Sequence record: NC_020851.1 | DNA length: 64,000 nucleotides | Direction: 5' to 3' (one strand) | The notes under the pieces: generated by a model | Told to the model about the DNA's origin: nothing | What the model saw: only the letters and a program-made list of their open reading frames with translations | The model's database searches: none | Made by a program: the position numbers and the translations under genes | In this document: in pieces, positions 1 through 64,000 of the stretch | Layout of the letters: every line of letters begins with the position of its first letter | Numbering within the stretch: the stretch's first letter is position 1

Positions 1-673
1 AATGATACATCCTCTCCACACATATCCTGCACCTCTCCACTCTCAAAGACTTGCATCTTTGGTGCAAACCATGGATATTTAATACCTTTGTCCTCAAATA
101 CTCCGTGCTTAATTAGTAACCATCCAAATCCTGCATAGTCTACAGTAAACGGTTTACGACGCTTTGAAATACTCTCCCCAGTCTCATGATTCATCACTCC
201 ACCACTCTTACGGAAATCTTCCTCATCTAACCAGTGTGCAACTGAAGTCGTCTTACCATCCTCAGTCATATACCATCCACTCGCAATGTCCTGATCCATC
301 AGTACCAATTGCCAAAACTTCTCTGAGTTAAACACAATATCACTGTCAATCCATAACTGCCAATCATACTGTAACTTACCATCCCATGGAATTTGATCCG
401 GTCCTCTCAATACATTCGCACCTAAACATTTGCATCTTGCAAAGTTTACCATTGATGAATAATCCTGAGAAATCTGGATGCTGGCACCTGCCTGCACTAA
501 ATCAAAACAAAGTTGTACAAAGTTTTTGAGATACGTATAAGATACTCCTCTACCAGGTAAACAAAAACAATGGATTTGCCTTTTACCATTTCCTTTGCTT
601 TCGCATAATCCCATTCTGGAGCACTCTCAGTTGCTTTGGGTGTCTTTGCTTTTACTGTAAATCCTTTAGCCAT
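1..673 (-). CDS. Conserved cyanophage glycosyltransferase-like (GT-A) protein, 3' truncated by the window edge
   Basis: Manual translation MAKGFTVKAKTP...VFCLPGRG...LWIDSDIVF...GFGWLLIK...CGEDVS; contains a DxD motif and the GED motif of GT2-like enzymes. Not in the ORF track because there is no stop codon in the window. Confidence 0.65.
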
Positions 674-694
674 AACTTTAAATGAACTACTTCA

Positions 695-730
695 CTATCA
701 TAACACTCTATCTATACTCAGTCAAGACTT
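695..730 (-). promoter_or_regulatory. Sigma70-like promoter upstream of the GT-like gene
   Basis: Minus strand reads TTGACT-17 bp-TATGAT; the -35 segment TACTCAGTCAAGACTT is directly repeated at 715-730 and 738-753. Confidence 0.55.
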
Positions 731-740
731 CCTTCGGTAC

Positions 741-911
741 TCAGTCAAGACTTCGAATTACAATACAATCATTCTCTACCTCGATGTTTACTTCTGTTCC
801 CTCATACCACCCCTTCTCATCACATATCCATTCGGGTATCGTAATAATATGTTCCCCACTTACTGGGTCGATCTCTACAGTCGTAAAATTTTCCTGCGGA
901 TTTTTTTGCAT
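741..911 (-). CDS. AbrB/MazE/SpoVT-like swapped-hairpin DNA-binding protein (56 aa)
   Basis: Manual translation MQKNPQENFTTVEIDPVSGEHIITIPEWICDEKGWYEGTEVNIEVENDCIVIRSLD matches the AbrB pattern ITIP-x7-G-x2-G-x-V-x3-E-x3-IVIR. Confidence 0.7.
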   Translation of the reverse strand: MQKNPQENFTTVEIDPVSGEHIITIPEWICDEKGWYEGTEVNIEVENDCIVIRSLD

Positions 912-1091
912 ATCTTTGAACCTTGTGCCTTGTTTTTATATATGAAAACTTTTTTTATCTTCGTATTATTACTAACGCTCTTTGGGTCGTTTATAGCTTA
1001 AAGTAGTAGGGGGTTTTTATATACGGGGGCATACAACATAAGGGGGCATATACCCCCCTACTGCTGTATCACGAACGAATGACCCTATCTG

Positions 1092-1283
1092 TCAATTCTC
1101 TAGAACCCAGGTTCCCAGTTCCCCAGCATCTAAACGTTCATTCATCAGTTTCCAGTAGGGGGAGGCAATGAATTCATCTAGCAAACCCAGATGATGAACA
1201 AACCGCAAACCCTGTAACCAAGAGACGGTGCCATCCCATTCGGCAGAGGTGAGAAACTCATTCCAGATAAGGTCAGAACGCAT
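1092..1283 (-). CDS. Small hypothetical early protein
   Basis: 63-aa ORF on the coding strand with plausible composition. Confidence 0.55.
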   Translation of the reverse strand: MRSDLIWNEFLTSAEWDGTVSWLQGLRFVHHLGLLDEFIASPYWKLMNERLDAGELGTWVLEN

Positions 1284-1325
1284 GAGAGAAAATCGAAAAA
1301 TAATTGACGGGGCAGGGTTGACGAC

Positions 1326-1511
1326 TTAGACAGGTGCTCCACTACGGATGCGACGGTTCGCATGACCTGCCTTTACGGAGGGTCTCCATGCTGTCTTGGC
1401 ACCCCCGACCTGAGACATCGTTGCCTCACCCTTACGGGGTTTGCGAACTGGCAGACGGGTCACGGTGAATTTTCCCTCTGCGATTGCTGCGTTGAGTTCG
1501 ATGGTCGTCAT
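1326..1511 (-). CDS. Small basic hypothetical early protein
   Basis: 61-aa ORF with an early-promoter-like element directly upstream (about 1535-1580). Confidence 0.6.
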   Translation of the reverse strand: MTTIELNAAIAEGKFTVTRLPVRKPRKGEATMSQVGGAKTAWRPSVKAGHANRRIRSGAPV

Positions 1512-1603
1512 GAGGTGGGTTGCTTTGTTCTTTCATATTCTACAGCATCGCACCCCCCTGCCAACCCCCTAAACGATAAGGGTTGCTGATGAGGGTGATA
1601 AGA

Positions 1604-2515
1604 TTATTTGTCTACACTTTGGAACTTATTGTTGCTGAAATTGGCATAACTGAACTGCTCACGATTAACCAACTTAAATGTACCGTACTCATTAGAGTAG
1701 ACATAACCCTCACCACCGATTGGGGTCTGCCCGATGTATGCCTTTGGACCATTATTCCGACAGAGATAGATAGCATCTTCTTTTATCGACTTAACTAACA
1801 ACCAGAAACTGATGAGTTTCTCATTCATAAAGGTGGAAGCAATGACAGGACGATTCTCACGGATACAGGAATTGAGTTCCTGTTTAATCAGTTTGGCATC
1901 CTTATCTGATACAAACTCAATATTCTGTGCCATTACCTTAGCAAAAGAAATTACATCGTCTAAGTCATGGAATCTCTTCAGACCATCATCATACAAACCA
2001 GAAGCAATCGTTGCTCTAGGTTTCACAAACTTACAATAGAATGTGTCGGTGATAGTGAAGTTCATCGGGTGTGCGATTGCGTCCCTTAAATCACTCTCTG
2101 CTGTATAGTAAGTGTGAGGAGCAACAATTATTTCCTCTTCTATAATGTTATCGAACTGATAGGTGATTGTGTTCGGTGTGTATTCATCATTGCCACCGAA
2201 TCCGATAAAGTCTCCCTGAAAGATACCTTCGGTTTGTGGAAGATAGTCAAGACACTTATGCAGAATTGTTGCAACGTTGCCCGTATGGTTAGCATCAATA
2301 TCCTGATGCGATTCGTTGATTTTGATCTTTACTTTGTTAAAAACTGACTTAGTACCAACGAAGAAATTACCAGTCGCAGGATTCTTTCCCCATACGATTG
2401 CAGGTGCTCCGTCCATTTTCACTGACAGATTGCCTTCGTTACGTAGACAATCAAGAGCACTTAAATCTCCGGTGAGAATAGAATCTTCGGGATGTTCGAT
2501 GTGCTTGTTTTGCAT
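1604..2515 (-). CDS. Conserved T4-like phage protein with ATP-dependent ligase/nucleotidyltransferase-like motifs
   Basis: Motif-like segments in order: SVKMDG (I), FVGTKS (Ia), FQGDF (III), GEGYV (IV), FKLV (V). Confidence 0.55.
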   Translation of the reverse strand: MQNKHIEHPEDSILTGDLSALDCLRNEGNLSVKMDGAPAIVWGKNPATGNFFVGTKSVFNKVKIKINESHQDIDANHTGNVATILHKCLDYLPQTEGIFQGDFIGFGGNDEYTPNTITYQFDNIIEEEIIVAPHTYYTAESDLRDAIAHPMNFTITDTFYCKFVKPRATIASGLYDDGLKRFHDLDDVISFAKVMAQNIEFVSDKDAKLIKQELNSCIRENRPVIASTFMNEKLISFWLLVKSIKEDAIYLCRNNGPKAYIGQTPIGGEGYVYSNEYGTFKLVNREQFSYANFSNNKFQSVDK

Positions 2516-2588
2516 TTAGAGAATGATGAGAATGAGAATAATTGAGTAGAATTGGGCATAGATTGATGCCCATTCTTTTTAGTTTTAA

Positions 2589-2906
2589 TCATGCAAGACG
2601 CATACCGTCAAAGAAAGGAATTGGAGAACCTTGATAATTAACGAACCACTGAAAGTTCTTTTGAAAAACATATTCACCGTCCATTCCGAAGGCAGAAAGT
2701 AAAGCATTCAAACGTGACTTTGTGGTCTTTGATTGTCTGCCACCGTCAAAGATTTGAATCCAGGTGTCACCAACGGTTGCGATTTTGTTTCCGTGGAGAT
2801 ACACATCAGAGGTGCCTTCCCAACCGGGGATAACAGTCGTATTGGCAGATGACCATCGTTCATCATTCTGAACTGCTGTGATCATCTGGGTTTCGATCTT
2901 ACGCAT
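2589..2906 (-). CDS. Conserved cyanophage hypothetical protein
   Basis: 105-aa ORF MRKIE...KTTKSRLNAL...FQKNFQWFV, preceded by a promoter repeat. Confidence 0.7.
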   Translation of the reverse strand: MRKIETQMITAVQNDERWSSANTTVIPGWEGTSDVYLHGNKIATVGDTWIQIFDGGRQSKTTKSRLNALLSAFGMDGEYVFQKNFQWFVNYQGSPIPFFDGMRLA

Positions 2907-3067
2907 GAGAGGCAGGTAGAAAGGTCTGAGAGGTGTGGTGAGGTGCTCCCCCCTCCACTTCTATAAGATACACGATTTTGGGGGTCTGTGCCGTTTTAGT
3001 GGACACTTTGGCCAACTGGCACAAGGTCGGCCGCTCTGAGTATCATTTAGTGATACTACAGTGAGTG

Positions 3068-3358
3068 TTACTTAGTCTCCACCATTTCCTGCTGATACTG
3101 CACAAGTTGCTCCTCTACGACTTCATCTACACAATCTTGAATCATTGTGTAGATGTAATCTATTTGCCCAACATCATCAAAGATACGTGCAATCAATGCA
3201 GGATCTTCTACGTTATTACCATAATCAGTGTTGCCATCTTCGTCCTTCAAATGACAATCATTCTTAGTATAAATCCATGCTGCACATTCTGCATCTTCTC
3301 CCTGTTCTTTGATCATACTGTTAACACGGTCCGCAAGTTGCTTGAGAGTGTAGTTCAT
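3068..3358 (-). CDS. Small acidic early protein
   Basis: 96-aa ORF bounded by repeats. Confidence 0.7.
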   Translation of the reverse strand: MNYTLKQLADRVNSMIKEQGEDAECAAWIYTKNDCHLKDEDGNTDYGNNVEDPALIARIFDDVGQIDYIYTMIQDCVDEVVEEQLVQYQQEMVETK

Positions 3359-3399
3359 AATTTGAATGAGAGAGTGTTAGATAGTGCAGTGAGTAAGTG

Positions 3400-3552
3400 T
3401 TACTCAGGACGAAGTTTGACTGTAATAATCTCAAAGTTTGGATGCAATTCTTTGCATCTTGCGTATGCTTCGGCAGCAGTTTCTCTCATGTAAGAGAGCA
3501 CATCGTGCATCTCTTTTTTGTTGTCGTAACCGTAGCAATTCCAGATAGGCAT
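3400..3552 (-). CDS. Small early protein (50 aa)
   Basis: Manual translation MPIWNCYGYDNKKEMHDVLSYMRETAAEAYARCKELHPNFEIITVKLRPE; fills the gap between two B repeats exactly. Confidence 0.7.
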   Translation of the reverse strand: MPIWNCYGYDNKKEMHDVLSYMRETAAEAYARCKELHPNFEIITVKLRPE

Positions 3553-3579
3553 GTGATTTAGTGGATGAATGAGTTAGTA

Positions 3580-3795
3580 TCAGTTACCGAAGAACTCATC
3601 GTGACAATCTGCCACGAAATCTATCAGTTCGTCGGTGCAATTAAGACCGAAACGATCGCATACGAAATCGACACACATTTCAAGTGGAGGCATCATCTCC
3701 AGCATGTAGTTTGCGAGGTCTGATGCAATCTCTTCCTTGAGACGGTTCATATCATTTTGCATGGCATAGGTGCAGGGGTCGGTGTAGGTTTGCAT
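3580..3795 (-). CDS. Small acidic early protein (71 aa)
   Basis: The real start is probably MQTYTDP at 3795; the longer ORF-track start runs through promoter repeat A. Confidence 0.7.
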   Translation of the reverse strand: MQTYTDPCTYAMQNDMNRLKEEIASDLANYMLEMMPPLEMCVDFVCDRFGLNCTDELIDFVADCHDEFFGN

Positions 3796-3929
3796 TTGGT
3801 GAATTCCTGATGACTTAACTACAATACACGATTTTGAGGTCTGTGCCGAAACCTTGTGCCACTTTGTCCGACTGTCCACTCGCGGCTGACCTGAGTATCA
3901 TTTAGTGGGGAGATTGCCTCCCCTAAGTG

Positions 3930-4103
3930 TTAATTAACGACTGTGAGTTCTACATTCTTTGCCATCCAAATCTGTTCGATGATATCATCAAGAGTGGCAA
4001 TCTGTTCATCGAAAGTATTATCTTTCGTAATAGAACTACACCTGATAAGTTCACCTCTACGGTCTACAAGTGCCATTCTTAAGTTAGTGCCAGAAATGTT
4101 CAT
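3930..4103 (-). CDS. Small early protein (57 aa)
   Basis: Manual translation MNISGTNLRMALVDRRGELIRCSSITKDNTFDEQIATLDDIIEQIWMAKNVELTVVN, immediately after a B repeat. Confidence 0.65.
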   Translation of the reverse strand: MNISGTNLRMALVDRRGELIRCSSITKDNTFDEQIATLDDIIEQIWMAKNVELTVVN

Positions 4104-4139
4104 TAAGTGTTAGTTAGTGAGTGAATGAGTAGGTGTTAC

Positions 4140-4418
4140 TTACATAATGTGCTCTAGAGCAACTTTACCATAAACTTCGTAGAAACAATCCCATGCCCAA
4201 ATATCATGCACGAAAGAATTGCAACCTTCTACCTGTTCAACAATCCAATCGTATGCCATATCTAAATCAGCATCCATTTCACCCACAAAATCATACAAAC
4301 CTTCCATTGCTGATTTGAAATTAGGGTCTTCCATTAGTGATAATGCTGTCTTGCCAGTCTCATTATCACGAATAATCATTTGACCTTCGATGTTGTATGC
4401 TTTGGAGAATTGAGGCAT
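4140..4418 (-). CDS. Small acidic early protein
   Basis: 92-aa ORF between B repeats. Confidence 0.7.
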   Translation of the reverse strand: MPQFSKAYNIEGQMIIRDNETGKTALSLMEDPNFKSAMEGLYDFVGEMDADLDMAYDWIVEQVEGCNSFVHDIWAWDCFYEVYGKVALEHIM

Positions 4419-4464
4419 TTTGTTAGTTAAAGAATGAATGAGTAAGTGTTAAACAGTGAGTAAA

Positions 4465-4623
4465 TCAGTCTCCCAATTCGATTACTGTATGCCCGAGGTA
4501 ATCTTCAACCCAGACAGTGGAATTAGACTCACTATACATCGAATAAGCAACATCGATGGCATGATCCTGAGAGGAGCAATTCTCAGTTTCGTTAAGTGCT
4601 GGACAGTGAACAGTGTAAAGCAA
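4465..4623 (-). CDS. Small early protein (probable TTG start)
   Basis: The coding part LYTVHCPALNETENC... lies downstream of promoter repeat A3; the ORF-track 5' extension is the repeat itself. Confidence 0.5.
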   Translation of the reverse strand: MLYTVHCPALNETENCSSQDHAIDVAYSMYSESNSTVWVEDYLGHTVIELGD

Positions 4624-4752
4624 AATTGAACTCGTTTCTTTGACCCTTCTACAATACACGATTTTGAGGTCTGTGCCGTGACCTTGTGACACTTTGTCCG
4701 ACTGTCTACTCGCGGCTGACCTGAGTATCATTTAGTGATACTACAGTGAGTG

Positions 4753-5025
4753 TTACTTAGTGAGAACTAATTCTTTGATCTCCAACTCATGCTCTACGCC
4801 AAACCTATCATTCAACTCATCATAAGTAGTTTTTTTGTATTCCCACTTCTTTGCAAGTTCTAAAAGACGAGGCATTTCCTTAACCTTCATCTCTTCAAGG
4901 TAATCCTCCGCTTCATTTAACGTAAGGAAAGTCTTAGTATGGTCTGAATCCAACATAGGAATTTCAAAGCTTTCATAATCATCGCATTCATACTGGATTT
5001 CGAAAACTAGATAAACTGAAGTCAT
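4753..5025 (-). CDS. Small acidic early protein
   Basis: 90-aa ORF between A repeats. Confidence 0.65.
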   Translation of the reverse strand: MTSVYLVFEIQYECDDYESFEIPMLDSDHTKTFLTLNEAEDYLEEMKVKEMPRLLELAKKWEYKKTTYDELNDRFGVEHELEIKELVLTK

Positions 5026-5140
5026 TGTTGTTCCTTTGGTAAATTCCTTTGACTCTTTAATAATACACTATTTTGAGGTCTGTGCCGTGACCTTGTGCCA
5101 CTTTGTCCAACTGTCTACTCGCGGCTGACCTGAGTGTTAC

Positions 5141-5290
5141 TTAGTAGTCTAATTTGCCGTTAATGTAACTTTCTACATCAAACTTCTTATCATCTTCTCC
5201 CTCTTCCTTATATTCAATCACATCATAAATCTCACCGGGCATATCATTAATCTCAGAGAAAATGTCAGTGTCGAAAGTGTCGTAATCCAT
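5141..5290 (-). CDS. Very acidic small early protein (49 aa)
   Basis: Manual translation MDYDTFDTDIFSEINDMPGEIYDVIEYKEEGEDDKKFDVESYINGKLDY. Confidence 0.7.
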   Translation of the reverse strand: MDYDTFDTDIFSEINDMPGEIYDVIEYKEEGEDDKKFDVESYINGKLDY

Positions 5291-5331
5291 TTTAAAAAAG
5301 TGTTAGTTAGTGAGAGTTGAGTAAGTGTTAC

Positions 5332-5529
5332 TTATGAATTCATATCAGTCCAAGTTTCTTCACCATAGCAATCGATAATCTCCCCTTTCAACTCATCCAT
5401 ATTGTAATCTTTGAGATTCTGTTCAATACTTTCAACCGCAAAAGTAATCAACGAATCCATATCCATTCCTTCTACAATCATCTCTGCATAAGCATTCTTC
5501 AGTTGATCGATTTGATTGAGAGTCATCAT
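5332..5529 (-). CDS. Small acidic early protein
   Basis: 65-aa ORF between B repeats. Confidence 0.7.
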   Translation of the reverse strand: MMTLNQIDQLKNAYAEMIVEGMDMDSLITFAVESIEQNLKDYNMDELKGEIIDCYGEETWTDMNS

Positions 5530-5571
5530 TTGAAAAAAAGTGTTAGTTAGTGTGAGTTGAGTAAGTGTTAC

Positions 5572-5721
5572 TTAAGCAAGAAGATTATCAATCACACGTT
5601 CAACATCTGCCGAAACTTCAATGCCTTGAGATTCACAATAATCAAGACACATTTGAAGGTCAGGTTGCATCTCCTCTACGAAATCATAGAGGGTTTCAAA
5701 TACAGTTTGAGAACAAGTCAT
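5572..5721 (-). CDS. Small acidic early protein (49 aa)
   Basis: Manual translation MTCSQTVFETLYDFVEEMQPDLQMCLDYCESQGIEVSADVERVIDNLLA, between B repeats. Confidence 0.7.
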   Translation of the reverse strand: MTCSQTVFETLYDFVEEMQPDLQMCLDYCESQGIEVSADVERVIDNLLA

Positions 5722-5755
5722 AATGTTAGTTAGTGAGTGAATGAGTAAGGGTTAC

Positions 5756-5995
5756 TTAGTCTATAAGTTCTTTCATCATTTCGTTTACTTCTATTCCGTT
5801 GATATTAACATCGTCCCACTTACAACTGTCTGGTGTTTCTTTACTTCCGGCATCGTGAATCATACTTACCAGATGTCCATAAGTTCCACCATCCCTTGCA
5901 ACATCACATGCCAGTTCATACAAACCAGGATCATTTCCGATCCAGAGAGCAACATTCCAGGTCTCCCAATTTGTCCAACCGTTGTAACCTTGCAT
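5756..5995 (-). CDS. Phage protein with YNGWTNWETWNV motif
   Basis: The N-terminal YNGW-T-N-x-E-T-W motif is common in small phage early proteins. Confidence 0.7.
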   Translation of the reverse strand: MQGYNGWTNWETWNVALWIGNDPGLYELACDVARDGGTYGHLVSMIHDAGSKETPDSCKWDDVNINGIEVNEMMKELID

Positions 5996-6087
5996 TTGGT
6001 GAATTCCTGATGACTTAACTACAATACACGATTTTGAGGTCTGTGCTCATTTATTGTGCCACTAATACTTTTGGCACATAGTATCAC

Positions 6088-6306
6088 TTACACAGTACGA
6101 ATCGTGATACTACACATTAACTCATGAGCAACATCGATAGAGTCATCTTCTCTCACAATTGGAAGATTAGTATCAACAAACTCCGAAGCAAGATCCATCA
6201 TTAACTCATGCATTCTTTCATCTCCTGCTGCAAACTCAGCAAACTCTTCAGAGAATCCGGATGCTAACCTACGAATTGCTTCGTCATGTACATTGAGAAC
6301 GGTCAT
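6088..6306 (-). CDS. Small acidic early protein
   Basis: 72-aa ORF after a B repeat. Confidence 0.65.
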   Translation of the reverse strand: MTVLNVHDEAIRRLASGFSEEFAEFAAGDERMHELMMDLASEFVDTNLPIVREDDSIDVAHELMCSITIRTV

Positions 6307-6346
6307 TTTGAAAAAAAGTGTTAGTTAGTGAACGAATGAATGAATG

Positions 6347-6511
6347 TTACTTAGCAGGGAAATTCTTACACACAGCATCACATAAAATCTTCACAAGTTC
6401 TTCATCATAATTGACATCATACTGTGCAAAGTAATCAGTGATGATACAATCAATGTCTTCCATCAATTGTTCACGACTAGTTAACATGTCAAGTGTGTCG
6501 TTGTTAATCAT
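6347..6511 (-). CDS. Small cyanophage early protein (54 aa)
   Basis: Manual translation MINNDTLDMLTSREQLMEDIDCIITDYFAQYDVNYDEELVKILCDAVCKNFPAK. Confidence 0.7.
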   Translation of the reverse strand: MINNDTLDMLTSREQLMEDIDCIITDYFAQYDVNYDEELVKILCDAVCKNFPAK

Positions 6512-6572
6512 TTTTAGGGTGAATTCCTGATGACTTAACTACAATACATGATTTTAGGGTCATGTGCTCATA

Positions 6573-6673
6573 TAGTGTGCCACTTCCCCGACTGTCACAC
6601 TCATAAGGTCTCTCTATGGGTCTTATAAGGTCTTCTAATGCCCTCTCGTGACAGTCGGGGAAGTGGCACACTA
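6573..6673. repeat. Perfect 26-bp inverted repeat with a 49-bp spacer
   Basis: TAGTGTGCCACTTCCCCGACTGTCAC (6573-6598) and GTGACAGTCGGGGAAGTGGCACACTA (6648-6673) are exact reverse complements. Confidence 0.95.
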
Positions 6674-6823
6674 ATACACGTCTACGGTCTCTCTGATGCT
6701 AATATCAACATTCTCGTCACCTTCCAGTCCTAAGATATCATTCCAATCAATATCTTTAAGATTTAAATCATCATAACACTCGATGTCTAATGTAACACTT
6801 ATGATGCGTTTGTGTGCGTACAT
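6671..6823 (-). CDS. Small acidic protein (50 aa)
   Basis: Manual translation MYAHKRIISVTLDIECYDDLNLKDIDWNDILGLEGDENVDISIRETVDVY. Confidence 0.6.
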   Translation of the reverse strand: MYAHKRIISVTLDIECYDDLNLKDIDWNDILGLEGDENVDISIRETVDVY

Positions 6824-6899
6824 GTGTATCTCGTATGATGTGTGTTATAATGTGTTATGTGTACACATATCTCGTAATGTATACATGTATCTCGTAACG

Positions 6900-7103
6900 T
6901 TATGCGTAATGTTTATACGCAAGCTCTACGTAATCACATGTATCTCGTGCGTACTCATCATCTATCTCGTATGTATCCTGGGTGTTATGTGTATCTCGTA
7001 GTGTATATGTATCTCGTGCATAATGCTCACACATCTCGTCTTTATAATACGTATAAGACTCGTTGTTATAATGATACTGTAACTCGTGGTCTTCGTAATA
7101 CAT
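6900..7103 (-). CDS. Tyr/Asp-rich low-complexity small protein
   Basis: 67-aa ORF in a region of repeated ATCTCGT motifs. Confidence 0.4.
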   Translation of the reverse strand: MYYEDHELQYHYNNESYTYYKDEMCEHYARDTYTLRDTHNTQDTYEIDDEYARDTCDYVELAYKHYA

Positions 7104-7250
7104 GGGTCTCGTCGAGATTTGTATGTTACTTGTATATTATACAGACATCTCGCACGTATGTCAAGTATGATCTCGTGCGGCATTCATAAGCATTATTTAT
7201 AAGTCTCGACGAGAAAAATGTGTGGGTCTCAGAGTTTTTATGCGGGGTGC

Positions 7251-7279
7251 TTGACAAAACTGCCGTCTTGTGGTAGAGT
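7251..7279 (+). promoter_or_regulatory. Near-consensus sigma70 promoter pointing into a non-coding repeat region
   Basis: TTGACA (7251)-17 bp-TAGAGT (7274) with extended -10 TG; opposite in orientation to the flanking genes. Confidence 0.7.
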
Positions 7280-7301
7280 GCGGGTAAAGGTCACAAGTCT
7301 C

Positions 7302-7405
7302 AGAAGGTTTATAAGAGTATTAGAGAAGGTTTATAAGAGTATTAGAGAAGGTTTATAAGAGTATTAGAGAAGGTTTATAAGAGTATTAGAGAAGGTTTAT
7401 AAGAG
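7302..7405 (+). repeat. Tandem 22-bp repeat, 4.7 copies (iteron-like)
   Basis: Unit AGAAGGTTTATAAGAGTATTAG begins at 7302, 7324, 7346, 7368 and 7390 (partial). Confidence 0.95.
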
Positions 7406-7406
7406 G

Positions 7407-7457
7407 TTTTCCACACATAAAAGACACTTATCCACAGAAATAACCCACTTATCCACA
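7407..7457 (+). promoter_or_regulatory. Three DnaA-box consensus sites in 21-bp phase
   Basis: TTTTCCACA 7407, TTATCCACA 7428 and TTATCCACA 7449 all match TTWTNCACA; an AT-rich tract follows at 7475-7520. Confidence 0.7.
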
Positions 7458-7592
7458 GACTTGTTGGAAAACAGTTTTATATTTATAATCATATTTAAAA
7501 CCTATTTTTTAACTCATAATGTAACAATCGATACAAAATACATAGTTTAGTCATGTAATCAATAGTATAAGGCATCTAGGAACACTTATGGG

Positions 7593-7784
7593 TTAGTTGA
7601 CATGAATAGTTAGAGTTTTACCATCTGATGACAAACCTATGGAGCAGTGAGTGAGTTCCGGTCTAATCTCTCTATGACTAACAGTAGCACCCTTGTGATA
7701 ATGGGACGAATGATCAACAACTAACTCTTCAACACTTGATAGTATTGTTGCATAGATTTCATTTGAATCAATTATGTACTTCAT
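7593..7784 (-). CDS. Hypothetical protein
   Basis: 63-aa ORF overlapping the stop codon of the upstream gene. Confidence 0.5.
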   Translation of the reverse strand: MKYIIDSNEIYATILSSVEELVVDHSSHYHKGATVSHREIRPELTHCSIGLSSDGKTLTIHVN

Positions 7785-8470
7785 TTTTTATCACCAAATA
7801 GTTTGTTCATATAATCAAGCACATCATCATTAACAGTATCATTAATAGATGCATCTACTACATCATCAATAGCATTACCTGTCAATACACTCTTAGTTGC
7901 AGAAGCAGTAATTAGAAATGCCTTAAGTTTATCCTTCGTCTTATCTTCTTTCTTCTTTCTTTTTATGGCAACGATTTCATCAATACGACTTTGAATCTTT
8001 TCATTCAGAGTAGAATTAAATCCTACCTTTGACATATCATGCAATCTGAGGAATTCCTCAGATAAAGTTTCTCTCAGAAAGATTGGTGAATTGATATAAC
8101 AATCAATCAGATCATCAGGAAGATGAACATTCAAATATAATTTTGGATGACATGTGTTTTCATCATTCATATATAAAAACCCAGAACGATGAGTATCATA
8201 AATGGCACGAAGGATTTCTTCATCATCAGATGTTTTTGCCCATTCACCAATTATTGTTCTATCTTCTTTCCAAACATAAAGCAAACAAATAGGTCCTCGC
8301 CTCTTAGAATACTGTGCTTTCCATTCAGGAAGAGAATGTTCTTTATAAATTTCTGACGTAATTGTTGCTTCTTTAATAACATACAGAATTAATTCTTTTT
8401 CTGTTGCAAATAATGGGTCTGGGTCTGGAACTGAATTAGATTCGGTCTGATGAGAAAAGAAGTTAAACAT
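7781..8470 (-). CDS. Hypothetical protein (about 229 aa)
   Basis: Long ORF; probable start MFNFFSH at 8470, because the ORF-track start lies inside the promoter motif TATAAGGCATCTATGTGCCC. Confidence 0.6.
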   Translation of the reverse strand: MFNFFSHQTESNSVPDPDPLFATEKELILYVIKEATITSEIYKEHSLPEWKAQYSKRRGPICLLYVWKEDRTIIGEWAKTSDDEEILRAIYDTHRSGFLYMNDENTCHPKLYLNVHLPDDLIDCYINSPIFLRETLSEEFLRLHDMSKVGFNSTLNEKIQSRIDEIVAIKRKKKEDKTKDKLKAFLITASATKSVLTGNAIDDVVDASINDTVNDDVLDYMNKLFGDKK

Positions 8471-8534
8471 GTGTTTGTTTTGTATGTGATTATTATAGGG
8501 CATCTATGTGCCCTATGGTGGTTCAGTGGTCAGC

Positions 8535-8725
8535 TTATGAATTGGCAAGCATATGATATTGCAGAATGGTAAGAAATGTTATAAGAGGAAGAAACATAAT
8601 AATTCCTTGTAAGACCTGATTTTTAATCATTTCCATTACAAAAAAATCCATCCAACAACAAGACCGGTAAAAAACAGGACAACTGCCACATGACCAATTG
8701 CCTGTAAAAGAATTCCAAAATCCAT
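8535..8725 (-). CDS. Small two-TM membrane protein, paralog of the 14038 ORF (one homopolymer frameshift)
   Basis: Restoring one T gives MDFGILLQAIGHVAVVLFFTGLVVGWIFFVMEMIKNQVLQGIIMFLPL..., collinear with MDFGILLKAIGAMAF...MIKNPILQGVIVPLPL. Confidence 0.6.
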
Positions 8726-8972
8726 AATTGAGGTTGTTTGGTATGTAATGAGTATAAGGCATCTATGTGCCCTGTGGAACGTTAGGTGGACAGTTTAGGG
8801 ATTGTCTAATTTTGATTTCGTATCAGTTGACTATCATTTTTTTTACAATACCATTAAGAAAAAATCCAACGATAAAAAAGAATATGACCGAAATTGGATC
8901 CATGATTGTTTGTTTGAACTGAAGTCATCATACAATAAAAACCACCCCTGTGAAAAGGTGGTGTGACAGTTC

Positions 8973-11832
8973 TTAATCTGTCTCATAGATACTCTTTCGA
9001 CTCTTTACATAAGTAAGATCCTTCCATTGATGCGGATAGCACAATAACAAAGTATGAATGAACTTATGTTTCTCCTCACGGGTATACTCACAGTTTGGTT
9101 TTGGTTTTACTCCTGTCTCAATCGTAATGTACAAACTATCAACAAAATAAACCCATCCTTCATGTATACTACCATTCTTATTCCATCTTACATAATCATT
9201 CACCTTTGGTTGATAAGTCATGAGAACAATAGTGCCTCTAATGGATTTAGGTTCTTTTGCATCGAACTATAAGGTGTCGTATCCTTAATAGAAACTTCCT
9301 TACCTACCTTCTTTGAATTAATCGGAGCATAATACTTTCCCTTCTTTGATGAATAAAATCCCCATATTGACTTAGGTGGTGTATTCCTATAAGAGAACAA
9401 TCCATGATTAATGATCCATATGGCATCATACCTTGCATTAAATGATTCAAATGAATAAGAAAAACCTTCGGGTGGTAGATGTGGGAAATCAATCATGATA
9501 CTTTGGTGATTTTAATTCTTTTGGGGTTAATACCATCATCTAATAAACTATTATAAATTTGCTCACATTCTTCCTTAGTAAGTGATGTTCTTACTTCGTG
9601 CCATCCTGATGTTGATTCCTCTTCAATTTTGTATAACGGAGTTTCCATACTATTCAGTAACCATTGCACTAATTATACCACATTCATAATCATCCGACAA
9701 CTTTAACTTGGATGCATTTGTAATCTCATTCATCAGTGCATCAGTATCACTCTCCTGAAACTTAATCTCAGGGTCTGCAATCACAAGAGAAAATGCTCTC
9801 ATATCATTCTCTGCAATTAATACAATTAACCCGGATAAAGACCAATGATCAATCAAATACACATACTTACTCATAAGAACTCCTTCATAAGATAATCAAC
9901 CGTAACTTCCATCTTGGCAGCAGTATTCTCTAAAAATTCATCTAATACTTCAGGAGCATCTTCCTTAACTACATGATACCATGAATACCATAACTCTGGA
10001 TTCGTCTGTGGTGTGACTTTAGAAAGATTGGTCAACATAAGATTCATAATTGAGTTCGACGTTTGTTGTGTCTAATGTAGCATAATAATCATACAACCGA
10101 TCATACAAGGTGTCAATACTACCTGATGATCGATTGATCTGTATCTCATCAATACTCTCCACTAATTCAAGTGCCTTGAGTATAATATCCAATTCATGTA
10201 CATTCAGTTCGATGTTAACTTCTGTCTTTTTCATTCATTATCTCCTTTAATTGCCATATGGTTTCTTTCATTGTAGCCCGTGCATAACCAGTCGCATAAG
10301 GATAACCTTTGTTTTTATCCTTACCAACATCATAACATACTTGAATTGCATCTTCAAGTCTTTCAATCATATGAGATACATTCATGAGTTTTCCTCCTGT
10401 TGTTCTTTCTTAAGTTTCTTGGCAAGTTTTGCAACCTTTCCCCATTCTTCAAAGTAAACAGCATCTGATAATTGTAAAAAGAGAGGGATTGGTTCTTTTG
10501 GTCCTCTCATTCCTTTCCACATTAGATCTCTAAATTCACCCATACCTCCTTCATCCTGTTGATCTAACCATCTAAGACATTCTTCCATTTGATCTCCACG
10601 ACCTTTGTCATATGCAGATCGTAGGTCATGAACGTCATATGAAGATCTGATGTTTTCAAAATTACACACCATCCCATTTGATCCTGAGTTGAATATATTG
10701 GGGTCTAGGCAATCTACAATTTTTTGGGGTTTCGTCTAGTCATCAGTTGTTCTCCTCGGTCACGTCTACCACTTCAGATTTATATTCAACGCGTCTTTTA
10801 GTGGACTCTTTGTTCCTCTCCCACCGGATAATATGTTGCAACCTGTGGCTGTAAGACATTGGGTCTTGTACAAAAAACTGCTCTATGGTCAGGTCAGCCA
10901 AGAGTTTTTCTGTTTCAGACCGTATCTCCTTTTCAAGTTGAAGGGTTAAATCTGTAACGACTACATCTGTAATTTTTTGTTTAATTAAATCTAGACATCT
11001 CTCAGTTGCTAAATCCAGAACAGAAAAAGTTTCTTGTGCCGATTGGTGTTGTTGATTAGTCATGATAATTCAATTGGTTGTGATTTGAAATACAGTCCGG
11101 CAATTTGCATCATATCAATTAACTTTGATTGTATCTCCTCTAATTGTTCTGCATCTACATTATCATCCCAAAAATCTACAATCTCAAACTCATCAAAGTT
11201 TAATACTAACTGGTCAAATGGAACACGGAATAATTCACCCTCACTACAAACCGTATACATGCAATCATGTTCCTCAACTGTTAAAAATACACCAGAAAAA
11301 GTTAAATCAGTCATTAGAAATCAAGAGCAAGTTGTTCAAATTCAAGATGGTCACAGCACGTATCATCATCGTGCAAATCAATCATGTCCGTGTCTGTGTG
11401 CTTAAAGAGTTTGTCAAACAAGTCATTCACGAACTCTTGATTCGATTGTTGTTGAGTCATAGTTCTGAAACAGTTTGGAATCACGTTGTGCTAAGAATAG
11501 CAAATAAACACTGAGAGCAAATGTAATACAAATGCCACTCAGCACATACTGAATTACTTTCATCAACCTACTGCCATAGGAGCATACTCTGAACGTGGCA
11601 TTTGATCTAGGTTGAAGTCAGTTACCACCGCACCATTCGCAATACGTGTGTCCCACTCATTACGTGCCGTCAGTGCCGTCACAGTTGAATAAGACTTGAG
11701 ACCATTCTTATTAAATGTGACACGTTTCTGAAAACGTTTGACTGTTACAATCATTCCTTTGTCTTCATCTGCCTCGGCAATGAATGCCTCAGGAAAGAAA
11801 TCAACCGTGGTGACGAGTGTGGTGAGTTGCAT
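8973..11832 (-). other. Run of small conserved or hypothetical cyanophage early ORFs (8973-9221, 9218-9496, 9650-9874, 10019-10234, 10382-10672, 10743-11063, 11060-11314, 11314-11460, 11563-11832)
   Basis: Tightly packed co-oriented ORFs with overlapping stop/start codons; no recognisable catalytic motifs. Confidence 0.65.
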
Positions 11833-11862
11833 GTGAGTGGTGTTCCCTTGTTTACCTCTATA

Positions 11863-12786
11863 TTATAAGGCATACAGAGCACTCTCCAAGGGGTTCTGTG
11901 ACAGTTCCTCATCTGTCATACGACCTCTTGCTATTTCTGTATAGTGTTCACTAAGATCTATACCAACAAAGTTTCTATATTGTCTTATGGCAGAGACTCC
12001 AGTGGTGCCACTACCACAAAATGGGTCAAGGACAATAGAATTGGCAGGAGAATAGATCTTAATAAGATATTCCATTAATGATACTGGTTTAACTGTAGGA
12101 TGATCATTATTTTCCCCCTTTTCTTTCTTTGTTGCTCTTGGTGCATAAAAATATTTTTGCTCAGAAGGTTGTACTTCACCAATAATATTCATTGGATAAC
12201 GTCCTGCAGCATTACCACCGGTAGTTTCTTTTGGTATTGGTTCATTTGTAGATGGATCAATCCAATATTCTTCTTTAGTTTCAATATTACATGCCTTATT
12301 CTGAATACCACCAAATACTCTACGTTTCTCACCACCTTTGATCCATCCTGTTGGTGGTTTACCATCCCATGGCACTCTGCTATTCTCAATATCAATTAGA
12401 CCACAACCCCATTTCTCATGATTCTCTTTGAGAGAACCTTCGTAAGGTTTCTGTCCTACTACAATCGGTTCGTGTGCTGGTTTCAATCTATTATATTTTG
12501 CCATCTTTGTGGTTGTCATCCACATAATCTGATCTTTAATAACAAACCCGGCATCCTCTACATTACATGCCAATCGATGATATAATTCCGGAGAACAAAA
12601 TGCAAGACAAAAAGCACCTGGTCGCAAAGTTCTATAAACCTCACGCCAGATGTCTACATCGGGAACAGAATGATCCCAATGATCCATACCCATACCATAT
12701 GGGGGATCAGTGATACATGAATGGAAATAGTTCTCCCCATAAGTGGAGAGAACTTCTTTACAATTACCAGTTATAATTGAGTACAT
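11863..12786 (-). CDS. N4-C/N6-A DNA methyltransferase (beta class)
   Basis: Catalytic CITDPPYG near the N-terminus, HPTVKP, and SAM-binding VLDPFCGSGTTG near the C-terminus; probable start MYSIITGNC at 12786 overlaps the upstream gene. Confidence 0.9.
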   Translation of the reverse strand: MYSIITGNCKEVLSTYGENYFHSCITDPPYGMGMDHWDHSVPDVDIWREVYRTLRPGAFCLAFCSPELYHRLACNVEDAGFVIKDQIMWMTTTKMAKYNRLKPAHEPIVVGQKPYEGSLKENHEKWGCGLIDIENSRVPWDGKPPTGWIKGGEKRRVFGGIQNKACNIETKEEYWIDPSTNEPIPKETTGGNAAGRYPMNIIGEVQPSEQKYFYAPRATKKEKGENNDHPTVKPVSLMEYLIKIYSPANSIVLDPFCGSGTTGVSAIRQYRNFVGIDLSEHYTEIARGRMTDEELSQNPLESALYAL

Positions 12787-13294
12787 TAGATTCGCACTGT
12801 TGACGTTCAAAGTGTTTGAAGTAGTCTTTTTTACCCGCACCATTTTGAACATACATGTTGCGGATATAAAAATCAAAACCACGGGAATCTTCCTGCCATT
12901 CTTCATCCATTTGATGAAGTTTCAGAACTGCATTCAATTCTTCAGTTAGATTATTGAACTGTTGACGTTTCTTGGTAGAAACTACATCATCGGCAAAGAA
13001 GATTGTTGTTTGATTATAACGATTACTGCTAAAGATGTAAACAACACCTCCTTTCGGCAATCCACCATTATAAGTGGGAAAAGTTTGCTTAGAAGACTTA
13101 CACTCAATGTCAACGGTTTTACCGTTTTCAAGGAAAACTCGGAAGTCTGGTGAGTTGTGGGTTCCGTTAGGTTGAGCAATATATCGGAATCCGTGCTTAA
13201 TCAACAGATCCTCTACCTGCTGTTCATGAAATGGATTGTCCTGAGAATTAGACTTGTAAGGGAGGAGCAGAACCTCTTGCCAGAATTTTTTCAT
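12764..13294 (-). CDS. PD-(D/E)XK endonuclease, probable type II restriction enzyme
   Basis: SPDFRV...VDIECKSSK motif; translationally coupled to the MTase. Confidence 0.7.
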   Translation of the reverse strand: MKKFWQEVLLLPYKSNSQDNPFHEQQVEDLLIKHGFRYIAQPNGTHNSPDFRVFLENGKTVDIECKSSKQTFPTYNGGLPKGGVVYIFSSNRYNQTTIFFADDVVSTKKRQQFNNLTEELNAVLKLHQMDEEWQEDSRGFDFYIRNMYVQNGAGKKDYFKHFERQQCESNVLNYNW

Positions 13295-13407
13295 GTTGAA
13301 CTCGGACTTGATTGCCCGTTGTTTGTTTACCTTGTTATTATAACCCCATATTGCCCGGAGGTCAAGGAGTTTTGGAAGAATTGACCCGGTTTGCCGACTG
13401 GCACACT

Positions 13408-13833
13408 CTATTTCTCATTTAACCACAGATCATATAGCCTTACTTCTTCTTCCCGTGCCTCAATTTCATGTGGTTGATCCTTATAATCGTAATTTTGCAC
13501 TGGTTCGAGTGAATAACACAATTTTCCATATCGGGATCGCAGGTCACCACGTATCCACTGTGCCAGATGGGTCAGTTCATGAAAAAGAGTTTTTACATAC
13601 GTTTCCTTATCCATATGTGCCTGAAGTTCAATCAGGAAGTGTCGTGGTCGATAATATCCATCCATCACATCACAATACCCAACAACACCTTCACGTTTCA
13701 GTCCTTTATGAATAATATCCACATCAATTTTATGTCGTGGAAAGTATTCATTCAAAAACCAAGAGGTAACATCCTCACAGATGATCTTAGAATAACCGTA
13801 TCCAAAATGGTAGATGCTAGACATGTTCCCCAA
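13408..13833 (-). CDS. Zincin-like metallopeptidase-family protein
   Basis: HELTH (HExxH) followed by PHEIEAR. Confidence 0.65.
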   Translation of the reverse strand: MGNMSSIYHFGYGYSKIICEDVTSWFLNEYFPRHKIDVDIIHKGLKREGVVGYCDVMDGYYRPRHFLIELQAHMDKETYVKTLFHELTHLAQWIRGDLRSRYGKLCYSLEPVQNYDYKDQPHEIEAREEEVRLYDLWLNEK

Positions 13834-14037
13834 TGTAAAAACCAGATAAAAGATGAGACGAATAAAAGTTTTTCTTTTGATGTCATGCTGGTGTTACACT
13901 CCATTCATCAGTTGGAACCATTGTGTCAATGACATGCTTAACATTTTCAATTCCGTAAACTACAACCTCCTGAGTTGAAGTGTAACCATTTTTCTTCTCA
14001 CGTTTCCATGAGACAATCCATCGATCACAAGATACTT

Positions 14038-14235
14038 TCATTGTTGAACTGCGGCAATTGTGTGATAAAACATGTAGACACCAAATGATAGAAGAGGAAG
14101 AGGAACAATAACTCCTTGTAAGATAGGATTTTTAATCATATGGACACAAAACATAATCCATCCGACAAAAATACCAGCCGTGGCAACAATGAATGCCATG
14201 GCACCAATTGCCTTAAGAAGAATACCAAAATCCAT
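14038..14235 (-). CDS. Small membrane protein
   Basis: Hydrophobic ORF from MDFGILL; approximate start. Confidence 0.55.
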   Translation of the reverse strand: MDFGILLKAIGAMAFIVATAGIFVGWIMFCVHMIKNPILQGVIVPLPLLSFGVYMFYHTIAAVQQ

Positions 14236-14237
14236 GA

Positions 14238-14627
14238 TCAAGCACCCTGATAGTATGCGTTGCGGTAGAGATATCCACCTGCCCAATCACAATTCTCCAA
14301 CACAAACTCACGTTCTTCGATGATTAGCAGATTGAAACGCACTCCTTTTGCTGGTGCTTTGATTGATGCTGCCTTGTATACTTCACCAGTTTTCTTATCA
14401 ATGAAGGCATGAACTGATTCAGTTTGACCATCGACACACTGCATCACTTTGTGATACTTGCGACCAGAAATCAGTGCATAAGAATAGTTGCGACCACTAT
14501 TTGGATACTGACGTTGATGACTTTGCTGGAGAGCATCACAAAGCATCAGACCATACTTGGTGACATTCAACTGAATGGTGTTCTGAGCATCTTTCTGGGC
14601 AACGTAGTCGGTGAAGGTGGCAGTCAT
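14238..14627 (-). CDS. Conserved cyanophage early protein
   Basis: VHAFIDKKTGEVYKAASIKAPAKGVRFNL motif; probable start MTATF. Confidence 0.7.
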   Translation of the reverse strand: MTATFTDYVAQKDAQNTIQLNVTKYGLMLCDALQQSHQRQYPNSGRNYSYALISGRKYHKVMQCVDGQTESVHAFIDKKTGEVYKAASIKAPAKGVRFNLLIIEEREFVLENCDWAGGYLYRNAYYQGA

Positions 14628-14683
14628 GGTGTTATCTGAACTGTGTTCAGTATAAAGGATTTTGGTGGGGTTTGGTAGAGCAA

Positions 14684-15139
14684 TCATGACACTTTACTAA
14701 CTGGCACAGAAAGAGTTGCTTCAACTTCTTTAATGTTCAAACCACAGAGTTGATTGTAAACTCGATTGACAATGAGATCGGTGGCTCTCTTAGCACGACT
14801 GGTCTCATACCAAATAGTCGTGCAACCATCATAAGTCTCAACACGAATACGGTAGGTCTTGGTGACAGTCATGGGTGGTTTCCCTTGTATGAATGTATTA
14901 TAGAGCATCCTGAGAGGGTTTCAGGATGCTGTGTGACACTTGCCTGACTGTTACATCGCAAGAGATGCGGCACAATCAGAGATTTCTTTCATTCCTTCCT
15001 TGTCAGTCTCTATGTAGAGAAGACCGCATTCATCAATCCACCACCCTTTGATGTAGGCAGTATCTATGTGCATGGTCACGTCGTTGTTGTTTTTGTTGCC
15101 GATTCCACTTGTGAATCCGATACCTTTTGAGTAACTCAT
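14684..15139 (-). other. Two small hypothetical ORFs (14684-about 14872 and 14951-15139)
   Basis: Short co-oriented ORFs separated by an early-promoter hairpin. Confidence 0.5.
14895..14940 (-). promoter_or_regulatory. Early promoter containing a stem-loop (near-identical copy at about 15578-15625)
   Basis: TATAAT -10, 10-bp stem AGCATCCTGA/TCAGGATGCT, and an upstream GTGTCACA element. Confidence 0.7.
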
Positions 15140-15555
15140 TAGACTGCCAGTGCTCCAGCAGGGATTTCCACAGGTTCTGGTGCTACCATATCTTCAAACT
15201 GATGCATGTCATAAGCAAACCAGTTACCATTACGGAAGATATAGGAGTATTCTTCACCATCAGAGAAAAACTCTTCCATATCTTTATCAAGACGTGGTGC
15301 ATTATCTTCAAGAGATTCACCACGCATAGTATAATACAGAGCACCAGTCTCAGGCAGAGTTTCATTACTCCAACCGGCATTAGTCCAGGTGCAGGACATA
15401 TTACCACCGTCAATCAGTCCTTTTACTTTCTCAACGGTATCATAGTTATCACGCAGAACTTTACCATTGAACGCAGGATAACCATCATAATGACAATAAA
15501 CAGAAACGATGCTCTGATCTTGAAGTTCGATACCAATTCTGCTGCGGGTGCCCAT
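15139..15555 (-). CDS. Conserved phage protein with MGTRSRIG...YCHYDGY motif
   Basis: Recognisable N-terminal motif family of unknown function. Confidence 0.7.
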   Translation of the reverse strand: MGTRSRIGIELQDQSIVSVYCHYDGYPAFNGKVLRDNYDTVEKVKGLIDGGNMSCTWTNAGWSNETLPETGALYYTMRGESLEDNAPRLDKDMEEFFSDGEEYSYIFRNGNWFAYDMHQFEDMVAPEPVEIPAGALAV

Positions 15556-15622
15556 GGTGCCTTTGCTTGATTACCTCTATATTATAGAGCATCCTGAGAG
15601 GGTTTCAAGATGCTGTGTGCCA

Positions 15623-16087
15623 CTAAAAGAACTGTTCTACTCCCTGTGCTTCACCGAAACTGTAATCATATTTTAGAGCATCGTAGCAAATGTAGTGCGG
15701 GTGATCGACAGATACCCCCAGACGTTGACACATTTCAGCATGATTGTCTTCCATAAGCTCAACGGCATAGAGCATGTTGTTGATGATGTGATCATAATCG
15801 TGATATTCAATCAGTTTATCACGCAGAGCAATCATAAAATTACCAGAACCAGCAGAATTATCAAGAAATGTAGACTCTGGGTTCTTCAGTCTTTCTTCTG
15901 GCAAACTATTTACCATTTGACGACATACTTCAATCGGTGTGAATACTTCTTGAGTAACTTTGATGCGTTCATCAGATCTCTCAATCGAAGATCCCACCTC
16001 CTGATTGTGTTTGTTTTTGGTATTCTTCGATGATTTCACCTTTTGAGACGTGGTTTCTTCCATTTGTGTTTGCACCAATTCTAACAA
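15623..16087 (-). CDS. SAM-binding half of a gamma-class amino-methyltransferase
   Basis: QEVFTP (motif X), FLDNSAGSGNF (motif I), LYAVEL (II), CYDAL (III); no NPPY. Confidence 0.75.
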   Translation of the reverse strand: MLELVQTQMEETTSQKVKSSKNTKNKHNQEVGSSIERSDERIKVTQEVFTPIEVCRQMVNSLPEERLKNPESTFLDNSAGSGNFMIALRDKLIEYHDYDHIINNMLYAVELMEDNHAEMCQRLGVSVDHPHYICYDALKYDYSFGEAQGVEQFF

Positions 16088-17360
16088 GTTCTTCCTCCAA
16101 TGATATCAAAGTTTCTACTACATTTTCATTCTTTGCCTGTATAAAGAAATGATCAAGTTGCTCACCTTTCTTAGGCAAATACTTCTCAAACTTAGACCTA
16201 ATCATTCTACCAGCATTGCCAGAACGAATAATAACAAGATCTACCCGCACTTTACCAGTCACGACATCCTTATAATCAAGGAAATCAAAGTCTGGGTGAT
16301 TAGTAATAATCTCAATTTTCTGCCTATGATTATCACCAATACGCCACTCTTGAATAGCAGCATGAATACCAACAGGGAAAGTGCCCTTCTCACAGTCAAC
16401 ATCACTCACACACTCAAGATATGGATTACGTTTGATAATCTTGTTCTGACTACCATTCTTTCTCAAAGAGATAGGCACAATCTGAAGAATCATACCATCA
16501 TCTTTCAGTGTTTCAGAGGACTTTGCCAGAAAATCTATAGCAAGATTGCCACCATTACCGTAAGGATAGTTACCAATAACTACATCAAACTTTTTCTTCA
16601 TATCAAAAAACTCTTCTTCGGTAATAAGATTGATGTCATCAAATTTATTCCCCAACAGTTCTTTACATCCATAGAAATACTCATAGTCTTTTTCAGTATA
16701 TATGTTACTGAAACCTTGCTGAACAAGGTAGTCACAGAACCGACCATAAGCATCCTTTGGAATATAAATCATAGCATCTTTCGGCAAATGTTGCAACTGA
16801 TCGCACATATCATATACTGCAAAACGTTGTGGGATGCGAAACATATCCTCCTCACGTTTCTTTGCCTTCTTCTGCTCTATGCTAGGACTAATGCCAAACA
16901 TCTTCTCAAAGTTATAGTAATAATCATTCAATTTCTGAATCTCATTACCAAGAATAAAGAGTGCTGTGTCAAGATCCTTAATATTAGCATTAGATACTAG
17001 CTCTGGAGATCCACCATAAGGATTTTTAATAAAACCATATTTTCGCATAACTTCCCTAATCTCATGGTCTTTAAGATCTGGATGCACATCCCAAGAATCA
17101 TGAAATATAGGTTTGTCTGGACATTTGGAATAATCACCATCAGAGAATCGACTCATACATTCACCTACAACCCTTTTTCCATTATCTCTAGCTGGGTCAG
17201 TTTGACCAATATAAAAACAAAAGTCCCTCAAACCAAGAGCAATTAGTTCAATCCAACTTTCAAATTGGTGACAATAGATTCGATTCTTTTTCTCAGTCAT
17301 AGTCACATCAGAATAAAAAGGTTCATTCCCACGAATTACATCAACCAGTGCGTTAGACAT
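15981..17360 (-). CDS. Methyltransferase catalytic half plus TRD, with an N-terminal GIY-YIG-like region
   Basis: FDVVIGNYPY (motif IV variant), LKDDGMILQIVP (VI), GTFP (VIII); N-terminal FCFYIGQT. Confidence 0.65.
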   Translation of the reverse strand: MSNALVDVIRGNEPFYSDVTMTEKKNRIYCHQFESWIELIALGLRDFCFYIGQTDPARDNGKRVVGECMSRFSDGDYSKCPDKPIFHDSWDVHPDLKDHEIREVMRKYGFIKNPYGGSPELVSNANIKDLDTALFILGNEIQKLNDYYYNFEKMFGISPSIEQKKAKKREEDMFRIPQRFAVYDMCDQLQHLPKDAMIYIPKDAYGRFCDYLVQQGFSNIYTEKDYEYFYGCKELLGNKFDDINLITEEEFFDMKKKFDVVIGNYPYGNGGNLAIDFLAKSSETLKDDGMILQIVPISLRKNGSQNKIIKRNPYLECVSDVDCEKGTFPVGIHAAIQEWRIGDNHRQKIEIITNHPDFDFLDYKDVVTGKVRVDLVIIRSGNAGRMIRSKFEKYLPKKGEQLDHFFIQAKNENVVETLISLEEELVRIGANTNGRNHVSKGEIIEEYQKQTQSGGGIFD

Positions 17361-17437
17361 TACAAAATTTCTTTCTACAATTATACAATAAAAAAGACCC
17401 TGTAAGGGTCAGTGTGACACTTCTCAAACTGTCCCAA

Positions 17438-17665
17438 TCAGTCTTCATAAACTAGACATTCGGGTTCTGATGGATTGGCATCACAATACAGTTCTAATGG
17501 TGTCGGGTCATGATGATCACCTGCCTCAATCTCTGCCTTATGATGTTCTACATAATCTTCTAGTTCATGTAGTTCACCTTCAATATGTCTCCTTTGTTGT
17601 GGAGAAATTGTTGGGTTTTCAAGGATTTCTTTGTCCTTTGCGATATGGGTTTCGATATTTTCCAT
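17438..17665 (-). CDS. cp12: CP12 Calvin-cycle inhibitor
   Basis: C-terminal PLELYCDANPSEPECLVYED signature. Confidence 0.9.
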   Translation of the reverse strand: MENIETHIAKDKEILENPTISPQQRRHIEGELHELEDYVEHHKAEIEAGDHHDPTPLELYCDANPSEPECLVYED

Positions 17666-17686
17666 TGTGTTATTGTTTTTCTGTTT

Positions 17687-20600
17687 TTATTTATTTTGCT
17701 TTTTTACTTTTTCTACCAAATAATCAGCAAGAGCTTCCATTCTTTCTGGGTGAATCGCACGAATACCTGCCTCTTTTAGGGCAATTTTCATGCTTTTTTC
17801 TTCATTTTCGGTCAATTTCCTGCCGTTTTTTGGTAAAGTCATAGATTTCTTGTGAAGTGTTGATATTCTAACATTAGAATCCAATAGTATCTAGGAATTT
17901 AAGAATTTATTTACAATTATTCATCAGTATTAAACCAAGAACCAAACATACCACTGTCTCCGGGTTTACGATTTTCAAATTTATCGAGAATTTCATCAGT
18001 TTGGATGACTGATTCTATTTTACCAATCATATCTGCAATAGTGCTACAAACCATTGGTCTTTCTTGTCTTGCAGCAAATGCAAGTGCATTACGAAGTGAT
18101 TGTTCTGCATCTCTAAGTGATGCTTCGACTGATTGTGAGAGTGCCATAATTACTTCTTAAATGGATTTGGTCTGTTTAAATCATTACGATTATAATCATA
18201 ATAATATTTTGAATGTAATTCTTTTTCTGTTGTCAGTGGTTCAATTTCTTCCATTTCATTCCATATCTTTTCAAGATCTTCAGAACTCCATTCGTCATAA
18301 AAGTTCCAAAAATCCTCCCAATCTTTTGGGGAATTGGTAACATCTTCATTCATGAGAATTAAGTTCATCTTTAATTGCTTGTTCCATGAAAGATTGAATT
18401 TCTTTACTGGTCATTGTATTTAACCAACTCCAGTTAGGATCTTCTTTATCCCATTCAATATCAAATGAACCATCTTTATTTTGATTAACTTTAAGAGAAT
18501 CAGCACTCATCTTTCTTAAATTGTTTACGACACTTTTTTACTTCCTTGAGTTCATCTTTTATCATTTTATATGCATCATCTGGACTAATGCGTTTTGATA
18601 CTTCCATAGCAGTAATGATTTCTACTCTTGTACCAAAATGCTTTAATGCTTCTTCAAAGCAGTTCAGCTCGGAATACATAATCACAAATCCTTATAGGAT
18701 CCTCCACCAGAAACAACTATTGTATGATTATCTAGGGTTCCATCCTGCTCACATTTGAGATGAAATCTTGTCATAATGATTACATTATCCCTAACAGCAC
18801 CAGTGAGCATTTGACGACCTTGTTTAGTCATCGAAGAAAACAAACCGTAACGAGTTTCCCAAACATAGAAACACTCATCAATAAGTTCAGCACCTTCTGG
18901 TATAATGACTTCTGGTTTTGTATCAGTCTGAATCATTGTTCTCTTCCGGTGGTTTTTTATTAAATCCAAATGGTCCTACTTTAGTTTCAGACCTTTTCTT
19001 CATAACAACACCAGCAAGAGACTCCATAATTTTAAGGATGTCTTCTGCCTTAGCACCTTCACCAAGTTCTTTGGCAACATAAAAATACTTATCAAAGAAC
19101 TCTTGACTGTGCTCTTTATAGTCTTCGACTGTGATTGGTTGGTCTTTCATTTTCCTCCTGTATCATAGTTTAGTTGATCATCTTGTGCTTTCAGATTAGC
19201 ACGTCTTGCTCTATCATGAAGTTGCTTGAGTGCTTCAGTAACCTCAGGAGTTTCCTCCCAATCCCAAGTTTCACCACCCTTTCCAGTAAATTCTTTTTAG
19301 TCATGGATTTAAAGTTTTGTAGACAGCAGAGATACTCATGTGCCCGTGAATGTATCCTGCGAGTATTATAGCAAAGACGGACAGAAATATCAAGCCCGTT
19401 GTAATTAAGTTAGGCAACGGTGAGGTCATTAATTGTGTATTTGTTTTTTCTGAGTTTGTATCGCTTGATGTGTGCTTCTCTGTGTTCATTACAATCAAAA
19501 TGGCAGATTCGATCTTCATTTCCGTCCCTATACTCTAAACGATAAGGGAATGCTTTGAATGGATGCATTTCTTCAGGAGTTAGTTTCTTTTTCTTGAGAG
19601 TTTTTGTTGAACTCTTTGCCTTCACTTTGCGAGTTGTAGTATTCTTCTTTGCTGGCATTCTTCTCAATCATTTTTTCATGTTGTTGAGCACCTAAGTTGT
19701 CTAAAAAATCATTAATCATTTGAAACCTTTTACTTCTTTTTTATCTAATACATCAATATGAGAGAGAAAAGATGATGGAGTATTCCACCACAATGATTGT
19801 GCTTCTCCCCATGATTCTACTGTAAGAGACATACCATTAGTTTTTATAATTTGATAGTGATGTCGATCATAAGGTTCACTGGATGATTCTGTAAAGAACA
19901 ATGGGTCAGAGGGATCAATTAAACTCATGGCATTTTCATAATTTGGGTTGTAACTTCTTGATGTCTTAGATACAATTTAATAAAGCATCTTGCCATTACT
20001 TTCATTGTATCAAGATCTTCACAGTTCTCAATCTCTCTGGATAGTTTTTCATATTCAAAGAGTTTAGATGTGGTCTCTAACTGTATGCTATCTGGATCCA
20101 TGTCTTTTAGATATTCTAAACTACTATTTACCCCAGAATGTTTCAGTTTAAAGCACACTGAGTTAAACCATCCTACTTTATTATAGAGTTTGATTTTTGT
20201 ATGTTGAGAATGAACATCTACCTTCTCAATTGTATACTCTTTACCAACTACAAGAGATAAAGTAGGATCATCATTGTTTCCCCATCTTATCTGTTCTTGA
20301 GAGCATCCTGTATATTCTACGACATTATTCTTTTCCATTTGTAATCATGCGATCTATTGCGATTAAAGTATCATAAGGAATCCATGCAGGATTTTCATCA
20401 TCAAACTGAACCTGAACTTCTTTCACACTCTTTTCTAAGAACTTAGAATAAGAAGTTCTGGTGTTCTTTACATAAGAGATTGGATTAATCATATTACTTA
20501 AACAAAGGAAAGAGGGGAGGAGCACTATCATAGTATCCCATATTATACCAATAACAATCAATCAATCTCAATTTTTCACTGACTGTATTATTATCATTAT

Positions 20601-21628
20601 AGGGATTAATTAATGTAAAATCCTTACAGATTCTCACAATCTCTGGTGGAACCTGTATTGTTGTCCATGTGTTCGGATCATCAACAAAAACTGGAATCAT
20701 ACTACCACCTGTTTCCATGCTTTCTTAAAGTTTTTATCCCAGTTTTCAGTATAAACTGGAAGGAAAGAGTTTAGTGCATAACAAATGTCAACAATTTTCA
20801 TTTGATTTTGTTCATCTACAGCCTCTTGCAATTCATCCAACATAAATTCTACCGTAGAAATCCGGGAAAATGATTGTTCAAGATTGTTCATGACTGTCCA
20901 AGTTTCATCAGGCATCAGGTTTCTCTTGTTTATACCCATATTCTATCACAATTTCCTTGTGTGTACTCACTTTATCTGATAAGGATCTCTGATGTATTTT
21001 GTAGTCATGACCTTCTTGACCCAATTCTTTTGCAAACTGATGCAATAAGTTCCAATTTAAGTTCTGATCCATTGCTTTCATGCAACTTGTGTTATATTTA
21101 ACACTATGGATTTCTTGGGTCAATACCTAAACTTTCAAGATATTGAACCCACCAATCTTGGTCTTTCACATATCTCCAATTAGGAACTGGTTTACCTTGT
21201 TCTATCGTATAATACTGATAAAGTGCATCATCGATAATCTGTGCGGTCTCCATATTCTTCTTCCGCCTCATCAACGTCTTCATATGGATTTTCCACAAAT
21301 CCTGATCGGACTCTGAATTTTTCTCCTGCGACATAAGTTTTCTCGGAATTAACAGCAGACACCCACACAGAAAGTTTCATTATAATAAAAATAATAATCA
21401 GTGGAGTAAAGCAACCAATTAAAATTACTGAAGTCATTACAGTTCTTTCGTTATAAAATTATCTATATCAGTATTTTTCCAGATAAGTTGATGTGCTAAC
21501 TTATCTCTCAATTCATTAATTCTTTCCTCATCATAAGAATCAAAGTTCCCTCTCTTATCAACTTTCTTATAATAATGAAGAGCATTCAGTATGATAGTAT
21601 AATCTTCTAATGACAACTCAAAATTCAT
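17687..21628 (-). other. Cluster of about 20 small hypothetical cyanophage ORFs
   Basis: Dense co-oriented 60-140 aa ORFs in the ORF track (for example 17917, 18500, 18682, 18923, 19716, 19925, 20697, 21228) without recognisable motifs. Confidence 0.6.
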
Positions 21629-21870
21629 ACAAACATCCCTTGCTCATTCATATACTGAAGTGCCTCTTTCATACTACCAATGTGATGATAACCGATTGCG
21701 ACTTGAGGATATGTTGCATTTGATCCAAATTCTGCCTCAAATGCCTTATCATCAAAGTCAATACCTAAAACATATTCATGAAAATCATCACCAAGAGATT
21801 TAAGAAGAGATATCATTCTCTCACACTCTTGACTTCCGTTGCTGTAAATTACTGCTTGCATTTTAGTCAC
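21625..21870 (-). CDS. Glutaredoxin-like protein (single Cys)
   Basis: YSNGSQECERM...TYPQV...HIG, a thioredoxin-fold pattern lacking the first Cys; approximate start. Confidence 0.65.
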   Translation of the reverse strand: MTKMQAVIYSNGSQECERMISLLKSLGDDFHEYVLGIDFDDKAFEAEFGSNATYPQVAIGYHHIGSMKEALQYMNEQGMFV

Positions 21871-23092
21871 GTTGCCTCCTTTTTTTTGCAAATATTTCAT
21901 AATAAGCAGAGATCATATAATCATTCCATGGATCAGGTAAACTGTCTCCTTTACCTAAACGAGTTTCCATTCTAGATAATTTATCAATAGGTAATTCCAT
22001 AACATCAGGATCATTGAGAATTTCTGACAATTTAGATTTCTCATTATGATTGCGGAAATTACGAAGAGGATACCTGTTAGGTAAATTACGATTAGTTCTA
22101 GTCACGTTGCCTCCAATCATCAGGTTTATCTTGCTGAAACCAATTCTTAATGTCATCAGCATCAGTAAATCCCGTTTTATATTCAGATGGGTCGGGATTA
22201 CCTAACCCCATCCGATTAAGAAAATCATCCATACTACCTTCCTCAATATCTTGTGAAGATTGTCTTCGTGCTTTCTTCAACATTTCTTGAGCAGAAGTAT
22301 TTGCTTTCGAAAGTTTCTGTGCCCATACCATATCATCAAGTTTCACTTCTTCTTTATTTGCAATACATTTACAAATAAATTCTAACCGAAGACGGTATTT
22401 CGTAGATAGCATATTACTCTTTTGCCTCTAGATGCTTATTTATTTTTGCAGTAAGTTCTTCTGCAAGTTTGAGATTTTTACGGTACATCATATATTTTAC
22501 CACAGGATTAGCAGGATTATTTTTTAACCACCACAATTCCCTTCTAATATTTGTATTCACTAACTTTAGAACATAATCAAATGCTCTTGCGACATTTGGA
22601 TCAGTGACTATCGCATATAATATAACTCCAAATACCAAAAAAAGCACATATTGTGCCGTCATTGGTGAAACTCCTGATTTCTACGACGGTCAAGATACTC
22701 TAAAATTTCTGCTCGCCATTCCATCAACTCAAAGAAACATTCTTGATTGTGAGCACATTTTCTGAGTTCATGGTCTGGTTTCAATACACTTTCATAAAAA
22801 AGTCCAAGTGCATCTTTGCGCTTTTGTTGTTTATCAGTCATAGAAATTGTTCAAGAGAAGAGGTTGCTTTCTTTTTGATTTTAGAATACTTTTTGATATA
22901 ATCAAGTGCTTGTTTATACGTTTTTACACTATGCACTTGACTACCATTATGTATAATACAGAACCCTTTCTTCTTTCCTGCTAATGGAACAGCAGCCCAC
23001 ATTCCATCATTCGATACAAAACCATCAGGATCTCCTGATTTTGGGTTCAGGAGACTCTGATTATGAACATGTGGTTTGAGAAACTTAGTCAT
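21863..23092 (-). other. Small hypothetical ORFs (21863-22105, 22098-22412, 22414-22662, 22659-22841, 22838-23092)
   Basis: Coupled co-oriented ORFs. Confidence 0.6.
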
Positions 23093-23592
23093 GAGTTGTC
23101 CTCCATTTGGTTGAATGCGTCAATCAGTTCCTGGCTGCCTGATTCTGTGATTAGTCGTTGAAGTTTGTCTTTAGGCGTTTCGATAAACGCCCACTTACGA
23201 CCGTTGATTTCGCCCTCGACATCGCCACCGACAGTGCCATAGACATTGCCTTTGACATCGCCATAGACATGGCCATCGACCTCGCCTCCGATACTGCCTT
23301 TGACACTGCCTATGACACCGCCACCGACATTGCCATGGACAATGCCATAGACGTTGCCTCCGATTCCGCCTTCGACATTGCCTCCGATATTACTTTTGAT
23401 ATCGCCATCGACAGCGCCATAGATATTGTCCTTGACATCGCCATAGATACTGCCCTCGACATCGCCTTTGACATCGCCTCTGACACCGCCATTGACAGTG
23501 CCATTGACAGTGTGGATTCTCCAGCCACAGACATCCGTGTGATAGAAACCAACAAGCTTTAGAGCTTCTCTAAGTGTTATTTGTTTGGTCAT
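23089..23592 (-). CDS. Gly/Val/Asp tetrapeptide-repeat protein (bactofilin-like beta-helix)
   Basis: About 25 repeats of the type G-x-V-x (GDVKGDVEGSIYGDVK...). Confidence 0.65.
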   Translation of the reverse strand: MTKQITLREALKLVGFYHTDVCGWRIHTVNGTVNGGVRGDVKGDVEGSIYGDVKDNIYGAVDGDIKSNIGGNVEGGIGGNVYGIVHGNVGGGVIGSVKGSIGGEVDGHVYGDVKGNVYGTVGGDVEGEINGRKWAFIETPKDKLQRLITESGSQELIDAFNQMEDNS

Positions 23593-24035
23593 TAGTGCGC
23601 CTTCTCTTTACTTTGAATAGCAGTTCCACAAACACGACAATCAACTTTTGGGAAGTATGCTCCATAGTAATCATCCCATACTGCTTTAGTGTCATCAATC
23701 GTCTCTCCTCCGTATTCATCATCTTTCCATACATCTTTTGGAAAATGTAGGACGGCAGCATCGTAAACAACGCCACATCCTGAACAAGTGATTAAATTCA
23801 TTAGTTGTCCTCCTGTGTTGGGCGCATTGCTTTCTTTAAGTCACCCTCTAACTTGTACAAAGGCGAAAGGTCACCGAGGTAATCATCGTCGGTGTAGTTG
23901 CTGAGGTTTTCGTCTAACCATTTCATCACTTGCTCCAACTGCCAATCAGCAGCGGTACACATGTCATCCTTTCGTGTATCGATTATGTAGGGGCGATTAG
24001 TTATTTCAAGGCAGATTTCGTCAGTCAGTGGGTGT

Positions 24036-24479
24036 TCAGTCATCAAGTGCTCCAAGAATAAGAACGATAAAGAAGAAACCAAAGATAAGACCAACAAGAA
24101 GTTGTGGTGACATAAATGGAATCCAAGAGAATAAACCCCAAGACCATTGTGCAGCACCTACAATCCACTGCCAAGCAGTCATAACAACAGCAGAACCCAA
24201 CTTCCATGCTTCCCATGCTAACCATCCACCAAGTGCTAGAACTGCAAGTCCACCAAGTCCACTAGAAGAACTAGAGGAGGAAGAATAATCTTCATTATAT
24301 GATGTATCTTCTGTCCAAGAAGTATCATGATCAGGTTGATCAAAAATAGCAGTGGTGCTTACAATTGTAGACCCAGGATTACGTGCAAGTGCTTTCTGAT
24401 TTGCTTGCTGATAATCACGAGCAATGACAACCTCTTCAAAAGTTGTTCCAGATTCATAAAGAGTCACTGCAACTTTCAT
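24036..24479 (-). CDS. Membrane protein with a poly-Ser linker
   Basis: Soluble N-domain, SSSSSSSS linker and hydrophobic C-terminal helices. Confidence 0.55.
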   Translation of the reverse strand: MKVAVTLYESGTTFEEVVIARDYQQANQKALARNPGSTIVSTTAIFDQPDHDTSWTEDTSYNEDYSSSSSSSSGLGGLAVLALGGWLAWEAWKLGSAVVMTAWQWIVGAAQWSWGLFSWIPFMSPQLLVGLIFGFFFIVLILGALDD

Positions 24480-24556
24480 GGTGTTCCTTTGATTACCTTT
24501 GTATTATAGCAGAGTGGAGCAGGTGATCTGCTCCTGGTGGACAGTTCAGCAAGTGG

Positions 24557-25750
24557 TCAACGACGGATAACAGATACTGCTGCCTCACCACGATTGAATA
24601 CGGTGTCAACGACTGCCTGAACGGACTTGGCAGTGCTGATGCCCACTTTATCGTAGACTGGAACACAGACCAGTCCAAAGGTCTTCTGGGGACCACCCAA
24701 CCTAATGACCCGTCCAATACTTTGCGAAATACCGATATAATCCATGTTTCTCATGAACAATACTGCCTCAAGTCCACTGACGTTGATACCCTCGGACAAA
24801 ATAGAGTGATGAAGAACAACAAACTTTTTGCTAGGATCTTTGCCCCATGCATTCAGAGTATCAAAGAATACCTCACGATTGACTTTCTGACCATCAATAA
24901 TAGCACCAGTCTTGGATGTAATATACAAACAAGAATAACCACGTTCAGACAACTCTTTGCGAAAGTCAGATTGACTCAGAAGTTTGATAATCTGTTTGGT
25001 AGAACGTGCGGCAATCAGAATCTTATCCAGTGAGTTCTCATCAATTGTCTCAATCAGATTCTGACAATCACGGTCGGCAATCATCTGCTTGTCCTGAACC
25101 ATATCCAGTTGCTTTACAACAACCTTAGGTGGCAGAATGTATCCTTGCTCTACTAATGTAGGAGCAGGAATGTTACAGATGACTTTACCGTAGACCTCAT
25201 AGTCATTCATCCCTGGTTTGTAAATAGAGAGAGAATGCTTAGGAGTAGCAGTGAAGAAATAACACCGATCAGCATCAGCAGAAAAGTGCTCCGTAGCAGG
25301 GAAAAAGTTACGTTGGACTGAGTTATGTGCTTCATCAAAGTAAATCGTATTGACTTCGATATCTGCTTCTACAAGACGATGTAGAGAGTGATATGTGGTA
25401 AAGATTACTACATTCTCACCAGCAGTTCTTGCTGTATTTACAAACAGATTGATCTTTTCTGCTTTTGTTGTAGAGAAGTGTGAAGTCTCACCACTATGAA
25501 CATGCATAATATGGGTATGAGTTGTATCGATTACCTCAAGAAACTCACTACAAAGTTGTTCAGCAAGTAGAATACGAGGAGCAACAACAACAAAAGTTTG
25601 CCCATGATGTCTGACTTCCATATTGGTAATGGCATCATCAATCATACAAATAGTCTTGCCACCACCCGTAGGAATGATTACCTGACCTTTGTTGTTCTGC
25701 CACATCGCATTGACTGCTTCATGCTGGTGAGGACGAAGAGTGATGGTCAA
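24557..25750 (-). CDS. SF2 DEAD/DEAH-box helicase (type III Res-like)
   Basis: PTGGGKT (I), DEAH (II), TAT (III), SEGIN (V), QSIGRVIR (VI). Confidence 0.9.
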   Translation of the reverse strand: MTITLRPHQHEAVNAMWQNNKGQVIIPTGGGKTICMIDDAITNMEVRHHGQTFVVVAPRILLAEQLCSEFLEVIDTTHTHIMHVHSGETSHFSTTKAEKINLFVNTARTAGENVVIFTTYHSLHRLVEADIEVNTIYFDEAHNSVQRNFFPATEHFSADADRCYFFTATPKHSLSIYKPGMNDYEVYGKVICNIPAPTLVEQGYILPPKVVVKQLDMVQDKQMIADRDCQNLIETIDENSLDKILIAARSTKQIIKLLSQSDFRKELSERGYSCLYITSKTGAIIDGQKVNREVFFDTLNAWGKDPSKKFVVLHHSILSEGINVSGLEAVLFMRNMDYIGISQSIGRVIRLGGPQKTFGLVCVPVYDKVGISTAKSVQAVVDTVFNRGEAAVSVIRR

Positions 25751-25872
25751 AGGTCTCCCTCGATTACCTTCTTATTATAGCAGAAAACCGTCCCCAGTGC
25801 GACCCAGTAGACGGTTCTTAATGTGTCTTATAGCTTCCTCTTCAACCCTAACAAAGGTAGTCTACAGGGTTT

Positions 25873-27516
25873 TTACGATAGTGTCAAGCTTGTGCTTCCA
25901 ACTCCAACAACATTAAAGGTTAATGTAGAACCAGTGACTGATATTTGGACTGGAGTTGTTACTCCAATACCACTTGTAAATCCTTGTGCTGCTGTTATTG
26001 ATCTAGTTGTTGTTACAATCCCGGCAAAATTAGCTGTACAAATTCCTGTTATTGATTTGCCATTAAGATTTAAATTGCCACCTAACTCAGGGGAAGTATC
26101 TTCTACAACGTTTTGGAGTGCAGATGTCAAATATGTAGAAGAATCTATACTTCCATCTGCCTTTAAGAATTGAGATGATGTTCCAGTGGTAGTAGAAATA
26201 GAACCAGCAGTAATATTTCCAACAGAAACAATATTACCAGTAGCAGCAATATTACCAACAACATCTAATTTTTCTGTTGGTATGGTAGAATTAATTCCAA
26301 TATTTCCACCAGATCCTAATATTAGATTATTCGTAAGATTAAGATTATTACCAAATTCTACATCTCCACTTACATAAGCAGTACCAACAACTTGTAGTTT
26401 ATATAAGGGATTTGTAATTCCCACTCCAAGATTTCCTGCACTAGTAAGTGCCATTAATCTTTGAGTTTCTTTATGCCAGTAGAATCCTCCAGTTGTTCCT
26501 ACAATTTCGGACGGATTCAGGTAAAAATTAAGATTACCTGTTCCATAATTCATTATATCCAGAGAATATGGATCACTAAATTGAGAAAATGCTGAATCAG
26601 TATTTCCATATCTCAATACACCATTATATCCAGTAATACTTTCACTTCTACCCAGACCAATTAGAGATGCATTTGAATCACTCGTAACCTGAATTTCCGT
26701 TTGAATATTTTTTCTTACATGAATATCACTCGAAGGTGTGGTCGTATTGACACCTATTTTATTAAAGTATGAAGTTCCAGAAAGAATATTAATATTTGAT
26801 GTGATTAAATCAGGTAATCTATCATCATCAATAGTTCCGGTCGTTATATTTGCACCATCTGCTAAATTAGTGGCAGTTGTAGCAGTTCCAGTTACATCAC
26901 CAGTAAGATTTCCTATAAATGTAGTTGCCGTTATAATACCGACAGACATCGTAATTGCTGTTCCGACTTTAAGTTCAGTAAAAGTAGAAACTCCACTCGA
27001 ATTTAAATCACCAGTTACATTACCAGAAAAAGTGGTTGCAGTTATAACACCAGTAACATCAACATTACCAGTCACAGAAAGTTCGGGATCAGATGCACCA
27101 GGACTTGTTGTGGTATTGATACCAATCTTTGATGTTGTATGAAGACCTACTCCACCATTATCAGTAATAAATGTAGTTCTTGCAAAACCAATTAAATTAT
27201 CAACAGTCTCTCCATTTGTCAGTTTAAGTGTTGCTGCCGTAAGAGCACCACCAACATTTACACCATTCGCAATATCTATACTACTTGCGGTTAATACTCC
27301 AACGGTCGTTACACCAATTACCTCAACATTTTGAGTTACATATAAATCTCGTGTCGTGGTTAATCCAGTAGTTCTCGTATCCCCATATACATTTAACAAA
27401 TAGTTTTGTGGAATGGAAGTTCCAATTCCTACAAGACCATTTGCATTAATTACGAAATTATCATTATCAACTTGAAGACCAGACCTAAAATTAAATGACT
27501 TCCTAATATTTGCCAT
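25873..27516 (-). CDS. Virion structural/fibre protein
   Basis: Thr/Gly-rich repeats (VGIGT, ITATTF) and a late-promoter-like ATAAATA upstream. Confidence 0.7.
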   Translation of the reverse strand: MANIRKSFNFRSGLQVDNDNFVINANGLVGIGTSIPQNYLLNVYGDTRTTGLTTTRDLYVTQNVEVIGVTTVGVLTASSIDIANGVNVGGALTAATLKLTNGETVDNLIGFARTTFITDNGGVGLHTTSKIGINTTTSPGASDPELSVTGNVDVTGVITATTFSGNVTGDLNSSGVSTFTELKVGTAITMSVGIITATTFIGNLTGDVTGTATTATNLADGANITTGTIDDDRLPDLITSNINILSGTSYFNKIGVNTTTPSSDIHVRKNIQTEIQVTSDSNASLIGLGRSESITGYNGVLRYGNTDSAFSQFSDPYSLDIMNYGTGNLNFYLNPSEIVGTTGGFYWHKETQRLMALTSAGNLGVGITNPLYKLQVVGTAYVSGDVEFGNNLNLTNNLILGSGGNIGINSTIPTEKLDVVGNIAATGNIVSVGNITAGSISTTTGTSSQFLKADGSIDSSTYLTSALQNVVEDTSPELGGNLNLNGKSITGICTANFAGIVTTTRSITAAQGFTSGIGVTTPVQISVTGSTLTFNVVGVGSTSLTLS

Positions 27517-27537
27517 TATTGCAACTTTTAGAGTTAT

Positions 27538-27984
27538 TTATGAAGTTCTCATAATATAAGCAAGAGAGTAATATGGGGGTAGGTTTGCATTGGTTCCTGT
27601 TTGTGTATTTGAAGAACTTCCTGCCGCATTGATGCCGGTAGTTGATGTTGGTTGATTAGGCAAAGCTCCATCATTAATCGGACTAGGACCTCCGGTTACA
27701 TTATTTTGTCCTTGAGCATTTGTCCTATTTGTATAAGTATGGTTATGAGCAATCAGAACAGCATTAGCACTACCACCAGTAGCATCAACAGCATAATTAT
27801 TTCCGGCACCAACTACAAACCTATCTTGTAAATTTGGAGTTCCATTAGATCCATTACATAATGCCCATCCATCAGGAATAGATCCAGTAGATCCCGACCA
27901 TAGAATAATACCTCCAATTGGAATAGTTCCAGTCGATGCGGTTCCTAATGAATCAGCAAGTAATTGTGCGTTTGTTTGTGACAT
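27538..27984 (-). CDS. Tail collar-domain protein
   Basis: IPIGGIILWSG...GWALCNGSNGTPNLQDRFVVGAG...NLPPYYSLAYIM. Confidence 0.8.
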   Translation of the reverse strand: MSQTNAQLLADSLGTASTGTIPIGGIILWSGSTGSIPDGWALCNGSNGTPNLQDRFVVGAGNNYAVDATGGSANAVLIAHNHTYTNRTNAQGQNNVTGGPSPINDGALPNQPTSTTGINAAGSSSNTQTGTNANLPPYYSLAYIMRTS

Positions 27985-28001
27985 TAACTTATTCCTTTAT
28001 A

Positions 28002-31000
28002 TTAGTATTTAATAATTGGACGCATTCCAAGATATGGTGGTAGGTTTTTATTGGTTGCAGAAGAACCTTGATTACCGGCAGTTCCACTGACAGTATGAGT
28101 ATGTCGAGTATCCAATCTTAACTGAACACCATTATTAAAATCAGTTTCCTCACCATCACCTACATTACCTTCATCGAATAATATCACATCACCACCACCA
28201 TGTGTTACACTGGGGCTTGGAGTAGCAGGTCTCCATCTAGCAATTCCACCTCTTTGATTTGTAGATCCAGTAACGGTGTGACTATGAGAAACTAATGTGG
28301 CATTAGCACTACCACCAGTATTACCAGGTGTTGCAGAATAACCTGCAAATCTATTCACTAAATTGGGAAGAGTTCCCGTTGCTCCATATGATGTGCCCAA
28401 TAAAGTGCGAAGGTCTTGTAATAATGATGCAGCAATGCCTTGGAACGTTCCTGATGTTGGAATTCTAGTACCATCACAATACAAATACCCTGCTGGTGTT
28501 GTTGCTGTTGCCACGTAAAATACAGAACCACGAGGCACTGATGGTTGCCAACTCACTCCGGTAGTTTGATTACTATCGGCAGTTAAAGCATATCCATTCT
28601 GCCCAACCTGAACTTTTGCAGCAGAATTATTTCCGGTTGCTACAATAATTTCACCTTTAGTATCCCAATCAAGATTACTAATTAAACTTCCTTGTCCACC
28701 AAGTCCAATAATAAAAGCACTTGTTCCAGATAAAGGTGCTGTCGTGAACCTTATTGTATTTGTGTTTTCTCCTCCAGATTGAACAATAAAATAATCAGAC
28801 CCTGGTTTTTGAATAACTCCACCAAGAGAAACAATTAAGTTTGCAGAACTTCCGGCAGGTATAAATGCGGCACTAGCACGAAGTAATGCAAAATCTGTAA
28901 GAGTTCCATTAAATTGTGATGAAATATCATCAACTACAATAGAGTTGCCAAGAGGAAAATCTCCAGTAATTGATCCAATCGAAGCAGGAGTAAATCCAAG
29001 TGCATTTGTAACTTCTCCACTTGTTATGAGACCTTGAGTTCCATTGGAACGCAACATATGATATATGTCGTTTCCATTTATATTTGTGAATGATGGTGTT
29101 GTTGCAATAAACTGATCTGCTGTGATAGATCCATCAACATCAACATTATCATTAATAGGTAGAATATTTGTGGTTGATGAAAGATTTTTTAATTTAGTGT
29201 CACCAGTAACTTTAAGTTCTTCTTTGATTCTTACATCTTTATCAAAAGTAACAGGACCACCAAATTGTGAGAGAACCTGTCCAGAATCTCCACCTTCTAC
29301 AACTAATCTTTCTTTAATTGTAACTTCATCAAATACTGCACTTAATCTTGATGGGTCTTCACCAGTCACAGTCGGAACTGGAATATCAAAATTAGTTTCT
29401 TCACCAGTTGCAGATGATTTCTTCTGATTTCCAATATAGAAATCACCTTTGTTATTCATACCAGTATAAACAACGAGACCAGAAGACCTTTCCTGTGCCT
29501 GTGACAAGAACTCTTCTCTTTCTGTGATTGTTCTGTCCTGAACCTGTGGAAGACCCGTAGAATAGTTTCCAGGACCATATCCAAGATACTCAAATGTATG
29601 ACCAGAAGCACGAATAATTGATGGTCTATGGAACTCAATTGAAGGAACTTTAATCTTTCTAATTGTTGAATTCTCAACGTGTGTTACGGGTGAAGTAGCA
29701 AGTGCTCCACGAATAACGGTAATTTCATCTGTAGGAGTTCCACTCAGAGAATCACTCGCAATTCTCATAATTTCATTATCAATCTGAATATAAGAACCTA
29801 ATGGGAACCTTGTCATAGTTCCGGCAATACCAGGACTACTTACAGAGAATGCTGTTGAAGTAGCATCAATACCACCAGATTCAGAAAGAGTTAATGTTTC
29901 TCCATCAAAAACAGTAATTGCTCTTGACTGAAGATTTTCATTTGACCTATCAGAAACACCACTATTTGATGATAATCCGTGCTTCAGAATAAATCCTGAT
30001 GCTGTTCCAATTCCACCAGTAACTTCAAATTCATTAAGTGTGGAGGATTCAACAATATAATCTCCAAAATTACTAGTGTTAATACCGATTACTCTAAACT
30101 TATTACCGACTACTAATCCATGACCAGGGGCAGTAACAACATCCCCAGAAGCAGTAAATGCAACAGAAGGTGCCGTTATAAATGCATAATTATCTGAAGT
30201 AATTACCGGATCACCAGTTGTTCTTGCAATTGAAATACTATTTCTACCAGTGACACTATCAATACGATGATAAGTATCAGTTCCTATTCCAACACCAGTA
30301 AACTGAACTACATCTCCAATATGAGATGAAATATCAGCAGAAGTGACCGTAAATGTATTAGGAGTTCCTGCTCCGATTACACCAGTATCTAAGAAATATG
30401 TTCCGTCAGAATAATTAGAACCTCCGTTCATTATTTCTACAGAATTTATAGTAGTTCCGGCAACAGAAACTTTTGCCGTTGCTCCATTCCATTGGGTCAA
30501 TCCTATATTATTGTAAATTTTTACATTAAAATAAGTTCCTGGAGTAAACCCTGATGTTGCACCAAGAGTTCCAGTTACAATACTATTAAAGTTGTGATTT
30601 CTATCAAAAGTAATAGTTGGTGTTGTTGATGTTGGATTTGTGACTGATGCAATATCAAGACCAATGCCGAGTGATGTTAGTAATAAGTTGGCACTTTCTC
30701 TTGTAATACTCTTTTTAAGGTCATCTGTCTGAACTTCTCCAATTGGAGACCTTAAGGCATATGTGGTTGCTGAATTGGGGTCATCATTAGGATTATCTCT
30801 ATCAAGTTGTGGATACAAATCAGTTACATTTTGACTATATTCGAGATTTGTAAATTCATTCTGAATTGCATTATTAGAATTCAGCGTATAAAGGTGATAC
30901 ACACCATTTGAATCTCCATCACTATATTCAGAGATTATCTCGTTCCTATAAACATAAAGATTTGACTGTAGGTCAGTTCTCTCAAATCTTGGAAGTGATG

Positions 31001-33707
31001 TTGTTCTTTCATTTACATTATTTGTAAATGTTCCTGGAGTTGATGTTGTTGTATATGTAAATTCTAAATCATTTGTTGCAGAAACACTATCGACATTATA
31101 TGTTCCATTATATCCCTTATCAATTAATCCAGTCGTGTTTGTGGAATCAGTTACATTTTTAATAGTGACTGAATCTCCAACTTTTAAACTGTGAGGTAAT
31201 TCTGTAATAACAGTGACTGTATCTGTTGGGTTTGAGAATGAACAAGTGCTAATGAATCTTGGGTTACGATTGTAATCATAATTAGTAGAATCGATAGTAG
31301 TTCTATTCGTATCAGCAGTTCCTACATATCCAGTTGTGCTAGATTCTTGAAGAACAAATCCTGCTTCTGGTGTCTTTGCATTTGAAAGTTGACTTGGAAC
31401 TACAACTCTAACTTTATAAATTTTCTCATCTAAACTTCTATTATCTGGTGTTCTCTTAATAATAGTTGGTTCTGTCGCACCAGATAGGGAATTTATGGCT
31501 GATGCCATAGTACCGGCATTAGTTACATTAATATACCATTGACTTCCATCCCACTGAACTGGGTGTCCGGCATCACCAGATTGTTTATCAGAAACTCTCG
31601 TAAGAATTTTTAGATTTGTTCCACCATATACTGTAATTGGTTCATCTGCAAGTGCTTCTGCTTCTGATGCGGCAAGTTTAACAGTCGTATTATTTGGAGC
31701 AATTGCATAATAAACTGTGTTAGTTCTTAAATTTTCTGGTAGATCTCCATCATCACTAATAATGATAACTTTTTCACCTGTTACTATTCCATGTGTTCCT
31801 GTCGTGAATATATTTGATGAAGGTCCAGAAGTTACCGGATACTCTTTGAATGATGAAGAACCATCCGACATTAAAATATCTGCCGAATATTCTGTTCCTC
31901 CAACAGTAAGGAAAAGTTTATCATTTACTTTTGCACCAACACGATAACCTTGTGTAAGAATTGGTGGTTTTACATCCTCATTATCAAATCCAAAGAGATA
32001 TAATTTAGTTGAAGTATTTGTTGCATCCTGATCAAGAGTCAACCAATCAATATCCTCTTCAATTGAATGTAATGCTCTTGGAGGAATAATATGAGTAATA
32101 AATGCCTTATTATCCTTCTCAAATGCTTCTTTCTTAAATCCTTCAGAGATTAGTGATAATTGACCAAAGTTGGAGTTTGAGTTGGTTACAGAGGCATCTC
32201 CACCACTCTGTGCCTCAAAGTGCTTGTTATATCCAATCGCAAAAACTGAAACAATTTGAACAATTGCATCATTGCTCATCTTAATATGAGTTTGTTCCCA
32301 TCCTTTTCTATAGATTGCATCAGAATCTAAATGGTATACAATTCCACTAGATGAAGATTTTGAAGATAATACTGAACCAGTTTGTGTTGTTCCTGATGAA
32401 TAAAAATCATTTCTATATTCTCTAGATGATGGAATATACTTTACAAAGGCTCTATCATCTTTTTGAAGACTAATCCCAGTAAATTGAGCCACGACCATAC
32501 TACGGAATCCAGTTGCTTTGGATCCATCAGTATGCATTCCATTCATACCCCATACAGAACGCATAGAGATATTAAAGATGTAAGGAGAAGCACCAGAAAC
32601 AGTATCAGTTTCAATTGTTACGGTTCCTTCGTTTGGTGTTGCTGTAGGTGAAATTAGTGCTGGATCAGATGATATAGTATAGAAAAAGATATTATCACTA
32701 ATAGTACTAACTTCTGTAACTCTAGTTGAAATATTATACTGAGAATCTGATACATCCTTAATACGAATTGGTGTTCCTACATCTAATCCATGAGGAACTT
32801 GTGTTGTGACAGTAATTGTTCTTGTTGGTGTTGCACCATCACCTGATATAATTGATGTGATTACAATAGGATCTGATGCAAATGCACCAACAATCTCAAA
32901 CTCTGGTCTTACTGAAGTAAACCCTTCTTTATTTCCAGGGAATCTATCTAAAGGATCAACTTCTCGACCTGATCCGGCACTATATGCTTTTGATAGTTTT
33001 GCATAATACATCGCAAGGTCTGTTACACCTTGAGTGCCGACATCATTTACACCATCGGCATATTCAAATACCGTAAGTTTATGGTGTGAAAATGTTGGAG
33101 TTGATTTAAGTTCAAAATTATCTGGTTGTGTATAAACTGTTCCAAATTCATCTCCATCAAAAATAGAGAACTGCCAGAGATAACATGCTCCAGTAATTCT
33201 AAATATTGCAGAATTTAGTACATCATCATCAGTTGGATTCGGAACATAAAGAGGGCGTATCTTGGTCTTTCTTAAATCAAGACCGACAATTGAAGTTCCA
33301 CGAGGAACAATTACACCACCATTTACACTATTAAACTTATAAAGGTCATTATCTTTTTGTGTTAAGTCAAAAACGGAATCCAATGTTAACTGATAATCCC
33401 TTATCGCAGTTCCATCAGGAGTGCTTGTTGTTCCACTACTATTAATAGAATAACCTGGACGATTATCAACTACATGATTACCAGGCATCAAGAGAATTGT
33501 AGTTTTCTCTGTTTCGTCGTTATTATTTCCCTTTACATATGAAAATCTCGCAGACTCAATTAATGCTCTCTGAATTGTCTTAAACGGACGAGCAAGTGAG
33601 TTTCCTTGATTACTAATACTATCAGTCGAGTCTAAATCTGATGGACTTACATATAATATACGACCTTCAGTGTTCTTAATAATAGAATCTAGTTTATTCA
33701 ATGGCAT
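28002..33707 (-). CDS. Large virion structural protein (1901 aa) with a C-terminal collar domain
   Basis: Conserved cyanophage N-terminus MPLNKLD...GRILYVSP; C-terminal VPRGSVFY...GYLYCDG...NLPPY collar. Confidence 0.8.
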   Translation of the reverse strand: MPLNKLDSIIKNTEGRILYVSPSDLDSTDSISNQGNSLARPFKTIQRALIESARFSYVKGNNNDETEKTTILLMPGNHVVDNRPGYSINSSGTTSTPDGTAIRDYQLTLDSVFDLTQKDNDLYKFNSVNGGVIVPRGTSIVGLDLRKTKIRPLYVPNPTDDDVLNSAIFRITGACYLWQFSIFDGDEFGTVYTQPDNFELKSTPTFSHHKLTVFEYADGVNDVGTQGVTDLAMYYAKLSKAYSAGSGREVDPLDRFPGNKEGFTSVRPEFEIVGAFASDPIVITSIISGDGATPTRTITVTTQVPHGLDVGTPIRIKDVSDSQYNISTRVTEVSTISDNIFFYTISSDPALISPTATPNEGTVTIETDTVSGASPYIFNISMRSVWGMNGMHTDGSKATGFRSMVVAQFTGISLQKDDRAFVKYIPSSREYRNDFYSSGTTQTGSVLSSKSSSSGIVYHLDSDAIYRKGWEQTHIKMSNDAIVQIVSVFAIGYNKHFEAQSGGDASVTNSNSNFGQLSLISEGFKKEAFEKDNKAFITHIIPPRALHSIEEDIDWLTLDQDATNTSTKLYLFGFDNEDVKPPILTQGYRVGAKVNDKLFLTVGGTEYSADILMSDGSSSFKEYPVTSGPSSNIFTTGTHGIVTGEKVIIISDDGDLPENLRTNTVYYAIAPNNTTVKLAASEAEALADEPITVYGGTNLKILTRVSDKQSGDAGHPVQWDGSQWYINVTNAGTMASAINSLSGATEPTIIKRTPDNRSLDEKIYKVRVVVPSQLSNAKTPEAGFVLQESSTTGYVGTADTNRTTIDSTNYDYNRNPRFISTCSFSNPTDTVTVITELPHSLKVGDSVTIKNVTDSTNTTGLIDKGYNGTYNVDSVSATNDLEFTYTTTSTPGTFTNNVNERTTSLPRFERTDLQSNLYVYRNEIISEYSDGDSNGVYHLYTLNSNNAIQNEFTNLEYSQNVTDLYPQLDRDNPNDDPNSATTYALRSPIGEVQTDDLKKSITRESANLLLTSLGIGLDIASVTNPTSTTPTITFDRNHNFNSIVTGTLGATSGFTPGTYFNVKIYNNIGLTQWNGATAKVSVAGTTINSVEIMNGGSNYSDGTYFLDTGVIGAGTPNTFTVTSADISSHIGDVVQFTGVGIGTDTYHRIDSVTGRNSISIARTTGDPVITSDNYAFITAPSVAFTASGDVVTAPGHGLVVGNKFRVIGINTSNFGDYIVESSTLNEFEVTGGIGTASGFILKHGLSSNSGVSDRSNENLQSRAITVFDGETLTLSESGGIDATSTAFSVSSPGIAGTMTRFPLGSYIQIDNEIMRIASDSLSGTPTDEITVIRGALATSPVTHVENSTIRKIKVPSIEFHRPSIIRASGHTFEYLGYGPGNYSTGLPQVQDRTITEREEFLSQAQERSSGLVVYTGMNNKGDFYIGNQKKSSATGEETNFDIPVPTVTGEDPSRLSAVFDEVTIKERLVVEGGDSGQVLSQFGGPVTFDKDVRIKEELKVTGDTKLKNLSSTTNILPINDNVDVDGSITADQFIATTPSFTNINGNDIYHMLRSNGTQGLITSGEVTNALGFTPASIGSITGDFPLGNSIVVDDISSQFNGTLTDFALLRASAAFIPAGSSANLIVSLGGVIQKPGSDYFIVQSGGENTNTIRFTTAPLSGTSAFIIGLGGQGSLISNLDWDTKGEIIVATGNNSAAKVQVGQNGYALTADSNQTTGVSWQPSVPRGSVFYVATATTPAGYLYCDGTRIPTSGTFQGIAASLLQDLRTLLGTSYGATGTLPNLVNRFAGYSATPGNTGGSANATLVSHSHTVTGSTNQRGGIARWRPATPSPSVTHGGGDVILFDEGNVGDGEETDFNNGVQLRLDTRHTHTVSGTAGNQGSSATNKNLPPYLGMRPIIKY

Positions 33708-33742
33708 TGTATTACTGCGTCTATGCTATTTCTATGACTTAT

Positions 33743-34051
33743 TTATCTCAGTAAATCTTCTTCTCCATTATAAAAACTTTGTATTTCTTCTGGTAAGTTT
33801 TCGGGATTTAATATTTCAATATCATCAAAGCAAGGATGACAATTTTCTAATATCAAATAATTAGAACCCTTGTAAATATCTTCTACCGAATAATCTTTGT
33901 TACTATATGCCTCTCTTACTATTTCCCGATCATAAAGATATCCCACAGGTAAATCATCAAACGTAAATGGGACATCATTTAAGAAGAACATTTTGACTAT
34001 CATCCTATAGTCATTATACCAACATTTCTTAGTGGTTACTGCGTAAGACAT
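33743..34051 (-). CDS. Conserved cyanophage hypothetical protein
   Basis: 102-aa ORF with FLNDVPFTFD...ENCHPCF. Confidence 0.65.
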   Translation of the reverse strand: MSYAVTTKKCWYNDYRMIVKMFFLNDVPFTFDDLPVGYLYDREIVREAYSNKDYSVEDIYKGSNYLILENCHPCFDDIEILNPENLPEEIQSFYNGEEDLLR

Positions 34052-34082
34052 AATATTATTCTTTCTTTTTATTTATTTTCAT

Positions 34083-34112
34083 AAAAAAAAGGTTCCCGCA
34101 CCACCAGGAACC
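34083..34112 (-). terminator. Rho-independent terminator after the tRNA cluster
   Basis: GGTTCCTGGTGGTGCGGGAACC hairpin followed by T8. Confidence 0.8.
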
Positions 34113-34210
34113 TCATGTTATTCACTCACCAAAGAAAAACCCTATCATATAATCTTCATTTCTCGCAGAGTGACTTTACATCTAGTGGGGCTAACTCCTT
34201 CCCCTTCCAA

Positions 34211-34285
34211 TACCCGTGATCGGACTCGAACCGATACTGTCGAAATTTTAAGTTTCGTGTCTACTGCCAATTGGACTACACGGGC
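34211..34285 (-). tRNA. trnL: tRNA-Leu(UAA), short variable loop
   Basis: GCCCGTG/CACGGGT acceptor, CGAAA-CTTAAAA-TTTCG anticodon arm, GGTTCGAGTCC T-loop; CCA not encoded. Confidence 0.85.
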
Positions 34286-34289
34286 ATAA

Positions 34290-34425
34290 CATTACACTTA
34301 TCCGTATGCTATGTGGGCATCACACCCAGTATACTGACAGTTTGTAATGGAGCAAAAAGAAAGTAACCAACTCTCTAGATCACAGTGTGGTTAGCACCGT
34401 CGCGGGCGAGCTCATTCCCCGTCTA
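34290..34425 (-). ncRNA. Candidate structured RNA between tRNAs
   Basis: GC-richer ORF-less spacer with pairings AATGAGC/GCTCCATT, TAACCA/TGGTTA and TGGG/CCCA. Confidence 0.4.
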
Positions 34426-34426
34426 A

Positions 34427-34499
34427 TGCAGGTTGTGGGAATTGAACCCACCTTCGCCGTTTTATGAGAACGGTCCATTCACCAGATTGGTAAACCTGC
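34427..34499 (-). tRNA. tRNA with CAU anticodon (elongator Met or Ile2)
   Basis: GCAGGTT/AACCTGC acceptor, CCGTT-CTCATAA-AACGG anticodon arm, GGTTCAATTCC T-loop; no initiator features. Confidence 0.85.
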
Positions 34500-34502
34500 A
34501 GA

Positions 34503-34590
34503 TACTCGTGGATCGATTTGAACGATCTCAAAGGCACTAATCGGGTGCAAAGAGTTTATAAGACTCCCCTGACTACCAAGTCTCACGAGC
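34503..34590 (-). tRNA. trnI: Atypical tRNA-Ile(UAU) with a long variable arm
   Basis: GCTCGTG/CACGAGT acceptor, GGAGT-CTTATAA-ACTCT anticodon arm, GCAC/GTGC extra stem, GATCG-TTCAAAT-CGATC T arm. Confidence 0.75.
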
Positions 34591-34600
34591 AGATGATGAA

Positions 34601-34774
34601 CTACTGAGCTTCGTTATTGTCGTCAGTATGTATTCTTATTAGTTCATCATCTGCAGGCATCATGACTGCTGCCTTACCATCTTCTCTTACAATACCTATG
34701 GTTTCACCGTTTTCAACTCTCTCCATAAGGTCATCAAAATTGTCTTCCCATTCTTTCAGGGTAAAAACTTCCAT
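34601..34774 (-). CDS. Phd/YefM antitoxin-like protein (57 aa)
   Basis: Manual translation MEVFTLKEWEDNFDDLMERVENGETIGIVREDGKAAVMMPADD..., matching the Phd pattern (..F..L...V..GE.I.I.R.GK..AV.MP). Confidence 0.7.
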   Translation of the reverse strand: MEVFTLKEWEDNFDDLMERVENGETIGIVREDGKAAVMMPADDELIRIHTDDNNEAQ

Positions 34775-34999
34775 TTACACCTCCAATGGTTCTGCATAAA
34801 ATAAAGCATCTTCTGGACAAGTATTACGAATGACCTCAAGAACATTCATGAACTGATCCACAGTATCACAAACAATTTCTTTGGTGTCTCCTTCACTAGA
34901 ATAGATGTAGAATATGCGTTTGGTAGGGTCTACAACACATCGTGTGAGAAACTCGTCTTGCATCTTGCCTTGGTTGCTTACCTTGTTATTATAACGCAT
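34775..34999 (-). CDS. Conserved cyanophage hypothetical protein
   Basis: Contains YIYSSEGDTKEIVC...QFMNVL. Confidence 0.65.
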   Translation of the reverse strand: MRYNNKVSNQGKMQDEFLTRCVVDPTKRIFYIYSSEGDTKEIVCDTVDQFMNVLEVIRNTCPEDALFYAEPLEV

Positions 35000-35038
35000 C
35001 TGAGTGCTGGTGTCAAGTGTGCCGGTTGGGGAAGTGGT

Positions 35039-36045
35039 TTAATTCACCACAAAGACCTGAACACAAAAGTCAATCGCATCATCAGTACCCTCAAGCATAC
35101 AAATCCAAGAAGAATTGCCATAATTTGCAAAAACCTGCTCCCATGCACCACCACTTTTAATCCATCCACTTTCACATTCTTTCCAAACTCCATTATCTTT
35201 TATAAACAGATTGCCAACATTTTTCCAACTTCCCCCATCCTTAACTCCCAAATTGAATGCATTATTTAAATATCCATCACCGGGATATGCATAACCTCCC
35301 CAGGTTAAAGATTCTCCACCCAAATAAAATGCTGTTCCAGGTCCACTAGAAGTGAAAGAAAGTAGATAATCATCAACTCCGGGTGTTGTTCTAGAATATG
35401 TGATAGTGGTTTCTGTCCCCGAAAATCCATTATTATTCAAACTTAAACCAGAAGGAACAGGATCTACACTTGTGGTGTAACCATCTTGACTTTTTGTTAC
35501 TCTTACAGTTCCATCAACACTAAATGTATACGTGTTACTTGATTCAGATACTGCAGCAAATTTTACTTGAGTGGTATTTCCATCCAATCTCATATAAAAA
35601 TTGCCATCTGATTTTTTAATAAATTTTGCTCCCATAATTTTTAACTCACTTGATACCAAACATCACCGTTATTTCCTTCTGTTGTTGGAGTATAAGTTTC
35701 AACAAATCTAGTTCCGTAAGCATTACTGGTAGATGGAATACTTATAGTTGAAATGCCTGCAGATTCGGATGTTGTAATTGGATTTGTTCCATCATATGAT
35801 GTTTGTTTTACATCTACACCAGAAAGAATTCCACCACTACCATCTGAAGATGCTGCGATGGTGAATTGTGTACCAGAATTTCTTGTGACGGTAACATTAC
35901 TTCCACCAATTATTGTGATATCATCATTAGTTGTTCCATCAACGTCTAGATTACCACCAATCTTTACATTCCTAAAAAATGTTACATCATCATTAAAATA
36001 AGTTTCTTCTCCAAATACATTAATATTGAGTGAATCTCTTGACAT
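35039..36045 (-). other. Two baseplate-associated structural ORFs (35039-35659, 35641-36045)
   Basis: Located downstream of gp5; W-K repeats (IKDNGVWK); Gly/Thr-rich. Confidence 0.55.
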
Positions 36046-36049
36046 TTTT

Positions 36050-36640
36050 CTAAAAGATTGAGGAAACGGCAGGACCCACTATAGGAAGATCTCCTATACC
36101 AGTAACTGCACCAGCAGTTTTAAGAAAATCTAATCCTACATAAGAACCATCAGTAACTCTTTGTAACCAACTACCAACAGTCATTTCTACCATATTTCCT
36201 GTAAGTCCGTTTACATCTACTGATTGTCCATCAAGATTAATTTTCCCATTTTTAGATACTATATTACAATTTCTACCTGCTTTTAAATCAATATCTTCGT
36301 CTGCCTGTATCATAATATTTTGACCCTTAATTTTTACATTACCATTATTCATACAAGTAATTGTAATATCACCATTAATAGTTGCTAAAACAAAACTAAC
36401 ATCTTTTGCCGAATTTTTTGTTCCGGCAATCATTTCTATACATTTATCATTATGTTGATGAAAAATTCCACTTTCAGAAAATAATTTTAAATCTACATCC
36501 TTATTTTCAGTATAAGCATAAAATCCTGCAATTGATGGTCCATCACCATTCATTTGAGGATCAGAAATACTAAAACTATAATTGGGTCCGTAAGAATCGT
36601 AAGAACGTAATTCTATATTTTGATTCGGTCTTTCTGCCAT
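36050..36640 (-). CDS. gp5 C-terminal/needle-like baseplate protein
   Basis: Beta-helix-like G-x-I-x-I repeats; directly follows gp5. Confidence 0.55.
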   Translation of the reverse strand: MAERPNQNIELRSYDSYGPNYSFSISDPQMNGDGPSIAGFYAYTENKDVDLKLFSESGIFHQHNDKCIEMIAGTKNSAKDVSFVLATINGDITITCMNNGNVKIKGQNIMIQADEDIDLKAGRNCNIVSKNGKINLDGQSVDVNGLTGNMVEMTVGSWLQRVTDGSYVGLDFLKTAGAVTGIGDLPIVGPAVSSIF

Positions 36641-36644
36641 TTTA

Positions 36645-38657
36645 TTATACGCAATCTATAACACTAATAATTTCATTCTGTGGAGGTTGTGGGGGAATAA
36701 ATGTTCCTATTATTGGTTTTATAAGTGCTCCAATACCAGTTTCTGTACTAATTGTAATTATCGGCAACTGAGTTACTTTCAATCTATTTATCGGAGATGC
36801 TGATATAATTTTTCCATCTTCGATAGTAAGATCATACTCTTCTCCATTATCATCAGTTGCGGTATCTCCAGGATCATATCCAGTTCCTGGATAAAGAACT
36901 ATTGTATCTACAATCGAACCATCATCTAATTCTATTTCAGAACCTTCGAGTGTATCTTCTACAGGATAATTTTCACCCTCCGAAACCATATAAACACCTG
37001 TAATTTGTCCATAGGTTGAAGAATTTTTGTCGTAATCAACAATTGCTCTTCCAACTGCACCGTATCCAAGACCACAAGAATCTTCAAAAGTAACCATTGG
37101 TGGAGCATAAGTATATTTAGAACCTGGATCTGTAATCTCGACTCCAATAATACTTCCAGTTCTTGCAACAGAAGATGTTATTTCTCCTAAACCATCAGTA
37201 TTATTGACAATTCCGCCCATAATTACTTTACCAGCACCACCTATACCATTTCCACCGAAGAATGATACTGTTGGTCCTCCACAACTTGTTGGAGTTCCAC
37301 AATCAGGTTTACTATATGGTGAAGTTAGTGTTGTTATGCCAGACAAAGCATTTGAAATATTTGCAAATTCCAAGGCATTATCTAAAATATCATTCACTTT
37401 TGCTTTATTTTTTGGACCATATCCAATTGTCCATTCCTTAACACCATCACATTTATCTGCAGTTTGATTACAACTAAAGAAATTTTGAATAGATTTTATT
37501 ACATCAACAGAACTACGAAGAAAATCTACAATTTTAAATCCTGGACTTGCCAATTCTAAAATCTTACTAATTCCACCTATAACAGAATCTAATCCGGACG
37601 ATATTTCATCAATAATACCATTCAAGAAAGATCCAATAAATTGTTCTGCCGTACAAACTCCAAAATTAACAACCTCTAAAACAGTTGATTCAATTAAATC
37701 TTTGAGTGTATCTCCAAGACCATTAATAATTTTTGCAGAAACACATGCAATTGCATCTTGTGCTGCTTTTAATGGAGGAACCATCGATTCTTGTGCGGCA
37801 ACACCAGCTAAATGTGCCGCAACTGGATTTCCTGTTGAAGCAAGAACTGCAGCATAAACCTGTTTATATAAAAGATCTAATCCACTTTTTAAAATTGGAA
37901 TTAATGCGGTATATAATGAGTTGAATAAAGTTCCTACAAACTGATTAGCAAGAACCTGTATTTTTTTAACTGCATTTTGAATGTCTTGAAGAAAATCAGT
38001 TCCTTCACTAATAATATTAATTAGATTTCCTAATATTCCAGTAACTTCTGTAGCAAAATTATCTTCACAAGTATCAGCAAAAGTTATAACATTTCCTGTT
38101 GCACTAGATGCTTTTACTTCTCTTGCTTTACCTTTCTCTTTATTGTTTTCATTTAGAGGATCAACATTTTCTATATTTCTAGGTTGTTTTTGATCCTGTG
38201 AACTTTGTCCTGTTGATTCTCGATCACTTTTTGTATCCGGTCTTTTTATATTTGTAGTATAACCAGTAAATGGAACAAAAGGATTTGATGGTTCAAGTGA
38301 TGGTGTAAATTGTGTTTTTCCAAAAGCACCCATAATCACCGGAATTTGTGCATCATCACCATCAAGAAAAAACCCTACAACAATATCTCCCTGATTAATC
38401 CTAGCACTTTGAGCAAATCCACCACCACCACTTCCTGCGGTTGTGGGCATCATAACTCCTGCCCAAGGAAGATCTTCATCAGAAAGTTCGATGTAATTAT
38501 CAGGGTGATATCCTAATATTCTAACCTTATATCTGAATGCCCAACCTTCTCCATTTGCTTGTTCTGGTGCAGAAGCAGTTTGTGCAATTTGACCAATCCA
38601 CCAACGAAATCCGTCTCGTCCAATAAAATTGCTTTTGAGTGTAGATTCTTCTATCAT
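36645..38657 (-). CDS. gp5: Baseplate hub/needle protein gp5 (no lysozyme domain recognised)
   Basis: N-terminal OB fold FRWWIGQI...RYKVRILGYH...LPWA...VVGFFLDG...PVIMG. Confidence 0.85.
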   Translation of the reverse strand: MIEESTLKSNFIGRDGFRWWIGQIAQTASAPEQANGEGWAFRYKVRILGYHPDNYIELSDEDLPWAGVMMPTTAGSGGGGFAQSARINQGDIVVGFFLDGDDAQIPVIMGAFGKTQFTPSLEPSNPFVPFTGYTTNIKRPDTKSDRESTGQSSQDQKQPRNIENVDPLNENNKEKGKAREVKASSATGNVITFADTCEDNFATEVTGILGNLINIISEGTDFLQDIQNAVKKIQVLANQFVGTLFNSLYTALIPILKSGLDLLYKQVYAAVLASTGNPVAAHLAGVAAQESMVPPLKAAQDAIACVSAKIINGLGDTLKDLIESTVLEVVNFGVCTAEQFIGSFLNGIIDEISSGLDSVIGGISKILELASPGFKIVDFLRSSVDVIKSIQNFFSCNQTADKCDGVKEWTIGYGPKNKAKVNDILDNALEFANISNALSGITTLTSPYSKPDCGTPTSCGGPTVSFFGGNGIGGAGKVIMGGIVNNTDGLGEITSSVARTGSIIGVEITDPGSKYTYAPPMVTFEDSCGLGYGAVGRAIVDYDKNSSTYGQITGVYMVSEGENYPVEDTLEGSEIELDDGSIVDTIVLYPGTGYDPGDTATDDNGEEYDLTIEDGKIISASPINRLKVTQLPIITISTETGIGALIKPIIGTFIPPQPPQNEIISVIDCV

Positions 38658-39978
38658 TGATCTTTCTTATTGATTCCAAAATTATCTCTAACCAATTTCA
38701 AAGAAGTATAAGAACTGTTAGGTTCGAAATGATGGCATAATTCCTTTATTATATATGCTCCACTTACTTCACTATCTAATTCATTTTCATCTTCTGATGA
38801 AATTTTTGGAAATTTGCAATCAATTACATCACCGGCACTCAGATTAGTATTGCATGGAATCATCATACTTACAGTTTGAGTTAAAAGTGCATTATATCTC
38901 ATAAGAGATTGTGATTTATATTTTTCTGGATCAGCATTGTTTGCTGTTGAAATTCCTTTATCTAATGTTCCAATATCAAGAATTCCAGATATAATTCTTG
39001 TAGGTATCTCTGCAAGAGAAGTATCAGATCCTTCACCTGTTGTTGGTAATTTAAATTCGTTTGCCCCTAAACTTTCTGTCTTACCTTTATATTTTGATAA
39101 TGTGAATGTATTATTACTAATATTAAAATTTAATGGATTAAAAAACATATTTCGACTTGCATATGCTCCTAATCTTAATTTTTCAATTAAGTTTTGATTT
39201 TTATCGGTAAAATAATTTAAAATTTTAAAGTCATTATTTGTTTCGGTTTCATTTACATTAACTTCTGTATAATAATAAGGTGTATTTTTATTTTTGGTTC
39301 TTGTTTCATTAAACCATCAATAGATTTAAATTTAAATCCATCTTTTGTCTGATAAAAAACAAATCCTGCAGTGGTATCTCCAGAAGACACCGGAACTGCT
39401 TTTGATGCTAACCAAATTAAAGTAGTAAAAGGTTTTTTTAGATTTCCAATAAATGAATATGGATTTTGTGATTTTTCTATATCATCACTATCAAATTTTG
39501 TGGTTTGTAAAACATCTTTTAAAATTTTTGATACTGACTGGTCAATTGTTCCTGTATATTTTCTCGCAACTCTTGTAGTTTCATTTGTGATTGCCTCTCT
39601 TGAAACTAGATTAAGTAGAAAACTTTCTGTCTGAGATTCAGAAATTACATCAGTAATACTAGAAACAAAAAGATACTTACTTGAATTTGATGCAAAATCA
39701 AGACCTTTCTTTCCATCACCTCTGTCCAAAACTTTCATACGAACTCTTTCACCACCCCTTAAAGGAAGACCATTATATATCGATTGTAATTTACCACTTT
39801 TCTCACCTTCTATTGAATCCCCAGTATTAATCACTCTTATTTTAGCAGTGATTGCTGGAGAAAAAATATCCTCATAATAATCAATCGAAACAGCACCTAA
39901 CTTTAGATCAACAGTTTTCTGTTTATCATTAGATTCTAATATTAGTATTTCGTATAGTGAAGATCCGGATGCTGACAT
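38654..39978 (-). CDS. Baseplate hub protein (gp27-like), frameshifted in homopolymers
   Basis: YYEDIFSP N-terminus, FVFYQTKDGFKFKSID, and C-terminal AGDVI...SGAYIIKELCHHF; split into ORFs 39253-39978 and 38654-39148. Confidence 0.65.
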
Positions 39979-41620
39979 TTAAGTATATGCTAAATCTGTT
40001 AGAAATTTTCTTTTCATAATACTATTTAACGAGGCACCCATAACAATAACTGGAGAGGATCCTCCAGATTGTCCCATCATCATTGGTGGTGGTGCTTCTT
40101 CTTCTATAATTATGATTGTATTTTGTGGTCCTGTTGAATATCCAATATCAGGCATTACTCCCGGAGATCGAGAGACTGCACTTGATCCATGTCCTAATCC
40201 TGCACCACCAAATCCAGCATTTGTTAATACTTGCCTTACTCTTGCAGAACCATTATATTCTCGTTGTCCGATTGCACCACTACCACCCCATTGTGCTCCA
40301 GGAACATCAATTGCCAAGTTTGCTCCGTGCCATCCAGGATCTCCCGGTCTATATTCACTACCTACTTGTATTCCTGCCGCACGTAATGCTGCCTTTGCTC
40401 TTTCTTTATCTTGGAGAGTTTTAAATGCAATGTGCTCATGATAATTTGATTCTCTTCCATGACCATTATATTCAAAGTTTGGGTGCCTTCTATCTCCTGT
40501 AATATATTCTACAACATTTCCTCCTCCACCACCATATTTTCCACCACTACCACCCATTTCTCCAGAAAGGTTTGCTTTCTTTAACCATTGTCTTTGATTT
40601 ACATCTCTAGTATTTCTAAGTCCTTCACTGGGTCTTTCATAATTTCTCATAAACCAGTTTGCAGCATCACCACCAGAAGAAAAATTCTTCCCCATATATT
40701 CTGGACCTCTGTCTGTTTGTAGAGCATGATCTATTTGACCTTTCCAATTAGTTTTCCAATTTGGAACTGCCCTCTGCAAAGCTATGCCACGTTCAGCTTT
40801 CATTTGAAATAATCCACCAGAACCACCATCATCTCCCGATGCAACTCCAGGTCTAAATCCAGATTCAAATTTGATATTAGCAACAATTCCTTCTGCTTTA
40901 TTTTCTGTCATTCCTTCTTTAGTCATTAAATAATCATACATCTGTTTTGCTATAGCAGATTCTCCTCCAGATATTGGACCACTCTCTCCCGTTACTTCAC
41001 CAGAAGTTTCTCCACTTATATCTCCAGTTATCGCTTTTTGGGCATTATCAAAATCATTTGACATTCCTATAAATGCTTTCTCCAAATCATCCATTGACTT
41101 TTTAATCTTTCCAGATTGATCTGTAAAATCAAAACTTTTTATATTTTCAAATCGTGCAACAATATTATCTTTTAATGCCGTAAACCAACTTCCAAGATTT
41201 TTAACAAAACTTTTTAAACTATCAATAAGAAGATTTATTCTTTTAATTAAATCTTGAACAAACTTTATAATTTTTGGAAGATTATTAAATAACCACCCAA
41301 GAAATAAAGTTCCAATAAAATCTAAAATTTTCTCAAAAAAACTTTTACCCGGAATTGATCCAAGTCTAGGTTTTTTATACTAAAAGTTTCTATAGTTTTT
41401 CTTTTTGTCTTCTCTTATTTCTCTCCATAAGTTTTTTATTAAAACTTTTACTTCTTGCAATATTTTCTCTTTTTACCTTAGATTTTTTAAGAACTGCTCT
41501 ACGAAGCATTCCTCCACTTCTACCAACTCCCCTTGCTCCACCAGAAAGAACTGAACCAGCACCTTTGGCAAACATTGAACCTATTCTAAGTGCTCCTGCC
41601 GCGATTGCTCCTACTGCCAT
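39979..41620 (-). CDS. Tail-associated protein with phage-tail-lysozyme and M15-like peptidase domains (frameshifted)
   Basis: GIVANIKFESG...GLFQ (tail lysozyme) and WHGANLAID...HEHIAF-type His/Asp motifs; N-terminal part is 41390-41620. Confidence 0.6.
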
Positions 41621-41621
41621 C

Positions 41622-43506
41622 TTAACCTACCACATTATAGAGAAGTTGAGAATACATCGTATAGAAATTGCTTGGATCTGCCGAAGCAATTAATGGGACA
41701 TCAGTCGCAGATCCACTCTTAAGTGATTGCCCCTGCATTTGTCCTCCAGAACCTCCAACTTTCTTATAAATTACGGTTGTATTTCCACCACCAGATACTG
41801 GTCCTGGTGCTGACATTGATGGAGAAGATGGAGAAGAAACTTGTGCAGCAGACATTGCTCCTGCAGGCATTTCTCCTGGTACTGGTGTTGTCACTGGTGT
41901 TGGTGTTGTAGCTGCCGGTGATACTTTTGCTTTTGGTTGCTCTGGCTTTTTACCAAGAACCATATTTAATATATCTCCAAGATTTGGAAGTTTTGATGTT
42001 ATACCCTCGGCACTTTTAACAAATTTTCCTAATCCAAGATTTCCTAATAATTTTTCTTCATTTTCTTTAATTCCGGGCATAAAATCCCTAGCAAGTAAAA
42101 ATGCATCAAGTGCAGTAGATAATGGCCATAATCCACCAATATCTAGCAAACCAGATATCGCTTCTAGTCCTCCACCAATCAGATCTCCATTTGCCATCCT
42201 ATCATAGGCAAACATAAAGTTTACAAGTCCACCTATAAAGGGAAGAGCTTTTGATCCTAGTATTCCACCAGCTTTTCCTACACTTTTTGCATTTTTAACA
42301 GAATTTATACCTTGAGCTTTTAAAAATTTATTAAGTCCGGGTATTTTACTCGCAATTCCTACAATTTGATTTCCTAATGCTTTTGCTCCTCCTAAAAGTG
42401 GTTTTATTAAAGGATCCGTAACTTTTTTCAATCCTCCTATTACAAAATCTTTTGTTTTACCTGCAAAATTCTTCAATCCACCAAACATTTCCCCAAGTTT
42501 AAATGCAAGTCCTTTTGGTTTTGGAGCAGACATGCGAGGAAGTCCTGGTATTTGCTTAGAACCTCTCATACCACCTTGAAAAAGATTATTAAATCTTTTT
42601 ACTCCTGCGGGAAGTTTATCATAAAGTTTTGATGCCATACCTCCAGTTCTAGCAGCATTAACTGTTGTTTTAATCTTTGTCTTTCCTAAAGATTCTGCAG
42701 CTTGCTGAGAAATTGAAGAACCTGCAGCACCTACGGCACGAGCTCCTCCTCCTCCTATGTTAGCATTTGGGACATTTGCCTTTGGAATTTTAGGATTAAA
42801 AATTCTTCCAAGTGATCTTCTCCATAAAAATCCACCAATCTTAAGAGCTAATGCACCAATAAGACCTCCAATTATTGCAAAACCACCATTCAATAATAAA
42901 AATATTCCACCAACAGTTATAAGAGTTTTTCCAACTTCTTCTGCTATTGATTCTAATTTACCAATATTACCTTCTGCATTTGCTCTTATTGCCTCTAATC
43001 CTTGATTTGTTAACCACCCTCCAAGGAGAGTCATAAAAACTTCTACCAGGTTCCCAAGAACTCCTCCTGCTTTTTTCCTACTGCTTTTACTGGAGAAATT
43101 AGTCCTTTGGTTATTTTTTCTCTAATTTTTTCTCTTCACCACTTCTAAGTTTCTTTTCTTCTACTTTTCCTACATCTTTTTCATATTGTTTCTGTGCCTT
43201 TCTCTCAAGGTCTGCTTCCTTATTTAATGCCTTTGCCAGAAAAGAAACATCATTTTCTAATATAGAAACTCTTTTAGATAAACTTGATGTATCAACATTA
43301 GAAGTGATCGCAGATGGTGTTGTTTTTACAAGTGCTCCCGATTTCTTAAAAACATTTGCAGAACTTACATTTCTTTTGAATATTAATTTTCTTTCTCCAG
43401 CAGATAAGTACTCTCCCGTATAAGGATTTGTCCCAGTATTAGCAATCTTATTAGGAGAAATATTACCTCTCCTCATATTTAATTGTGGTGTGTTATTAAT
43501 TGCCAC
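41622..43506 (-). CDS. gp29-like tape-measure/hub protein (frameshifted)
   Basis: Helical Gly/Ala/Lys-rich with KALPFIGGLV repeats; N-terminal part is 43111-43506. Confidence 0.55.
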
Positions 43507-43675
43507 TGTTTTGCTGCTGTTTTAATTTTTCTTCTTCAATATATTGCTCTAATAAAGTGAGGTAGATGTCCTTCTCCCAGGGTATCATATTTTCTAACTC
43601 TGTTAAGCTATATTTATGATGCTGCATCAGGGCAAATGTTATTTGGTAGTATGACGCAAGATCAGTGTGCGCCAT
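43496..43675 (-). CDS. gp51: Baseplate hub assembly catalyst gp51
   Basis: Manual translation MAHTDLASYYQITFALMQHHKYSLTELENMIPWEKDIYLTLLEQYIEEE... Confidence 0.85.
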   Translation of the reverse strand: MAHTDLASYYQITFALMQHHKYSLTELENMIPWEKDIYLTLLEQYIEEEKLKQQQNSGN

Positions 43676-43677
43676 AC

Positions 43678-44397
43678 CTATGCGAAAAAACTGGATAGAC
43701 CTTCCAATACAACATCACTTTCGACCCCAGTATTTGGATTTTTTAGTTTTACAGTATGTGAAAGTTTTGGCATTGTCTCAAAGAAATTCTCAACTTCTTT
43801 AAATTGTTTGGAACTCAATTGCTCAATAAAATCAAGCATTTCCTTCTTACTACAATCAGAAGAATTCCATGACTCTTCCTCATTATAAATTTGCTCTACA
43901 GAAGAAGCAATTAGTTGGAATGATTCATCGACACCAAACTTACCATCAAAACTAAAATTGGATTTAATGAACTCATCTAGAGAAGGATACTTCATTCTCA
44001 TAGTTAGATTTTCATCTAATACAATATCTCTCGAATGATTTTTATCAGATTGAACCTTGATATCATCGAGATTGATAACTACAGAAACTTGAGTCTCTTC
44101 ATCATCAGGACAAGTCAGTAATACTTCAACATCTTCTCCGACAGATTTGCCTCTGATATTTAAGAAAAGAAATTCAATATCAAAAGTAGATAATTGTTCT
44201 ACTTTAATACCTCTAGAAAGAATGCAGTTACCGATTACAGTTTTGATAGCAGTCGTAATTTGTTTCTGATCTTCAGATTCCATCGCAATAATTAGAATCT
44301 TTTCTTCCTTAACTAAAAATGGTCTGTATCTAATTTTCTTTTTAGTCGAAGGCAATTCCAACTCATATATTGGAGTATTAATTTTAGGTAAAGGCAT
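43678..44397 (-). CDS. gp26: Baseplate hub subunit gp26
   Basis: MPLPKINTPIYELELPS...YRPFLVKEEKILIIA...LNIRGKSVGE. Confidence 0.9.
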   Translation of the reverse strand: MPLPKINTPIYELELPSTKKKIRYRPFLVKEEKILIIAMESEDQKQITTAIKTVIGNCILSRGIKVEQLSTFDIEFLFLNIRGKSVGEDVEVLLTCPDDEETQVSVVINLDDIKVQSDKNHSRDIVLDENLTMRMKYPSLDEFIKSNFSFDGKFGVDESFQLIASSVEQIYNEEESWNSSDCSKKEMLDFIEQLSSKQFKEVENFFETMPKLSHTVKLKNPNTGVESDVVLEGLSSFFA

Positions 44398-44438
44398 AAA
44401 AACCCATTATAATTTCAGTTGTAATTATTTAGAACGGA

Positions 44439-45161
44439 TTAAGCAAGATTATTATTTGGAAGAACTACTCCACTTATTTGTCGTCCTTCAAGTGGAATTA
44501 CTTCAATAGGAACAGGTTCAGTTTTCACAGATCCTCGATTATTACTAGTTCCACTTTTTACACTCTTCGATGTTGTCTTACCAGCAATATAACGTTCATA
44601 TTCGAATGAAGCACTGACTTTTAATATATCAGAAGTTCCATAAGAAACTGGAATAGATGTTAAATTTTTTGGAAATAATCCTATAAATGTATATTCTAAT
44701 TCTTTAGCACCATTTCTATCAAATTTTGTAATTTTTGTTTTATCGCATTTATATTCATCCGGAAATCTCATTCTATAATAATATGTTTTTTCAGTTTGGT
44801 TAACTTCCGAACCATCTGTAATAAATTCCATCCAGTGCTCTAGAAATTTAATCATTCTATAATCAGAATCAACATAAAACTCTAATTGCATTTCAGTAAA
44901 AATTCGGGTATGTGCCATCTTCTCTTGCAATCCCATAAAGTTTCCATTGATGTCCGCAGTTGCTAATGAACTGCCGGGAATGGAAGCAGAAGAACATAAT
45001 AAACCAGAACTTTCTGTGATAAATCTTGTATCCACTCCTCTCGAATTTAAGTGTGAACTTAATGGACCATTCAATCCACCAAACATGACCTGATAATGAG
45101 ATGTCTGTGCAAGATTAGTAATTAAGGGTTTAAATTCTGATATCTTTTTAATTCTCGGCAC
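44439..45161 (-). CDS. Tail-tube-fold baseplate protein (gp54/gp19-like)
   Basis: CSSASIPG...FYVD...FLEHW...LFPKNL...VSASFEY. Confidence 0.65.
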   Translation of the reverse strand: MPRIKKISEFKPLITNLAQTSHYQVMFGGLNGPLSSHLNSRGVDTRFITESSGLLCSSASIPGSSLATADINGNFMGLQEKMAHTRIFTEMQLEFYVDSDYRMIKFLEHWMEFITDGSEVNQTEKTYYYRMRFPDEYKCDKTKITKFDRNGAKELEYTFIGLFPKNLTSIPVSYGTSDILKVSASFEYERYIAGKTTSKSVKSGTSNNRGSVKTEPVPIEVIPLEGRQISGVVLPNNNLA

Positions 45162-45201
45162 TCTAAATACCTATACGACTACTTTATTATTAGTTATTTA
45201 G

Positions 45202-45540
45202 ATGTCATATAAGGGAATCTTCCACACCGATAAACTTTCTGAAGTTTTGAACATTCCTTCTCTTGGAGATGTTTATATTGATACCTCTAAAGATGAGGAG
45301 GTAAAAAGTTATGGAATGATTCACAATCGACCTCACACTGAATCGGCAAAGCAAAAAATGCGTGAAACTCGTAAACCTGGTTTACATAAGGGAGGAAATA
45401 TCATAGCACCAAACGGTAAAATTGTCAAGTTCAACTGTCTTAGTGATTTTTGTAAGGAACACGGATTATCAGTAGGGCACGTATCAGAAATGATGAACGG
45501 CAAAGTCAGAAAATCTGTGAAAGGGTGGACTCGTGGCTAA
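45202..45540 (+). mobile_element. Homing-endonuclease-derived NUMOD3/NUMOD1 ORF inserted at the gp4 start
   Basis: Begins MSYKG (the usual gp4 N-terminus), then HTESAKQKMRE (NUMOD3) and FNCLSDFCKEHGL..GHVSEMMNGK..SVKGW (NUMOD1-like); no nuclease motif. Confidence 0.7.
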
Positions 45541-45977
45541 GCATTTTAATAAAAGTAAATACAAACCCGAATACCCAAAAAATATAAAGGTGACCCAAAT
45601 AATATAATATGTCGTTCTAGTTGGGAGCGTGTATTCTGCCGTTACTGTGACCGCAACCGGAATATTTTAGAATGGGGAAGTGAAGAAGTTATTGTTCCCT
45701 ATCGTTCACCCATTGATAACAGATACCACAGATACTTTCCAGACTTTTATATTAAGGTCAAAGAATCAAATGGTATGATTAAAAAATGATTATTGAAATC
45801 AAACCATTTAAACAGTGTATCGAACCTAAAGTCAAACAAAGAAAGACAAAAGGTTATATCTATGAAGTCGTTGAGTATGCTAAAAATCAGGCAAAATGGA
45901 ATGCCGCCAAAGAATGGTGTTTAGATCATGGTTATGAGTTTAAGGTCCTTACAGAAAACGAACTCGGTATTAAGTAA
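45533..45977 (+). CDS. gp4: Head completion nuclease gp4 (GTG start, two homopolymer frameshifts)
   Basis: Reconstructed KYKPEYPKKYKGDPNNIICRSSWER...EWGSEE...HRYFPDF...IEIKP...NQAKW. Confidence 0.85.
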
Positions 45978-46378
45978 TGCCAAGAAAGACACTCCAACAA
46001 AGAAGAAATCCAACAGAAGATAATGATAATCGTGTGCGTGGTGTTGTTGATAATTTAATTGGTATAGAAACTGCTGATGATATTATGACTGAATTAATCA
46101 GTGTTTTATCCGAAGGTGGTAAAGTTCCTTCTAGTGGAAAATATTATACCTTCTTTTATAATGCTAAGACACCAGGAATGCAGTATGATCAACACCCTCT
46201 TGTAGGTGTTACCGAAGTATTCTCATGGGGGTTTCGTGGAATTAATTTCCACTGGAATACACAGAATAGTAGAAGGCAATATGATTACAATCAAATCATT
46301 GGTGGACTCTACGAAATCTATCCAGAAGAGATGTCTGATGTGATAGAACTCGGTTTTGCTAAAGTTCGTTCTAAATAG
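45977..46378 (+). CDS. DNA end protector gp2-like protein
   Basis: FFY...YDQHPLV...GFRGINFH resembles the gp2 core. Confidence 0.5.
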   Translation: MPRKTLQQRRNPTEDNDNRVRGVVDNLIGIETADDIMTELISVLSEGGKVPSSGKYYTFFYNAKTPGMQYDQHPLVGVTEVFSWGFRGINFHWNTQNSRRQYDYNQIIGGLYEIYPEEMSDVIELGFAKVRSK

Positions 46379-46396
46379 TTGTAAAAAGAAAGATAG

Positions 46397-47496
46397 ATGG
46401 CACCATTACCTGCAGATTATAAACAAACAGAAGAAAAATCCTTTAAAGGAACTGAATCTGGTAGAAATGTTCTTGAGAGTAATGCAAAATATACAACAAC
46501 AGCAGATCAAGGGTCAAACCCTGCTTCTAAACCTACTGTACCTGGAATTAATACACAAAAAATAAGAAAATCATCTAAATTTGGTCCACTTAGATATCCG
46601 AATAAAGAAATACATAAAAACACAGATTATTTGCAAATAGATGTTTTACAATATAAACCATTGGGTCTAGACCTTACAAAAAAAGAGATAATACGATAAA
46701 ATCATTAAAAACATCTAAAGGAAATTATAATAAAAAAGAAGACATACTAGGTTCAATACTTTTACCAATACCACAAAATATTTCATCAACAAATTCTACG
46801 GGTTGGGGTGAAGATAGTATAAATCCATTTGCAGCATATGGTCTTGGACTTGCAAGTAATGTAATGAATTCTGGACCATCACTTGGAGATTTTTTCAAAG
46901 GTCTTCTTTCTGCAGGGTCAGACATAGCAGGTGCTGGAAAATCTCTTGTACAAAGTGGTGAAGCACAGCAATTATCTAATGCATTTTTTGCTTCGAAGGC
47001 AGTAAATCTTTTGGGAGGAAATACTAGTTTTGAAGGAGTTTTAGCAAGATCAACAGGTCAAATCTTAAATCCAAATACAGAACTATTATTTAATGGTGTA
47101 AAATTAAGAAGTTTTAATTTTTCTTTTAATCTTGCTCCGAGAAATGGTGATGAAGCAGAAATGGTGAAAAATATTATTAGAACTTTAAAAATAAGTATGT
47201 CACCATCAACAACAATTGAAAATGGAAGTGCAACTGGTATATTTCTCCAGTCTCCAAATGTATTTCGATTAAAGTACAAAACCGGAAGCAATAATCACCA
47301 ATTCTTAAATAGTTTTGTTATTGCGGCACTTACAAATGTTCAGGTCAATTATACAGGTTCAGGAACTTATATGACATATGATGACGGATCTAAAACACCG
47401 GTTCATATGGTGATGCAATTATCATTCCAAGAACTAAGTCCAGTTTATGCAGAAGATTATGATAACGAAAGTGGTAAAATAGGAGTAGGATACTAA
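46397..47496 (+). CDS. gp48: Baseplate tail-tube cap gp48 (one frameshift)
   Basis: LRYP...LPIPQNI...NPNTELLFNGVKLRSFNFSF...P.VF...LSFQEL. Confidence 0.85.
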
Positions 47497-47497
47497 A

Positions 47498-48163
47498 ATG
47501 GGTTATTTCAGAGAACTACCAGATGTAGAATATCAGTCATTTTTGTCTGATGCAATTTCATCACAAGATTACCTAAAAGTCAAAAACTTATTCAGAAGAA
47601 ATAAGGTACGTGATGACTTACAAAATGTTTTTACACTCTTCAATAAGTATGAAATCGTAGAGGGTGCCAGACCTGATACAGTTGCCGAAGAGTTTTATGG
47701 TAAGGCAGATTTAGATTGGGTAGTCTTAATGACTGCCGGTATTATTAATGTAAGAGATGAATGGCCTTTATCTAATTACCAATTATATAAGTATGCAGAA
47801 AATAAGTATAGTGTAGAGAACTTATCTGATATTAATTATTATGAAACAAAAGAAGTCAAAGACTCAAATGGTAGATTAATTCTTCCGGCAGGTAAAGATG
47901 TCAATGAAGACTTTACTTTAAATTATAGTGATAATGGTATTAAAGTTTCTGTATCTGGTATTTCAGTAAGAAGAGGAGTATCAAACTGGGAATACGAAAC
48001 AATTAAGAACAATAAAAAATCCTCGATTTATTTACTAAAACAAGGATATTTACAACAATTTTTAAATGATATGAGAGAGATTATGACTTATGGTTTATCC
48101 TCAGAATATGTGAACGAATCACTAATTAGAACTGAGAATACCAAAGTCACAACCTCATACTAA
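47498..48163 (+). CDS. gp53: Baseplate wedge gp53
   Basis: YFRELPD...GARPDTVA...DWVVL...DEWP...WEYE...N.KK. Confidence 0.9.
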   Translation: MGYFRELPDVEYQSFLSDAISSQDYLKVKNLFRRNKVRDDLQNVFTLFNKYEIVEGARPDTVAEEFYGKADLDWVVLMTAGIINVRDEWPLSNYQLYKYAENKYSVENLSDINYYETKEVKDSNGRLILPAGKDVNEDFTLNYSDNGIKVSVSGISVRRGVSNWEYETIKNNKKSSIYLLKQGYLQQFLNDMREIMTYGLSSEYVNESLIRTENTKVTTSY

Positions 48164-48164
48164 C

Positions 48165-49088
48165 TCAGTCTGCTGCGAGTGCGGCAAAGTATGAGAGTGT
48201 ATCATCGTCATCATCATTCTTGGTAGGAGATAAACTATCAAGTTCTTCCTTCATTGATTGAGGAACTGAAGGTGCTGATTCTCCACGATTCTGTTGACGG
48301 AACTCTTCTTCTTCCTGAACTGATTCTTGATCTTGGAACTTAGTTGTTCCTTTGATACCAAGAACATAATCAAGACGCTTCTTCAGTTCATCATAGGACT
48401 TGAATTGGTCTGGAGCAACAAACTCTTCGAGAGAATACTCTTTCTTCCAGATTGCTTCCATTGCTTCATCATCTTCCAGAAGTGCATCCTGACGGGCAAA
48501 CTCCGAAGAATCATAGTTACGATAACCGGCAACATTCTTTGCCTTCAGTTTGAAGTTAGCACCCTGCCAGAAGTCAAATGGATCAATTGCTTCCTCGTCC
48601 TCAAACTCAGGTTGCATTGCGGCAGTAATCTTATCAAAGATTTTCTTACCGAATTTGTAAAGCATTACCTGACCTTCATTGGAAGGATTAGCAGGATCTT
48701 TTACAACATAGATGTTTGCAACATAAGTCAGTTTACGTTTCTGCTTACGTGCTTGGTCTTTACCACTATCAGTGCCGTTATTCCACAGCATCGTGTTGTA
48801 TTCTGACATTGGGTCTTTCTGACTCAGAGTCGTCAGAGAGTTCTCAATATACCATCCACCAGGACCTTGGAAGGCATGAGAATAGAGTTTGACGAATGGA
48901 AGGTCTTCACCTTCAGGAGCAGGAAGGAAACGAATAACGGCATAACCATTACCGCCTTTATCACATTCTAGTTTCCAGAGACGTTCATCACCTGAACTAC
49001 CTGCATTATTCATTTTTTCGACTTCTTTGACTAGTTTTTGTGTCAAAGAACCCAGTTTGGATTGCTTTTTAAGATCAGCAAAAGACAT
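48165..49088 (-). CDS. gp32: ssDNA-binding protein gp32
   Basis: MSFADLKK...GNGYAVIRFLP...HAFQGPGGWYIEN...FGKKIFDK...GANFKLK; acidic tail. Confidence 0.95.
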   Translation of the reverse strand: MSFADLKKQSKLGSLTQKLVKEVEKMNNAGSSGDERLWKLECDKGGNGYAVIRFLPAPEGEDLPFVKLYSHAFQGPGGWYIENSLTTLSQKDPMSEYNTMLWNNGTDSGKDQARKQKRKLTYVANIYVVKDPANPSNEGQVMLYKFGKKIFDKITAAMQPEFEDEEAIDPFDFWQGANFKLKAKNVAGYRNYDSSEFARQDALLEDDEAMEAIWKKEYSLEEFVAPDQFKSYDELKKRLDYVLGIKGTTKFQDQESVQEEEEFRQQNRGESAPSVPQSMKEELDSLSPTKNDDDDDTLSYFAALAAD

Positions 49089-49158
49089 TTAGATTACCTT
49101 AGATTAGTTTGGATGTTTTAGATTTACTTAGATATTATAACAAATAGTGACTTAATTG

Positions 49159-49491
49159 TCAATCTTCGATATAATCTTTAAGAGATTTGATTGTAGCATT
49201 CATACTACTGAATAAAGTCAGCATATCAGTCTCTGGAGGAAACCCCATTGATGAAACTGATTTGCGTAAATTATCTCTCATCTCAATGGCCTTTGGGTCA
49301 TCAGAAAGAGATAATCTTGTATACATCACTTGCTGTTTTTCAAGCAAGTTTGTAAGTATTTCAACGTGCTCAAGTTTTTGTTCACGGGACATATTACCGA
49401 AAGTAATAAAACTCTCGTAGATTTTTTCTTGCATTTCATTGATTTCACTCAGTTCTTCCTGAATGATTTCAGAATCAAAAAAGTCACTCAT
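49159..49491 (-). CDS. Conserved cyanophage hypothetical protein
   Basis: FFDSEI...YTRLSLSDDP.A. Confidence 0.7.
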   Translation of the reverse strand: MSDFFDSEIIQEELSEINEMQEKIYESFITFGNMSREQKLEHVEILTNLLEKQQVMYTRLSLSDDPKAIEMRDNLRKSVSSMGFPPETDMLTLFSSMNATIKSLKDYIED

Positions 49492-50080
49492 CTACAAGGT
49501 CCCGCAAAATCTTTTTGAATTTGAACACATCAATATTTAGAAAGGGAGAGTACTTCTGTAGTTTTAAACTTACGGTTTCCCATACAGGATCTTTCAGTTT
49601 CTTATCAAACTTCTTTCTGAATGAGAATATTCTATCATAAATTACGAAAGTTTCAAGACTTATGTCTCCACCAAGAAATCTTTTTAAGATTGTTGGATGA
49701 CCTTTCGAACAACTGAATAGAGTCTCTAATTCGTTGTTCGAGAGTAATTCGTTGCTTTGTTCTTTGAACAAGTAAGTCAAACTCTGTTGTCTCTTTGTCC
49801 AATCTTGGTAGGTTCTTTCTCCAGAACTGATAATTTCTCCAATCCATAAGTTTTGTGGGTTGTCTGCGTATGCGAAATTAGATACAAGAAATTTTACAAC
49901 TTCTTCATCATTATATTTACGACTGGTTTTCTCGAACCAATACTTATCTCTTCTTTTATTGAATGAAGAGACACTCGCACGGGTCTTCGCACCATATCGG
50001 AAGAAGTCGTATTTTGGGTTTGTAAAATGATTTTTGAGTGACAAATAATGTTGGTAGGTATCAAATGGGGACACTTTCAT
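49484..50080 (-). CDS. gp59: Helicase loader gp59
   Basis: YLSLKNHF...YDFFRY...FNKRRDKYWFEK...ISLET. Confidence 0.9.
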   Translation of the reverse strand: MKVSPFDTYQHYLSLKNHFTNPKYDFFRYGAKTRASVSSFNKRRDKYWFEKTSRKYNDEEVVKFLVSNFAYADNPQNLWIGEIISSGERTYQDWTKRQQSLTYLFKEQSNELLSNNELETLFSCSKGHPTILKRFLGGDISLETFVIYDRIFSFRKKFDKKLKDPVWETVSLKLQKYSPFLNIDVFKFKKILRDLVDE

Positions 50081-50337
50081 AAAGGCAGTTTTGCTTTCGA
50101 AGTTGCTTTCATAAAATTAAGTCTCGTAGCATCCCACTTCAGTTTTTCTTTCAGTGGTTTTGATACAAGTTTCGTGACCGATTCTACATCAAGTTCATTA
50201 AGTTCACAATAGTGACAAATAGCATCGATATAGTTTATTTTCTCTTCTGCAACAATCTTTTCAATTTCAAGTGCAAACCTAGATGGTGTTAGAAATTTAC
50301 TTGCAATTGCTTTTTCTAGTTCCTTATTCGGTTCCAT
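50077..50337 (-). CDS. gp33: Late transcription coactivator gp33
   Basis: FALEIEKIV...YIDAI..YCE...LKEKLKWDA..LNF; start MEPNKEL. Confidence 0.85.
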   Translation of the reverse strand: MEPNKELEKAIASKFLTPSRFALEIEKIVAEEKINYIDAICHYCELNELDVESVTKLVSKPLKEKLKWDATRLNFMKATSKAKLPL

Positions 50338-51004
50338 ATAGTTCCAGTTTATCTGTAACAAACTTTCTAATGTATTCGGTAAGAAGTTTGATGTACTTTG
50401 ATTTGTCTCTTTCTTCGTAGACGACGCATTCTCCATTTTCACAAGCCATGATGATTACAAATTTTTTGACCGGAATACCAGTCATTTCATACAACATACA
50501 ACCATATGCTGCACATTGGACAAAATAGTTTTCGATCCAATTTCTTGGTTTCGGTTTTTTAGAAGTCTTGAAGTCAATTATTGCTAATTCACCCTCGTAT
50601 TCTGCAATACAATCGACGGTTCCAGCAATTCCTAACTGCTTACTATATAGGGAAGTTTCCAGAGCATGAATATTATCAATATTCTTTAAAGTTCCCTTAG
50701 AAATCTTAAATAAGAACTCAGAAATAGGACGAACTTTTGGAAGATCTTCATTCTTCAGATGATACTCTACAAGAGTATGCATGTCTGTTCCACGACCAGT
50801 TGCCGCCTTTGTGACTCGATTTGCTTCTTCATCACCAACTCTTTTTCTCCATTTTACAAAAGTTTCCTTATTAAAATGACTAGTCACCGAGGTAATCGAG
50901 ACCAGTCTTAGGAGTTCTTCTTCATGAGGAACAGAATAATATCTGACTCCATCAATAGTCTCCCTTTCAAGAGTAGGGAGATTCAAATCAACATGATTAA
51001 ACAT
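50324..51004 (-). CDS. PD-(D/E)XK exonuclease (cyanophage exonuclease A, Cas4-like fold)
   Basis: SITSV...GTDMH...AGTVDCIA...IIDFKTS...YFVQ..AY. Confidence 0.85.
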   Translation of the reverse strand: MFNHVDLNLPTLERETIDGVRYYSVPHEEELLRLVSITSVTSHFNKETFVKWRKRVGDEEANRVTKAATGRGTDMHTLVEYHLKNEDLPKVRPISEFLFKISKGTLKNIDNIHALETSLYSKQLGIAGTVDCIAEYEGELAIIDFKTSKKPKPRNWIENYFVQCAAYGCMLYEMTGIPVKKFVIIMACENGECVVYEERDKSKYIKLLTEYIRKFVTDKLELYGTE

Positions 51005-51764
51005 TAAAAACCTGCTTCTGTTTTTGCTACGATATACTCTTTGACTAGACCAGATCGAACAATATCATCAATACCAAACTCAATTATATCAAATGATGGC
51101 ATTTTACGCAAGATGTTCATAAAGTCAACAATACCATTCCTTTCATTTGCCTTATTCAAATCTGACTGACGAGCATCACCACAGAAACAAATTTTGGTAT
51201 TTTCACCAACACGAGTGATGATACTATCGAGTTCATGAAAATTCAGGTTCTGAAATTCATCAACAATTACAATCGCATCATCAAGTGTGGTTCCACGAAG
51301 AAATGATGTGCTCCAGAATTTAATTGATTCTTGAGATTTGAGATTGCCATATAACATCTCAAAATCAGCATCACTTGGCATCTGAAACATATACTTTACC
51401 ATATTCTTATATGGAATTTGGTAGATGTCTGCCTTGTCTTCATGGGATCCAGGAAGAAACCCAATCTCTCTAGTTGCTACAAGAGACCTCACAAGGTATA
51501 TTCTCTCATAAGGAGTGTTCTCATCTAATACATCTTTAAGTGCGTTGAAGAGGGTTATAAAAGTCTTTCCTGTCCCTGCACAACCATATGCGACTAAATG
51601 CTTTCCTTCCTTATAAGAATCAAATAATCTTTTTTGATTATCATTACGTGGGTCTATGTCTATTAAGTATGAAGAACTTAGTGGTTTCTTTTTTTCATCT
51701 GCTTTGTTGAAAGACCAACTCCAATGGGTTGATCATTCGCAGATGCTCTTTTTCTTCTTGCCAT
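51004..51764 (-). CDS. phoH: PhoH-family ATPase (one homopolymer frameshift)
   Basis: GCAGTGKT Walker A, REIGFLPG, TSFLRG, VDEFQN, GDARQSD. Confidence 0.9.
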
Positions 51765-52012
51765 TAGATTTTACTCACTTTTGAACCCGGTGCTTTTGAT
51801 GCCTTATTTAAAACCTCATTCCATCCAGGATTTCTTGCTACGAGTTTATCTCTCCATTCACCAACTTCTGTAGGTTGGGGACAAGTGGATGGATCTGACC
51901 AATCACGAATCCAATCACTATTATCTTCGCACCATTTTGGCCATTCATGAATACTCAGAACTACTTCCTTCTGTTCACCAGTTTCTTTATTAATAATCGG
52001 ATACGTTGCCAT
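51764..52012 (-). CDS. Conserved small protein upstream of phoH
   Basis: MATYP...ETGEQKEV...GW.EVL.K..K.PGS. Confidence 0.7.
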   Translation of the reverse strand: MATYPIINKETGEQKEVVLSIHEWPKWCEDNSDWIRDWSDPSTCPQPTEVGEWRDKLVARNPGWNEVLNKASKAPGSKVSKI

Positions 52013-52036
52013 TTTATCAATTCAGTATAAAAATAT

Positions 52037-52672
52037 TTAGATCCATTCCAGTGCTTCTGCTACTGTTGGAAATTGTTCTATAAAAACATTTTTACATGCT
52101 TCTGCAATATCCATGTGCTCTTTTTGAGTTCCATGAGCAGATCTCAAATCAATATAATGCACCCAGCTGCGGCAAGATCCGCTCATATAAAGTCTTGTAG
52201 GAGTTGCTAAAGGAAGTACAAATCTTGCACATTCCTTTGCAATTCCATCACTGAGCATTTCTTGATATAGTTCCATACCTCTGGAAAAATAATCTTGCAT
52301 CAACATTTGATACTTCTGAACTTTAAATTCATCAATATCATCAATAGAATTCTGCCTGTTTTTTGTATCTTGACGACGAAGTTCTGGTAGAGGAATATTT
52401 GTACTTAGTAGAGAACTATCAGCATATCTCTGAGAAAACTCTTGAAATGTAAAACTCCGATGACGCAAGATTTGAGCCGCAAGTCCTCTTGTGGTCTCAA
52501 TCTCAAGAGTCATGAATGACTGCTCAAAGACACTCCAGTGCTGATGTTTAACGCAATACTTGAGAAGACCTGCAACCTTTGGATTCTCTTGATTAGAGGG
52601 ATTTGACACTCGTGCCACATATCCCATCATTTTTTCAGCATCAGGTGTAACACTGATCAATTTTACATTCAT
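52037..52672 (-). CDS. thyX: Flavin-dependent thymidylate synthase
   Basis: HWSVFE, QILRHRSFTFQEFSQRY, ECARFVLP, RSWVHYIDLR. Confidence 0.95.
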   Translation of the reverse strand: MNVKLISVTPDAEKMMGYVARVSNPSNQENPKVAGLLKYCVKHQHWSVFEQSFMTLEIETTRGLAAQILRHRSFTFQEFSQRYADSSLLSTNIPLPELRRQDTKNRQNSIDDIDEFKVQKYQMLMQDYFSRGMELYQEMLSDGIAKECARFVLPLATPTRLYMSGSCRSWVHYIDLRSAHGTQKEHMDIAEACKNVFIEQFPTVAEALEWI

Positions 52673-53023
52673 GCTCCAAATCCTTTTGAGTTCTTTTTAT
52701 CTATATCAACAATCTGCTGTTTTACCGAACGCAGTTGTGATTTCATTTCTCTGATGCTTTCTTCACTGTAGAGGTAATCTTTCTCGATCAGTCTCTCAAG
52801 CAATTTTACCAGTTCTTTTGCTTTTTTGTTTCAGTCATTTTCCTCATCATAGACTTCATCGTAATCTTCAGTATATTCACTATATGGATTATAGTCTACC
52901 TTATCATCTCTATCAGAATTTACTTCTGCCTTTAGAGAATCTAAAAGAAGTTCCAAATTACGAATGATCAAATTAACTCTTTCTTTTTCCATACACTATA
53001 TTACTTCGATGTCATTATAGCAT

Positions 53024-53046
53024 AAAAAAGAGGGTCTTGCGACCCC
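53024..53046 (-). terminator. Rho-independent terminator
   Basis: GGGGTC-GCAA-GACCCTC hairpin followed by T6. Confidence 0.8.
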
Positions 53047-53070
53047 CAGTAAAGTTAAGTGCGTTAATTA

Positions 53071-53214
53071 TCAACTTTTAGATGCAAACTTGCGTTCGAT
53101 TTTGATACCACGATACATGAGATTGTGGTTACGATTTGCGGTTTGCTCTGCCAACACAGCAGCTTTGTATGCTTCTGGGTTGTACTTAACACCACGATAA
53201 GTGATAGTAGACAT
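53071..53214 (-). CDS. DUF4278/GifB(IF17)-like peptide (47 aa)
   Basis: Manual translation MSTITYRGVKYNPEAYKAAVLAEQTANRNHNLMYRGIKIERKFASKS with two YRG motifs; GGAG RBS. Confidence 0.8.
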   Translation of the reverse strand: MSTITYRGVKYNPEAYKAAVLAEQTANRNHNLMYRGIKIERKFASKS

Positions 53215-53246
53215 GATTTTACTCCTAAAGTAATTGGATTTTTAGG

Positions 53247-53427
53247 CCCGTTCCTTTAGTCGTTTGCGTCCCAATAACATTCGGGATTTGACTCCTTCAT
53301 TGTCTCAACCAACTCAATCCTAAAGTCATTACCAATGTTCTCATTTTTCTGCATACGCAGGATGATAGAATCAGTTTGCTGACAGGTGAGGGTTGTGTAG
53401 AATAATAGTTCTAACATGGGATGAACG
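53247..53427 (-). ncRNA. Second glutamine-riboswitch-like aptamer with an ORF-sized P2 insertion
   Basis: 5' half CGUUCAUCCC (53427-53418) and 3' half GGGACGCAAACGACUAAAGGAACGGG (53272-53247). Confidence 0.65.
53256..53417 (-). CDS. Small protein (53 aa) nested within a riboswitch-like RNA
   Basis: Manual translation MLELLFYTTLTCQQTDSIILRMQKNENIGNDFRIELVETMKESNPECYWDAND. Confidence 0.65.
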   Translation of the reverse strand: MLELLFYTTLTCQQTDSIILRMQKNENIGNDFRIELVETMKESNPECYWDAND

Positions 53428-53429
53428 CT

Positions 53430-53474
53430 CCGTTCCGCGACTTACTTGCGTCAGAGTTTCCTCTGATGAACGAT
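53430..53474 (-). ncRNA. Glutamine-riboswitch-like aptamer (glnA/Downstream-peptide type)
   Basis: AUCGUUCA-UCAGAG-GAAA-CUCUGA-CGCAAGUAAGUCGC-GGAACGG: P1 CGUUC/GAACG, perfect GAAA-capped P2, CGCAAGUAA junction; upstream of a DUF4278-like gene. Confidence 0.75.
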
Positions 53475-53501
53475 AGGTCTATTATAGACCCTATACTGTA
53501 T

Positions 53502-54065
53502 TTAGTCAACCCCACACTCAGATTTGTTAAAAATAACGGATGTTGTCATTTTATTCAATGCTTCATCACCATAATTATCAAGCATATATTCACACATTTT
53601 AGAAAAAATTCTAGGAGATTTACTAGTGAACAAATCATTAATTTCAGATTTAATAGAACGAATAAAAAATTTAAGTTCTTCTCTATTCGTATATTTGTCG
53701 GAAAGTAGATCATACCTTTTAAAAAGACGAAAGTATTTTTCTCTATCAATCTCTTTGATAAATCTTTTTGCAATAACCATTTTTCTTATAATTTTTTCAA
53801 GTTGTTCATAATCATCATGATACTCAGGCAAATCTAAAGACTCAAAATAAGATTTTTTAACTTTAAGTGTTGAATACAAAAACCAAATTTCATCATCCAC
53901 AAGAGAAAGATCATCATCTGATAATGCAGAAATACTTTCGGGATTTAAAAATAAAACATCATTAATACAAGACAAAAAAAGTTTTAATTTACAATCTACT
54001 AAAGGTGAAATTCTTTTTGGTCTTTGAAGATCAGATGGAGTTAGGGGAATCATTTCGAGTGTCAT
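53502..54065 (-). CDS. AT-rich hypothetical protein with its own early-type promoter
   Basis: 187-aa ORF; hairpin AGCACC/GGTGCT plus GTCACA element at 54105-54130. Confidence 0.55.
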   Translation of the reverse strand: MTLEMIPLTPSDLQRPKRISPLVDCKLKLFLSCINDVLFLNPESISALSDDDLSLVDDEIWFLYSTLKVKKSYFESLDLPEYHDDYEQLEKIIRKMVIAKRFIKEIDREKYFRLFKRYDLLSDKYTNREELKFFIRSIKSEINDLFTSKSPRIFSKMCEYMLDNYGDEALNKMTTSVIFNKSECGVD

Positions 54066-54193
54066 GTCATTGTGATTGACTACTCCCGTATTATAAACGA
54101 AAAAGCACCCCTGTGAAGAGGTGCTGTGACAATTTTATAATCGACCCTACAGACCAAAAAATTGCTGGAGATTTTTTCCCGACTTTTTTGGAA

Positions 54194-55550
54194 CTATTTC
54201 CGCTTTTTGGTTGGGGGTGGTGGTTCCAGTCCCCATAGTTTTGGATTGGTTCTTCCCATACCAAAACCAATACCCTTCAAATTCTCACGGAACTTATCCC
54301 AGTACATGTTAAAGATACGAACTTCCTTCTGACTACGAGTCAAATCATATCTCGTCTCTCCATCAACCACATAGGTGATTATCATGGCATCATAAGGACA
54401 ATCTTTAGTAGATACTTTTTCCCAAGTTCCATTTTCTATCAGTATATCACATCCATATACGGATTTAGAATTTTCTTTTTCTGATGGTGTCCATGAAGTC
54501 ATAGACTGTTCCTCTTCTATTTTAGTGGGAGCATCTCCCAATTGATTTGCCATAATTATGAACGATTACCCCAAGTAATATCTGGATATGCTTCACTTAC
54601 AATTTCTTTTGTGATCTTATATCTATCGGAAAGTTTTTTATCCTTACAAAGACAAACAATCTCTGCTTCTAATGGATGAAGTCCCTCAAGAATATTAATA
54701 AACATTGTCTCACGACGAACACCACTCATGGCATCATTGCCACCCTTAAGAAAGTGATAGAAGTTTTTAAACTCTCTACGAATTGTGGTGTGTCCATTCT
54801 TATCACTCGAACCCATAGAAAATGAATCCATTTCATGCATTCTACGAACTTCTTCTGTGATTTTAGTGGTCAGAGTTCCATTTGATGATGCCTGATCCTC
54901 AAATCCAGAATATGGAACCTCACCTTCAGGAAGCATAGAAATTATACTTTCATCAAAGTTCCAAATTAATGTTGCCTTCAAAGAAACATGTTCATACTTC
55001 TTCAGAACTTCAATCTTCTTTGCCTTGCTTCTTTGTTTGGAAACAAGATCCAAAACTTCAAAGACAAATGGATTCTTTGGAAGTTCTAATGATACTGCCT
55101 TAGTCGTTGTCGTTTTCTTCTTCGTTGCTGTCGTCATAGTTTTCAAAATTAAATGCGATTACTTCATCTGGAATAAGATTTCCTTGCTCATCAAACAATT
55201 CAGGATGCAACTTGGGAATTTCCCGATAGTTCATCATGTATTCTCTGGCAGTCCAACCAATCATCAGACCCATCATGAGAAATAAAATAGTCAGAAATGA
55301 ACCAAATACTAAACTAGTTGCTAACATTTTTCTTACTCCGGGATGTCTTGATAGAAAATTCAAAATGAATATTTACTTTCCATCTCAGAAAGCAAACCAT
55401 CTTTTCAAACATAATGTGAAATGGTCTTGTTTGCTTTCTCTTACCTCCATTGAGCAAGAATTCAACACCACGATTTATGTGGTCTTCATTTTTATTTATG
55501 TTAAGACTTGATGACTTGTTGTTCTCTGAGGAATTTGATTGTGTCAACAC
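54194..55550 (-). other. Four conserved cyanophage hypothetical ORFs (54194-54553, 54556-55146, 55100-55363, 55314-55550)
   Basis: Coupled ORFs in the usual position between nrdC and thyX; the 54556 ORF has RRETMFINILEGLHPLEAE. Confidence 0.65.
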
Positions 55551-55743
55551 ATCCTCCTAATTTTTTATCGTCACATACTACTTGTGGAAAAGTAGAACCC
55601 CTACCAAATTTAGCATAGAATTCTTCTCGTGTAAAGTCTTCCTCAAGATTATAGGATACGAACTGTGTTCCTGTCAACTCTAGTACTTGTTTAATCTTAT
55701 AGCAATGAGGACAATTTTCTTTTGTGTAAACTTTAAAATTCAT
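55501..55743 (-). CDS. nrdC: Glutaredoxin
   Basis: CPHC active site, TFPQV, LGG. Confidence 0.9.
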   Translation of the reverse strand: MNFKVYTKENCPHCYKIKQVLELTGTQFVSYNLEEDFTREEFYAKFGRGSTFPQVVCDDKKLGGCVDTIKFLREQQVIKS

Positions 55744-55809
55744 ATTATTTTTTTCCTTTATATATTATACCACAGAAATAAGAATAAATAATTCAAAATA
55801 GATTTTGTA

Positions 55810-56388
55810 ATGAGCAATTTTTCTGATAGGGGGTGGTATTACCTTCCTGAAATTATTACTAAAGAAGAAGCAATAAGAGTTAAGTATCAAAATCTTTGTG
55901 GTGCTATGAGTGATTTAGGATCACTTGAAGGGCACTGGGATGAAGAAAGAGGAAGAGTATTAACTTGTTATGCACCACCATCATCCACATTTGTAGTTCA
56001 TAGAGTCAAACCAATTCTTGAAGAACTATTAGGAGAAGAACTTATTCCATCTTACTGGTTCACGACAACTTATCATAACAAAGGTTGGATGAATTGTCAT
56101 ACTGATAGACCCTCATGTGAAATATCAGTTACTATGAATATTTTTGGTGATGCAAAATGGCCTATAAAACTTAAAGATCTTACAGGAAAACGTCAGGAAG
56201 TTGTAACTCCTCCTGGTGATGGTCTTGCATACTTAGGAACAATTGTTCCACATTGGAGAAGTCCATTAAGAACTCATAAGAATGACAGTTTTATGCAACT
56301 CTTTTTACATTATGTAAGAAAGAATGGTCCTTATGCAGACTATGCCTACGATAGAAATCAAAAATGTTATGACTTACTCACCACCTAA
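55810..56388 (+). CDS. 2OG-Fe(II) oxygenase-like protein
   Basis: HTDRPSCEISVT (HxD), HWR, QLFLHY. Confidence 0.8.
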   Translation: MSNFSDRGWYYLPEIITKEEAIRVKYQNLCGAMSDLGSLEGHWDEERGRVLTCYAPPSSTFVVHRVKPILEELLGEELIPSYWFTTTYHNKGWMNCHTDRPSCEISVTMNIFGDAKWPIKLKDLTGKRQEVVTPPGDGLAYLGTIVPHWRSPLRTHKNDSFMQLFLHYVRKNGPYADYAYDRNQKCYDLLTT

Positions 56389-57108
56389 AAGATTTTCTGG
56401 TTCTGGTAATGCAGGAAGAGTATCATTAATCAATACGATAGATCTCAATTTTTGCGAATAATCTTTAGTGATATTTGCATCAACTTCAACTGAAGATGGA
56501 GAAGCAGGGAAAACATCTGTTGTAATTCCCACAGATGGTAAATCTCTTAGAGTAGTTCTCCAATTCTTAAACTCATCGGTTAAGACACTTCCATCCTCTG
56601 TTGTTTTTGTAACAATCCAATCAGTCTCTTTCAAAACTTCATCTCTAATTATTCTTATTTCACCATATCTTTTTTCAGTTTGTCTTGTATCATAATTAGA
56701 AATCTCAGTATTCCATTGTTCTTGAGTTAATATTGTAAGACCATCATTTTCTACAATAGTATTTGTTTCTCTGTAAGTTACGTCATGTACAGTTACTGTG
56801 GTTGTTTCTCCAGTTTCTTCTCTAGTTTCTTCGTTTATAACAGGTTCTTCAAACTGCCTTTCTGTAGAACTTACTACTGTAATATTTGAGTCACTCTGAT
56901 ACTCTGCCAAAACTGCTGGAGTTACAGTTTTTGAATACTCAAAATACTCTGGAACTCTTGATAAACAAATATGATCTCCATTCTCATCTGTTAAACGATA
57001 AACAATTTCCAATCCTTTTAATTTTGGAAATACATATCCTCTTATATCACCTCTTATCCATTCTCCAGTATCTCTATCCACTAAAAAGTGTTTAATTAAT
57101 TGAGACAT
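56374..57108 (-). CDS. Tail-fibre assembly chaperone-like protein
   Basis: C-terminal RDEVLKETDW...WRTTLRDLP...FPASP motif. Confidence 0.6.
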   Translation of the reverse strand: MSQLIKHFLVDRDTGEWIRGDIRGYVFPKLKGLEIVYRLTDENGDHICLSRVPEYFEYSKTVTPAVLAEYQSDSNITVVSSTERQFEEPVINEETREETGETTTVTVHDVTYRETNTIVENDGLTILTQEQWNTEISNYDTRQTEKRYGEIRIIRDEVLKETDWIVTKTTEDGSVLTDEFKNWRTTLRDLPSVGITTDVFPASPSSVEVDANITKDYSQKLRSIVLINDTLPALPEPENLLGGE

Positions 57109-57113
57109 TTTTA

Positions 57114-57775
57114 TCAGTACACATTTATATTGTATTTATCTTCTATCTCTTTATCAATCTCTGCTTTCGTAGGCATACCTTGAACAGTCATCCAGTTTAC
57201 CATTGCATAACGAGTTCCTGAGATGACTGGTTCTACTTTATGAAGATAAAATTGCGAAGATGGAAAAGCAACTAACAATCCTGGTTCTGGTTTAATACGG
57301 ACTCTAAGATCTGGAAATACAAATTCCCCACCTTCAAAATCATCATTTAAAAAAGAATTGTTGATAAGTCTCTGTCTACAGACTTCTTCCATATGATAGA
57401 ACCATCAGGGTTCTTCCACCTTGATACTGCATCATAATGAGATTTATAGTGCCCTCCTGGTTCATATACAAGCAGCTGAGGGACTTCACTATCTCTTATC
57501 TTAAACTCATAAAAAGGATTGATTACATGATGAACAATGTTGTCATAAAGTTCTTTAACTTCACCAATAATTTTTGAGATATCAGAACAATCTACATTTC
57601 TTACACTCAAATCAATCTTTGATGGATGATCTTCTTTGTTTTGATTTGCTTTTTCTCCATCAAACACACCCATCTTATCTTTAGGTGCAATCTTTGCATG
57701 ATTCACTAAGAAATCAATTCCTTCTTTTGATACAACTTTTGGTTGTATCAATACATTTCTAAGTATATCATTCAT
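57114..57775 (-). CDS. Prolyl-4-hydroxylase-like 2OG-Fe(II) oxygenase (one homopolymer frameshift)
   Basis: QLLVYEPGGHYKSHYD...LSTILFLNDDFEGGEF...FPS...HKVEPVISGTRY. Confidence 0.85.
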
Positions 57776-57805
57776 ATCATAATGATGTAGGTATTTTATT
57801 TAGTT

Positions 57806-59658
57806 TTAGTTTGAGAGTGCTGCTAATTCTTTCCTTGCTTGGGTTAAATTATTACCTGGTGCTGATGTAGTCTCATTCGAGAAATCAATACGGTCTATTG
57901 TGTCAACCTGAGGTGGAACATAACCACCACCAAAGTAACCATAAGAACTACTTGAGACTGCACCTAAACCATTTCTTCCTTGAGTTAAGGTAGCAGTTAC
58001 TGGTGATGTAGTCTCATTTGAAAAATCAATACGGTCTATTGTGTCCTTATAATATGACGGAGTGAAAGGTGGAGCAAAACCACCACCAAAGTAACCATAA
58101 GAACTACTTGAGACTGCTGCTAAACTATGTCTTCCTTGAGGTAGATTATTTCCTGGTGCCGATGTAGTCTCATTAGAAAAATCAATACGGTCTACTGTGT
58201 CAAACAGAGATCCACCACCACCAAAGTAACCATAAGAACTACTTGAGACTGCTGCTAACTTATTTCTTGCTTGAGATAAGGTAGCAGTTACTGGTGATGT
58301 AGTCTCATTAGAGAAATCAATACGGTCTATTGTGTCAACCTGAGTTGGAGTACTACCACCACCAAAGTAACCATAAGAACTACTTGAGACTGCTGCTAAA
58401 CCAAATCTTGCTTGAGTTAAATTATTACCTGGTGCCGATGTAGTCTCATTAGAAAAATCAATACGGTCTACTGTGGTAACCTGAGGTGGAGCACTACCAC
58501 CACCAAAGTAACCATAAGAACTACTTGAACATGCTGCTAAATAATATCTTGCTTGAGGTAAATTATTACCTGGTGCTGATGTAGTTTCATTAGAAAAATC
58601 AATACGGTCTACTGTGTTAACAGTAGGAAAACCACCACCACCAAAGTAACCATAAGTTCTTGATCCTTTTATTCTCTCTGATGCTCCTCCGGATACTGCT
58701 GCTAAACCGTATCTTTCTTGAGGTAAATTATTACCTGGTGCCGATGTAGTTTCATTCGAGAAATCAATACGGTCTACTGTGTTAACAGTAGGTGGAGCAG
58801 CACCACCAGCAAAGTAACCATAAGAACTACTTTGGGTTGCTGCTAAAAAACTTCTTCCTTGAGGTAGATTATTAGTCGGTGCCGATGTTGTCTCATTAGA
58901 GAAATCAATACGGTCTACTGTGGTAACAGTAGATGGACTTTCTGCTGGATTTTGACCACCACCAAAGTAACCATAAGAATTACTTGAGGTTCCTGCTAAA
59001 TAACCTCTTGCTTGAGATAAATCACCTATATCTGATACAGTCTCATTAGAGAAATCAAGACGGTCTATTGTATCAAGATAGCTTGGTGATAATCCTGGAT
59101 CTCTACCACCAGCAAAGTAACCATAAGAACTACTTGATACTGCTGCTAAACCTAGTTTTTTGCAGGTAAATTCTCAGCGGCAGCTGATCTAGTCTCATTA
59201 GAGAAATCAATACGGTCTATTGTGGTTCTAAAAGCAGGTACAAGACTCGGAGCCTGACCACCAGCAAAGTAACCATAAGAATTACTTGAGGTTCCTGCTA
59301 AAGAAGCTCTTGCTTCAGGTAAATCACCTCCTGGTAATGATAAAGTCTCATTAGAGAAATCAAGACGTTCGATTGTGGAGACATTAGGTGGAGCAAAACC
59401 ACCACCAAAGTAACCATAAGAACTAGATGAGACTGCTGCTAATTGACTTCTTGCTTCAGGTAAATTATTACCTGGTGCAGATGCAGTTTCATTCGAGAAA
59501 TCAATACGGTCTATTGTATCAAGATAAGTTGATGGTGGAGTAAAAAATCCACCACCAAAGTAACCATAAGTAGCACTCTCTGGCCAACTTTCAAAGTTGT
59601 CGTTTGCAATATTCTTTATCTGTTCTGTTCTAACTTCGTTGAGAGAAAATATTGCCAT
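57806..59658 (-). CDS. Kelch-like repeat (double beta-propeller) protein, paralog 1, about 617 aa after repairing one deletion
   Basis: Tandem about 47-aa repeats YGYFGGG-var-DRIDFSNET..PG.NLP.AR..LAAVSSS; frameshift in the A run at about 59156. Confidence 0.8.
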
Positions 59659-60489
59659 TTATAATCCGAAGACAGAATACCTTTGAGTTCTCTGTTTTTT
59701 CCAGAACTCCATATGATTATATTTATTCATAATATTCTCCGAAAGATACTTTGTATTATCACGATGTATTTTTTCTACTGTATCTCGGACATTATGCATA
59801 TTTTCTAACTTATAAACATTATCATTCTCATCTTGTTTGGTAGAAACATTCTCAAAACTATGACAATAAGATGATAACCCTATAAATTCATAGATACGAT
59901 TAAGTTCTTGTTGAGGATTTCTTACCAAATCATCATAATCAATAAGTAATAAGTATTGATTGTTTCCTTTTCTAAAGCATTCTAATAGAGCATTATATGA
60001 TTGCCCTATAATTCCTTCTGGAGACATTAGATAATCAGAACGATTATCATTTGAGATTTCTATGTCGTTTCTCATAAGACCTTCATCAATAAATGATGTA
60101 GTATTTGACTTATAAATCAGATTTAAAAATGAAGATAAAATGTCCTGAATGTTTCTTACGGGACAGATAATTTTTGGTTCAGTTGTGATGTAGTCCTGAA
60201 TGTGTTGTATTTGATTGACCCAACCTCTTGACTTATCAATAATAATGTTCTGAGAAGTATTGAAATAATAATTATAAGGTATAGAAGATAATACCTTATA
60301 AGCACCTTCGGGGTTTGGTGTTGCTTTATATTGTTCTGAATTGTATAAGAGATACTCTTCAGTATAATGAATTGTATCTAACAAAGGTGAGTTTGTAGAT
60401 GCGTGTATCTCTGGGTTCTGATTAAGTAATGCAGTTAATAAAGTCGAACCTGATCTTGGAAGACCAGACATAAAATAAAATTGTTTCAT
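59659..60489 (-). CDS. Sulfotransferase
   Basis: PAPS-binding GLPRSGSTLL, DKSRGW, PVRNIQDILSS, YDDLV..P. Confidence 0.85.
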   Translation of the reverse strand: MKQFYFMSGLPRSGSTLLTALLNQNPEIHASTNSPLLDTIHYTEEYLLYNSEQYKATPNPEGAYKVLSSIPYNYYFNTSQNIIIDKSRGWVNQIQHIQDYITTEPKIICPVRNIQDILSSFLNLIYKSNTTSFIDEGLMRNDIEISNDNRSDYLMSPEGIIGQSYNALLECFRKGNNQYLLLIDYDDLVRNPQQELNRIYEFIGLSSYCHSFENVSTKQDENDNVYKLENMHNVRDTVEKIHRDNTKYLSENIMNKYNHMEFWKKQRTQRYSVFGL

Positions 60490-60492
60490 AAA

Positions 60493-62338
60493 TTAGTTTG
60501 AGACTGCTGCTAAAGCAGATCTTCCTTCAGGTAAAGTAGCAGTTACTGGTGATGTAGTCTCATTAGAGAAATCAATACGGTCTATTGTGTCAGGATTAGT
60601 TTGACCACCACCAAGGTAACCATAAGAACTACTTGAGGTTGATCCAAAAAAGCTTTTGTTTGAGGTAGATTATTACCTGGTGCTGATACAGTCTCATTAG
60701 AGAAATCAATACGGTCTATTGTGTCAACCTGAGTTGGAGTACTACCACCAGCAAAGTAACCATAAGAACTACTTGAGACTGCACCTAAACCATTTCTTCC
60801 TTGAGATAAAGTAGCAGTTACTGGTGATGTAGTCTCATTAGAGAAGTCAATACGGTCTATTGTGTCCTTATAAAATGACGGAGTGAAAGGTGGAGCAAAA
60901 CCACCACCAAAGTAACCATAAGAACTACTTGAGACTGCTGCTAAACTATTTCTTCCTTGAGGTAGATTATTTCCTGGTGCCGATGTAGTCTCATTAGAAA
61001 ATCAATACGGTCTACTGTGGTAACCTGAGGTGGAGCACTACCACCACCAAAGTAACCATAAGAACTACTTGAGACTGCTGCTAAATTACTTCTTGCTTGA
61101 GGTAAAGTAGCAGTTACTGGTGATGTAGTCTCATTAGAGAAATCAATACGGTCTATTGTGTCAACCTGAGTTGGAGTACCACCACCAGCAAAGTAACCAT
61201 AAGAACTACTTGAGACTGCTGCTAAACCAGATCTTGCTTGAGGTAGATTATCACCTGGTGCTGATGTAGTCTCATTAGAGAAATCAATACGGTCTATTGT
61301 ATTAACAGTTTGACCACCACCAAAGTAACCATAAGTTCTTGAACCTTTTATTCTCTCTGATGCTCCTCCAGAGACTGCTGCTAAATCACGTCTTGCTTGA
61401 GATAAGGTATCAGTTACTGGTGATGTAGTTTCATTAGAGAAATCAATACGGTCTATTGTGTCAGCATAAGGTGGAGCAAAACCACCACCAAAGTAACCAT
61501 AAGAACTACTTGAGACTGCTGCTAAACTAGATCTTGCTTGAGATAGGTTATTACCTGGTGCTGATGTGGTCTCATTTGAGAAATCAATACGGTCTACTGT
61601 GCCAACAAAAGGTGTAGCATAACCACCACCAAAGTAACCATAAGAACTACTTGAGACTGCTGCTAAACCAAATCTTCCTTCAGGTAAAGTAGCAGTTACT
61701 GGTGATGTAGTTTCATTAGAAAAATCAATACGGTCTATTGCAAAGTCTGGTGATAATCCACCACCAAAGTAACCATAAGAACTATTTGAGACTGTTGCTA
61801 AATAATATCTTGCTTGAGGTAGATTATTTCCTGGTGCCGATGTAGTCTCATTAGAGAAATCTAAACGGTCGATTGTGTTAACAGTAGATGGACTTTCTGC
61901 TGGACTTTGACCACCACCAAAGTAACCATAAGAATTACTTGAGGTTCCTGCTAAAAAAGCTCTTACTTGAGGTAGATTATTACCTGGTGCTGATGCAGTC
62001 TCATTAGAGAAATCAATACGGTCTACTGTGTTAACATAAGATGGTGATAATCCTAGATCTCTACCACCACCAAAGTAACCATAAGAACTACTTGATACTA
62101 CTGCTAAAGCATATTTAACTAGAGATAGATTATTACCTGGTGCTGATGCAGTTTCATTCGAGAAATCAATACGGTCTACTGTGTTAACAGTAGATGGACT
62201 TTCTGCTGGATTTTGACCACCACCAAAGTAACCATAAGTAGCACTCTCTGGCCAACTTTCAAAGTTGTTATTGTCTATATTTTCTACCTGTTTCTCGTAA
62301 ATAGAAGTTAATCCAAATACGTCTCCTATGATAGCCAT
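60493..62338 (-). CDS. Kelch-like repeat protein, paralog 2 (12 repeats, about 615 aa after repairing two deletions)
   Basis: 6+6 repeats joined by GGASERIKGSR; frameshifts at about 61000 and about 60650. Confidence 0.8.
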
Positions 62339-62344
62339 AAGATT

Positions 62345-63181
62345 TTACTGTTTTAATTCTTGGTTAAATAATGATCCATTAAGTTGCTTCTTTTCTTCAT
62401 CCTCAATAGATGAAAGAATTTTTTGATCCATACCAGTAATTTCAGAAATACCGGCAGTAACATTTTCCTGTAGTTTACTTAAGAAATCAAGAGGATTAGT
62501 TGGATCACCAAATGATCCTTTAGTTCTATTCACATCATTCCCTAATACAGTAGGAGCACTTGCTCTTCTCATAGAACGAATATTACCAGCATTCACACCA
62601 GTTTTTGCAGCAAACAAATCGTCAATAGATTGATTCGAAAGTCTTCTCTCCCAATAGTCTGGTTGATCTGCATCAAACTGCTCTTTATTAACTAATTTAC
62701 CACCATTTAATTCAATCAAACGACTGATCAACTTATCAAAACATTCAAGTTCTTGAACTGATGCCTTGAAACCATGATTAAGTCCTTCAAGCATACGATG
62801 AAAATGAAACTCATCAATATCATACCAACATAATTCTTCACCACCATCACGGGTTTTCCACCAGATTGGTTGAGTCTTATCCTTTCCTTCCCACTTATAA
62901 TGAAACTCTCTTGCTTCTTTCTTTGCACTAATGATTTTAGAAAGAAGACCTTCTGCTACACTCTTACGATTGATTAAAGCAGCCTTAAATGCAGATGGAA
63001 TTGTAAAAGTATCATGAATAATAAACTTTTCAATTTGAAAATCTGAACGACCTTGTGCGAGTTCTACTTCACTTTCAGTCCAACGATTTGCTTCATTCAG
63101 AACCTTAAACATAAATTCATTCTTATCATCCAAAACTTCCGTAGAAGACGCAAGTGCAATTGCTTCATAATTGTTAGTCAT
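62345..63181 (-). CDS. Unknown helical protein associated with the propeller genes
   Basis: 278-aa ORF preceded by the late promoter TATAAATA at 63213-63220. Confidence 0.65.
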   Translation of the reverse strand: MTNNYEAIALASSTEVLDDKNEFMFKVLNEANRWTESEVELAQGRSDFQIEKFIIHDTFTIPSAFKAALINRKSVAEGLLSKIISAKKEAREFHYKWEGKDKTQPIWWKTRDGGEELCWYDIDEFHFHRMLEGLNHGFKASVQELECFDKLISRLIELNGGKLVNKEQFDADQPDYWERRLSNQSIDDLFAAKTGVNAGNIRSMRRASAPTVLGNDVNRTKGSFGDPTNPLDFLSKLQENVTAGISEITGMDQKILSSIEDEEKKQLNGSLFNQELKQ

Positions 63182-63212
63182 AAAAATTACAAAATACCAA
63201 TCTAATTTTAGT

Positions 63213-63220
63213 TATTTATA
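63213..63220 (-). promoter_or_regulatory. T4-type late promoter
   Basis: Perfect TATAAATA; ATAAATA/CTAAATA variants also precede the genes at 27516, 33707, 44397, 45161, 45202, 46397 and 57108. Confidence 0.7.
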
Positions 63221-63234
63221 TTCTTATAATGATA

Positions 63235-64000
63235 TGTTTAGTTTGAGACTGCTGCTAATTCATCTCTTGCTTGAGATAAATTATTTCCTGGTGCTGATGT
63301 AGTCTCATTTGAGAAATCTAAACGGTCGATTGTGTTGACAAAAGGTGGAGTCTCACCACCACCAAAGTAACCATAAGAACTACTTGAGACTGCTGCTAAA
63401 TTCTGTCTTGCTTGAGGTAAATTATTTCCTGGTGCTGATGTAGTCTCATTTGAGAAATCAATACGGTCGATTGTGGAGACATTAGGTGGACCACCACCAC
63501 CAAAGTAACCATAATTGGCATTAGAGACTGCTGCTAAATTCTGTCTTGCTTGAGGTAAATTATTTCCTGGTGCTGATGTAGTCTCATTTGAGAAATCAAT
63601 ACGGTCGATTGTGGAGACAAAAGGTGGAGCAAAACCACCACCAAAGTAACCATAAGAACTACTTGAGACTGCTGCTAAACTATCTCTTGCTTGAGATAAA
63701 TTATTTCCTGGTGCTGATGTAGTCTCATTAGAGAAATCAAGACGGTCGATTGTGGAGACATTAGGTGGAGCAAAACCACCACCAAAGTAACCATAAGAAC
63801 TATTTGAGACTGCTGCTAAACCTCGTCTTGCTTGAGATAAATTATTTCCTGGTGCTGATGTAGTCTCATTAGAGAAATCAAGACGGTCGATTGTGTTGAC
63901 AAAGGTGAGTCTCACCACCACCAAAGTAACCATAAGAACTACTTGAGACTGCTGCTAAATTCTGTCTTGCTTGAGGTAAATTATTTCCTGGTGCTGATGT
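63235..64000 (-). CDS. Kelch-like repeat protein, paralog 3 (5' end outside the window)
   Basis: Same repeat unit; the ORF-track start at 63933 results from a GG-to-G deletion at about 63906. Confidence 0.8.

What the first reader, a model, noticed from the sequence alone, without database searches (positions are those of the whole stretch)
2969..6600. Cassette-like array: about 13 mini-genes, each framed by conserved repeats
Almost every ORF in this 3.6 kb is bounded by a B linker that begins with its stop codon inside a small hairpin (TAAGT-AAC-ACTTA) and ends at the next ATG. Every one to three genes there is a 80-115 bp A promoter repeat. This provides ready-made homologous crossover points for gene excision, insertion and reordering, like an integrase-free cassette array. 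It is reminiscent of the PeSL-mediated shuffling described in T4-type coliphage and Aeromonas phages, but has an additional translation-linker repeat. The cargo is small acidic proteins typical of host-takeover or anti-defence genes.
Basis: partly seen in the sequence, partly recalled or inferred. Interest (0 to 1): 0.75.

Follow-up and report, generated by a model that had tools for sequence, protein, structure and literature searches.

The report
Cyanophage gene-cassette array with adaptors
In cyanophage S-SKS1, 13 tiny genes each sit between two standard kinds of spacer, and related wild phages carry the same genes added, lost or reordered at those spacers, which suggests how phages swap small genes without breaking their expression.

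Summary
The window is the last 64 kb of Synechococcus phage S-SKS1, a T4-like cyanomyovirus. On the minus strand, window 6673-2906 holds 13 small genes framed by 6 A repeats and 8 B linkers. Neither repeat occurs elsewhere in the 208-kb genome.

A has an optional stem-loop, a 62-nt conserved core ending in a -10-like box, and a leader. B is a spacer of about 43 nt. It is nearly G-free, unstructured, lacks a Shine-Dalgarno motif, and usually has stops in all three frames.

59 uncultured-phage loci carry the same repeats (176 A, 128 B). Among 21 complete arrays with about 95% identical flanks there are 17 gene arrangements of 4-13 genes. 93% of homology ends fall in the repeats. The left part of each repeat follows the upstream gene and the right part follows the downstream gene.

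Best reading: a PeSL-like array of regulatory cassettes with a second, promoterless adaptor, a new variant of a known kind. Promoter activity, the translation role and the recombination pathway are inferred. The cargo is acidic and of unknown function.

Slip: my script printed a majority-base line for the repeats. I did not use it.

The parts
6503..6662 (-). A1 repeat, ahead of SWZG_00189. Its left part is one arm of a 26-bp perfect inverted repeat (6573-6598 / 6648-6673).
   Evidence: nhmmer E 6e-33. Inverted repeat. Fold -60 kcal/mol, z -9.1.
6347..6511 (-). SWZG_00189, 54 aa, acidic, phrog_2584, unknown function
6302..6360 (-). B1 linker
   Evidence: nhmmer E 7e-13. Unstructured.
6088..6306 (-). 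SWZG_00188, 72 aa, acidic, phrog_3298
5987..6110 (-). A2 repeat with two upstream hairpins
   Evidence: nhmmer E 9e-27. Fold -19.4 kcal/mol, z -3.6.
5756..5995 (-). SWZG_00187, 79 aa, DUF7249 / phrog_871. Confident four-helix model with no known fold match.
5717..5765 (-). B2 linker
   Evidence: nhmmer E 6e-11
5572..5721 (-). SWZG_00186, 49 aa, acidic. Distant relative of SWZG_00181 (hhalign probability 86%).
5526..5582 (-). B3 linker
   Evidence: nhmmer E 2e-12. Fold -2.1 kcal/mol, z -0.3.
5332..5529 (-). SWZG_00185, 65 aa, DUF7326 / phrog_1352. A homologue lies next to the SWZG_00177 homologue in S-RIM14.
5286..5338 (-). B4 linker
   Evidence: nhmmer E 8e-13
5141..5290 (-). SWZG_00184, 49 aa, very acidic. 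Present in 43 ORF calls across the loci and always preceded by B.
5027..5170 (-). A3 repeat, without an upstream hairpin
   Evidence: nhmmer E 1e-32. Fold.
4753..5025 (-). SWZG_00183, 90 aa, acidic. A single-gene unit between A3 and A4.
4633..4764 (-). A4 repeat with a 7-bp hairpin
   Evidence: nhmmer E 1e-36. Fold.
4465..4623 (-). SWZG_00182 as I read it: 52 aa from TTG 4623. The record's ATG at 4731 lies inside repeat A4.
   Evidence: Frame conserved in 14 loci; the alternative frame is not.
4414..4462 (-). B5 linker (diverged left block)
   Evidence: nhmmer E 5e-8
4140..4418 (-). SWZG_00181, 92 aa, acidic, phrog_714
4100..4147 (-). B6 linker
   Evidence: nhmmer E 2e-11
3930..4103 (-). SWZG_00180, 57 aa
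3789..3941 (-). A5 repeat with a G+C-rich 6-bp hairpin
   Evidence: nhmmer E 1e-42. Fold.
3580..3795 (-). SWZG_00179, 71 aa, acidic, phrog_10297
3552..3593 (-). B7 linker (most diverged copy)
   Evidence: nhmmer E 2e-7
3400..3552 (-). SWZG_00178, 50 aa
3356..3410 (-). B8 linker
   Evidence: nhmmer E 8e-10
3068..3358 (-). SWZG_00177, 96 aa, very acidic, phrog_1255. 80-89% nucleotide identity to genes of several Kyanoviridae genera.
2933..3075 (-). A6 repeat, ahead of the conserved flank gene. An A-like element lies at the same place in ACG-2014d and S-RIM14.
   Evidence: nhmmer E 1e-32. Cross-genus alignment.
2589..2906 (-). Downstream flank gene SWZG_00176, Kyano_Gp96 family (PF23790). Preceded by an A repeat in 36 of the 37 junctions upstream of it.
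6671..6823 (-). Upstream flank gene SWZG_00190, 50 aa, phrog_12516. Followed by the first A repeat at all 30 junctions scored downstream of it (32 ORF calls of this family).

Best explanation
Window 6673-2906 (minus strand) is the hyperplastic small-gene region of the T4-like cyanomyovirus S-SKS1. It is organised as an array of exchangeable gene cassettes held between two kinds of standard intergenic adaptor.

The A adaptor starts a transcription unit. It has an optional stem-loop after the previous stop codon, then a 62-nt conserved core that ends in a -10-like TAnnnT box (TATTGT in most S-SKS1 copies), then a leader of about 30 nt that often carries an AGGA motif.

The B adaptor joins genes inside a unit. 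It opens with a stop-codon doublet that can end the upstream gene in either of two frames. A second doublet follows, so that all three frames are usually closed. The rest is a nearly G-free, unstructured tract without a Shine-Dalgarno motif, ending at the next ATG.

Every gene therefore ends and starts in the same conserved blocks. Homologous recombination between non-allelic copies, or between co-infecting relatives, can delete, insert, replace or reorder whole genes and leave a complete expression signal at each junction. The phage's own T4-type machinery (UvsX, UvsY-like, gp46/47) could carry this out.

Shown: the repeats, their confinement to this locus, their wide occurrence in relatives, the diversity of arrangements, and the position of the junctions.

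Inferred: that A is a sense promoter, that B drives Shine-Dalgarno-independent initiation (and may be a RegA operator), that recombination at the repeats is the cause of the diversity, and that the acidic cargo acts early against the host.
For: - Repeats in S-SKS1: 6 A and 8 B copies, all within 3.7 kb of a 208-kb genome.
- Relatives: 59 IMG/VR loci carry 176 A and 128 B copies, always interleaved and on one strand.
- Shared flanks: the arrays sit between the same two flank genes.
- Arrangements: 21 complete arrays give 17 arrangements of 4-13 genes, while a 303-aa flank protein is 95% identical at the median. Two arrangements recur in three contigs each, from different metagenomes.
- Order changes as well as presence/absence: for example, the SWZG_00181-00180 pair lies before the 00179-00178-00177 unit in S-SKS1 but after homologues of 00178 and 00177 in L036.
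- Homology ends: 319 of 344 (103 of 119 distinct positions) fall in repeats that make up 34% of the array, binomial p = 2e-32.
- A repeats, left part: 0.70-0.78 identical when the upstream gene is the same, 0.43-0.50 otherwise.
- A repeats, right part: 0.72-0.86 identical when the downstream gene is the same, 0.36-0.40 otherwise.
- A repeats, core: 0.77-0.85 in all cases. The switch lies at model columns about 80-110. B behaves likewise.
- Register: about 75% of cores are full-length and in register.
- A clean loss: in L011 and L017 one gene is missing exactly between two copies of the short gene-end motif, leaving a B-A fusion.
- Gene plus upstream adaptor: most genes keep their own upstream adaptor type. 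The family of SWZG_00184 has B in 41 of 41 junctions and that of SWZG_00187 has A in 35 of 35.
- B properties: stops in all three frames in 60 of 81 spacers against 18% of shuffles; G 4.4% against 23.8% in coding sequence; SD motif in 1% against 31% of A leaders; unstructured.
- A as a regulatory element: the -10-like box and the 20 nt before it are 80-99% conserved across 130 unique copies. An A-like element sits ahead of the same Kyano_Gp96-family gene in two other genera.
- Recombination genes and a RegA homologue are present in S-SKS1.
- PeSLs with the same make-up and the same association with indels are documented in other T4-type phages.
Against: - No transcript or translation data exist for this phage.
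- The consensus scan finds no sigma-70-type promoter in any A copy on the gene strand, because there is no acceptable -35. The complementary strand reads TACAAT with TTGnnn 17-18 nt upstream in five of the six S-SKS1 copies, so an antisense promoter is not excluded.
- The stem-loop is absent from many A copies (59% of left parts fold at <= -5 kcal/mol; mean z only -0.6).
- Nearly all non-coding DNA in the array is repeat (31% non-coding, 34% repeat). Selection against breaks inside genes would by itself put junctions in the repeats.
- Copies within one genome are no more alike than copies in different genomes (0.724 against 0.701 for A, 0.795 against 0.801 for B). There is no sign of frequent gene conversion between copies.
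- Most relatives are metagenome assemblies, where repeats of this length can cause chimeras.
- The exact shared runs in B are short (13-17 nt).
Confidence: 0.7

Rival explanations
1. The repeats are only expression signals. A and B are conserved because every small early gene needs the same promoter or translation start. Gene gain and loss happen by ordinary illegitimate recombination or replication slippage anywhere, and selection keeps only events whose ends fall between genes. On this view the repeats are not the substrate of exchange.
For: - Non-coding DNA and repeat DNA coincide almost completely in the array.
- Copies within a genome are not homogenised.
- A-like and G-poor B-like spacers occur singly in other genera, where no array exists. 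This shows conservation for function alone.
Against: - About 75% of cores at junctions are full-length and in register.
- The switch between 'follows the upstream gene' and 'follows the downstream gene' lies inside the most conserved columns.
- The gene loss in L011 and L017 lies exactly between two copies of the same short motif.
- 17 arrangements exist among phages whose flanks are about 95% identical. That rate is much higher than in the neighbouring tightly packed small-gene cluster, which stays colinear in the same alignments.
Confidence: 0.17
2. The conserved core of A is not a promoter for the genes downstream. It could instead be an antisense promoter (TACAAT on the plus strand), or a binding site for a phage or host protein such as a regulator or a replication or recombination factor. 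In that case the array is transcribed from the canonical promoter upstream at 7164-7136.
For: - There is no -35 match on the gene strand.
- The plus strand has TACAAT, or AATAAT in A3, with TTGnnn 17-18 nt upstream in five of the six copies; the scan itself scored A4 and A3, and A1, A2 and A5 are my reading of the sequence.
- The 40 nt upstream of the box are conserved far more than a normal promoter spacer.
- A perfect 12/12 sigma-70 consensus lies just upstream of the array.
Against: - The plus-strand -35 would lie in the variable leader that changes with the downstream gene.
- The box keeps the TAnnnT form on the gene strand in diverged copies and in other genera (TATTGT, TATTAT, TATCTT, TATATT).
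- The distance from the box to the ATG is a steady 30 nt or so.
- No conserved RNA structure exists on either strand that would suggest an antisense RNA gene. Rfam finds nothing.
Confidence: 0.1
3. The diversity of arrangements is an artefact. Short-read assemblers joined reads wrongly across the repeats, so the metagenomic contigs are chimeras of a few true arrangements.
For: - A copies share exact runs of up to 44 nt, and 84-102 nt at 87-100% identity. That is long enough to confuse short-read assembly.
- Most arrangements are seen in a single contig.
Against: - S-SKS1 is an isolate genome and has three junctions not seen elsewhere.
- Two arrangements recur in three contigs each, from different samples. 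One of these contigs is 207.6 kb long.
- Loci differ in which gene families they hold, not only in order. Several families are absent from S-SKS1 altogether.
- Cultured phages of other genera show different neighbours for the same genes.
Confidence: 0.03

Closest known systems
PeSLs (promoter-early stem-loop cassettes) of T4-type phages: RB49/phi1, PST/T4, nt-1/KVP40 (PMC2839356, PMC4122927)
   Same: - Composite intergenic element: a stem-loop after the upstream gene, then a promoter-like box, a leader with an SD-like motif and the ATG.
- Clustered in a hyperplastic region of small genes of unknown function.
- Closely related phages differ by whole-gene insertions, deletions, replacements and displacements whose ends lie in the elements.
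- No dedicated recombinase is present.
   Different: - The host and lineage are new. The S-PM2 study (PMC4503421) states that such a density of PeSLs is not seen in that cyanophage.
- The A core has no recognisable -35, and its 62 nt are far more conserved than a promoter needs.
- The stem-loop is optional.
- A second, promoterless adaptor (B) frames 8 of the 13 genes and has no counterpart in the PeSL papers I read.
- Excised circles, shown for RB49/phi1, have not been looked for here.
Integron gene-cassette arrays (attC sites, IntI integrase, Pc promoter)
   Same: A one-directional array of short, mostly promoterless genes, each bounded by a recognisable repeat. Content and order vary between close relatives, between fixed flanks.
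   Different: - No integrase gene is present in or near the array.
- B is unstructured, whereas attC sites work as folded single-stranded hairpins.
- There are several internal promoter-like elements instead of one Pc.
- Exchange is presumably by general homologous recombination.
RegA translational operators of T4 and RB69 (PMC3014915)
   Same: B is unstructured, poor in G, lies immediately 5' of the AUG, and carries several UAA triplets that include the upstream stop codon. RB69 RegA selects UAA triplets, and the review notes that an upstream UAA may add to recognition. S-SKS1 encodes a clear RegA homologue (PF01818, E 1e-44).
   Different: Known RegA sites are A+U-rich with little sequence conservation. 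B is C-rich (28% C) and highly conserved. No binding data exist, so this is a lead and not a finding.
[quoted passage not shown]
   Same: The same kind of region and partly the same gene families: phrog and DUF families shared with Kyanoviridae. SWZG_00177 is 80-89% identical in DNA to genes of S-RIM14, S-RIM12 and ACG-2014d/e/j.
   Different: In ACG-2014d and S-RIM14 only 1-3 A-like copies and a few weak B-like copies occur in 12-14 kb. The S-SKS1 lineage has 3-7 A and 1-8 B copies within 1.5-3.7 kb.

Membership tests
PeSL (promoter-early stem-loop) cassettes | Located in a hyperplastic region of small variable genes between conserved modules | tested here: met
   The array lies between baseplate genes and a block of small genes and a DNA methylase. 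Its flanks are conserved in relatives while its content varies.
PeSL (promoter-early stem-loop) cassettes | Stem-loop just upstream of the promoter | tested here: inconclusive
   Present in 5 of 6 S-SKS1 copies, but only A1 and A2 beat shuffles. 59% of left parts in the family fold at <= -5 kcal/mol, with mean z -0.6. One stem pair changes G-C to A-T between copies. No run of T follows the stem.
PeSL (promoter-early stem-loop) cassettes | Sigma-70-like early promoter with -35 and -10 boxes about 17 nt apart | tested here: inconclusive
   The -10-like TAnnnT box is conserved at >= 90%. No copy passes the two-hexamer scan on the gene strand. Activity was not measured.
PeSL (promoter-early stem-loop) cassettes | Shine-Dalgarno sequence and start codon at the 3' end | tested here: met
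   AGGA lies 9-10 nt before the ATG in A1, A2 and A5 and 17 nt before it in A3. 31% of A leaders in the family carry an SD motif, against 1% of B leaders.
PeSL (promoter-early stem-loop) cassettes | Indels, replacements and displacements between close relatives end in the elements | tested here: met
   17 arrangements in 21 arrays. 93% of homology ends lie in repeats. The left and right parts of each repeat follow their neighbouring genes.
PeSL (promoter-early stem-loop) cassettes | Excised circular cassettes detectable during infection | not testable with these tools
   This needs sequence data from infected cells or virions, and none is available here.
Integron cassette array | Tyrosine-recombinase integrase (IntI) next to the array | tested here: not met
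   No such gene appears among the annotated or called ORFs within 10 kb, and there are no Pfam hits of that kind among the array and flank proteins.
Integron cassette array | attC sites: imperfect inverted repeats that fold as hairpins | tested here: not met
   B is unstructured and shows no covariation. The A core has no conserved structure on either strand.
RegA operator | Unstructured site at or just 5' of the AUG of an early gene, in a phage that encodes RegA | tested here: met
   B folds no better than shuffles. It ends at the ATG. RegA homologue: PF01818, E 1e-44.
RegA operator | Binding and repression by RegA | not testable with these tools
   No binding or expression data exist. The likeness to the UAA-triplet ligands of RB69 RegA comes from the literature.

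The most novel reading that the evidence does not exclude
S-SKS1-like cyanomyoviruses may run a recombinase-free 'plug-and-play' cassette system with two standard adaptors. One adaptor brings a promoter. The other is a G-free linker that stops all three frames and restarts translation, so that any small gene can be placed behind any other gene, in any frame, and still be expressed. The same linker would double as the operator through which the phage's RegA shuts off the whole set together. The cassettes would also be exchanged between cyanophage genera: SWZG_00177 is 80-89% identical in DNA to genes of Kyanoviridae whose core genes are far more diverged.
Probability: 0.35. Interest if true: 0.8.

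Novelty: new variant of a known kind. Interest (0 to 1): 0.62.

Why it matters
Hyperplastic regions hold most of the unknown genes of T4-like phages. How they turn over so fast is only partly understood.

This locus offers a natural series: one isolate plus at least 16 other arrangements between nearly identical flanks. In this series, gene gain, loss, replacement and reordering can be read junction by junction.

It extends the PeSL idea to marine cyanophages, which are among the most abundant viruses in the sea.

It also adds a second, promoterless adaptor whose properties are simple enough to test by expression data alone: stops in all frames, almost no G, no Shine-Dalgarno motif.

Finally, it marks out a compact set of acidic early proteins that are candidates for host-directed functions.

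Tried and rejected
Rejected. There is no stability beyond shuffles and no compensatory changes.
- **Structured RNA in the A core.** RNAalifold on 86 unique copies gives no structure on either strand. An Rfam E-value scan gives only a chance match (mir-8489, 29.9 bits against a gathering score of 99) on the large inverted repeat.
- **Array of paralogues from tandem duplication.** Rejected. hhalign across 24 families links only one pair, SWZG_00186 with SWZG_00181, at probability 86%.
- **Concerted evolution of the repeats within a genome.** Not seen.
- **Function of the cargo.** Pfam and PHROGs give only families of unknown function. PDB sequence searches of two proteins give nothing. A confident AlphaFold model of SWZG_00187 (pLDDT 94) has no PDB match with E < 1, and matches only uncharacterised cyanophage proteins in BFVD.
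- **Literature on cyanophage early promoters.** The search gave nothing usable.
- **A wasted call.** One search_dna_similar call repeated an earlier one in 'spread' mode and added little.
- **ORF-calling artefacts.** My ATG-only ORF caller took the wrong frame for SWZG_00182 and fused some ORFs through an A repeat, giving apparent 'A B' neighbours. I corrected this by eye. It does not affect the repeat-based counts.

Full report
**What the window is.** The window matches Synechococcus phage S-SKS1 (NC_020851/HQ633071, genus Llyrvirus, host WH7803) at 100% identity. It corresponds to record positions 144008-208007. The record encodes T4-type head, sheath, baseplate and replication genes. These include UvsX, a UvsY-like protein, gp46/47 homologues, endonuclease VII and a translational repressor. 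I confirmed the repressor as a RegA family member (PF01818, E 1e-44). The genes of the finding lie on the minus strand.

**Checking the observation.**
- Reading the minus strand and the repeat finder show two repeat families.
- Profiles built from the copies (alignments) and run over the whole 208-kb genome find 6 A copies (E 1e-42 to 9e-27) and 8 B copies (E 7e-13 to 2e-7).
- All copies lie between window 6662 and 2933 on the same strand. Nothing else in the genome scores below E 0.1.
- Thirteen genes (SWZG_00177-00189) lie between the first and last A.
- They form five units: A1-[00189, 00188], A2-[00187, 00186, 00185, 00184], A3-[00183], A4-[00182, 00181, 00180] and A5-[00179, 00178, 00177].
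- A6 precedes the conserved flank gene 00176 (Kyano_Gp96 family).
- For SWZG_00182 the annotated ATG (4731) lies inside repeat A4. The frame is conserved in 14 loci, but the likely start is TTG at 4623, giving 52 aa.

**Anatomy of A.** Across 130 unique copies, conservation (as the share identical to the real A5 copy) is 80-99% over the TATTGT box and the roughly 20 nt before it. It is 60-90% over the 40 nt further upstream. The part nearest the upstream gene is present in only 10-70% of copies.
- The box keeps the TAnnnT form in diverged copies (TATTAT in A3, TATCTT in A6).
- About 30 nt separate the box from the ATG. 31% of A leaders carry an SD-like motif.
- No A copy passes a two-hexamer sigma-70 scan on the gene strand, so there is no acceptable -35.
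- The complementary strand reads TACAAT, or AATAAT in A3, with TTGnnn 17-18 nt upstream in five of the six S-SKS1 copies. The scan scored two of them (A4, A3) and I read the other three from the sequence. An antisense promoter is therefore a minor rival.
- The core has no conserved RNA structure on either strand, and Rfam has no true match.
- Stem-loops after the upstream stop codon occur in five of six S-SKS1 copies. A1 has a 26-bp perfect inverted repeat (-60 kcal/mol, z -9.1). A2 has two hairpins (z -3.6). A4-A6 have 6-7-bp stems that do not stand out from shuffles. A3 has none.
- In the family, 59% of left parts fold at -5 kcal/mol or better.

**Anatomy of B.** The median spacer from stop to ATG is 43 nt.
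- In the S-SKS1 copies B opens with a TAAGTAAC doublet. Genes use either its first TAA (40 spacers) or its second (21) as their stop.
- A second doublet (CTAACTAAC in copy B3) follows about 20 nt later.
- As a result, 60 of 81 unique spacers close all three frames, against 18% of shuffles.
- G makes up 4.4% of B, against 23.8% of the coding sequence. An SD motif occurs in 1%.
- B folds at -0.2 to -2.1 kcal/mol, no better than shuffles.
- B is therefore a sequence-conserved, unstructured linker and not a hairpin.

**Relatives.** Exact-pattern scans of IMG/VR with a stretch of the A core and with the two B blocks returned 68 loci. 59 of them carry profile matches: 176 A and 128 B copies, always interleaved and always on one strand.
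- I called ORFs and clustered them. Most arrays sit between the same flank genes as in S-SKS1.
- Among the 21 arrays with both flanks there are 17 arrangements of 4-13 genes, and S-SKS1 ties for the largest.
- Two arrangements recur in three contigs each, from different samples. One of these contigs is 207.6 kb long.
- The 303-aa flank protein is 95% identical to S-SKS1 at the median, so these are close relatives.
- The differences include presence/absence, replacement, duplication of a family within an array, and changes of order.

**Where the junctions are.**
- In blastn of the S-SKS1 array against all loci, 319 of 344 homology ends (103 of 119 distinct positions) lie in the repeats. The repeats occupy 34% of the array (p = 2e-32).
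- This is partly forced, because 31% of the array is non-coding and nearly all of that is repeat.
- The finer test is more telling. For A, the part left of the core is 0.70-0.78 identical between copies that share the upstream gene and 0.43-0.50 otherwise.
- The part right of the core is 0.72-0.86 identical between copies that share the downstream gene and 0.36-0.40 otherwise.
- The core is 0.77-0.85 identical in every class. By column, the switch lies at model columns about 80-110, the best conserved stretch.
- B behaves the same way, with the switch near columns 25-36.
- About 75% of cores are full-length and in register.
- In L011 and L017 the homologue of SWZG_00177 is missing exactly between two copies of the short gene-end motif, leaving a B fused to an A.
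- Against L013, S-SKS1 lacks two genes, with a 15-nt overlap of homology at the same motif.
- Most genes keep their own upstream adaptor type (B in 41 of 41 junctions for the family of SWZG_00184, A in 35 of 35 for that of SWZG_00187), while the downstream type changes with the next gene. The unit of exchange therefore looks like adaptor plus gene.
- Copies within a genome are not more alike than copies between genomes. The conservation reflects function or shared descent, not ongoing homogenisation.

**Other genera.**
- ACG-2014d (Lowelvirus) and S-RIM14 (Ahtivirus) each have an A-like element directly ahead of their Kyano_Gp96-family gene. That protein is 57-63% identical to SWZG_00176.
- A is therefore an old regulatory element of cyanomyoviruses that has multiplied in the S-SKS1 lineage.
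- S-RIM14 also has G-poor spacers of the B kind. It places the homologues of SWZG_00185 and SWZG_00177 side by side, unlike S-SKS1.
- SWZG_00177 is 80-89% identical in DNA to genes of several Kyanoviridae, while a helicase gene reaches only 73%. This points to exchange between genera.

**Cargo.**
- Eleven of the thirteen proteins have pI <= 4.6, and ten of these carry net charges of -8 to -15. My caller took the wrong frame for SWZG_00182; the corrected 52-aa product is also rich in acidic residues by eye.
- All matched families are of unknown function. Only one pair is related.
- SWZG_00187 (DUF7249) gives a confident four-helix model with no known structural relative.
- 'Host takeover or anti-defence' therefore remains a guess.

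**Comparison with what is known.**
- PeSLs of RB49/phi1, PST/T4 and nt-1/KVP40 are composite elements made of a stem-loop, an early promoter, an SD and an ATG. They cluster in hyperplastic regions and border indels.
- A fits this description, except for the missing -35 and the optional stem-loop.
- The S-PM2 study states that such density is not seen in that cyanophage. I found no description of this array in 35 papers that mention S-SKS1 (titles and abstracts only).
- B has no counterpart in the PeSL papers.
- Its likeness to RegA operators comes from the review's account of RB69 RegA ligands and is a lead only.
- Integrons share the array logic, but their defining integrase and folded attC sites are absent.

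**Verdict.** It is a new variant of a known kind: a PeSL-like array in marine cyanomyoviruses with a second, promoterless adaptor. Confidence in the combined explanation is 0.7, and interest is 0.62.

Noticed in passing
window 6828-7176 (+): Nine of the window's twelve ATCTCGT heptamers cluster in 350 bp just upstream of the array, all on one strand and partly at 20-22-bp spacing. This is an iteron-like zone that could be an origin or a regulatory region. Relatives align through much of it (out to window ~7260-7580) in single HSPs that average 87-92% identity.
   Followed up: partly
window 7302-7405 and 7410-7457: A perfect 22-bp tandem repeat (4.7 copies) is followed by a 21-bp repeat (2.3 copies) in a non-coding stretch.
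   Followed up: no
window 7164-7136 (-): A 12/12 match to TTGACA-17-TATAAT points towards the array, inside the iteron-like zone. It is a candidate early promoter for the whole leftward block.
   Followed up: no
window 4465-4731 (-): The annotated start of SWZG_00182 lies inside repeat A4. Conservation of the frame in 14 loci suggests a TTG start at 4623 (52 aa).
   Followed up: yes
window 8470-8518, 8729-8777 and 8927-8962 (-): A different family of composite elements lies ahead of small hydrophobic ORFs: a G+C-rich hairpin followed at once by a -10-like box and a G-poor leader. One element is a clear hairpin plus T-run terminator followed by a promoter-like box. These are also PeSL-like, but unrelated in sequence to A.
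   Followed up: partly
window 2906-2975 (-); L073 9255-9317; L074 2630-2700: The long leader between A6 and the Kyano_Gp96-family gene is conserved across three genera. It contains a purine run that could pair with a CCTC-rich stretch downstream, so it may be a regulatory 5' UTR. Rfam has no match.
   Followed up: no
window 3068-3358 (-): SWZG_00177 is 80-89% identical in DNA to genes of S-RIM14, S-RIM12, S-CAM8, S-MbCM6 and ACG-2014d/e/j. A core helicase gene reaches only about 73% to the nearest other phage. This suggests recent exchange of this cassette between genera.
   Followed up: partly
L002 23387-27764 (S-SKS1 record, outside the window): Two photosystem II D1 genes are annotated 2.2 kb apart, with transaldolase, an HNH endonuclease and an endonuclease VII gene between them.
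   Followed up: no
window 8973-11800 (-): The neighbouring cluster of small genes uses a different style: overlapping stop and start codons with no spacers or repeats. It stays colinear in the relatives that could be aligned.
   Followed up: no

Follow-up and report, generated by a model that had tools for sequence, protein, structure and literature searches.

A Conserved Noncoding Module with Phased DnaA Boxes in T4-Like Cyanomyophages as a Candidate Replication Start Site

A gene-free gap in the genome of Synechococcus phage S-SKS1 carries one copy of a noncoding module that, judged by sequence comparison, is conserved across T4-like cyanomyophages. The comparison with relatives supports the view that its promoter, phased DnaA boxes, and AT-rich tract form a real, selected unit, and the module would represent the first concrete candidate for a replication start site in these phages. 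We consider that it may act as an early, transcription-activated origin recruiting the host DnaA, a reading to which we assign slightly less than an even chance. A more specific version, held more tentatively, is that of a modular early origin, in which a fixed antisense early promoter, a leader, and an AT opening site would be combined with an interchangeable recognition slot that holds phased DnaA boxes in ~40% of the lineages. The literature that we searched contained no description of the module itself, of the AGATCACAA motif, or of DnaA boxes in cyanophages and cyanomyoviruses, and the only statement found there on the start of cyanophage replication concerns Syn9, for which a single theta origin was predicted from skew.

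Anatomy of the Gap and Its Divergent Promoters

The window, that is, the whole stretch of 64,000 nucleotides analyzed here, comprises the last 64 kb of the S-SKS1 genome (208 kb). A reading made from the letters alone (hereafter, the sequence-only reading) had taken this DNA for that of a T4-like phage, which the gene content corroborates, as gp23, gp43, gp41, gp61, gp32, gp59, UvsX/Y, gp55, and gp33 are annotated; the genes of a T4-type replisome and its loader are thereby all present, a point in favor of the origin reading. The gap that it had described as gene-free spans 489 bp (7104-7592) with no annotated genes, the flanking genes all being on the minus strand, and every feature that it had listed was recovered at its coordinates. 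Among these is a plus-strand promoter, here named P_right (7251..7279), of the sigma70 type (TTGACA-17-TAGAGT with a TG extension), which agrees with the consensus at 10 of 12 positions and aims, as had been claimed for a near-consensus promoter, against the flanking genes and into the repeats, boxes, and AT tract. No ORF lies behind it in S-SKS1. The -35 hexamer is kept in all listed variants except one and the TGnTAnnnT pattern in most of them, with variable inner -10 bases, and the same promoter was found in distant cyanomyophages. A MotA box was not seen in P_right, the -35 hexamer of which is TTGACA, nor does the S-SKS1 annotation contain a MotA; from its sequence, P_right would be expected to fire early after infection.

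Three further elements of the gap were absent from the sequence-only reading. Divergent from P_right, the minus strand bears a perfect sigma70-type promoter (P_left, 7136..7164; TTGACA-17-TATAAT, 12 of 12 consensus positions), which is kept in relatives and is predicted to drive a leftward small-gene operon with SWZG_00191 and SWZG_00190 as its first genes. Two operator-like palindromes of the TCTCGNCGAGA type, assigned to neither strand, accompany it, namely TCTCGTCGAGA in the 5' leader of P_left (7107..7117) and TCTCGACGAGA between the divergent promoters (7204..7214). The 208-kb genome contains no further copy, and relatives carry one to nine palindromes of this type at the same place. ATCTCGT motifs at 6820-7180 were also considered as a big binding-site array, by which the gap would widen to 6824-7592, and this idea was dropped because SWZG_00191 (6900-7103) is a real coding gene: among 11 distinct relatives, every indel has a length divisible by 3 and codon position 3 takes 21 of the 28 substitutions, and the motif encodes an ARDT peptide repeat.

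On the plus strand, the transcribed region begins with a conserved start (7288..7312; AGGTCACAAG-TCTCAG-AAGGTTTAT), which in most relatives reads AAGATCACAAG...CACATTTATAAG. The unit GTCTCAGAnnnTTTAT, which also opens the repeat zone, has a further plus-strand copy upstream of P_right (7226..7241) that falls inside an anchor sequence conserved in 60 loci; this copy and the one at 7297-7312 are 81% identical and 71 bp apart (family D19), bracketing the promoter. The combination of promoter and AGRTCAC occurs only once in the S-SKS1 genome. With promoter plus leader as the signature by which modules were collected, at least 120 IMG/VR rows were retrieved, against ~27 expected by chance according to our own estimate.

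The conserved 5' end of the transcript is reminiscent of small-RNA seed regions, and slippage can generate perfect repeats, which are the points that speak for a structured small-RNA gene or for a neutral relic (a captured piece of a host origin, or chance repeats) with no function at the DNA level. We give hardly any credence to either. The predicted transcript falls below 99 of 100 shuffles in its degree of structure (z = +1.75), which argues against a structured RNA gene, and Rfam returned no credible family for the window (E ≤ 1) or for 12 module loci (gathering score). Besides, DNA-binding-site motifs make up the most conserved internal elements, and the boxes, which are widely conserved, are under purifying selection. 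An R-loop-favoring G>C bias of the leader was likewise examined as a possible family trait and rejected, as only the S-SKS1 lineage shows it (mean +0.54), with negative values in L095, L144, S-SM2, and L147, which counts against the origin reading. Origin function, R-loop priming, and DnaA titration are all putative roles.

Phased DnaA Boxes and Their Conservation

Three plus-strand DnaA boxes are found at the exact 21-bp intervals reported for them (starting at 7407, 7428, and 7449). Box 1 (7407..7415) is TTTTCCACA, the exact cyanobacterial consensus and not a mismatch, and boxes 2 (7428..7436) and 3 (7449..7457) both read TTATCCACA, the third being TTTTCCACA in some relatives. The degenerate inverted box suspected at about 7463 does occur on the minus strand (7463..7471; GTTGGAAAA, two mismatches to TGTGGAAAA). 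Its positions vary inside the S-SKS1 lineage, where it is best read as a relic, and it is a perfect TGTGGAAAA in L148, L172, S-PM2, and L147-type relatives. Taken singly, the boxes show no enrichment (9 exact TTWTCCACA in 208 kb vs. 7.5 expected); the cluster of at least three is the only one in the 208-kb genome, and apart from the two copies in the gap the 64-kb window contains no exact TTATCCACA.

The cyanobacterial DnaA-box consensus is TTTTCCACA (PMC4674748), and DoriC uses this same sequence for Synechococcus and Prochlorococcus of marine origin (PMC8287927). Among the matches listed for phased TTTTCCACA triples in genomes, ~51 of 80 are cyanobacterial, several of them beside dnaA, and such triples are an arrangement native to cyanobacteria. 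Full-length and domain-IV HMMs, built from 18 DnaA proteins encoded at loci with phased TTTTCCACA triples, were used to scan the six-frame translation of S-SKS1 and the module-flanking ORFs for a DnaA-like protein, with no match at E < 0.6. Hence, the boxes would have to be bound by the DnaA of the host, and we regard such binding as quite probable.

The sequence-only reading had made its proposal depend on the conservation of the boxes and their phasing, and both were kept in 19 of 36 close variants as well as in distant cyanomyophages, including the isolates S-SM2 and S-PM2. Across 14 distinct close variants, the 27 box columns are all invariant, whereas variation affects 5 of the 24 columns in the spacers (p = 0.018) and 19 of the 75 downstream (p = 0.003); the sole box change comes from a second haplotype, which has T for A at the degenerate position 3. 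The pattern of substitutions is that of purifying selection on the boxes. The order of promoter, AGATCACAAG, TTTATAAG repeats, two to three direct boxes, inverted box, and AT motif recurs in contigs in which gp6 is only 40-55% identical; it is the same in the isolate S-SM2 and rearranged in S-PM2. In a sample of 102 modules collected by the promoter-plus-leader signature alone, exact boxes lie within 400 nt in 38 of the 102 among the matches listed, versus a background of 0.01 per 400 nt. The boxes of relatives are mostly TTTTCCACA at a spacing of 21 or 42 bp, and an inverted box often follows as the closing element. Counted over all module loci, the TTTT type accounts for 101 of 110 boxes, and of 25 direct-to-direct spacings 14 measure 20-22 bp and 8 measure 41-42 bp.

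Other aspects of the same comparison weigh against the origin reading. About 60% of the modules, including that of the isolate Bellamy, have no boxes, and other repeats fill the slot, with TTCTCAATAA and ATTCGTATC as alternative motifs. Variant V21 shows a clean box deletion, and in other variants a homing endonuclease cassette replaces the boxes, which are dispensable in nature. For P-SSM2, S-SSM7, and S-T4, the search up to 9 kb from the syntenic marker gene gave no module. In a separate comparison of the neighboring genes, no cluster co-varies with the slot type, and the ORF clusters that seemed "DnaA-specific" probably represent, from their positions, reading frames that run through the box arrays.

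Some relatives (L178, L147, and L089) accumulate 6-10 boxes within about 500 bp. Such arrays bring to mind a DnaA sink, in which the boxes, multiplied by the phage copy number, would titrate host DnaA in a datA-like manner, block rounds of host replication, and spare nucleotides. By their sequence the boxes would be high-affinity sites of the host type, no DnaA is encoded by the phage, and dispensability is what would be expected of an accessory takeover function. We nevertheless find titration unlikely, since three boxes make a small sink and since the fixed tie to an early promoter, the conserved leader, and the AT motif would be needless for it; box-less modules, furthermore, retain all other parts, and cyanomyophages degrade the DNA of their hosts anyway.

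The 22-bp Repeats and the Search for a Rep Gene

The repeats had been interpreted as 22-bp iterons, and this claim stands in part. The plus-strand array (7302..7405) does consist of 4.7 tandem copies of the unit AGAAGGTTTATAAGAGTATTAG with 100% identity, and it comprises at least three direct repeats of 17-22 bp in helical phasing. What did not survive the comparison is a conserved iteron set. Copy number and unit type differ among relatives: S-SM2 has a single degenerate copy, the largest arrays (S-SKS1, V28) have five or six of the core motif, and the unit measures 11, 22, 33, or about 65 bp, with only the TTTATRAG core persisting. The repeats of S-SKS1 thus look like the expansion, in one lineage, of a variable TTTATAAG-type motif present in one to six copies. 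The TTTATAAG repeat was also compared by eye with the consensus sequences of the Pho box, NtcA, LexA, IHF, and T4 late-promoter sites, none of which fits S-SKS1.

In R6K gamma, P1 oriR, and RK2 oriV, tandem repeats, DnaA boxes, and an AT-rich tract adjoin one another. The S-SKS1 gap resembles these replicons in that ~22-bp-period tandem repeats, DnaA boxes, and an AT tract stand side by side, and by analogy a phage Rep, helped by DnaA, might bind the 4.7 iterons next to the boxes and open the tract. The repeat-core copy upstream of P_right would suit such a system as well, promoter-overlapping iterons being typical of Rep autoregulation. No Rep gene is visible, as had already been remarked: Pfam and PHROGs gave no Rep family among 10 neighboring proteins (the set covered by the profile scan), the S-SKS1 genome annotation lists no initiator, and a 240-aa neighbor produced no match at E < 0.4 either in a PDB sequence search or with Foldseek on its AlphaFold model (pLDDT 65.7), leaving it with no fold match. 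The lack of any Rep or DnaA-like protein in these searches makes a plasmid-style iteron/Rep replicon unlikely. In addition, repeat unit, length, and number change in relatives to the point of near absence in S-SM2 and L144, no neighbor gene follows the slot type, and S-SKS1, in contrast to iteron plasmids and phage-plasmids, is lytic, T4-like, and equipped with a replisome of its own. Taken together, we rate a Rep-driven replicon as very improbable. Of the plasmid- or chromosome-like origin layout that the sequence-only reading had proposed, the adjacency of DnaA boxes and AT tract to the repeats holds, and a conserved iteron set does not.

The AT-Rich Tract

The AT-rich tract expected beyond the boxes extends over 7466..7530 with 80% A+T and, having no strand of its own, is a candidate unwinding element. 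On a scale of 40-60 bp it falls within the least stable 0.04-0.1% of the genome, a point for the origin reading; 16-22 further regions, however, equal or exceed it in instability, which counts against that reading. Inside it, the motif CATATTTAAAACCTATTTTTTAAC (7490-7513) is recognizable in distant relatives, and related motifs were found in S-SM2, L121, L144, L147, L148, and Bellamy. The host unwinding core, taken from a DoriC-derived table for S. elongatus, Prochlorococcus, and WH8102 (PMC8287927), comprises adjacent tandem boxes, a GC spacer, and DnaA-trios within 16 bp, and this arrangement as a whole is absent from the gap, which likewise speaks against an origin. A tandem box pair 0-3 bp apart was not seen, the S-SKS1 boxes being 12 bp apart, and the sequence 3' of box 3 is GACTTGTTGG, unlike the host-type GC spacer. 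Seven consecutive NTN triplets are present on the box strand, starting 17 nt after box 3, just beyond the reach of the DnaA-trio rule (at least three 3'-NAN-5' trios, the first of them within 16 bp of a box), and a run of this kind is expected fairly often by chance in a sequence of 80% AT.

GC skew, which had been suggested as a check, is uniformly negative with no inflection at the locus and lends the origin no support. Neither the GC skew nor the AT skew inflects anywhere in the 208-kb genome, and the GC skew is uninformative in this case because it tracks the near-uniform gene orientation genome-wide.

Putative Mechanism and a Possible Role in Transcription Control

As an early origin, the module might work as follows. 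Soon after infection, host DnaA would bind the three host-type boxes, which their 21-bp phasing would place on one face of the helix, and transcription by the host RNA polymerase from P_right would pass through them. The AT tract could then be opened by DnaA-driven melting together with the negative supercoiling behind the polymerase, possibly with the aid of an RNA-DNA hybrid. At the opened tract the T4-type machinery of the phage (gp32, gp59, gp41/gp61, and gp43) would assemble and start the first round of replication, with recombination-dependent replication taking over later. No T4-like phage is known to use DnaA, which weighs against this proposal, and no report of such use was encountered in the literature searched.

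The position of the module bears on a different explanation. In most relatives it sits directly after the terminator hairpin of the convergent operon, and a location right behind the end of that operon fits a role in transcription control too. DnaA at the boxes would then be a roadblock or regulator that sets how far the antisense early transcript reaches into the convergent genes, with no replication start at this site; it might also shield both leftward operons against read-through and govern any homing endonuclease gene behind the promoter, and in other lineages a binder of the alternative repeats would act alike, and the level of DnaA would couple early phage transcription to the replication state of the host. 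Several features agree with this explanation. P_right opposes all neighboring genes with no ORF following it in S-SKS1, relatives have three unrelated homing endonuclease genes (two GIY-YIG and one HNH) behind this promoter, other repeated motifs can occupy the slot, the boxes are dispensable, and the L147 type has a second box cluster between divergent promoters. DnaA, moreover, is known to regulate transcription (PMC11317965). On the other side, transcription control leaves unexplained both the deep conservation of a specific AT motif beside the boxes and the two-turn phasing with a closing inverted box, as found in initiator arrays, and the alleles with no homing endonuclease, which are the majority, still keep the promoter. 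We see transcription control as possible, with a probability well below even.

Comparison with Known Origins

T4 is the textbook case of DnaA-independent initiation, primed by transcripts and by recombination. The early-origin reading finds its closest likenesses in T4 oriE, which also has an early-type promoter with no need for a phage factor, a primer RNA antisense to the surrounding gene, and evenly spaced direct repeats (in T4, the 12-nt GTTGAAGGTAAT every 24 bp). oriE is located just upstream of the baseplate gene 6 with the GIY-YIG gene segC beside it, an arrangement that the cyanophage module, upstream of gp25/gp6, roughly mirrors. The differences are equally clear: oriE is located within gene 5, and the beta-helix of gp5 is encoded by the oriE repeats; it lacks DnaA boxes, is associated with RepEA and RepEB, and shares no sequence homology with the cyanophage module. 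The role of the oriE iterons, for which a comparison with R6K has been made in the literature, is itself unproven. With oriF and oriG of T4 the module shares a promoter followed by an A+T-rich unwinding element, the transcript serving in T4 to prime or open the origin. The T4 promoters, however, are MotA-dependent middle promoters within a minimal origin of about 100 bp, whereas the promoter of S-SKS1 is of the sigma70 type and its AT tract starts about 180 bp past the predicted start site, with host DnaA boxes between.

Cyanobacterial oriC has the same TTTTCCACA box, and direct arrays with 21-22-bp phasing are common in cyanobacterial genomes. The host core differs from the S-SKS1 gap in its two abutting boxes, GC spacer, and CTA-type DnaA-trios, none of which was seen in the gap, and neither dnaN nor dnaA is near the S-SKS1 module. 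Phased DnaA-box triples were also present in at least 117 IMG/VR contigs, which indicates that phage-borne DnaA-box arrays are common as a kind. These other phage clusters consist mostly of TTATCCACAGG-type boxes and show little or no protein similarity to S-SKS1; the cyanomyophage module is set apart from them by a conserved promoter, leader, and AT motif of its own.

The module offers a precise, mutable site for tests in culturable systems, such as S-SKS1 or S-PM2 on WH7803, and S-SM2. Should it prove to be an origin, these would be the first T4-like phages shown to use a host initiator, which could help to explain the dependence of cyanophage DNA synthesis on the physiological state of the host. 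If the modular version is true, a lytic T4-type phage with its own full replisome would still fire its first round through host DnaA, and the onset of phage DNA synthesis would be tied to the state of that protein (cell cycle, light, and energy). If it is instead an antisense or insulator element, or a sink, it would still represent an undescribed way for abundant ocean viruses to read or manipulate the replication initiator of their hosts.

As a separate observation, the locus is a repeated landing site for homing endonucleases and a mosaic junction, which bears on how cyanophage genomes are shuffled.

Genomic Setting and Anatomy of the Module

The genome of Synechococcus phage S-SKS1 (NC_020851; host WH7803) comprises 208,007 bp, and the window matches its final 64 kb with 100% identity (window position = record position - 144,007). 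The record is classed under Llyrvirus; the gene content is nevertheless T4-like, including structural genes (gp23, gp20, tail sheath, and tail tube), replication and recombination genes (gp43, gp41, gp61, gp45, gp44/62, gp32, gp59, UvsX, UvsY, and gp46/47), and transcription genes (gp55 and gp33). The minus strand encodes almost the entire gene set, and the module analyzed here is embedded in a long stretch of small early-type genes, approximately 9 kb from gp25/gp6. The small gene SWZG_00190 (phrog_12516) was located directly to its left in 70 of approximately 108 loci, indicating synteny.

The module occupies a gap between annotated genes (7104-7592), for which the sequence-only reading had proposed a replicon-style origin, and the elements it listed were recovered in S-SKS1. 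These are a plus-strand sigma70-type promoter (TTGACA-17-TAGAGT with a TG extension, 7251-7279), 4.7 tandem copies of a 22-bp repeat with 100% identity (7302-7405), three candidate DnaA boxes phased at exactly 21 bp (TTTTCCACA at 7407, TTATCCACA at 7428 and 7449), a degenerate inverted box (7463-7471), and a tract of 80% AT (7466-7530). Single boxes show no genome-wide enrichment (9 against 7.5 expected), and those at 7407-7457 form its only cluster of three or more. The combination of promoter and AGRTCAC likewise occurs only once, and the repeat core has one upstream copy in addition to those that follow the promoter. The AT tract ranks among the least stable 0.04-0.1% of 40-60-bp genome windows, a level of instability equaled by 16-22 further regions.

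Absent from the earlier description was a divergent sigma70 promoter on the minus strand (7164..7136) with a perfect 12/12 match, which is bracketed by two TCTCGNCGAGA palindromes, TCTCG(T/A)CGAGA (7107-7117 and 7204-7214). These have no further copies in the 208-kb genome, and up to nine occur at the corresponding place in relatives; they look like operators for a putative dimeric regulator.

A wider gap had been suspected from ATCTCGT motifs across 6820-7180 and was dropped, as SWZG_00191 in this region is under purifying selection. In relatives its indels preserve the reading frame, with lengths divisible by three, and third codon positions account for 21 of 28 substitutions. By this pattern the gene is real, and the motifs thus represent a coding repeat. 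The product of SWZG_00191 (6900-7103) is small and acidic and contains ARDT(Y/H) peptide repeats, whose number differs among relatives; it matched no Pfam or PHROG family.

Two peripheral observations concern the annotation. Two long stretches of the S-SKS1 record (118,975-126,337 and 133,285-140,284) have no annotated genes and show skipped locus tags. Long ORFs present there (133423-138138 and 138159-140282) nevertheless have matches among the baseplate-region proteins of other cyanomyophages; the annotation is incomplete. In addition, the lytic phage has a gene annotated as a Phd-like antitoxin (SWZG_00248; approximately 34601-34774; record 178608-178781), beside which no obvious toxin partner is named.

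Conservation of the Boxes and Variability of the Repeats

Close relatives were retrieved through the neighboring 240-aa protein and then through a 21-nt anchor upstream of the promoter, yielding 60 loci from IMG/VR and metagenomes that represent 36 distinct variants. The boxes and their phasing were maintained in relatives, with three boxes in 19 of the 36 close variants and arrays also in distant cyanomyophages. In these 19 variants, the boxes follow the order TTTT, TTAT, TT(A/T)T, spaced by 21+21 bp and in a few cases by 22+21 or 42+21 bp. Among 14 distinct close variants, none of 27 box columns was variable, compared with 5 of 24 spacer columns (p=0.018) and 19 of 75 downstream columns (p=0.003). 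The -35 hexamer of the plus-strand promoter was kept in all listed close variants but one, and the TGnTAnnnT pattern in most of them, with differing inner -10 bases. The repeat zone proved hypervariable, being composed of units of approximately 11 bp (GGTTTATAAGA, GTATTAGAGAA, CATAAGATCTGA, and others) that differ in number and order. The 22-bp iterons did not hold as a conserved set: the perfect array was found only in S-SKS1 and one ocean contig, as a local expansion. A plasmid-style replicon driven by iterons and a cognate Rep is very improbable, since the iterons are not conserved and no Rep was found among ten neighboring proteins (Pfam and PHROGs) or in the genome annotation.

Beyond the close relatives, three phased boxes were detected in at least 117 IMG/VR contigs, and phage-borne DnaA-box arrays are thus common in general. 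Among the matches listed, a low-GC set with TTTTCCACA boxes corresponds to T4-like cyanomyophage contigs whose gp6 shares 40-55% identity with the S-SKS1 protein, with the box array in the small-gene region beside gp25/gp6. Five loci (L095, L121, L144, L148, and L172) share the element order of S-SKS1, namely promoter, AAGATCACAAG, TTTATAAG-type repeats, three direct boxes at 21-22 bp, inverted box, and A/T-rich motif. The inverted box is perfect in L148 and L172, and TCTCGTCGAGA palindromes with a divergent leftward promoter are common to L121, L148, and L172. Among isolates, S-SM2 carries a two-box module whose inverted box is degenerate, S-PM2 a rearranged one in which two direct boxes are joined by a perfect inverted box, and Bellamy a module without boxes; P-SSM2, S-SSM7, and S-T4 showed no module over a distance of 9 kb from the syntenic marker gene.

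At the S-PM2 locus (L190; NC_006820, approximately 17.4-19.4 kb), RefSeq places many tRNA genes, some over CDS and the DnaA-box cluster, and ARAGORN returned no tRNAs at locus positions 5000-7800. The stretch is a repeat-rich non-coding region, so that the tRNA coordinates look unreliable here.

Box Loss and Alternative Slot Contents

Five close variants retain box 1 alone, followed by an HNH endonuclease cassette; another five are box-free, with a GIY-YIG cassette joined within a repeat; two keep all three boxes ahead of a different GIY-YIG gene; and in one the boxes are cleanly deleted and the AT tract is kept. Judged from these variants, the boxes are dispensable. All homing endonuclease genes at the locus share the orientation of the plus-strand promoter.

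In relatives, one spot behind this promoter has received at least three homing endonuclease genes that are unrelated to one another, two types of GIY-YIG and one HNH_3 (L007:6765-7802, L018:6145-6963, L006:7535-8074, and L095:4908-5918), which marks the locus as a recurrent landing site. The insertions replace the AT tract, SWZG_00192, and in some variants the boxes too. The locus also bears a mosaic junction, with the right-hand gene 45% identical against 86% for the gap.

An IMG/VR scan for TTGACA..TAnnnT..AAGATCACAA gave at least 120 matches against approximately 27 expected by chance, by our own estimate. Of 102 modules among the matches listed, 38 are followed by exact boxes at no more than 400 nt (background 0.01 per 400 nt). 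Of 25 direct-to-direct spacings, 14 measure 20-22 bp and 8 measure 41-42 bp, and >>, ><, >><, and >>> are frequent arrangements. Across all module loci, the TTTT type accounts for 101 of 110 boxes. In box-less modules the slot is filled by other repeats, such as direct and inverted TTCTCAATAA (L313, L321, L345, and L347), ATTCGTATC palindromes (L324, L325, L331, and L335), or GGGTAGTATCC-type motifs (L344, L350, L356, and Bellamy, L191). This suggests that alternative DNA-binding factors may be involved; no neighboring genes co-varying with the alternative motifs were found.

Candidate Reader and Function

TTTTCCACA is the cyanobacterial DnaA-box consensus (PMC4674748) and the motif given for marine Synechococcus and Prochlorococcus in a DoriC-based table (PMC8287927). 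Among the genome matches listed, phased TTTTCCACA triples came mostly from cyanobacteria, several adjoining dnaA. HMMs of the whole DnaA protein and of its DNA-binding domain had no match in the S-SKS1 six-frame translation or in ORFs flanking modules. This result, together with the host-type consensus, leaves host DnaA as the only known candidate reader. That the boxes act as a DnaA sink is improbable.

The predicted plus-strand transcript is not structured (fold z=+1.75) and matched no Rfam family. The conserved internal elements are DNA-site motifs, and the repeat core lies on both sides of the promoter, which indicates that the module probably acts at the DNA level.

The reading we tentatively place first, at somewhat short of an even chance, is an early origin at which host DnaA and transcription would jointly open the DNA, to be taken over by the phage's own replisome. 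It draws on the likeness to T4 origins, to which the cyanophage module adds host DnaA boxes. Minimal T4 oriF/oriG consist of a promoter and an A+T-rich unwinding element. T4 oriE relies on an early promoter and contains direct repeats at regular intervals; according to the T4 record, its primer RNA runs antisense to gene 5, the 12-nt repeats have a 24-bp period, and the segC endonuclease gene and gene 6 come next. The module resembles oriE in its early promoter opposing the neighboring genes, its direct repeats at even intervals, the adjacent homing endonuclease genes, and a roughly equivalent position upstream of gene 6.

Several observations keep the case for an early origin from being closed: the dispensable boxes, a GC skew that was silent and gave the proposed origin no support, the absence from the S-SKS1 module of the host-type arrangement that combines a box pair with DnaA-trios, a G>C bias of the leader limited to one lineage, and the location directly after the end of a convergent operon. 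This last position is just as compatible with an antisense or insulator role, and a DnaA-dependent element of transcription control is a possible, if unlikely, alternative.

DnaA-box arrays, promoter-plus-unwinding-element origins, and iteron origins are each of an already known kind. The literature searched yielded no description of their conserved combination in lytic T4-like cyanomyophages; a skew-based single-origin prediction for Syn9 was the sole published statement retrieved. Specialists in T4-type replication would find such a module surprising, and it provides a precise experimental site in culturable phage-host pairs.

An Adjacent Inverted Repeat

A perfect 26-bp inverted repeat (6573-6598/6648-6673; DNA fold z = -8.9) encloses a 49-nt loop with two CTYATAAGGTCT copies 22 bp apart; further sites listed with it are 6518-6584, 5998-6063, and 3798-3835. 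A stretch of approximately 65 nt beside it is 91-97% identical in two further intergenic spaces and recurs several times in relatives. Each copy comprises, on the gene strand, a stem-loop and then a conserved stretch up to the next start codon, an arrangement that calls to mind the mobile "promoter-early stem-loop" cassettes of T4-type phages.

Follow-up and report, generated by a model that had tools for sequence, protein, structure and literature searches.

Two overlapping genes of a cyanophage, each resembling a part of a DNA methyltransferase, raise the question of whether they encode two subunits of one enzyme and, if so, which product supplies the AdoMet-binding site. The window, i.e., the whole 64,000-nt stretch that was analysed (NC_020851.1), corresponds to Synechococcus phage S-SKS1 (HQ633071, ≈99.9% identity). 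The first-pass annotation had described two overlapping minus-strand ORFs between nt 15623 and 17360, and both are present in the ORF list. The large ORF (SWZG_00215; 15981..17360, minus strand; 459 aa from an ATG start), supported by the ORF list, the GenBank annotation, a match to phrog_5172 and an AF2 model, is laid out as an N-terminal domain, a helical linker, a complete gamma-class methyltransferase and a TRD. The small ORF (SWZG_00214; 15623..16063, minus strand, with the frame open up to a TTG at 16087) matches phrog_4376 and corresponds to a stand-alone AdoMet-binding half. A search of the GenBank record found a single Eco57I-type module and a single small gene in the S-SKS1 genome. 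At the upstream boundary of the gene pair, a consensus scan detected, as a pattern match only, a terminator-like hairpin with a T run (17396..17410, minus strand). At the downstream boundary, in a 45-nt repeated spacer directly past the small-gene stop, a promoter-like TTGAAA-16-TATAAT (15581..15608, minus strand), likewise only a pattern match, would drive the next gene.

The small-ORF frame is +1 relative to that of the large ORF, and the overlap, previously put at about 100 bp, measures 107 nt if the small gene starts from the TTG (15623–16087, 154 aa) and 83 nt if it starts from the ATG at 16063 (146 aa). The latter is the likelier start, judging from its retention in close relatives. The dual-coding overlap (15981..16063, minus strand) is evident from the junction translations, which give QKQTQSGGGIFD-stop for the large-ORF tail and …KNTKNKHNQEVGSSIE for the small-ORF N-terminus in the +1 frame. 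In the S-SKS1 clade the canonical M-x-KNKHN start of the small gene is absent and the upstream ATG (16063) is kept; the GTG start given in GenBank (15997) removes the conserved KNKHN residues, and this one gene start of the record is probably in need of correction.

Such a junction might also derive from one circularly permuted gene, either broken by a frameshift (sequencing error or pseudogene) or joined by programmed +1 frameshifting. The +1 frame and the missing canonical start codon in the S-SKS1 clade are in line with this, as are the way in which the conserved large-ORF end (…YQK449) and small-ORF start (KNKHN) abut on the same nucleotides, and the fused permuted forms known elsewhere in our data. 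However, the ORFs are separate in every cyanophage locus and isolate examined, close relatives yielded no fused form, and the small gene of most relatives has its own ATG 2–5 codons before KNKHN, with an 8-nt gap between the two genes in S-CAM7. Programmed +1 frameshifting is unlikely, because inspection showed no recognisable slippery site and the S-SKS1 clade shares the in-frame ATG (16063). A frameshift or pseudogene was rejected, the genes being separate in all relatives, and to the one-gene explanation as a whole we leave a barely appreciable probability. The first-pass annotation had also argued against a simple frameshift, on the basis of the overlap; the conclusion stands but the argument does not, since a frameshift within any overlap would fuse the frames.

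The small protein contains motifs X and I–III only and ends at the start of strand beta4, and its earlier description as a SAM-binding half alone agrees with our sequence comparison. Motif X, EVFTP (residues 47–51 in the 154-aa numbering; 15935..15949, minus strand), and motif I, FLDNSAGSGNF (residues 74–84; 15836..15868, minus strand), the latter a canonical gamma-class D-x-SxGxG, are invariant in both small-protein alignments (A2 and A3). The small-protein profile aligns over these two motifs with CamA residues 28–83, ILDISCGCGNFL, and the positions equivalent to the AdoMet-binding residues of CamA are invariant in the small protein. All of its predicted AdoMet contacts are canonical, namely the SxGxG loop, the D-A-L of motif III and two acidic residues, D76 where beta1 ends and E110 past beta2; the roles of the acidic residues in AdoMet binding by gamma-class enzymes have been described (PMC8187626). 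The match to phrog_4376 is strong (1.4e-75), with "unknown" as the function label in PHROG, and that to Pfam N6_Mtase over residues 45–114 is weak and near the cut-off (E 4.6e-4, 20.0 bits against 20.4). Homologues of the small protein form more than 2095 clusters at 90% identity.

Over the N-terminal ≈125 residues of complete methyltransferases in the standard order, identity to the small protein is 35–42%, with the end of the small protein matching their FDVVVGNPPY strand, and the small protein groups with a methyltransferase subfamily other than that of the large protein's catalytic half. With the N-half of the large protein it shares no detectable similarity. A recent tandem duplication (N1C1-N2C2 giving n1C1 + N2) was considered and is weakened on both counts, as the small protein is unlike the large protein's N-half and resembles the N-termini of a subfamily whose catalytic halves are unlike the cyanophage one.

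The AF2 model of the large ORF (pLDDT 77) shows a seven-strand Rossmann domain in full, with strands beta1–beta7 at residues 198–341, and a C-terminal domain. In VIA-align, the model superposes on M.TaqI with Z 15.0 (residues 175–456 against TaqI 21–413, rmsd 3.7 Å, 251 residues) and on CamA with Z 13.7, while the catalytic domain alone reaches Z 15.2 with KsgA, KsgA-type rRNA enzymes scoring just as high. The catalytic Rossmann domain (residues 175–345; 16326..16838, minus strand), supported by AF2, VIA-align and PHROG, has its own motifs X and I–III besides motifs IV–VIII, and residues 162–301 align to the N-terminal part of the methyltransferase profiles phrog_3689 and phrog_9133. The TRD-like C-terminal domain (residues 346–451; 16008..16325, minus strand) has a conserved NTNGRNHVSKGE motif, and the VIA alignments to M.TaqI and CamA run through it. 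As modelled, the large ORF is a structurally complete two-domain M.TaqI-like methyltransferase in the order X, I–III, IV–VIII, TRD. It had been presented in the first-pass annotation as a complementary catalytic half, a description that fails for S-SKS1, since its own N-half is present within the region aligned to M.TaqI. At the sequence level, the match to phrog_5172 is strong (E 1.6e-94; again with the PHROG label "unknown"), and that of residues 241–274 to Pfam Eco57I (PF07669) is weak (E 1.2e-4, 22.6 bits against a cut-off of 25.3). In a six-frame search the Eco57I match reached 20.9 bits and exceeded 25.3 only when pooled with neighbouring same-frame matches, and the large-protein profile, run against PDB sequences, returned chance matches only. 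We infer a DNA-adenine (N6) target for this enzyme.

The motif strings quoted in the first-pass annotation were all located in the large ORF (YIGQT at residues 50–54, IYIPKDAYGRF at 198–208 and NYPY at 264–267). Motif I (IYIPKDAYGRF; 16737..16769, minus strand) is non-canonical in sequence, with neither a GxG nor an acidic residue at the beta1 end, where I200 replaces D/E, and only xxAxG is left; the pattern P-x-D-A-x-G-x-F is nonetheless kept throughout the S-SKS1-type class. Its description as degenerate holds for the lost GxG and acid, yet it resembles the AxAxG of M.TaqI, a functional loop with normal AdoMet binding (PMC8187626). Motif IV (NYPY; 16560..16571, minus strand), as located by alignment, departs from (N/D/S)PP(Y/F/W) but retains the N, the second P and the aromatic residue. 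Orthologous partners have NPPY, NPPF, NFPY, NFPF, NSPF or NSPY, and NLPY-type variants have been noted in the literature. Because the second position is thus variable among orthologues (P, Y, F or S), NYPY is a lineage variant with no sign of new chemistry, and the suggestion that it hints at a non-standard modification was discarded.

The N-terminal domain of the large ORF (residues 1–155; 16896..17360, minus strand) was found in all 18 S-SKS1-type partner ORFs, with RIY, YIGxT, R..DxDYSK and GSPE conserved in the alignments. By its sequence it is possibly T5orf172/GIY-YIG-like, a likeness for which the Atlas lead scored 0.79. The GIY-YIG-like label given earlier could not, however, be confirmed. 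No Pfam match to PF01541, PF10544 or PF13455 was obtained at E ≤1 in 12 family members, PHROG and NCBIfam scans gave no match for the domain, and Foldseek with its model (pLDDT 74) found nothing significant. The best VIA-align score was Z 3.7, with Slx1 (Z 3.3 and 3.2) and HIGLE (Z 3.2) aligned over residues 22–149 at scores tied with those of unrelated folds. Comparison by hhalign with T5orf172-positive N-termini of related enzymes paired IY, (K/Y)(I/V)GxT and R(F/I)D at E 0.043 and a probability of 1.2%. Among the large-ORF relatives in IMG/VR contigs, ORFs of ≈1020–1180 aa are arranged as T5orf172, SF2 helicase, Eco57I methyltransferase and TRD, with T5orf172 over the cut-off in L023 and L069. 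The first-pass label of type IIG-like enzyme does not suit S-SKS1, whose large ORF has neither a helicase nor a demonstrable nuclease domain, the helicase-bearing fusions, which are of the Type ISP/IIG kind, being found in relatives only.

To what extent the two genes belong together was judged from their distribution. Eighty IMG/VR loci were retrieved via the small gene, and the 73 with enough flank were informative. All 73 have a same-strand motif-IV partner ORF upstream of the small gene, directly adjoining it in 63 (the partner ends at −49 to +8 nt from the conserved small-protein start) and lying behind one ORF of 174–204 aa in the other 10. This intervening ORF of ≈190 aa (phrog_7683) looked by eye like a PD-(D/E)xK nuclease, an assignment dropped as no profile backs it. 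The same gene order occurs in P-SSM2, P-SSM5, S-CAM7 and Bellamy. A small gene was found within 3 kb in none of 80 control loci, taken from the nearest relatives without a small gene. The order proposed in the first-pass annotation, a catalytic/TRD module followed by an AdoMet half, is indeed conserved in these phages, and the co-occurrence in other cyanophages that it had put forward as a check was observed. The synteny is partly a matter of ascertainment, because the loci were retrieved via the small gene, and the control set answers this only in part.

The state of the partners is informative as well. Seventeen begin at motif IV, with no N-half at all, among them PSSM2_036 (193 aa) and P0008–P0016 (204–216 aa, ≈60% identical to the S-SKS1 catalytic half); in these 17 relatives the motif sets of the two genes are strictly complementary, and the class has at least two origins on the small-protein tree. 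A canonical AdoMet loop, (D/E)PxxGxGx(F/Y/L), is absent from all 55 partners that have an N-half, whereas 75 of the 79 nearest relatives without the small gene have EPxxGxGxF. Judged by sequence, the partner's own AdoMet half is decayed or lost. The partner in S-CAM7 has a canonical YDPAMGGGQY loop, yet the small gene follows it.

Might the small protein act independently of the upstream enzyme, by sequestering AdoMet or as a decoy poisoning host Type I/IIG/ISP methyltransferases (anti-restriction), and be adjacent to methyltransferase genes only through a shared hypervariable island? The family is indeed abundant in stand-alone form, with 107 of its 150 best representatives at ≤200 aa and without motif IV, and the genes lie in a variable island that also contains helicases and nuclease-like ORFs. 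Its strict place, directly downstream on the same strand and mostly overlapping the partner's stop, is hard to reconcile with such independence, and so are the decayed AdoMet loops of the partners and the existence of fused single-chain forms. Moreover, a half-Rossmann sheet would probably not be stable alone. We consider this explanation, the shared island included, highly improbable.

A more serious alternative is that the large ORF is a self-sufficient M.TaqI-like enzyme, with the S-SKS1 small protein either in an accessory role, as a regulator, stabiliser or second AdoMet sensor, or else expendable in this lineage and required only by partners that have lost the N-half. The complete TaqI-like fold and the xxAxG motif I speak for it, together with an N-half that is strongly conserved within the S-SKS1-type clade, the S-CAM7 partner, which keeps the small gene despite its canonical loop, and the existence of single chains, such as P0241, that carry two N-halves and one catalytic half. 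Against it, the motif I acid is missing (I200), and the motif II and III acids of the large protein vary among orthologues (E, D, N, H). Furthermore, conservation of the small protein is equal across all partner classes, which suggests one common role. In the 17 loci whose partners have no N-half, that role has to be complementation. We therefore hold self-sufficiency to be unlikely, though still a possibility to be reckoned with.

Taken together, the data suggest a heteromeric enzyme as the best available reading of the pair. The two genes would make up a DNA methyltransferase module, probably N6-adenine-specific, of a type that many marine cyanophages share. That the small protein is the trans-acting AdoMet-binding subunit of this module is, on the strength of motif content and gene distribution, a reading to which we give a probability of roughly 0.6. 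Gene 2 would be translated probably from the ATG at 16063, whose position inside the end of gene 1 would permit translational coupling. The small protein would then bind AdoMet and dock against the upstream protein's catalytic half, placing its own beta1 alongside beta4 of the partner and delivering the methyl donor in trans to the N-x-P-Y site, and the large protein would contribute catalysis and DNA recognition. We infer that the two proteins associate physically and that both are required, and in S-SKS1 the small protein would have to be accommodated alongside the N-half that the large protein retains. As a counterpoint, the S-SKS1 large model has its own beta1–beta3. Because the protein models as a complete Rossmann fold, the place beside beta4 is already taken, and the small half could dock only by displacement or via another interface. 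In addition, the large protein may bind AdoMet itself, because its motif I resembles the AxAxG of M.TaqI and its N-half is conserved in the clade. The two-subunit reading is also weakened by the S-CAM7 partner, canonical in its loop and yet followed by a small gene, and by the small protein itself, which is unlike the N-half of the large protein and groups with another methyltransferase subfamily than the catalytic half.

Single-chain fusions exist in both orders. P0154 is a permuted single chain, with Eco57I profile positions 75–156 at residues 2–64 and N6_Mtase profile positions 20–118 at residues 271–373, and P0189 is a second one; in P0161 and 14 others, the small-like half lies immediately ahead of FDVVVGNPPY, in the standard order. 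A broader reading, which we offer tentatively and at somewhat less than even odds, is that the small protein (133–146 aa) is a universal, exchangeable AdoMet subunit for a modular family of partners, with bare catalytic/TRD halves at one extreme and T5orf172-helicase-methyltransferase fusions of 1100 aa at the other. The partners would have let their own AdoMet half decay, or dropped it, since a separate protein provides the cofactor site in trans. Circular permutation via a split-gene intermediate would then be represented in this one family by coexisting stages, i.e., standard order, two-gene form and permuted fusion.

If the trans-acting subunit is real, the cut in this amino-methyltransferase falls within the Rossmann fold itself, at beta4, and the cofactor-binding half is a separate, very abundant phage protein now annotated as hypothetical. 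A function would be assigned to the widespread cyanophage family phrog_4376, and the truncated look or decayed AdoMet loop of many cyanophage methyltransferase genes would be explained. The pair would also offer a natural system in which to study fragment complementation and the evolutionary path to motif permutation, and attention would be drawn to Type ISP-like fusions of nuclease, helicase and methyltransferase in ocean phages.

Several known systems share features with this module. The T5orf172, SF2 helicase, Eco57I methyltransferase and TRD order of the large-ORF relatives parallels that of Type ISP enzymes, namely nuclease, helicase, gamma-methyltransferase and TRD (PMC4666363, PMC2790903), and also the dnmA-yeeB-yeeC triad of methyltransferase, helicase and T5orf172 (PMC9973331). 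Type ISP enzymes, however, have an Mrr-family nuclease and no separate AdoMet-binding subunit, whereas S-SKS1 has no helicase module and no demonstrable nuclease in its N-terminal domain. The gamma-class N6-adenine DNA methyltransferases M.TaqI and CamA are single chains with one AdoMet half; S-SKS1 differs from them in an extra canonical AdoMet half encoded as a separate protein, in a resident half without the motif I acid, in an NYPY motif IV and in an additional 150-aa N-terminal domain.

Split and circularly permuted DNA methyltransferases are already known, and the alpha, beta and gamma classes of amino-methyltransferases were reportedly distinguished by motif permutation in the work of Malone in 1995 and of Bujnicki in 2002. 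The beta-class order, IV–VIII, TRD and then X, I–III, is the gene order of the S-SKS1 pair, and P0154 and P0189 have it in a single chain with gamma-type sequences. Unlike classical beta enzymes, the cyanophage pair always consists of separate polypeptides and belongs to the Eco57I/N6_Mtase families, not to N6_N4_Mtase. The pair is also akin to M.AquI, in that two adjacent genes hold the full motif set between their products. For this natural two-subunit C5-cytosine methyltransferase, the alpha and beta subunits are described as reconstituting activity and the cut is placed between catalytic core and TRD (PMC5944983). The S-SKS1 pair is instead a gamma-class amino-methyltransferase cut at beta4, between motifs III and IV, with the catalytic part first, and it differs from M.AquI and from engineered split methyltransferases in that the large subunit retains a diverged copy of the half duplicated by the small subunit.

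At about 99.9% identity, the window corresponds to Synechococcus phage S-SKS1 (HQ633071), in whose genome a single Eco57I-type module and a single small gene are present. On the minus strand, the large ORF (SWZG_00215, nt 15981–17360) codes for 459 aa, and the small ORF (SWZG_00214) is open for 154 aa from a TTG at nt 16087 to the stop at nt 15623, the GenBank start being a GTG at nt 15997. All motifs quoted in the first-pass annotation were found in place. Pfam matches were weak, with Eco57I on residues 241–274 of the large protein (E 1.2e-4, under the gathering score) and N6_Mtase on residues 45–114 of the small protein (E 4.6e-4, just under the gathering score); strong matches were obtained with two PHROG families of unknown function, phrog_5172 for the large (1.6e-94) and phrog_4376 for the small protein (1.4e-75). 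As pattern matches only, a terminator-like hairpin (nt 17410–17396, minus strand) bounds the pair upstream and a promoter-like TTGAAA-16-TATAAT (nt 15608–15581, minus strand), within a 45-nt repeated spacer, bounds it downstream. This intergenic repeat, which on the minus strand comprises a hairpin and the promoter-like element, lies directly after the small gene's stop (nt 15580–15624) and again one gene on (nt 14896–14940; 96% identical), with a partial copy at nt 17412–17432. An unrelated second methyltransferase gene, SWZG_00205 ("DNA methylase" in GenBank), is located with its neighbour at about nt 11860–13400, ~3 kb off.

The family of the small protein comprises >2095 clusters (90% identity), most of 133–135 aa, and its cyanophage members share 60–70% mutual identity. 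Invariant in the family are motif X (EVFTP), a gamma-class motif I (F-L-D-N-S-A-G-S-G-N-F; D-x-SxGxG), V-E-L after beta2 and D-A-L after beta3. They correspond to the residues through which CamA holds SAH, namely the three acidic ones and the SxGxG loop (PMC8187626); the profile of the family aligns with positions 28–83 of CamA. Moreover, the small protein is 35–42% identical to the first ~125 residues of four complete enzymes of standard order from database searches (P0161, P0188, P0214 and P0234), and its end coincides exactly with the onset of their FDVVVGNPPY strand (beta4, motif IV). By this identity and this end point, it is a bona fide AdoMet-binding half (N-half; motifs X, I–III) of a gamma methyltransferase, with the cut placed at beta4, in agreement with the first-pass description of a SAM-binding half only.

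The small ORF is read in the +1 frame with respect to the large one, and the nucleotides for …EEYQK449, where the conserved part of the large protein ends, also encode KNKHN, with which the conserved part of the small one begins; the tail QTQSGGGIFD of the large protein is conserved only because of the overlying N-terminus of the small one. Most relatives have an ATG 2–5 codons 5' of KNKHN, absent from the S-SKS1 clade, where an in-frame ATG (nt 16063), within the NTNGRN motif of the large protein, is kept, also in S-SKS1-like contigs. Starting there, the small protein would have 146 aa and the overlap 83 nt. The GenBank GTG drops the family-invariant residues KNKHN…G-S, and the ATG is the likelier start; the TTG at nt 16087, with GGAGG 6 nt upstream, is a possible alternative. 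A frameshift or fusion accounting for the two ORFs is hardly credible: with an 8-nt gap in S-CAM7 and a 20-nt overlap in P-SSM2, the pair is conserved as two genes and is not one broken gene.

Co-occurrence in other cyanophages, proposed earlier as a check, was borne out. Among 80 IMG/VR loci retrieved via the small gene, 7 had too little upstream sequence, and all the 73 informative ones carry a same-strand motif-IV ORF (the partner) upstream of it. The partner adjoins the small gene directly in 63/73, with a stop between -49 and +8 nt relative to the conserved small-protein start; a single ORF of 174–204 aa intervenes in the other 10, phrog_7683-like in at least 4. Set beside this pairing, an independent role of the small protein appears quite improbable. 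Intervening phrog_7683 ORFs (187–200 aa, function unknown) are found between methyltransferase and small genes at L014:2454-3017 (Bellamy gp87) and L013:4479-5081 (ACG-2014f US37_52), with equivalents in L021, L063, L065 and L066; a D…(Q/E)xK-like pattern was seen by eye, but no profile supports a nuclease.

Partners comprise the catalytic half (motif IV onward; C-half) only (n=17; motif IV lies in the first ~25 residues, e.g. PSSM2_036), forms with a short N-half (n=15), the S-SKS1 type with an N-terminal domain, present in all 18, plus N-half (n=18), and ORFs of ~1020–1180 aa (n=13). On the small-protein tree partner class is clustered (19 changes versus 45.6 with shuffled labels), and the class without N-half requires at least two origins. 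The canonical (D/E)PxxGxGx(F/Y/L) loop was found in 0/55 partners retaining an N-half. As a control against ascertainment bias, we took 80 loci of the nearest catalytic-half relatives without the small gene (278-aa jumbo-phage type): no small gene lay within 3 kb (0/80), and 75/79 relatives have an EPxxGxGxF loop. Conversely, the S-CAM7 partner is an exception, being paired despite its YDPAMGGGQY loop. Among side cases, a 337-aa large-ORF homologue (L005:4495-5508, ACG-2014f Syn7803C24_53) contains two copies of the C-terminal TRD-like module, with matches of the catalytic-half HMM at residues 66–242 and again at 245–338; in Synechococcus phage MA01 (L015:1-2417) a protein of >1070 aa (annotation: type II restriction-modification restriction subunit) is followed by a 580-nt gap and the small gene, whose frame is open for 248 codons.

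The best reading, to which we give a probability of about 0.6, is that the small protein would be an AdoMet-binding subunit that works in trans together with the catalytic/TRD module of the gene immediately upstream. This reading is all but imposed by the partners without an N-half, which have no AdoMet-binding region of their own. For S-SKS1 we infer it because the small protein is equally conserved whatever the partner, the partner loop is decayed and the acidic residue of motif I is missing.

Searching 1.84 billion representatives with the small-family profile gave 2065 matches; among the best 150 of these, 107 are proteins of at most 200 aa without motif IV, 15 continue directly into motif IV (standard order) and 2 are permuted single chains, P0154 (recognised by motif pattern) and P0189 (by eye). 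P0154, on a phage-like contig from two sources, begins MFNIIVGNPPY and matches Eco57I profile positions 75–156 at residues 2–64 and N6_Mtase positions 20–118 at residues 271–373 (Pfam). Thus three natural arrangements occur: N-C fused, C-N fused, and two separate genes with C ahead of N. Two AdoMet-binding halves stand in tandem in a single chain in the metagenomic proteins P0241 (444 aa) and P0259 (302 aa); in P0241 both have a good motif I and one catalytic half follows. This arrangement parallels, in fused form, the two N-halves and one C-half of the S-SKS1 pair.

The large ORF had been taken as the complementary half, which its predicted structure argues against. The AF2 model (pLDDT 77) has an N-terminal domain (~25–125), long helices, and a Rossmann plus a C-terminal domain, the Rossmann domain with all seven strands (beta1 198–200 through beta7 334–341). 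M.TaqI 21–413 superposes on residues 175–456, catalytic domain and TRD included (VIA-align: Z 15.0, rmsd 3.7 Å, 251 residues); CamA gave Z 13.7 and KsgA, over the catalytic domain only, Z 15.2. In phrog_9133, residues 162–301 align to a profile region also matched by the small protein. Pairwise similarity between the small protein and the large protein's own N-half was not seen. Full Rossmann model, M.TaqI superposition and PHROG methyltransferase alignments indicate that the large protein, having its own motifs X and I–III, is not a bare C-half. Its motif I (I-Y-I-P-K-D-A-Y-G-R-F) lacks GxG and also an acidic residue where beta1 ends; the xxAxG pattern recalls the AxAxG loop of M.TaqI, with which AdoMet KD is normal (PMC8187626). 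A self-sufficient large protein, with the small one as accessory, is less likely than the trans-acting subunit. For the latter reading geometry is a problem: AdoMet belongs beside beta4, a place held in the model by the resident N-half. This half may be displaced, it may be the working site with the small protein as accessory, or both may bind cofactor.

Conserved in the N-terminal domain are I28-Y29, Y50-x-G52-x-T54, R71, D76-Y77-S78 and S118-x-E120 (alignments), which look like a stretched GIY-YIG/T5orf172 signature, a lead and not a finding; a T5orf172 domain occupies the equivalent position in the related large fusions L023 and L069. Pfam, PHROG and NCBIfam gave no match to this domain in any of 12 members, and Foldseek with its model found nothing. 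VIA scores peaked at Z 3.7, with Slx1 and HIGLE, both GIY-YIG nucleases, at Z 3.2–3.3 and level with unrelated folds; hhalign against T5orf172-positive N-termini was below significance (E 0.043, probability 1.2%), and the Atlas lead was 0.79. Of the proposed GIY-YIG-like domain, the signature-like residues stand, and no profile or fold test was significant.

There is no ground for deducing a non-standard modification from NYPY, as previously suggested, since motif IV varies among orthologous partners: NPPY in most, NPPF, NYPY (S-SKS1 clade), NFPY, NFPF, NSPF and NSPY. In KsgA/Erm enzymes it reads N-(L/I)-P-Y. Rare variants such as NLPY are noted in a recent methyltransferase classification.

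In 6/8 Pfam-scanned long partners an SF2 helicase (ResIII/DEAD) precedes the Eco57I methyltransferase; the T5orf172 N-terminus is over the Pfam cut-off in L023 and L069, with a weak MUG113 match in L025. The scanned partners (~1040–1180 aa), on uncultured cyanophage contigs and all directly upstream of the small gene, are L023:1700-5002, L024:1700-5035, L025:633-3830, L027:1661-5023, L067:1873-4995, L069:991-4188, L070:1771-4995 and L082:1457-5005. The helicase-methyltransferase-TRD layout resembles the known Type ISP architecture (PMC4666363, PMC2790903) but with another putative nuclease, and the triad of methyltransferase, helicase and T5orf172 is already known as dnmA-yeeB-yeeC (PMC9973331). 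Motif permutation classes of methyltransferases are likewise on record. A literature search found no paper on this cyanophage pair. What appears new is that a gamma-class enzyme is cut within its Rossmann fold, that a conserved AdoMet half stands alone and combines with many partner architectures, and that the AdoMet loop of the partners themselves has systematically decayed. In the known split methyltransferase M.AquI, which is a C5 enzyme, the cut lies ahead of the TRD (PMC5944983), whereas the cyanophage small protein is cut within the Rossmann fold, at beta4.

Follow-up and report, generated by a model that had tools for sequence, protein, structure and literature searches.

A probable nested double glutamine aptamer enclosing a protein gene in the cyanophage S-SKS1 and its relatives

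The RNA element upstream of a small DUF4278-type gene in Synechococcus phage S-SKS1 is probably a nested double glutamine aptamer and not a pair of independent riboswitches, a judgement that includes the regulation we infer for it. For the family of related elements, comparison of their sequences makes the nested fold itself highly probable. The outer domain would be a canonical glutamine-I three-way junction in which P1 is formed by CGUUC (53472-53468) with GAACG (53253-53249), and which also holds P2(1), the CGC strand, the E-loop AGUA/AAA and P3 (AGUCG/CGACU). In the inner domain, P3 would close over a second, circularly permuted aptamer, whose P1 is the hairpin GAACG-GAG-CGUUC and whose P2 is a long-range UCCCA/UGGGA helix with a 53-aa gene in its loop.

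The window, a stretch of 64,000 nucleotides, shows 100% identity to NC_020851, the genome record of Synechococcus phage S-SKS1. The feature lies entirely on the minus strand as one small transcription unit (53509-53024), along which a promoter, glutamine-aptamer unit 1, unit 2 with the 53-codon ORF in its P2, the DUF4278 gene and a terminator follow one another (Table 1). Promoter and terminator enclose about 450 nt, and the transcript should start a few nucleotides ahead of unit 1; a TATAAT is also found about 8-10 nt 5′ of the first CGUUC at related loci. The 64-kb window holds two matches to the 3′ half motif ACGCAA-N6-14-GGAACG, and this site accounts for both; 0.00 were expected.

Table 1. 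Features of the S-SKS1 element and its transcription unit in order of transcription, with positions in the window.
Feature	Position	Strand	Remarks
Sigma-70-type promoter	TTGACT 53509-53504; TATAAT 53486-53481	-	17-nt spacer; 11/12 consensus matches
CGUUC of unit 1 (5h1)	53468-53472	-	5′ strand of outer P1, ligand-core helix
P2(1), UCAGAG-GAAA-CUCUGA	53451-53466	-	Compact hairpin
ls1, CGC	53450-53448	-	Last C is linchpin base
AAGUA	53447-53443	-	E-loop 5′ half
P3 5′ strand, AGUCG	53438-53442	-	Partner CGACU 53262-53258
GGAACG and linchpin G	53436-53431; 53430	-	Preceded by a single C; 3′ end of unit 1
Inner P1 hairpin, GAACG-GAG-CGUUC	53435-53423	-	In the nested fold; hairpin predicted by RNAalifold
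GGAG	53431-53428	-	Shine-Dalgarno-like, 10 nt 5′ of the nested-ORF AUG
CGUUC of unit 2	53427-53423	-	After the AG that follows linchpin G 53430
P2(2) 5′ strand, UCCCA	53417-53421	-	Preceded by a single A; final A is first base of AUG 53417-53415
Nested ORF, 53 aa	53256-53417	-	Annotated CDS SWZG_00277; phrog_504; T4-like gene cluster 430
P2(2) 3′ strand, UGGGA	53273-53269	-	Within the end of the nested ORF
ls2, CGC	53268-53266	-	Followed by AAA
P3 3′ strand, CGACU	53262-53258	-	
AAA	53257-53255	-	E-loop 3′ half
3h2, GGAACG and linchpin G 53248	53248-53254	-	Outer P1 3′ strand
Expression platform of downstream gene	53222-53246	-	CCUAAA 53246-53241 can pair with UUUAGG 53229-53224
Downstream ORF, 47 aa	53071-53214	-	DUF4278-type, two YRG motifs; phrog_5049; unannotated in the S-SKS1 record
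Intrinsic terminator, GGGGGUC-GCAA-GACCCUC	53024-53047	-	Followed by U6

An earlier note on this DNA had recognised two glutamine-aptamer-like units, and their sequences were verified. The Rfam model of the glutamine-I motif, RF01739, matches unit 1 with 25.0 bits (E=0.005 for a 701-nt search), below its gathering score of 35; at gathering thresholds Rfam reports two tRNAs across the window and no match at the element. Unit 2 is not alignable by cmscan owing to its 147-nt P2 insert, and unit 2 of a compact relative (L195) scores 40.1 bits. RF01704, the other model named for a cmscan check, gave no match in the window at E≤10 and sub-threshold matches only in ACG-2014b and S-SSM5. The ligand-core nucleotides of RF01739, CGUUC, GGAACG and the CG(G/C) strand, each occur twice in the window and are nearly invariant among relatives; the CGUUC of unit 1 is unchanged in 114 of 120 parsed relatives, the remaining six being two with CGUUCG flanks and four that were unparsed. 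Both units have a P2 beside P1, in unit 1 as a hairpin and in unit 2 as a long-range helix around the ORF. The E-loop (AGUA/GAA, with AAA in place of GAA in S-SKS1) and P3 of RF01739 are obtained only by joining J1 of unit 1 with J2 of unit 2. Structural roles were assigned to the ls1 strand and the E-loop after PMC6698751. Between GAACG and CGUUC the units are separated by 3 nt (GAG), and not by 7 nt as first described.

Homologous units or the gene pair were found by blastn in 392 cyanophage records. The same RNA halves flank the same ORF in three annotated myoviruses, and P-RSM4 has a further ORF (cluster 429) inside its first unit, with the stop placed in another frame relative to the motif. 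From viral metagenome contigs in IMG/VR, 195 distinct elements were parsed by two pattern scans and deduplicated. ORFs can occupy either P2 loop, both, or neither: P2(1) is compact and P2(2) bears an ORF in 90 elements, both are compact in 49, both bear ORFs in 40, and an ORF in P2(1) is combined with a compact P2(2) in 16. The ORF housed in the P2(1) loop of other phages encodes 61-69 aa. Covariation counts reported here are raw counts that ignore phylogeny. A further scan of 596 Gb of contigs with AAGTA-N4-14-GGAACG-NNN-CGTTCA was too loose and yielded chance matches; among the matches listed, only L253 and L321 looked real. The former is a 3.7-kb contig with a phage-type element that had been binned in an Acetobacteraceae MAG.

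Judged by its pattern of substitution, the nested ORF is a genuine protein-coding gene under purifying selection. When the ORFs are grouped by length into six classes, the median dN/dS comes to 0.62 for those of 54 aa and to 0.15-0.37 for the other five. Variation is greatest at third codon positions and smallest at second positions, and Cys12 and Cys47 of the protein are invariant; on these grounds, a structured insert without coding function was rejected as an explanation of the ORF. The AlphaFold model of the protein is a two-helix hairpin (pLDDT 80). A structure search with this model returned cyanophage hypotheticals only, and the protein had no match in NCBIfam or Pfam. By eye, the ORF families of loop 1 and loop 2 share a hydrophobic N-terminus, a Cys, about 35 residues and a second Cys, and on inspection they look paralogous.

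The gene and the RNA overlap closely at both ends of the ORF. The earlier note had placed the AUG directly against the P2(2) 5′ strand and the last codons and stop in the 3′ junction, and the coordinates confirm this. Among relatives, the AUG begins at position 4-6 of the P2(2) 5′ strand in 127 of 130 ORF-bearing elements, and the stop begins +10 or +13 from CGC in 124 of 129. UGGGA and the CGC of ls2 sit in the Trp-Asp-Ala codons, and the stop UAA (53258-53256) overlaps both the P3 3′ strand and the E-loop 3′ half. The last five codons, Trp-Asp-Ala-Asn-Asp, display zero synonymous variation, as against a third-position heterozygosity of 0.5-0.7 in the interior of the gene, and the four-fold degenerate GCA codon is present in 71 of 71 sequences. 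The putative ribosome site of the nested ORF is likewise built from aptamer sequence, since its GGAG is made up of the G that ends GGAACG, the linchpin G and the AG that follows. The GAG linker, which gives rise to GGAG, was counted in 74 of the 78 class-S elements with an ORF versus 0 of 21 compact set-1 elements (raw counts, phylogeny ignored); class L and set 2 have GAU as linker and hence no GGAG.

The claim that the P2 stem of unit 2 closes around this ORF is borne out by covariation as well as by the purifying selection on the gene. Of the 130 elements that bear an ORF, 129-130 have a pair at each of P2(2) positions 1-4. One to four pair types occur per position, and covariation is seen at position 3 (CG90/UA40) and position 4 (CG66/AU39/UA20/UG4). 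As the 5′ partner strand lies outside the ORF, this covariation reflects selection at the RNA level. P2(1) covaries among relatives too; of the covariation proposed as a check on P1 and P2, that of both P2 stems was thus found, and the P1 strands turned out to be invariant.

Pairing between the junctions of the two units is equally well conserved. In class S, to which the S-SKS1 type belongs, all 5 bp of P3 (AGUCG/CGACU) are paired in 86 of 86 distinct sequences, with GC83/AU2/UA1 at position 2 and GC80/AU6 at position 5. In class L (n=100), six of eight P3 positions are 97-100% paired (position 5, GC86/AU9/GU5; position 8, UA66/GC29/AU3/UG2), and there are two conserved mismatches, C.A and A.C. 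The pairing extends into the coding sequence: synonymous changes of Asn/His codons (AAU/CAU) co-occur with the matching J1 change in 4/4 cases, and the synonymous Asp codon change GAU does so in 2/2. The halves of the E-loop are split in the same manner: AGUA is confined to J1, where AAGUA is always present, and (G/A)AA is confined to J2, where it always precedes GGAACG. The glutamine-II structure paper (PMC6698751) describes glutamine-I as a three-way junction with P3 flanked by a loop-E motif, the ligand lying between CGUUC/GGAACG, the CGN strand and the long-range pair. With E-loop halves and a covarying pairing that are both divided between the units, J1 and J2 would contribute one strand each to a single canonical E-loop with its P3. 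The AGUCG/CGACU pairing proposed in the earlier note is therefore upheld by compensatory changes in relatives, but as P3 and not as a contact of independent aptamers. Intramolecular mini-P3 hairpins (AG-CCGA-CU), which cmscan forces upon the units, were rejected: in class L, positions 5 and 8 of J1 covary with those of J2, and the sequences of class S do not allow such hairpins.

The 47-aa product of the downstream gene scores 24.9 bits against DUF4278 (PF14105), just below the cut-off of 25.3 and over profile positions 26-55 of 57, and its homologue in S-SSM5 carries the DUF4278 annotation. No match to the 47-aa protein was found in NCBIfam. Two YRG motifs are encoded in 172 of 185 downstream genes of related elements, where the start codon lies 19-79 nt away (median 32). 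Glutamine riboswitches have been linked to DUF4278/IF17-like genes (Klahn et al. 2018, PMC6212724), and the same study notes short IF17-like proteins without the C-terminal residues needed for interaction with glutamine synthetase (GS). Similarity between the phage protein and IF17 is confined to the DUF4278 part. Its assignment to the DUF4278 type is supported by a borderline match, and the label of GS inactivator that had been attached to it is, given these short versions, a lead and not a finding.

Regarding regulation, both sites would bind glutamine, and their folding would be interdependent through the shared P3. The bound fold would draw linchpin G 53248 into the outer core and so loosen the CCUAAA/UUUAGG anti-Shine-Dalgarno (anti-SD) helix, which covers part of the AGGAG Shine-Dalgarno site (53226-53222), switching the DUF4278 gene on. 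The anti-SD CCUAAA of S-SKS1 begins 2 nt after the linchpin, and in freshwater-type and set-2 relatives CUCUUUA, which starts at the linchpin base itself, pairs with UAAGGAG. In the gifB model (PMC6212724), glutamine binding frees the ribosome site in an ON switch with the anti-SD beside the linchpin. An anti-SD next to the linchpin agrees with that model, and the DUF4278 gene is by analogy most likely glutamine-ON and governed by the outer aptamer in the nested fold.

In the same bound fold, the nested ORF would have its GGAG and AUG buried and so be turned off. Ribosomes on the nested ORF would in turn open P2(2), P3 and, on terminating, the outer P1 3′ strand, preventing the fold, and RNA folding and translation of the nested ORF would then probably be mutually exclusive. 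The proposals of the earlier note that ribosome transit would unfold aptamer 2 and that the whole would be a nitrogen-sensing circuit are reasonable as conjectures of the same kind. Early in infection, glutamine would thus decide in opposite senses over the synthesis of two small proteins, and it is this reciprocal toggle that we favour, albeit tentatively. One may further speculate that a single fold acts as a two-way toggle with the P2-loop gene off and DUF4278 on, that ribosome traffic feeds back on sensing, and that the P2 loops are exchangeable slots for paralogous two-Cys mini-proteins; this fuller proposal is possible, though rather doubtful as a whole.

The main rival to the toggle is translational coupling, in which the riboswitch governs the nested ORF, ribosomes ending at the UAA (53258-53256) melt both the outer P1 3′ strand and CCUAAA/UUUAGG, and DUF4278 is co-expressed with ORF53. 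The geometry suits this explanation, as the stop is placed 4 nt ahead of GGAACG and the anti-SD begins 2 nt past the linchpin, in or near the range expected for a ribosome that terminates there; the fixed +10/+13 position of the stop in 124/129 elements and the short distance to the downstream start (19-79 nt, median 32) are also in its favour. However, 65 of the 195 elements are without an ORF in P2(2) and keep the same downstream gene and platform, which argues against coupling as a general mechanism, and a strong AGGAG of its own precedes the DUF4278 gene. We regard coupling as unlikely.

Since the P1 strands are invariant and show no direct covariation of partners, only the linchpin pair, in which the third base of CGN meets the nucleotide that follows GGAACG, can decide the register of the fold. 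In class L both linchpins of the nested register are paired in 100/100 elements (outer GC80/CG20, inner CG100), and the same holds for the compact alignment A3, with GC32/CG14 at 33-109 and pairing in 46/46 at 54-87. The linchpins of a side-by-side register are paired in 20% (class L) and 30.4% (alignment A3). Where unit 1 has CGG, the parsed elements without exception have G after the first GGAACG, CGC in unit 2 and C after the second GGAACG, a pattern that comprises 85 distinct elements after deduplication, about 41 of them ORF-bearing. De novo prediction with RNAalifold on 46 compact elements also returned the nested topology. The tandem reading of the earlier note is thus not sustained, given that the E-loop halves are split and that the linchpins of the informative relatives fit only the nested fold.

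In S-SKS1 and the marine clade, all four linchpin combinations are C:G and fit both registers, so the nested fold of S-SKS1 is transferred by homology, from relatives that have the same P3 and E-loop layout. One element (L161) joins a P3 of the S-SKS1 type (AGUCG/CGACU) with informative linchpins. Nearest-neighbour energies for S-SKS1 are -61.9 (unconstrained), -59.2 (nested) and -57.0 kcal/mol (side-by-side); they lie within 5 kcal/mol and are not discriminating. The 3-nt inner loop, the first G of which is also donated to the linchpin, may be strained, and a transient side-by-side register in the marine clade is possible.

As a stable arrangement, side-by-side tandem riboswitches would have unit 1 (53472-53430) control the nested ORF and unit 2 (53427...53248) control the DUF4278 gene, with AGUCG/CGACU as a kissing contact and a pseudo-cooperative response. 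RF01739 aligns unit 1 alone, both linchpins are valid C:G pairs in S-SKS1, unit 1 is completed first in transcription, the unconstrained minimum-free-energy structure includes unit 1 in the side-by-side register, and a 2022 review of tandem riboswitches (PMC9481103) treats glutamine doublets as independent and pseudo-cooperative. Against these points, the linchpins would be G.G and C.C in 80/100 class-L and 32/46 compact elements, and each unit would be left with half an E-loop and without a P3 of its own. The spacing of the units is also telling: with 0-30 nt allowed, the spacer is 3 nt in 94, 4 nt in 23 and 5 nt in 2 of 119 elements (119/119), and a spacer that never exceeds 5 nt gives no room for an expression platform of unit 1. 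We judge this arrangement improbable. That a gene cassette inserted into the second aptamer destroyed it, leaving halves that are recombination scars or coding sequence, could account for the existence of four architectures (ORF in either loop, both, neither) and for conserved halves that could serve as recombination sites, but it is very improbable indeed, as P2 complementarity across the ORF is held by compensatory changes in 130 distinct elements, ls2 is CGC in 128/130, synonymous sites are frozen in the overlapped codons and P3 pairing uses these same codons.

If the doublets are one nested fold, they would exemplify a natural design for a two-site sensor that has not been described before. 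Glutamine riboswitches are well studied and their structures have been solved; doublets are frequent among them and have been classed as tandem switches that act independently. A nested fold, if true, changes how such doublets are modelled, searched for and assayed, and ORF-bearing units are missed entirely by current covariance models. The architecture recurs in hundreds of cyanophage sequences, so that many marine and freshwater cyanophages would, if the proposal is true, read host glutamine early in infection and choose between small proteins. Ligand sensing would be tied directly to translation by a gene that occupies the loop of a riboswitch stem and whose start codon belongs to that stem and whose stop codon falls in the junction, and the element offers dual RNA and protein coding constraints for study.

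The presence of glutamine riboswitches in T4-like cyanophages was already known, and so were tandem copies. In the catalogue of Sherlock et al. 2022 (PMC9481103), 157 doublets and 4 triplets count as independent "pseudo-cooperative" riboswitches, and in the 2010 alignment the units were aligned separately, with the ORF-bearing second unit left as flanking sequence. In the literature searched, which excluded Ames & Breaker 2011 and Ren et al. 2015, no earlier description of the nested fold or of ORFs inside P2 was found, nor any assay of a phage copy for glutamine binding or gene control. The catalogued doublets resemble the phage elements in having two adjacent units upstream of one gene and are probably the same objects; they are described as independent, whereas the phage units here share P3 and the E-loop and appear nested.

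With glutamine-I (the glnA RNA motif, RF01739) the phage element shares the CGUUC/GGAACG core, the CG(C/G) strand, the linchpin pair and the three-way junction, as well as the E-loop AGUA/GAA adjoining P3, the association with DUF4278 genes and an anti-SD beside the linchpin. It differs in that P3 is not a hairpin, its strands lying about 180 nt apart and enclosing a second aptamer, and in that the P2 loop houses a protein gene. Unlike in glutamine-I, the linchpin polarity of marine-clade phages is C:G, as it is in glutamine-II (the Downstream-peptide motif, RF01704). The likeness to glutamine-II further comprises the binding-site nucleotides, the CGC...GGAACGG polarity and DUF4278-type downstream peptides, but the phage element is without the 3′ P2 helix or pseudoknot arrangement of that class, whose GGAACG sits in a 3′ hairpin loop and forms a pseudoknot with CGUUC; in the phage element no 3′ helix flanks GGAACG. 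Glutamine-II is the type carried by the marine Synechococcus and Prochlorococcus hosts, and as only type 2 aptamers are reported in marine picocyanobacteria (Klahn 2018, PMC6212724), the phage element differs from the riboswitch type of its host.

We therefore regard the element as a new architectural variant of the glutamine riboswitch, with a structure strongly supported by comparative sequence evidence and a function that is inferred. A parallel to its proposed organisation is the tandem glycine riboswitch, in which two ligand sites, one interdependent fold and inter-aptamer contacts likewise serve one expression platform; there, in contrast to the phage element, the aptamers lie side by side and are neither circularly permuted nor ORF-bearing.

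Open reading frames occur in the P2 loops of both glutamine-aptamer units (L004, L014, L016, L021, L030 and other loci), and those of unit 1 (phrog_6471, 65-69 aa) and of unit 2 (phrog_504, phrog_13397 and others) look paralogous, since in both the N-terminus is hydrophobic and some 35 residues separate two cysteines. Some of these ORFs (L033, L106 and L109) have a signal-peptide-like start, MKFLLPLLLLTSP...

The P3 helix between the junction segments of the two units has eight positions in the class L elements (L125-L243), of which 91/100 carry a C.A mismatch at position 3 and 85/100 an A.C mismatch at position 6. Since both mismatches are kept, these positions may hold a non-canonical feature that is conserved, or protonated wobble pairs. 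The class with a 5-bp P3 has a U-A pair at position 3, where class L has C.A.

Additions upstream of the doublet were also observed. A third aptamer-like unit gives locus L065 a triplet arrangement, and a conserved hairpin, GGUAACA(A/G)U(C/U)GUUACC, stands directly 5′ of the first CGUUC in the cyanophages S-SSM5 and P-RSM4; this hairpin is absent from S-SKS1. Within the window, the only Rfam matches at gathering thresholds are two tRNA genes.

Coordinates of features in the window and at related loci
Feature	Position	Strand	Remark
tRNA gene	window 34211-34285	-	Rfam, 56.1 bits
tRNA gene	window 34427-34499	-	Rfam, 54.4 bits
47-aa DUF4278-type gene	window 53071-53214	-	
P2-loop ORF	L004 1314-1520		
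Region with third aptamer-like unit	L065 about -269 to +50		relative to unit junction
Hairpin	L003 about 1457-1472		
Hairpin	L004 about 1286-1301		
Second small basic ORF	after DUF4278 gene or in its place		L128, L160, L166, L173 (downstream of DUF4278 gene); L156, L159, L188, L196, L241

A typical ORF-bearing element of the freshwater-type relatives (set 2) was found on a 3.7-kb contig (L253, JBIPLY010000594.1) in an Acetobacteraceae MAG, probably a cyanophage contig mis-binned into the bacterial assembly. At freshwater-type loci, a second small basic ORF (for example MSQVKTKNNWQLILIKQQKEKEQRKHQAKLAMAMR, or MKKINVLQLIKEQKQKENRRHQA...) is conserved 3′ of the small DUF4278 gene or replaces it. 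The RefSeq/GenBank record of S-SKS1 holds no CDS for its DUF4278-type gene; homologues of this gene are annotated in other cyanophages.
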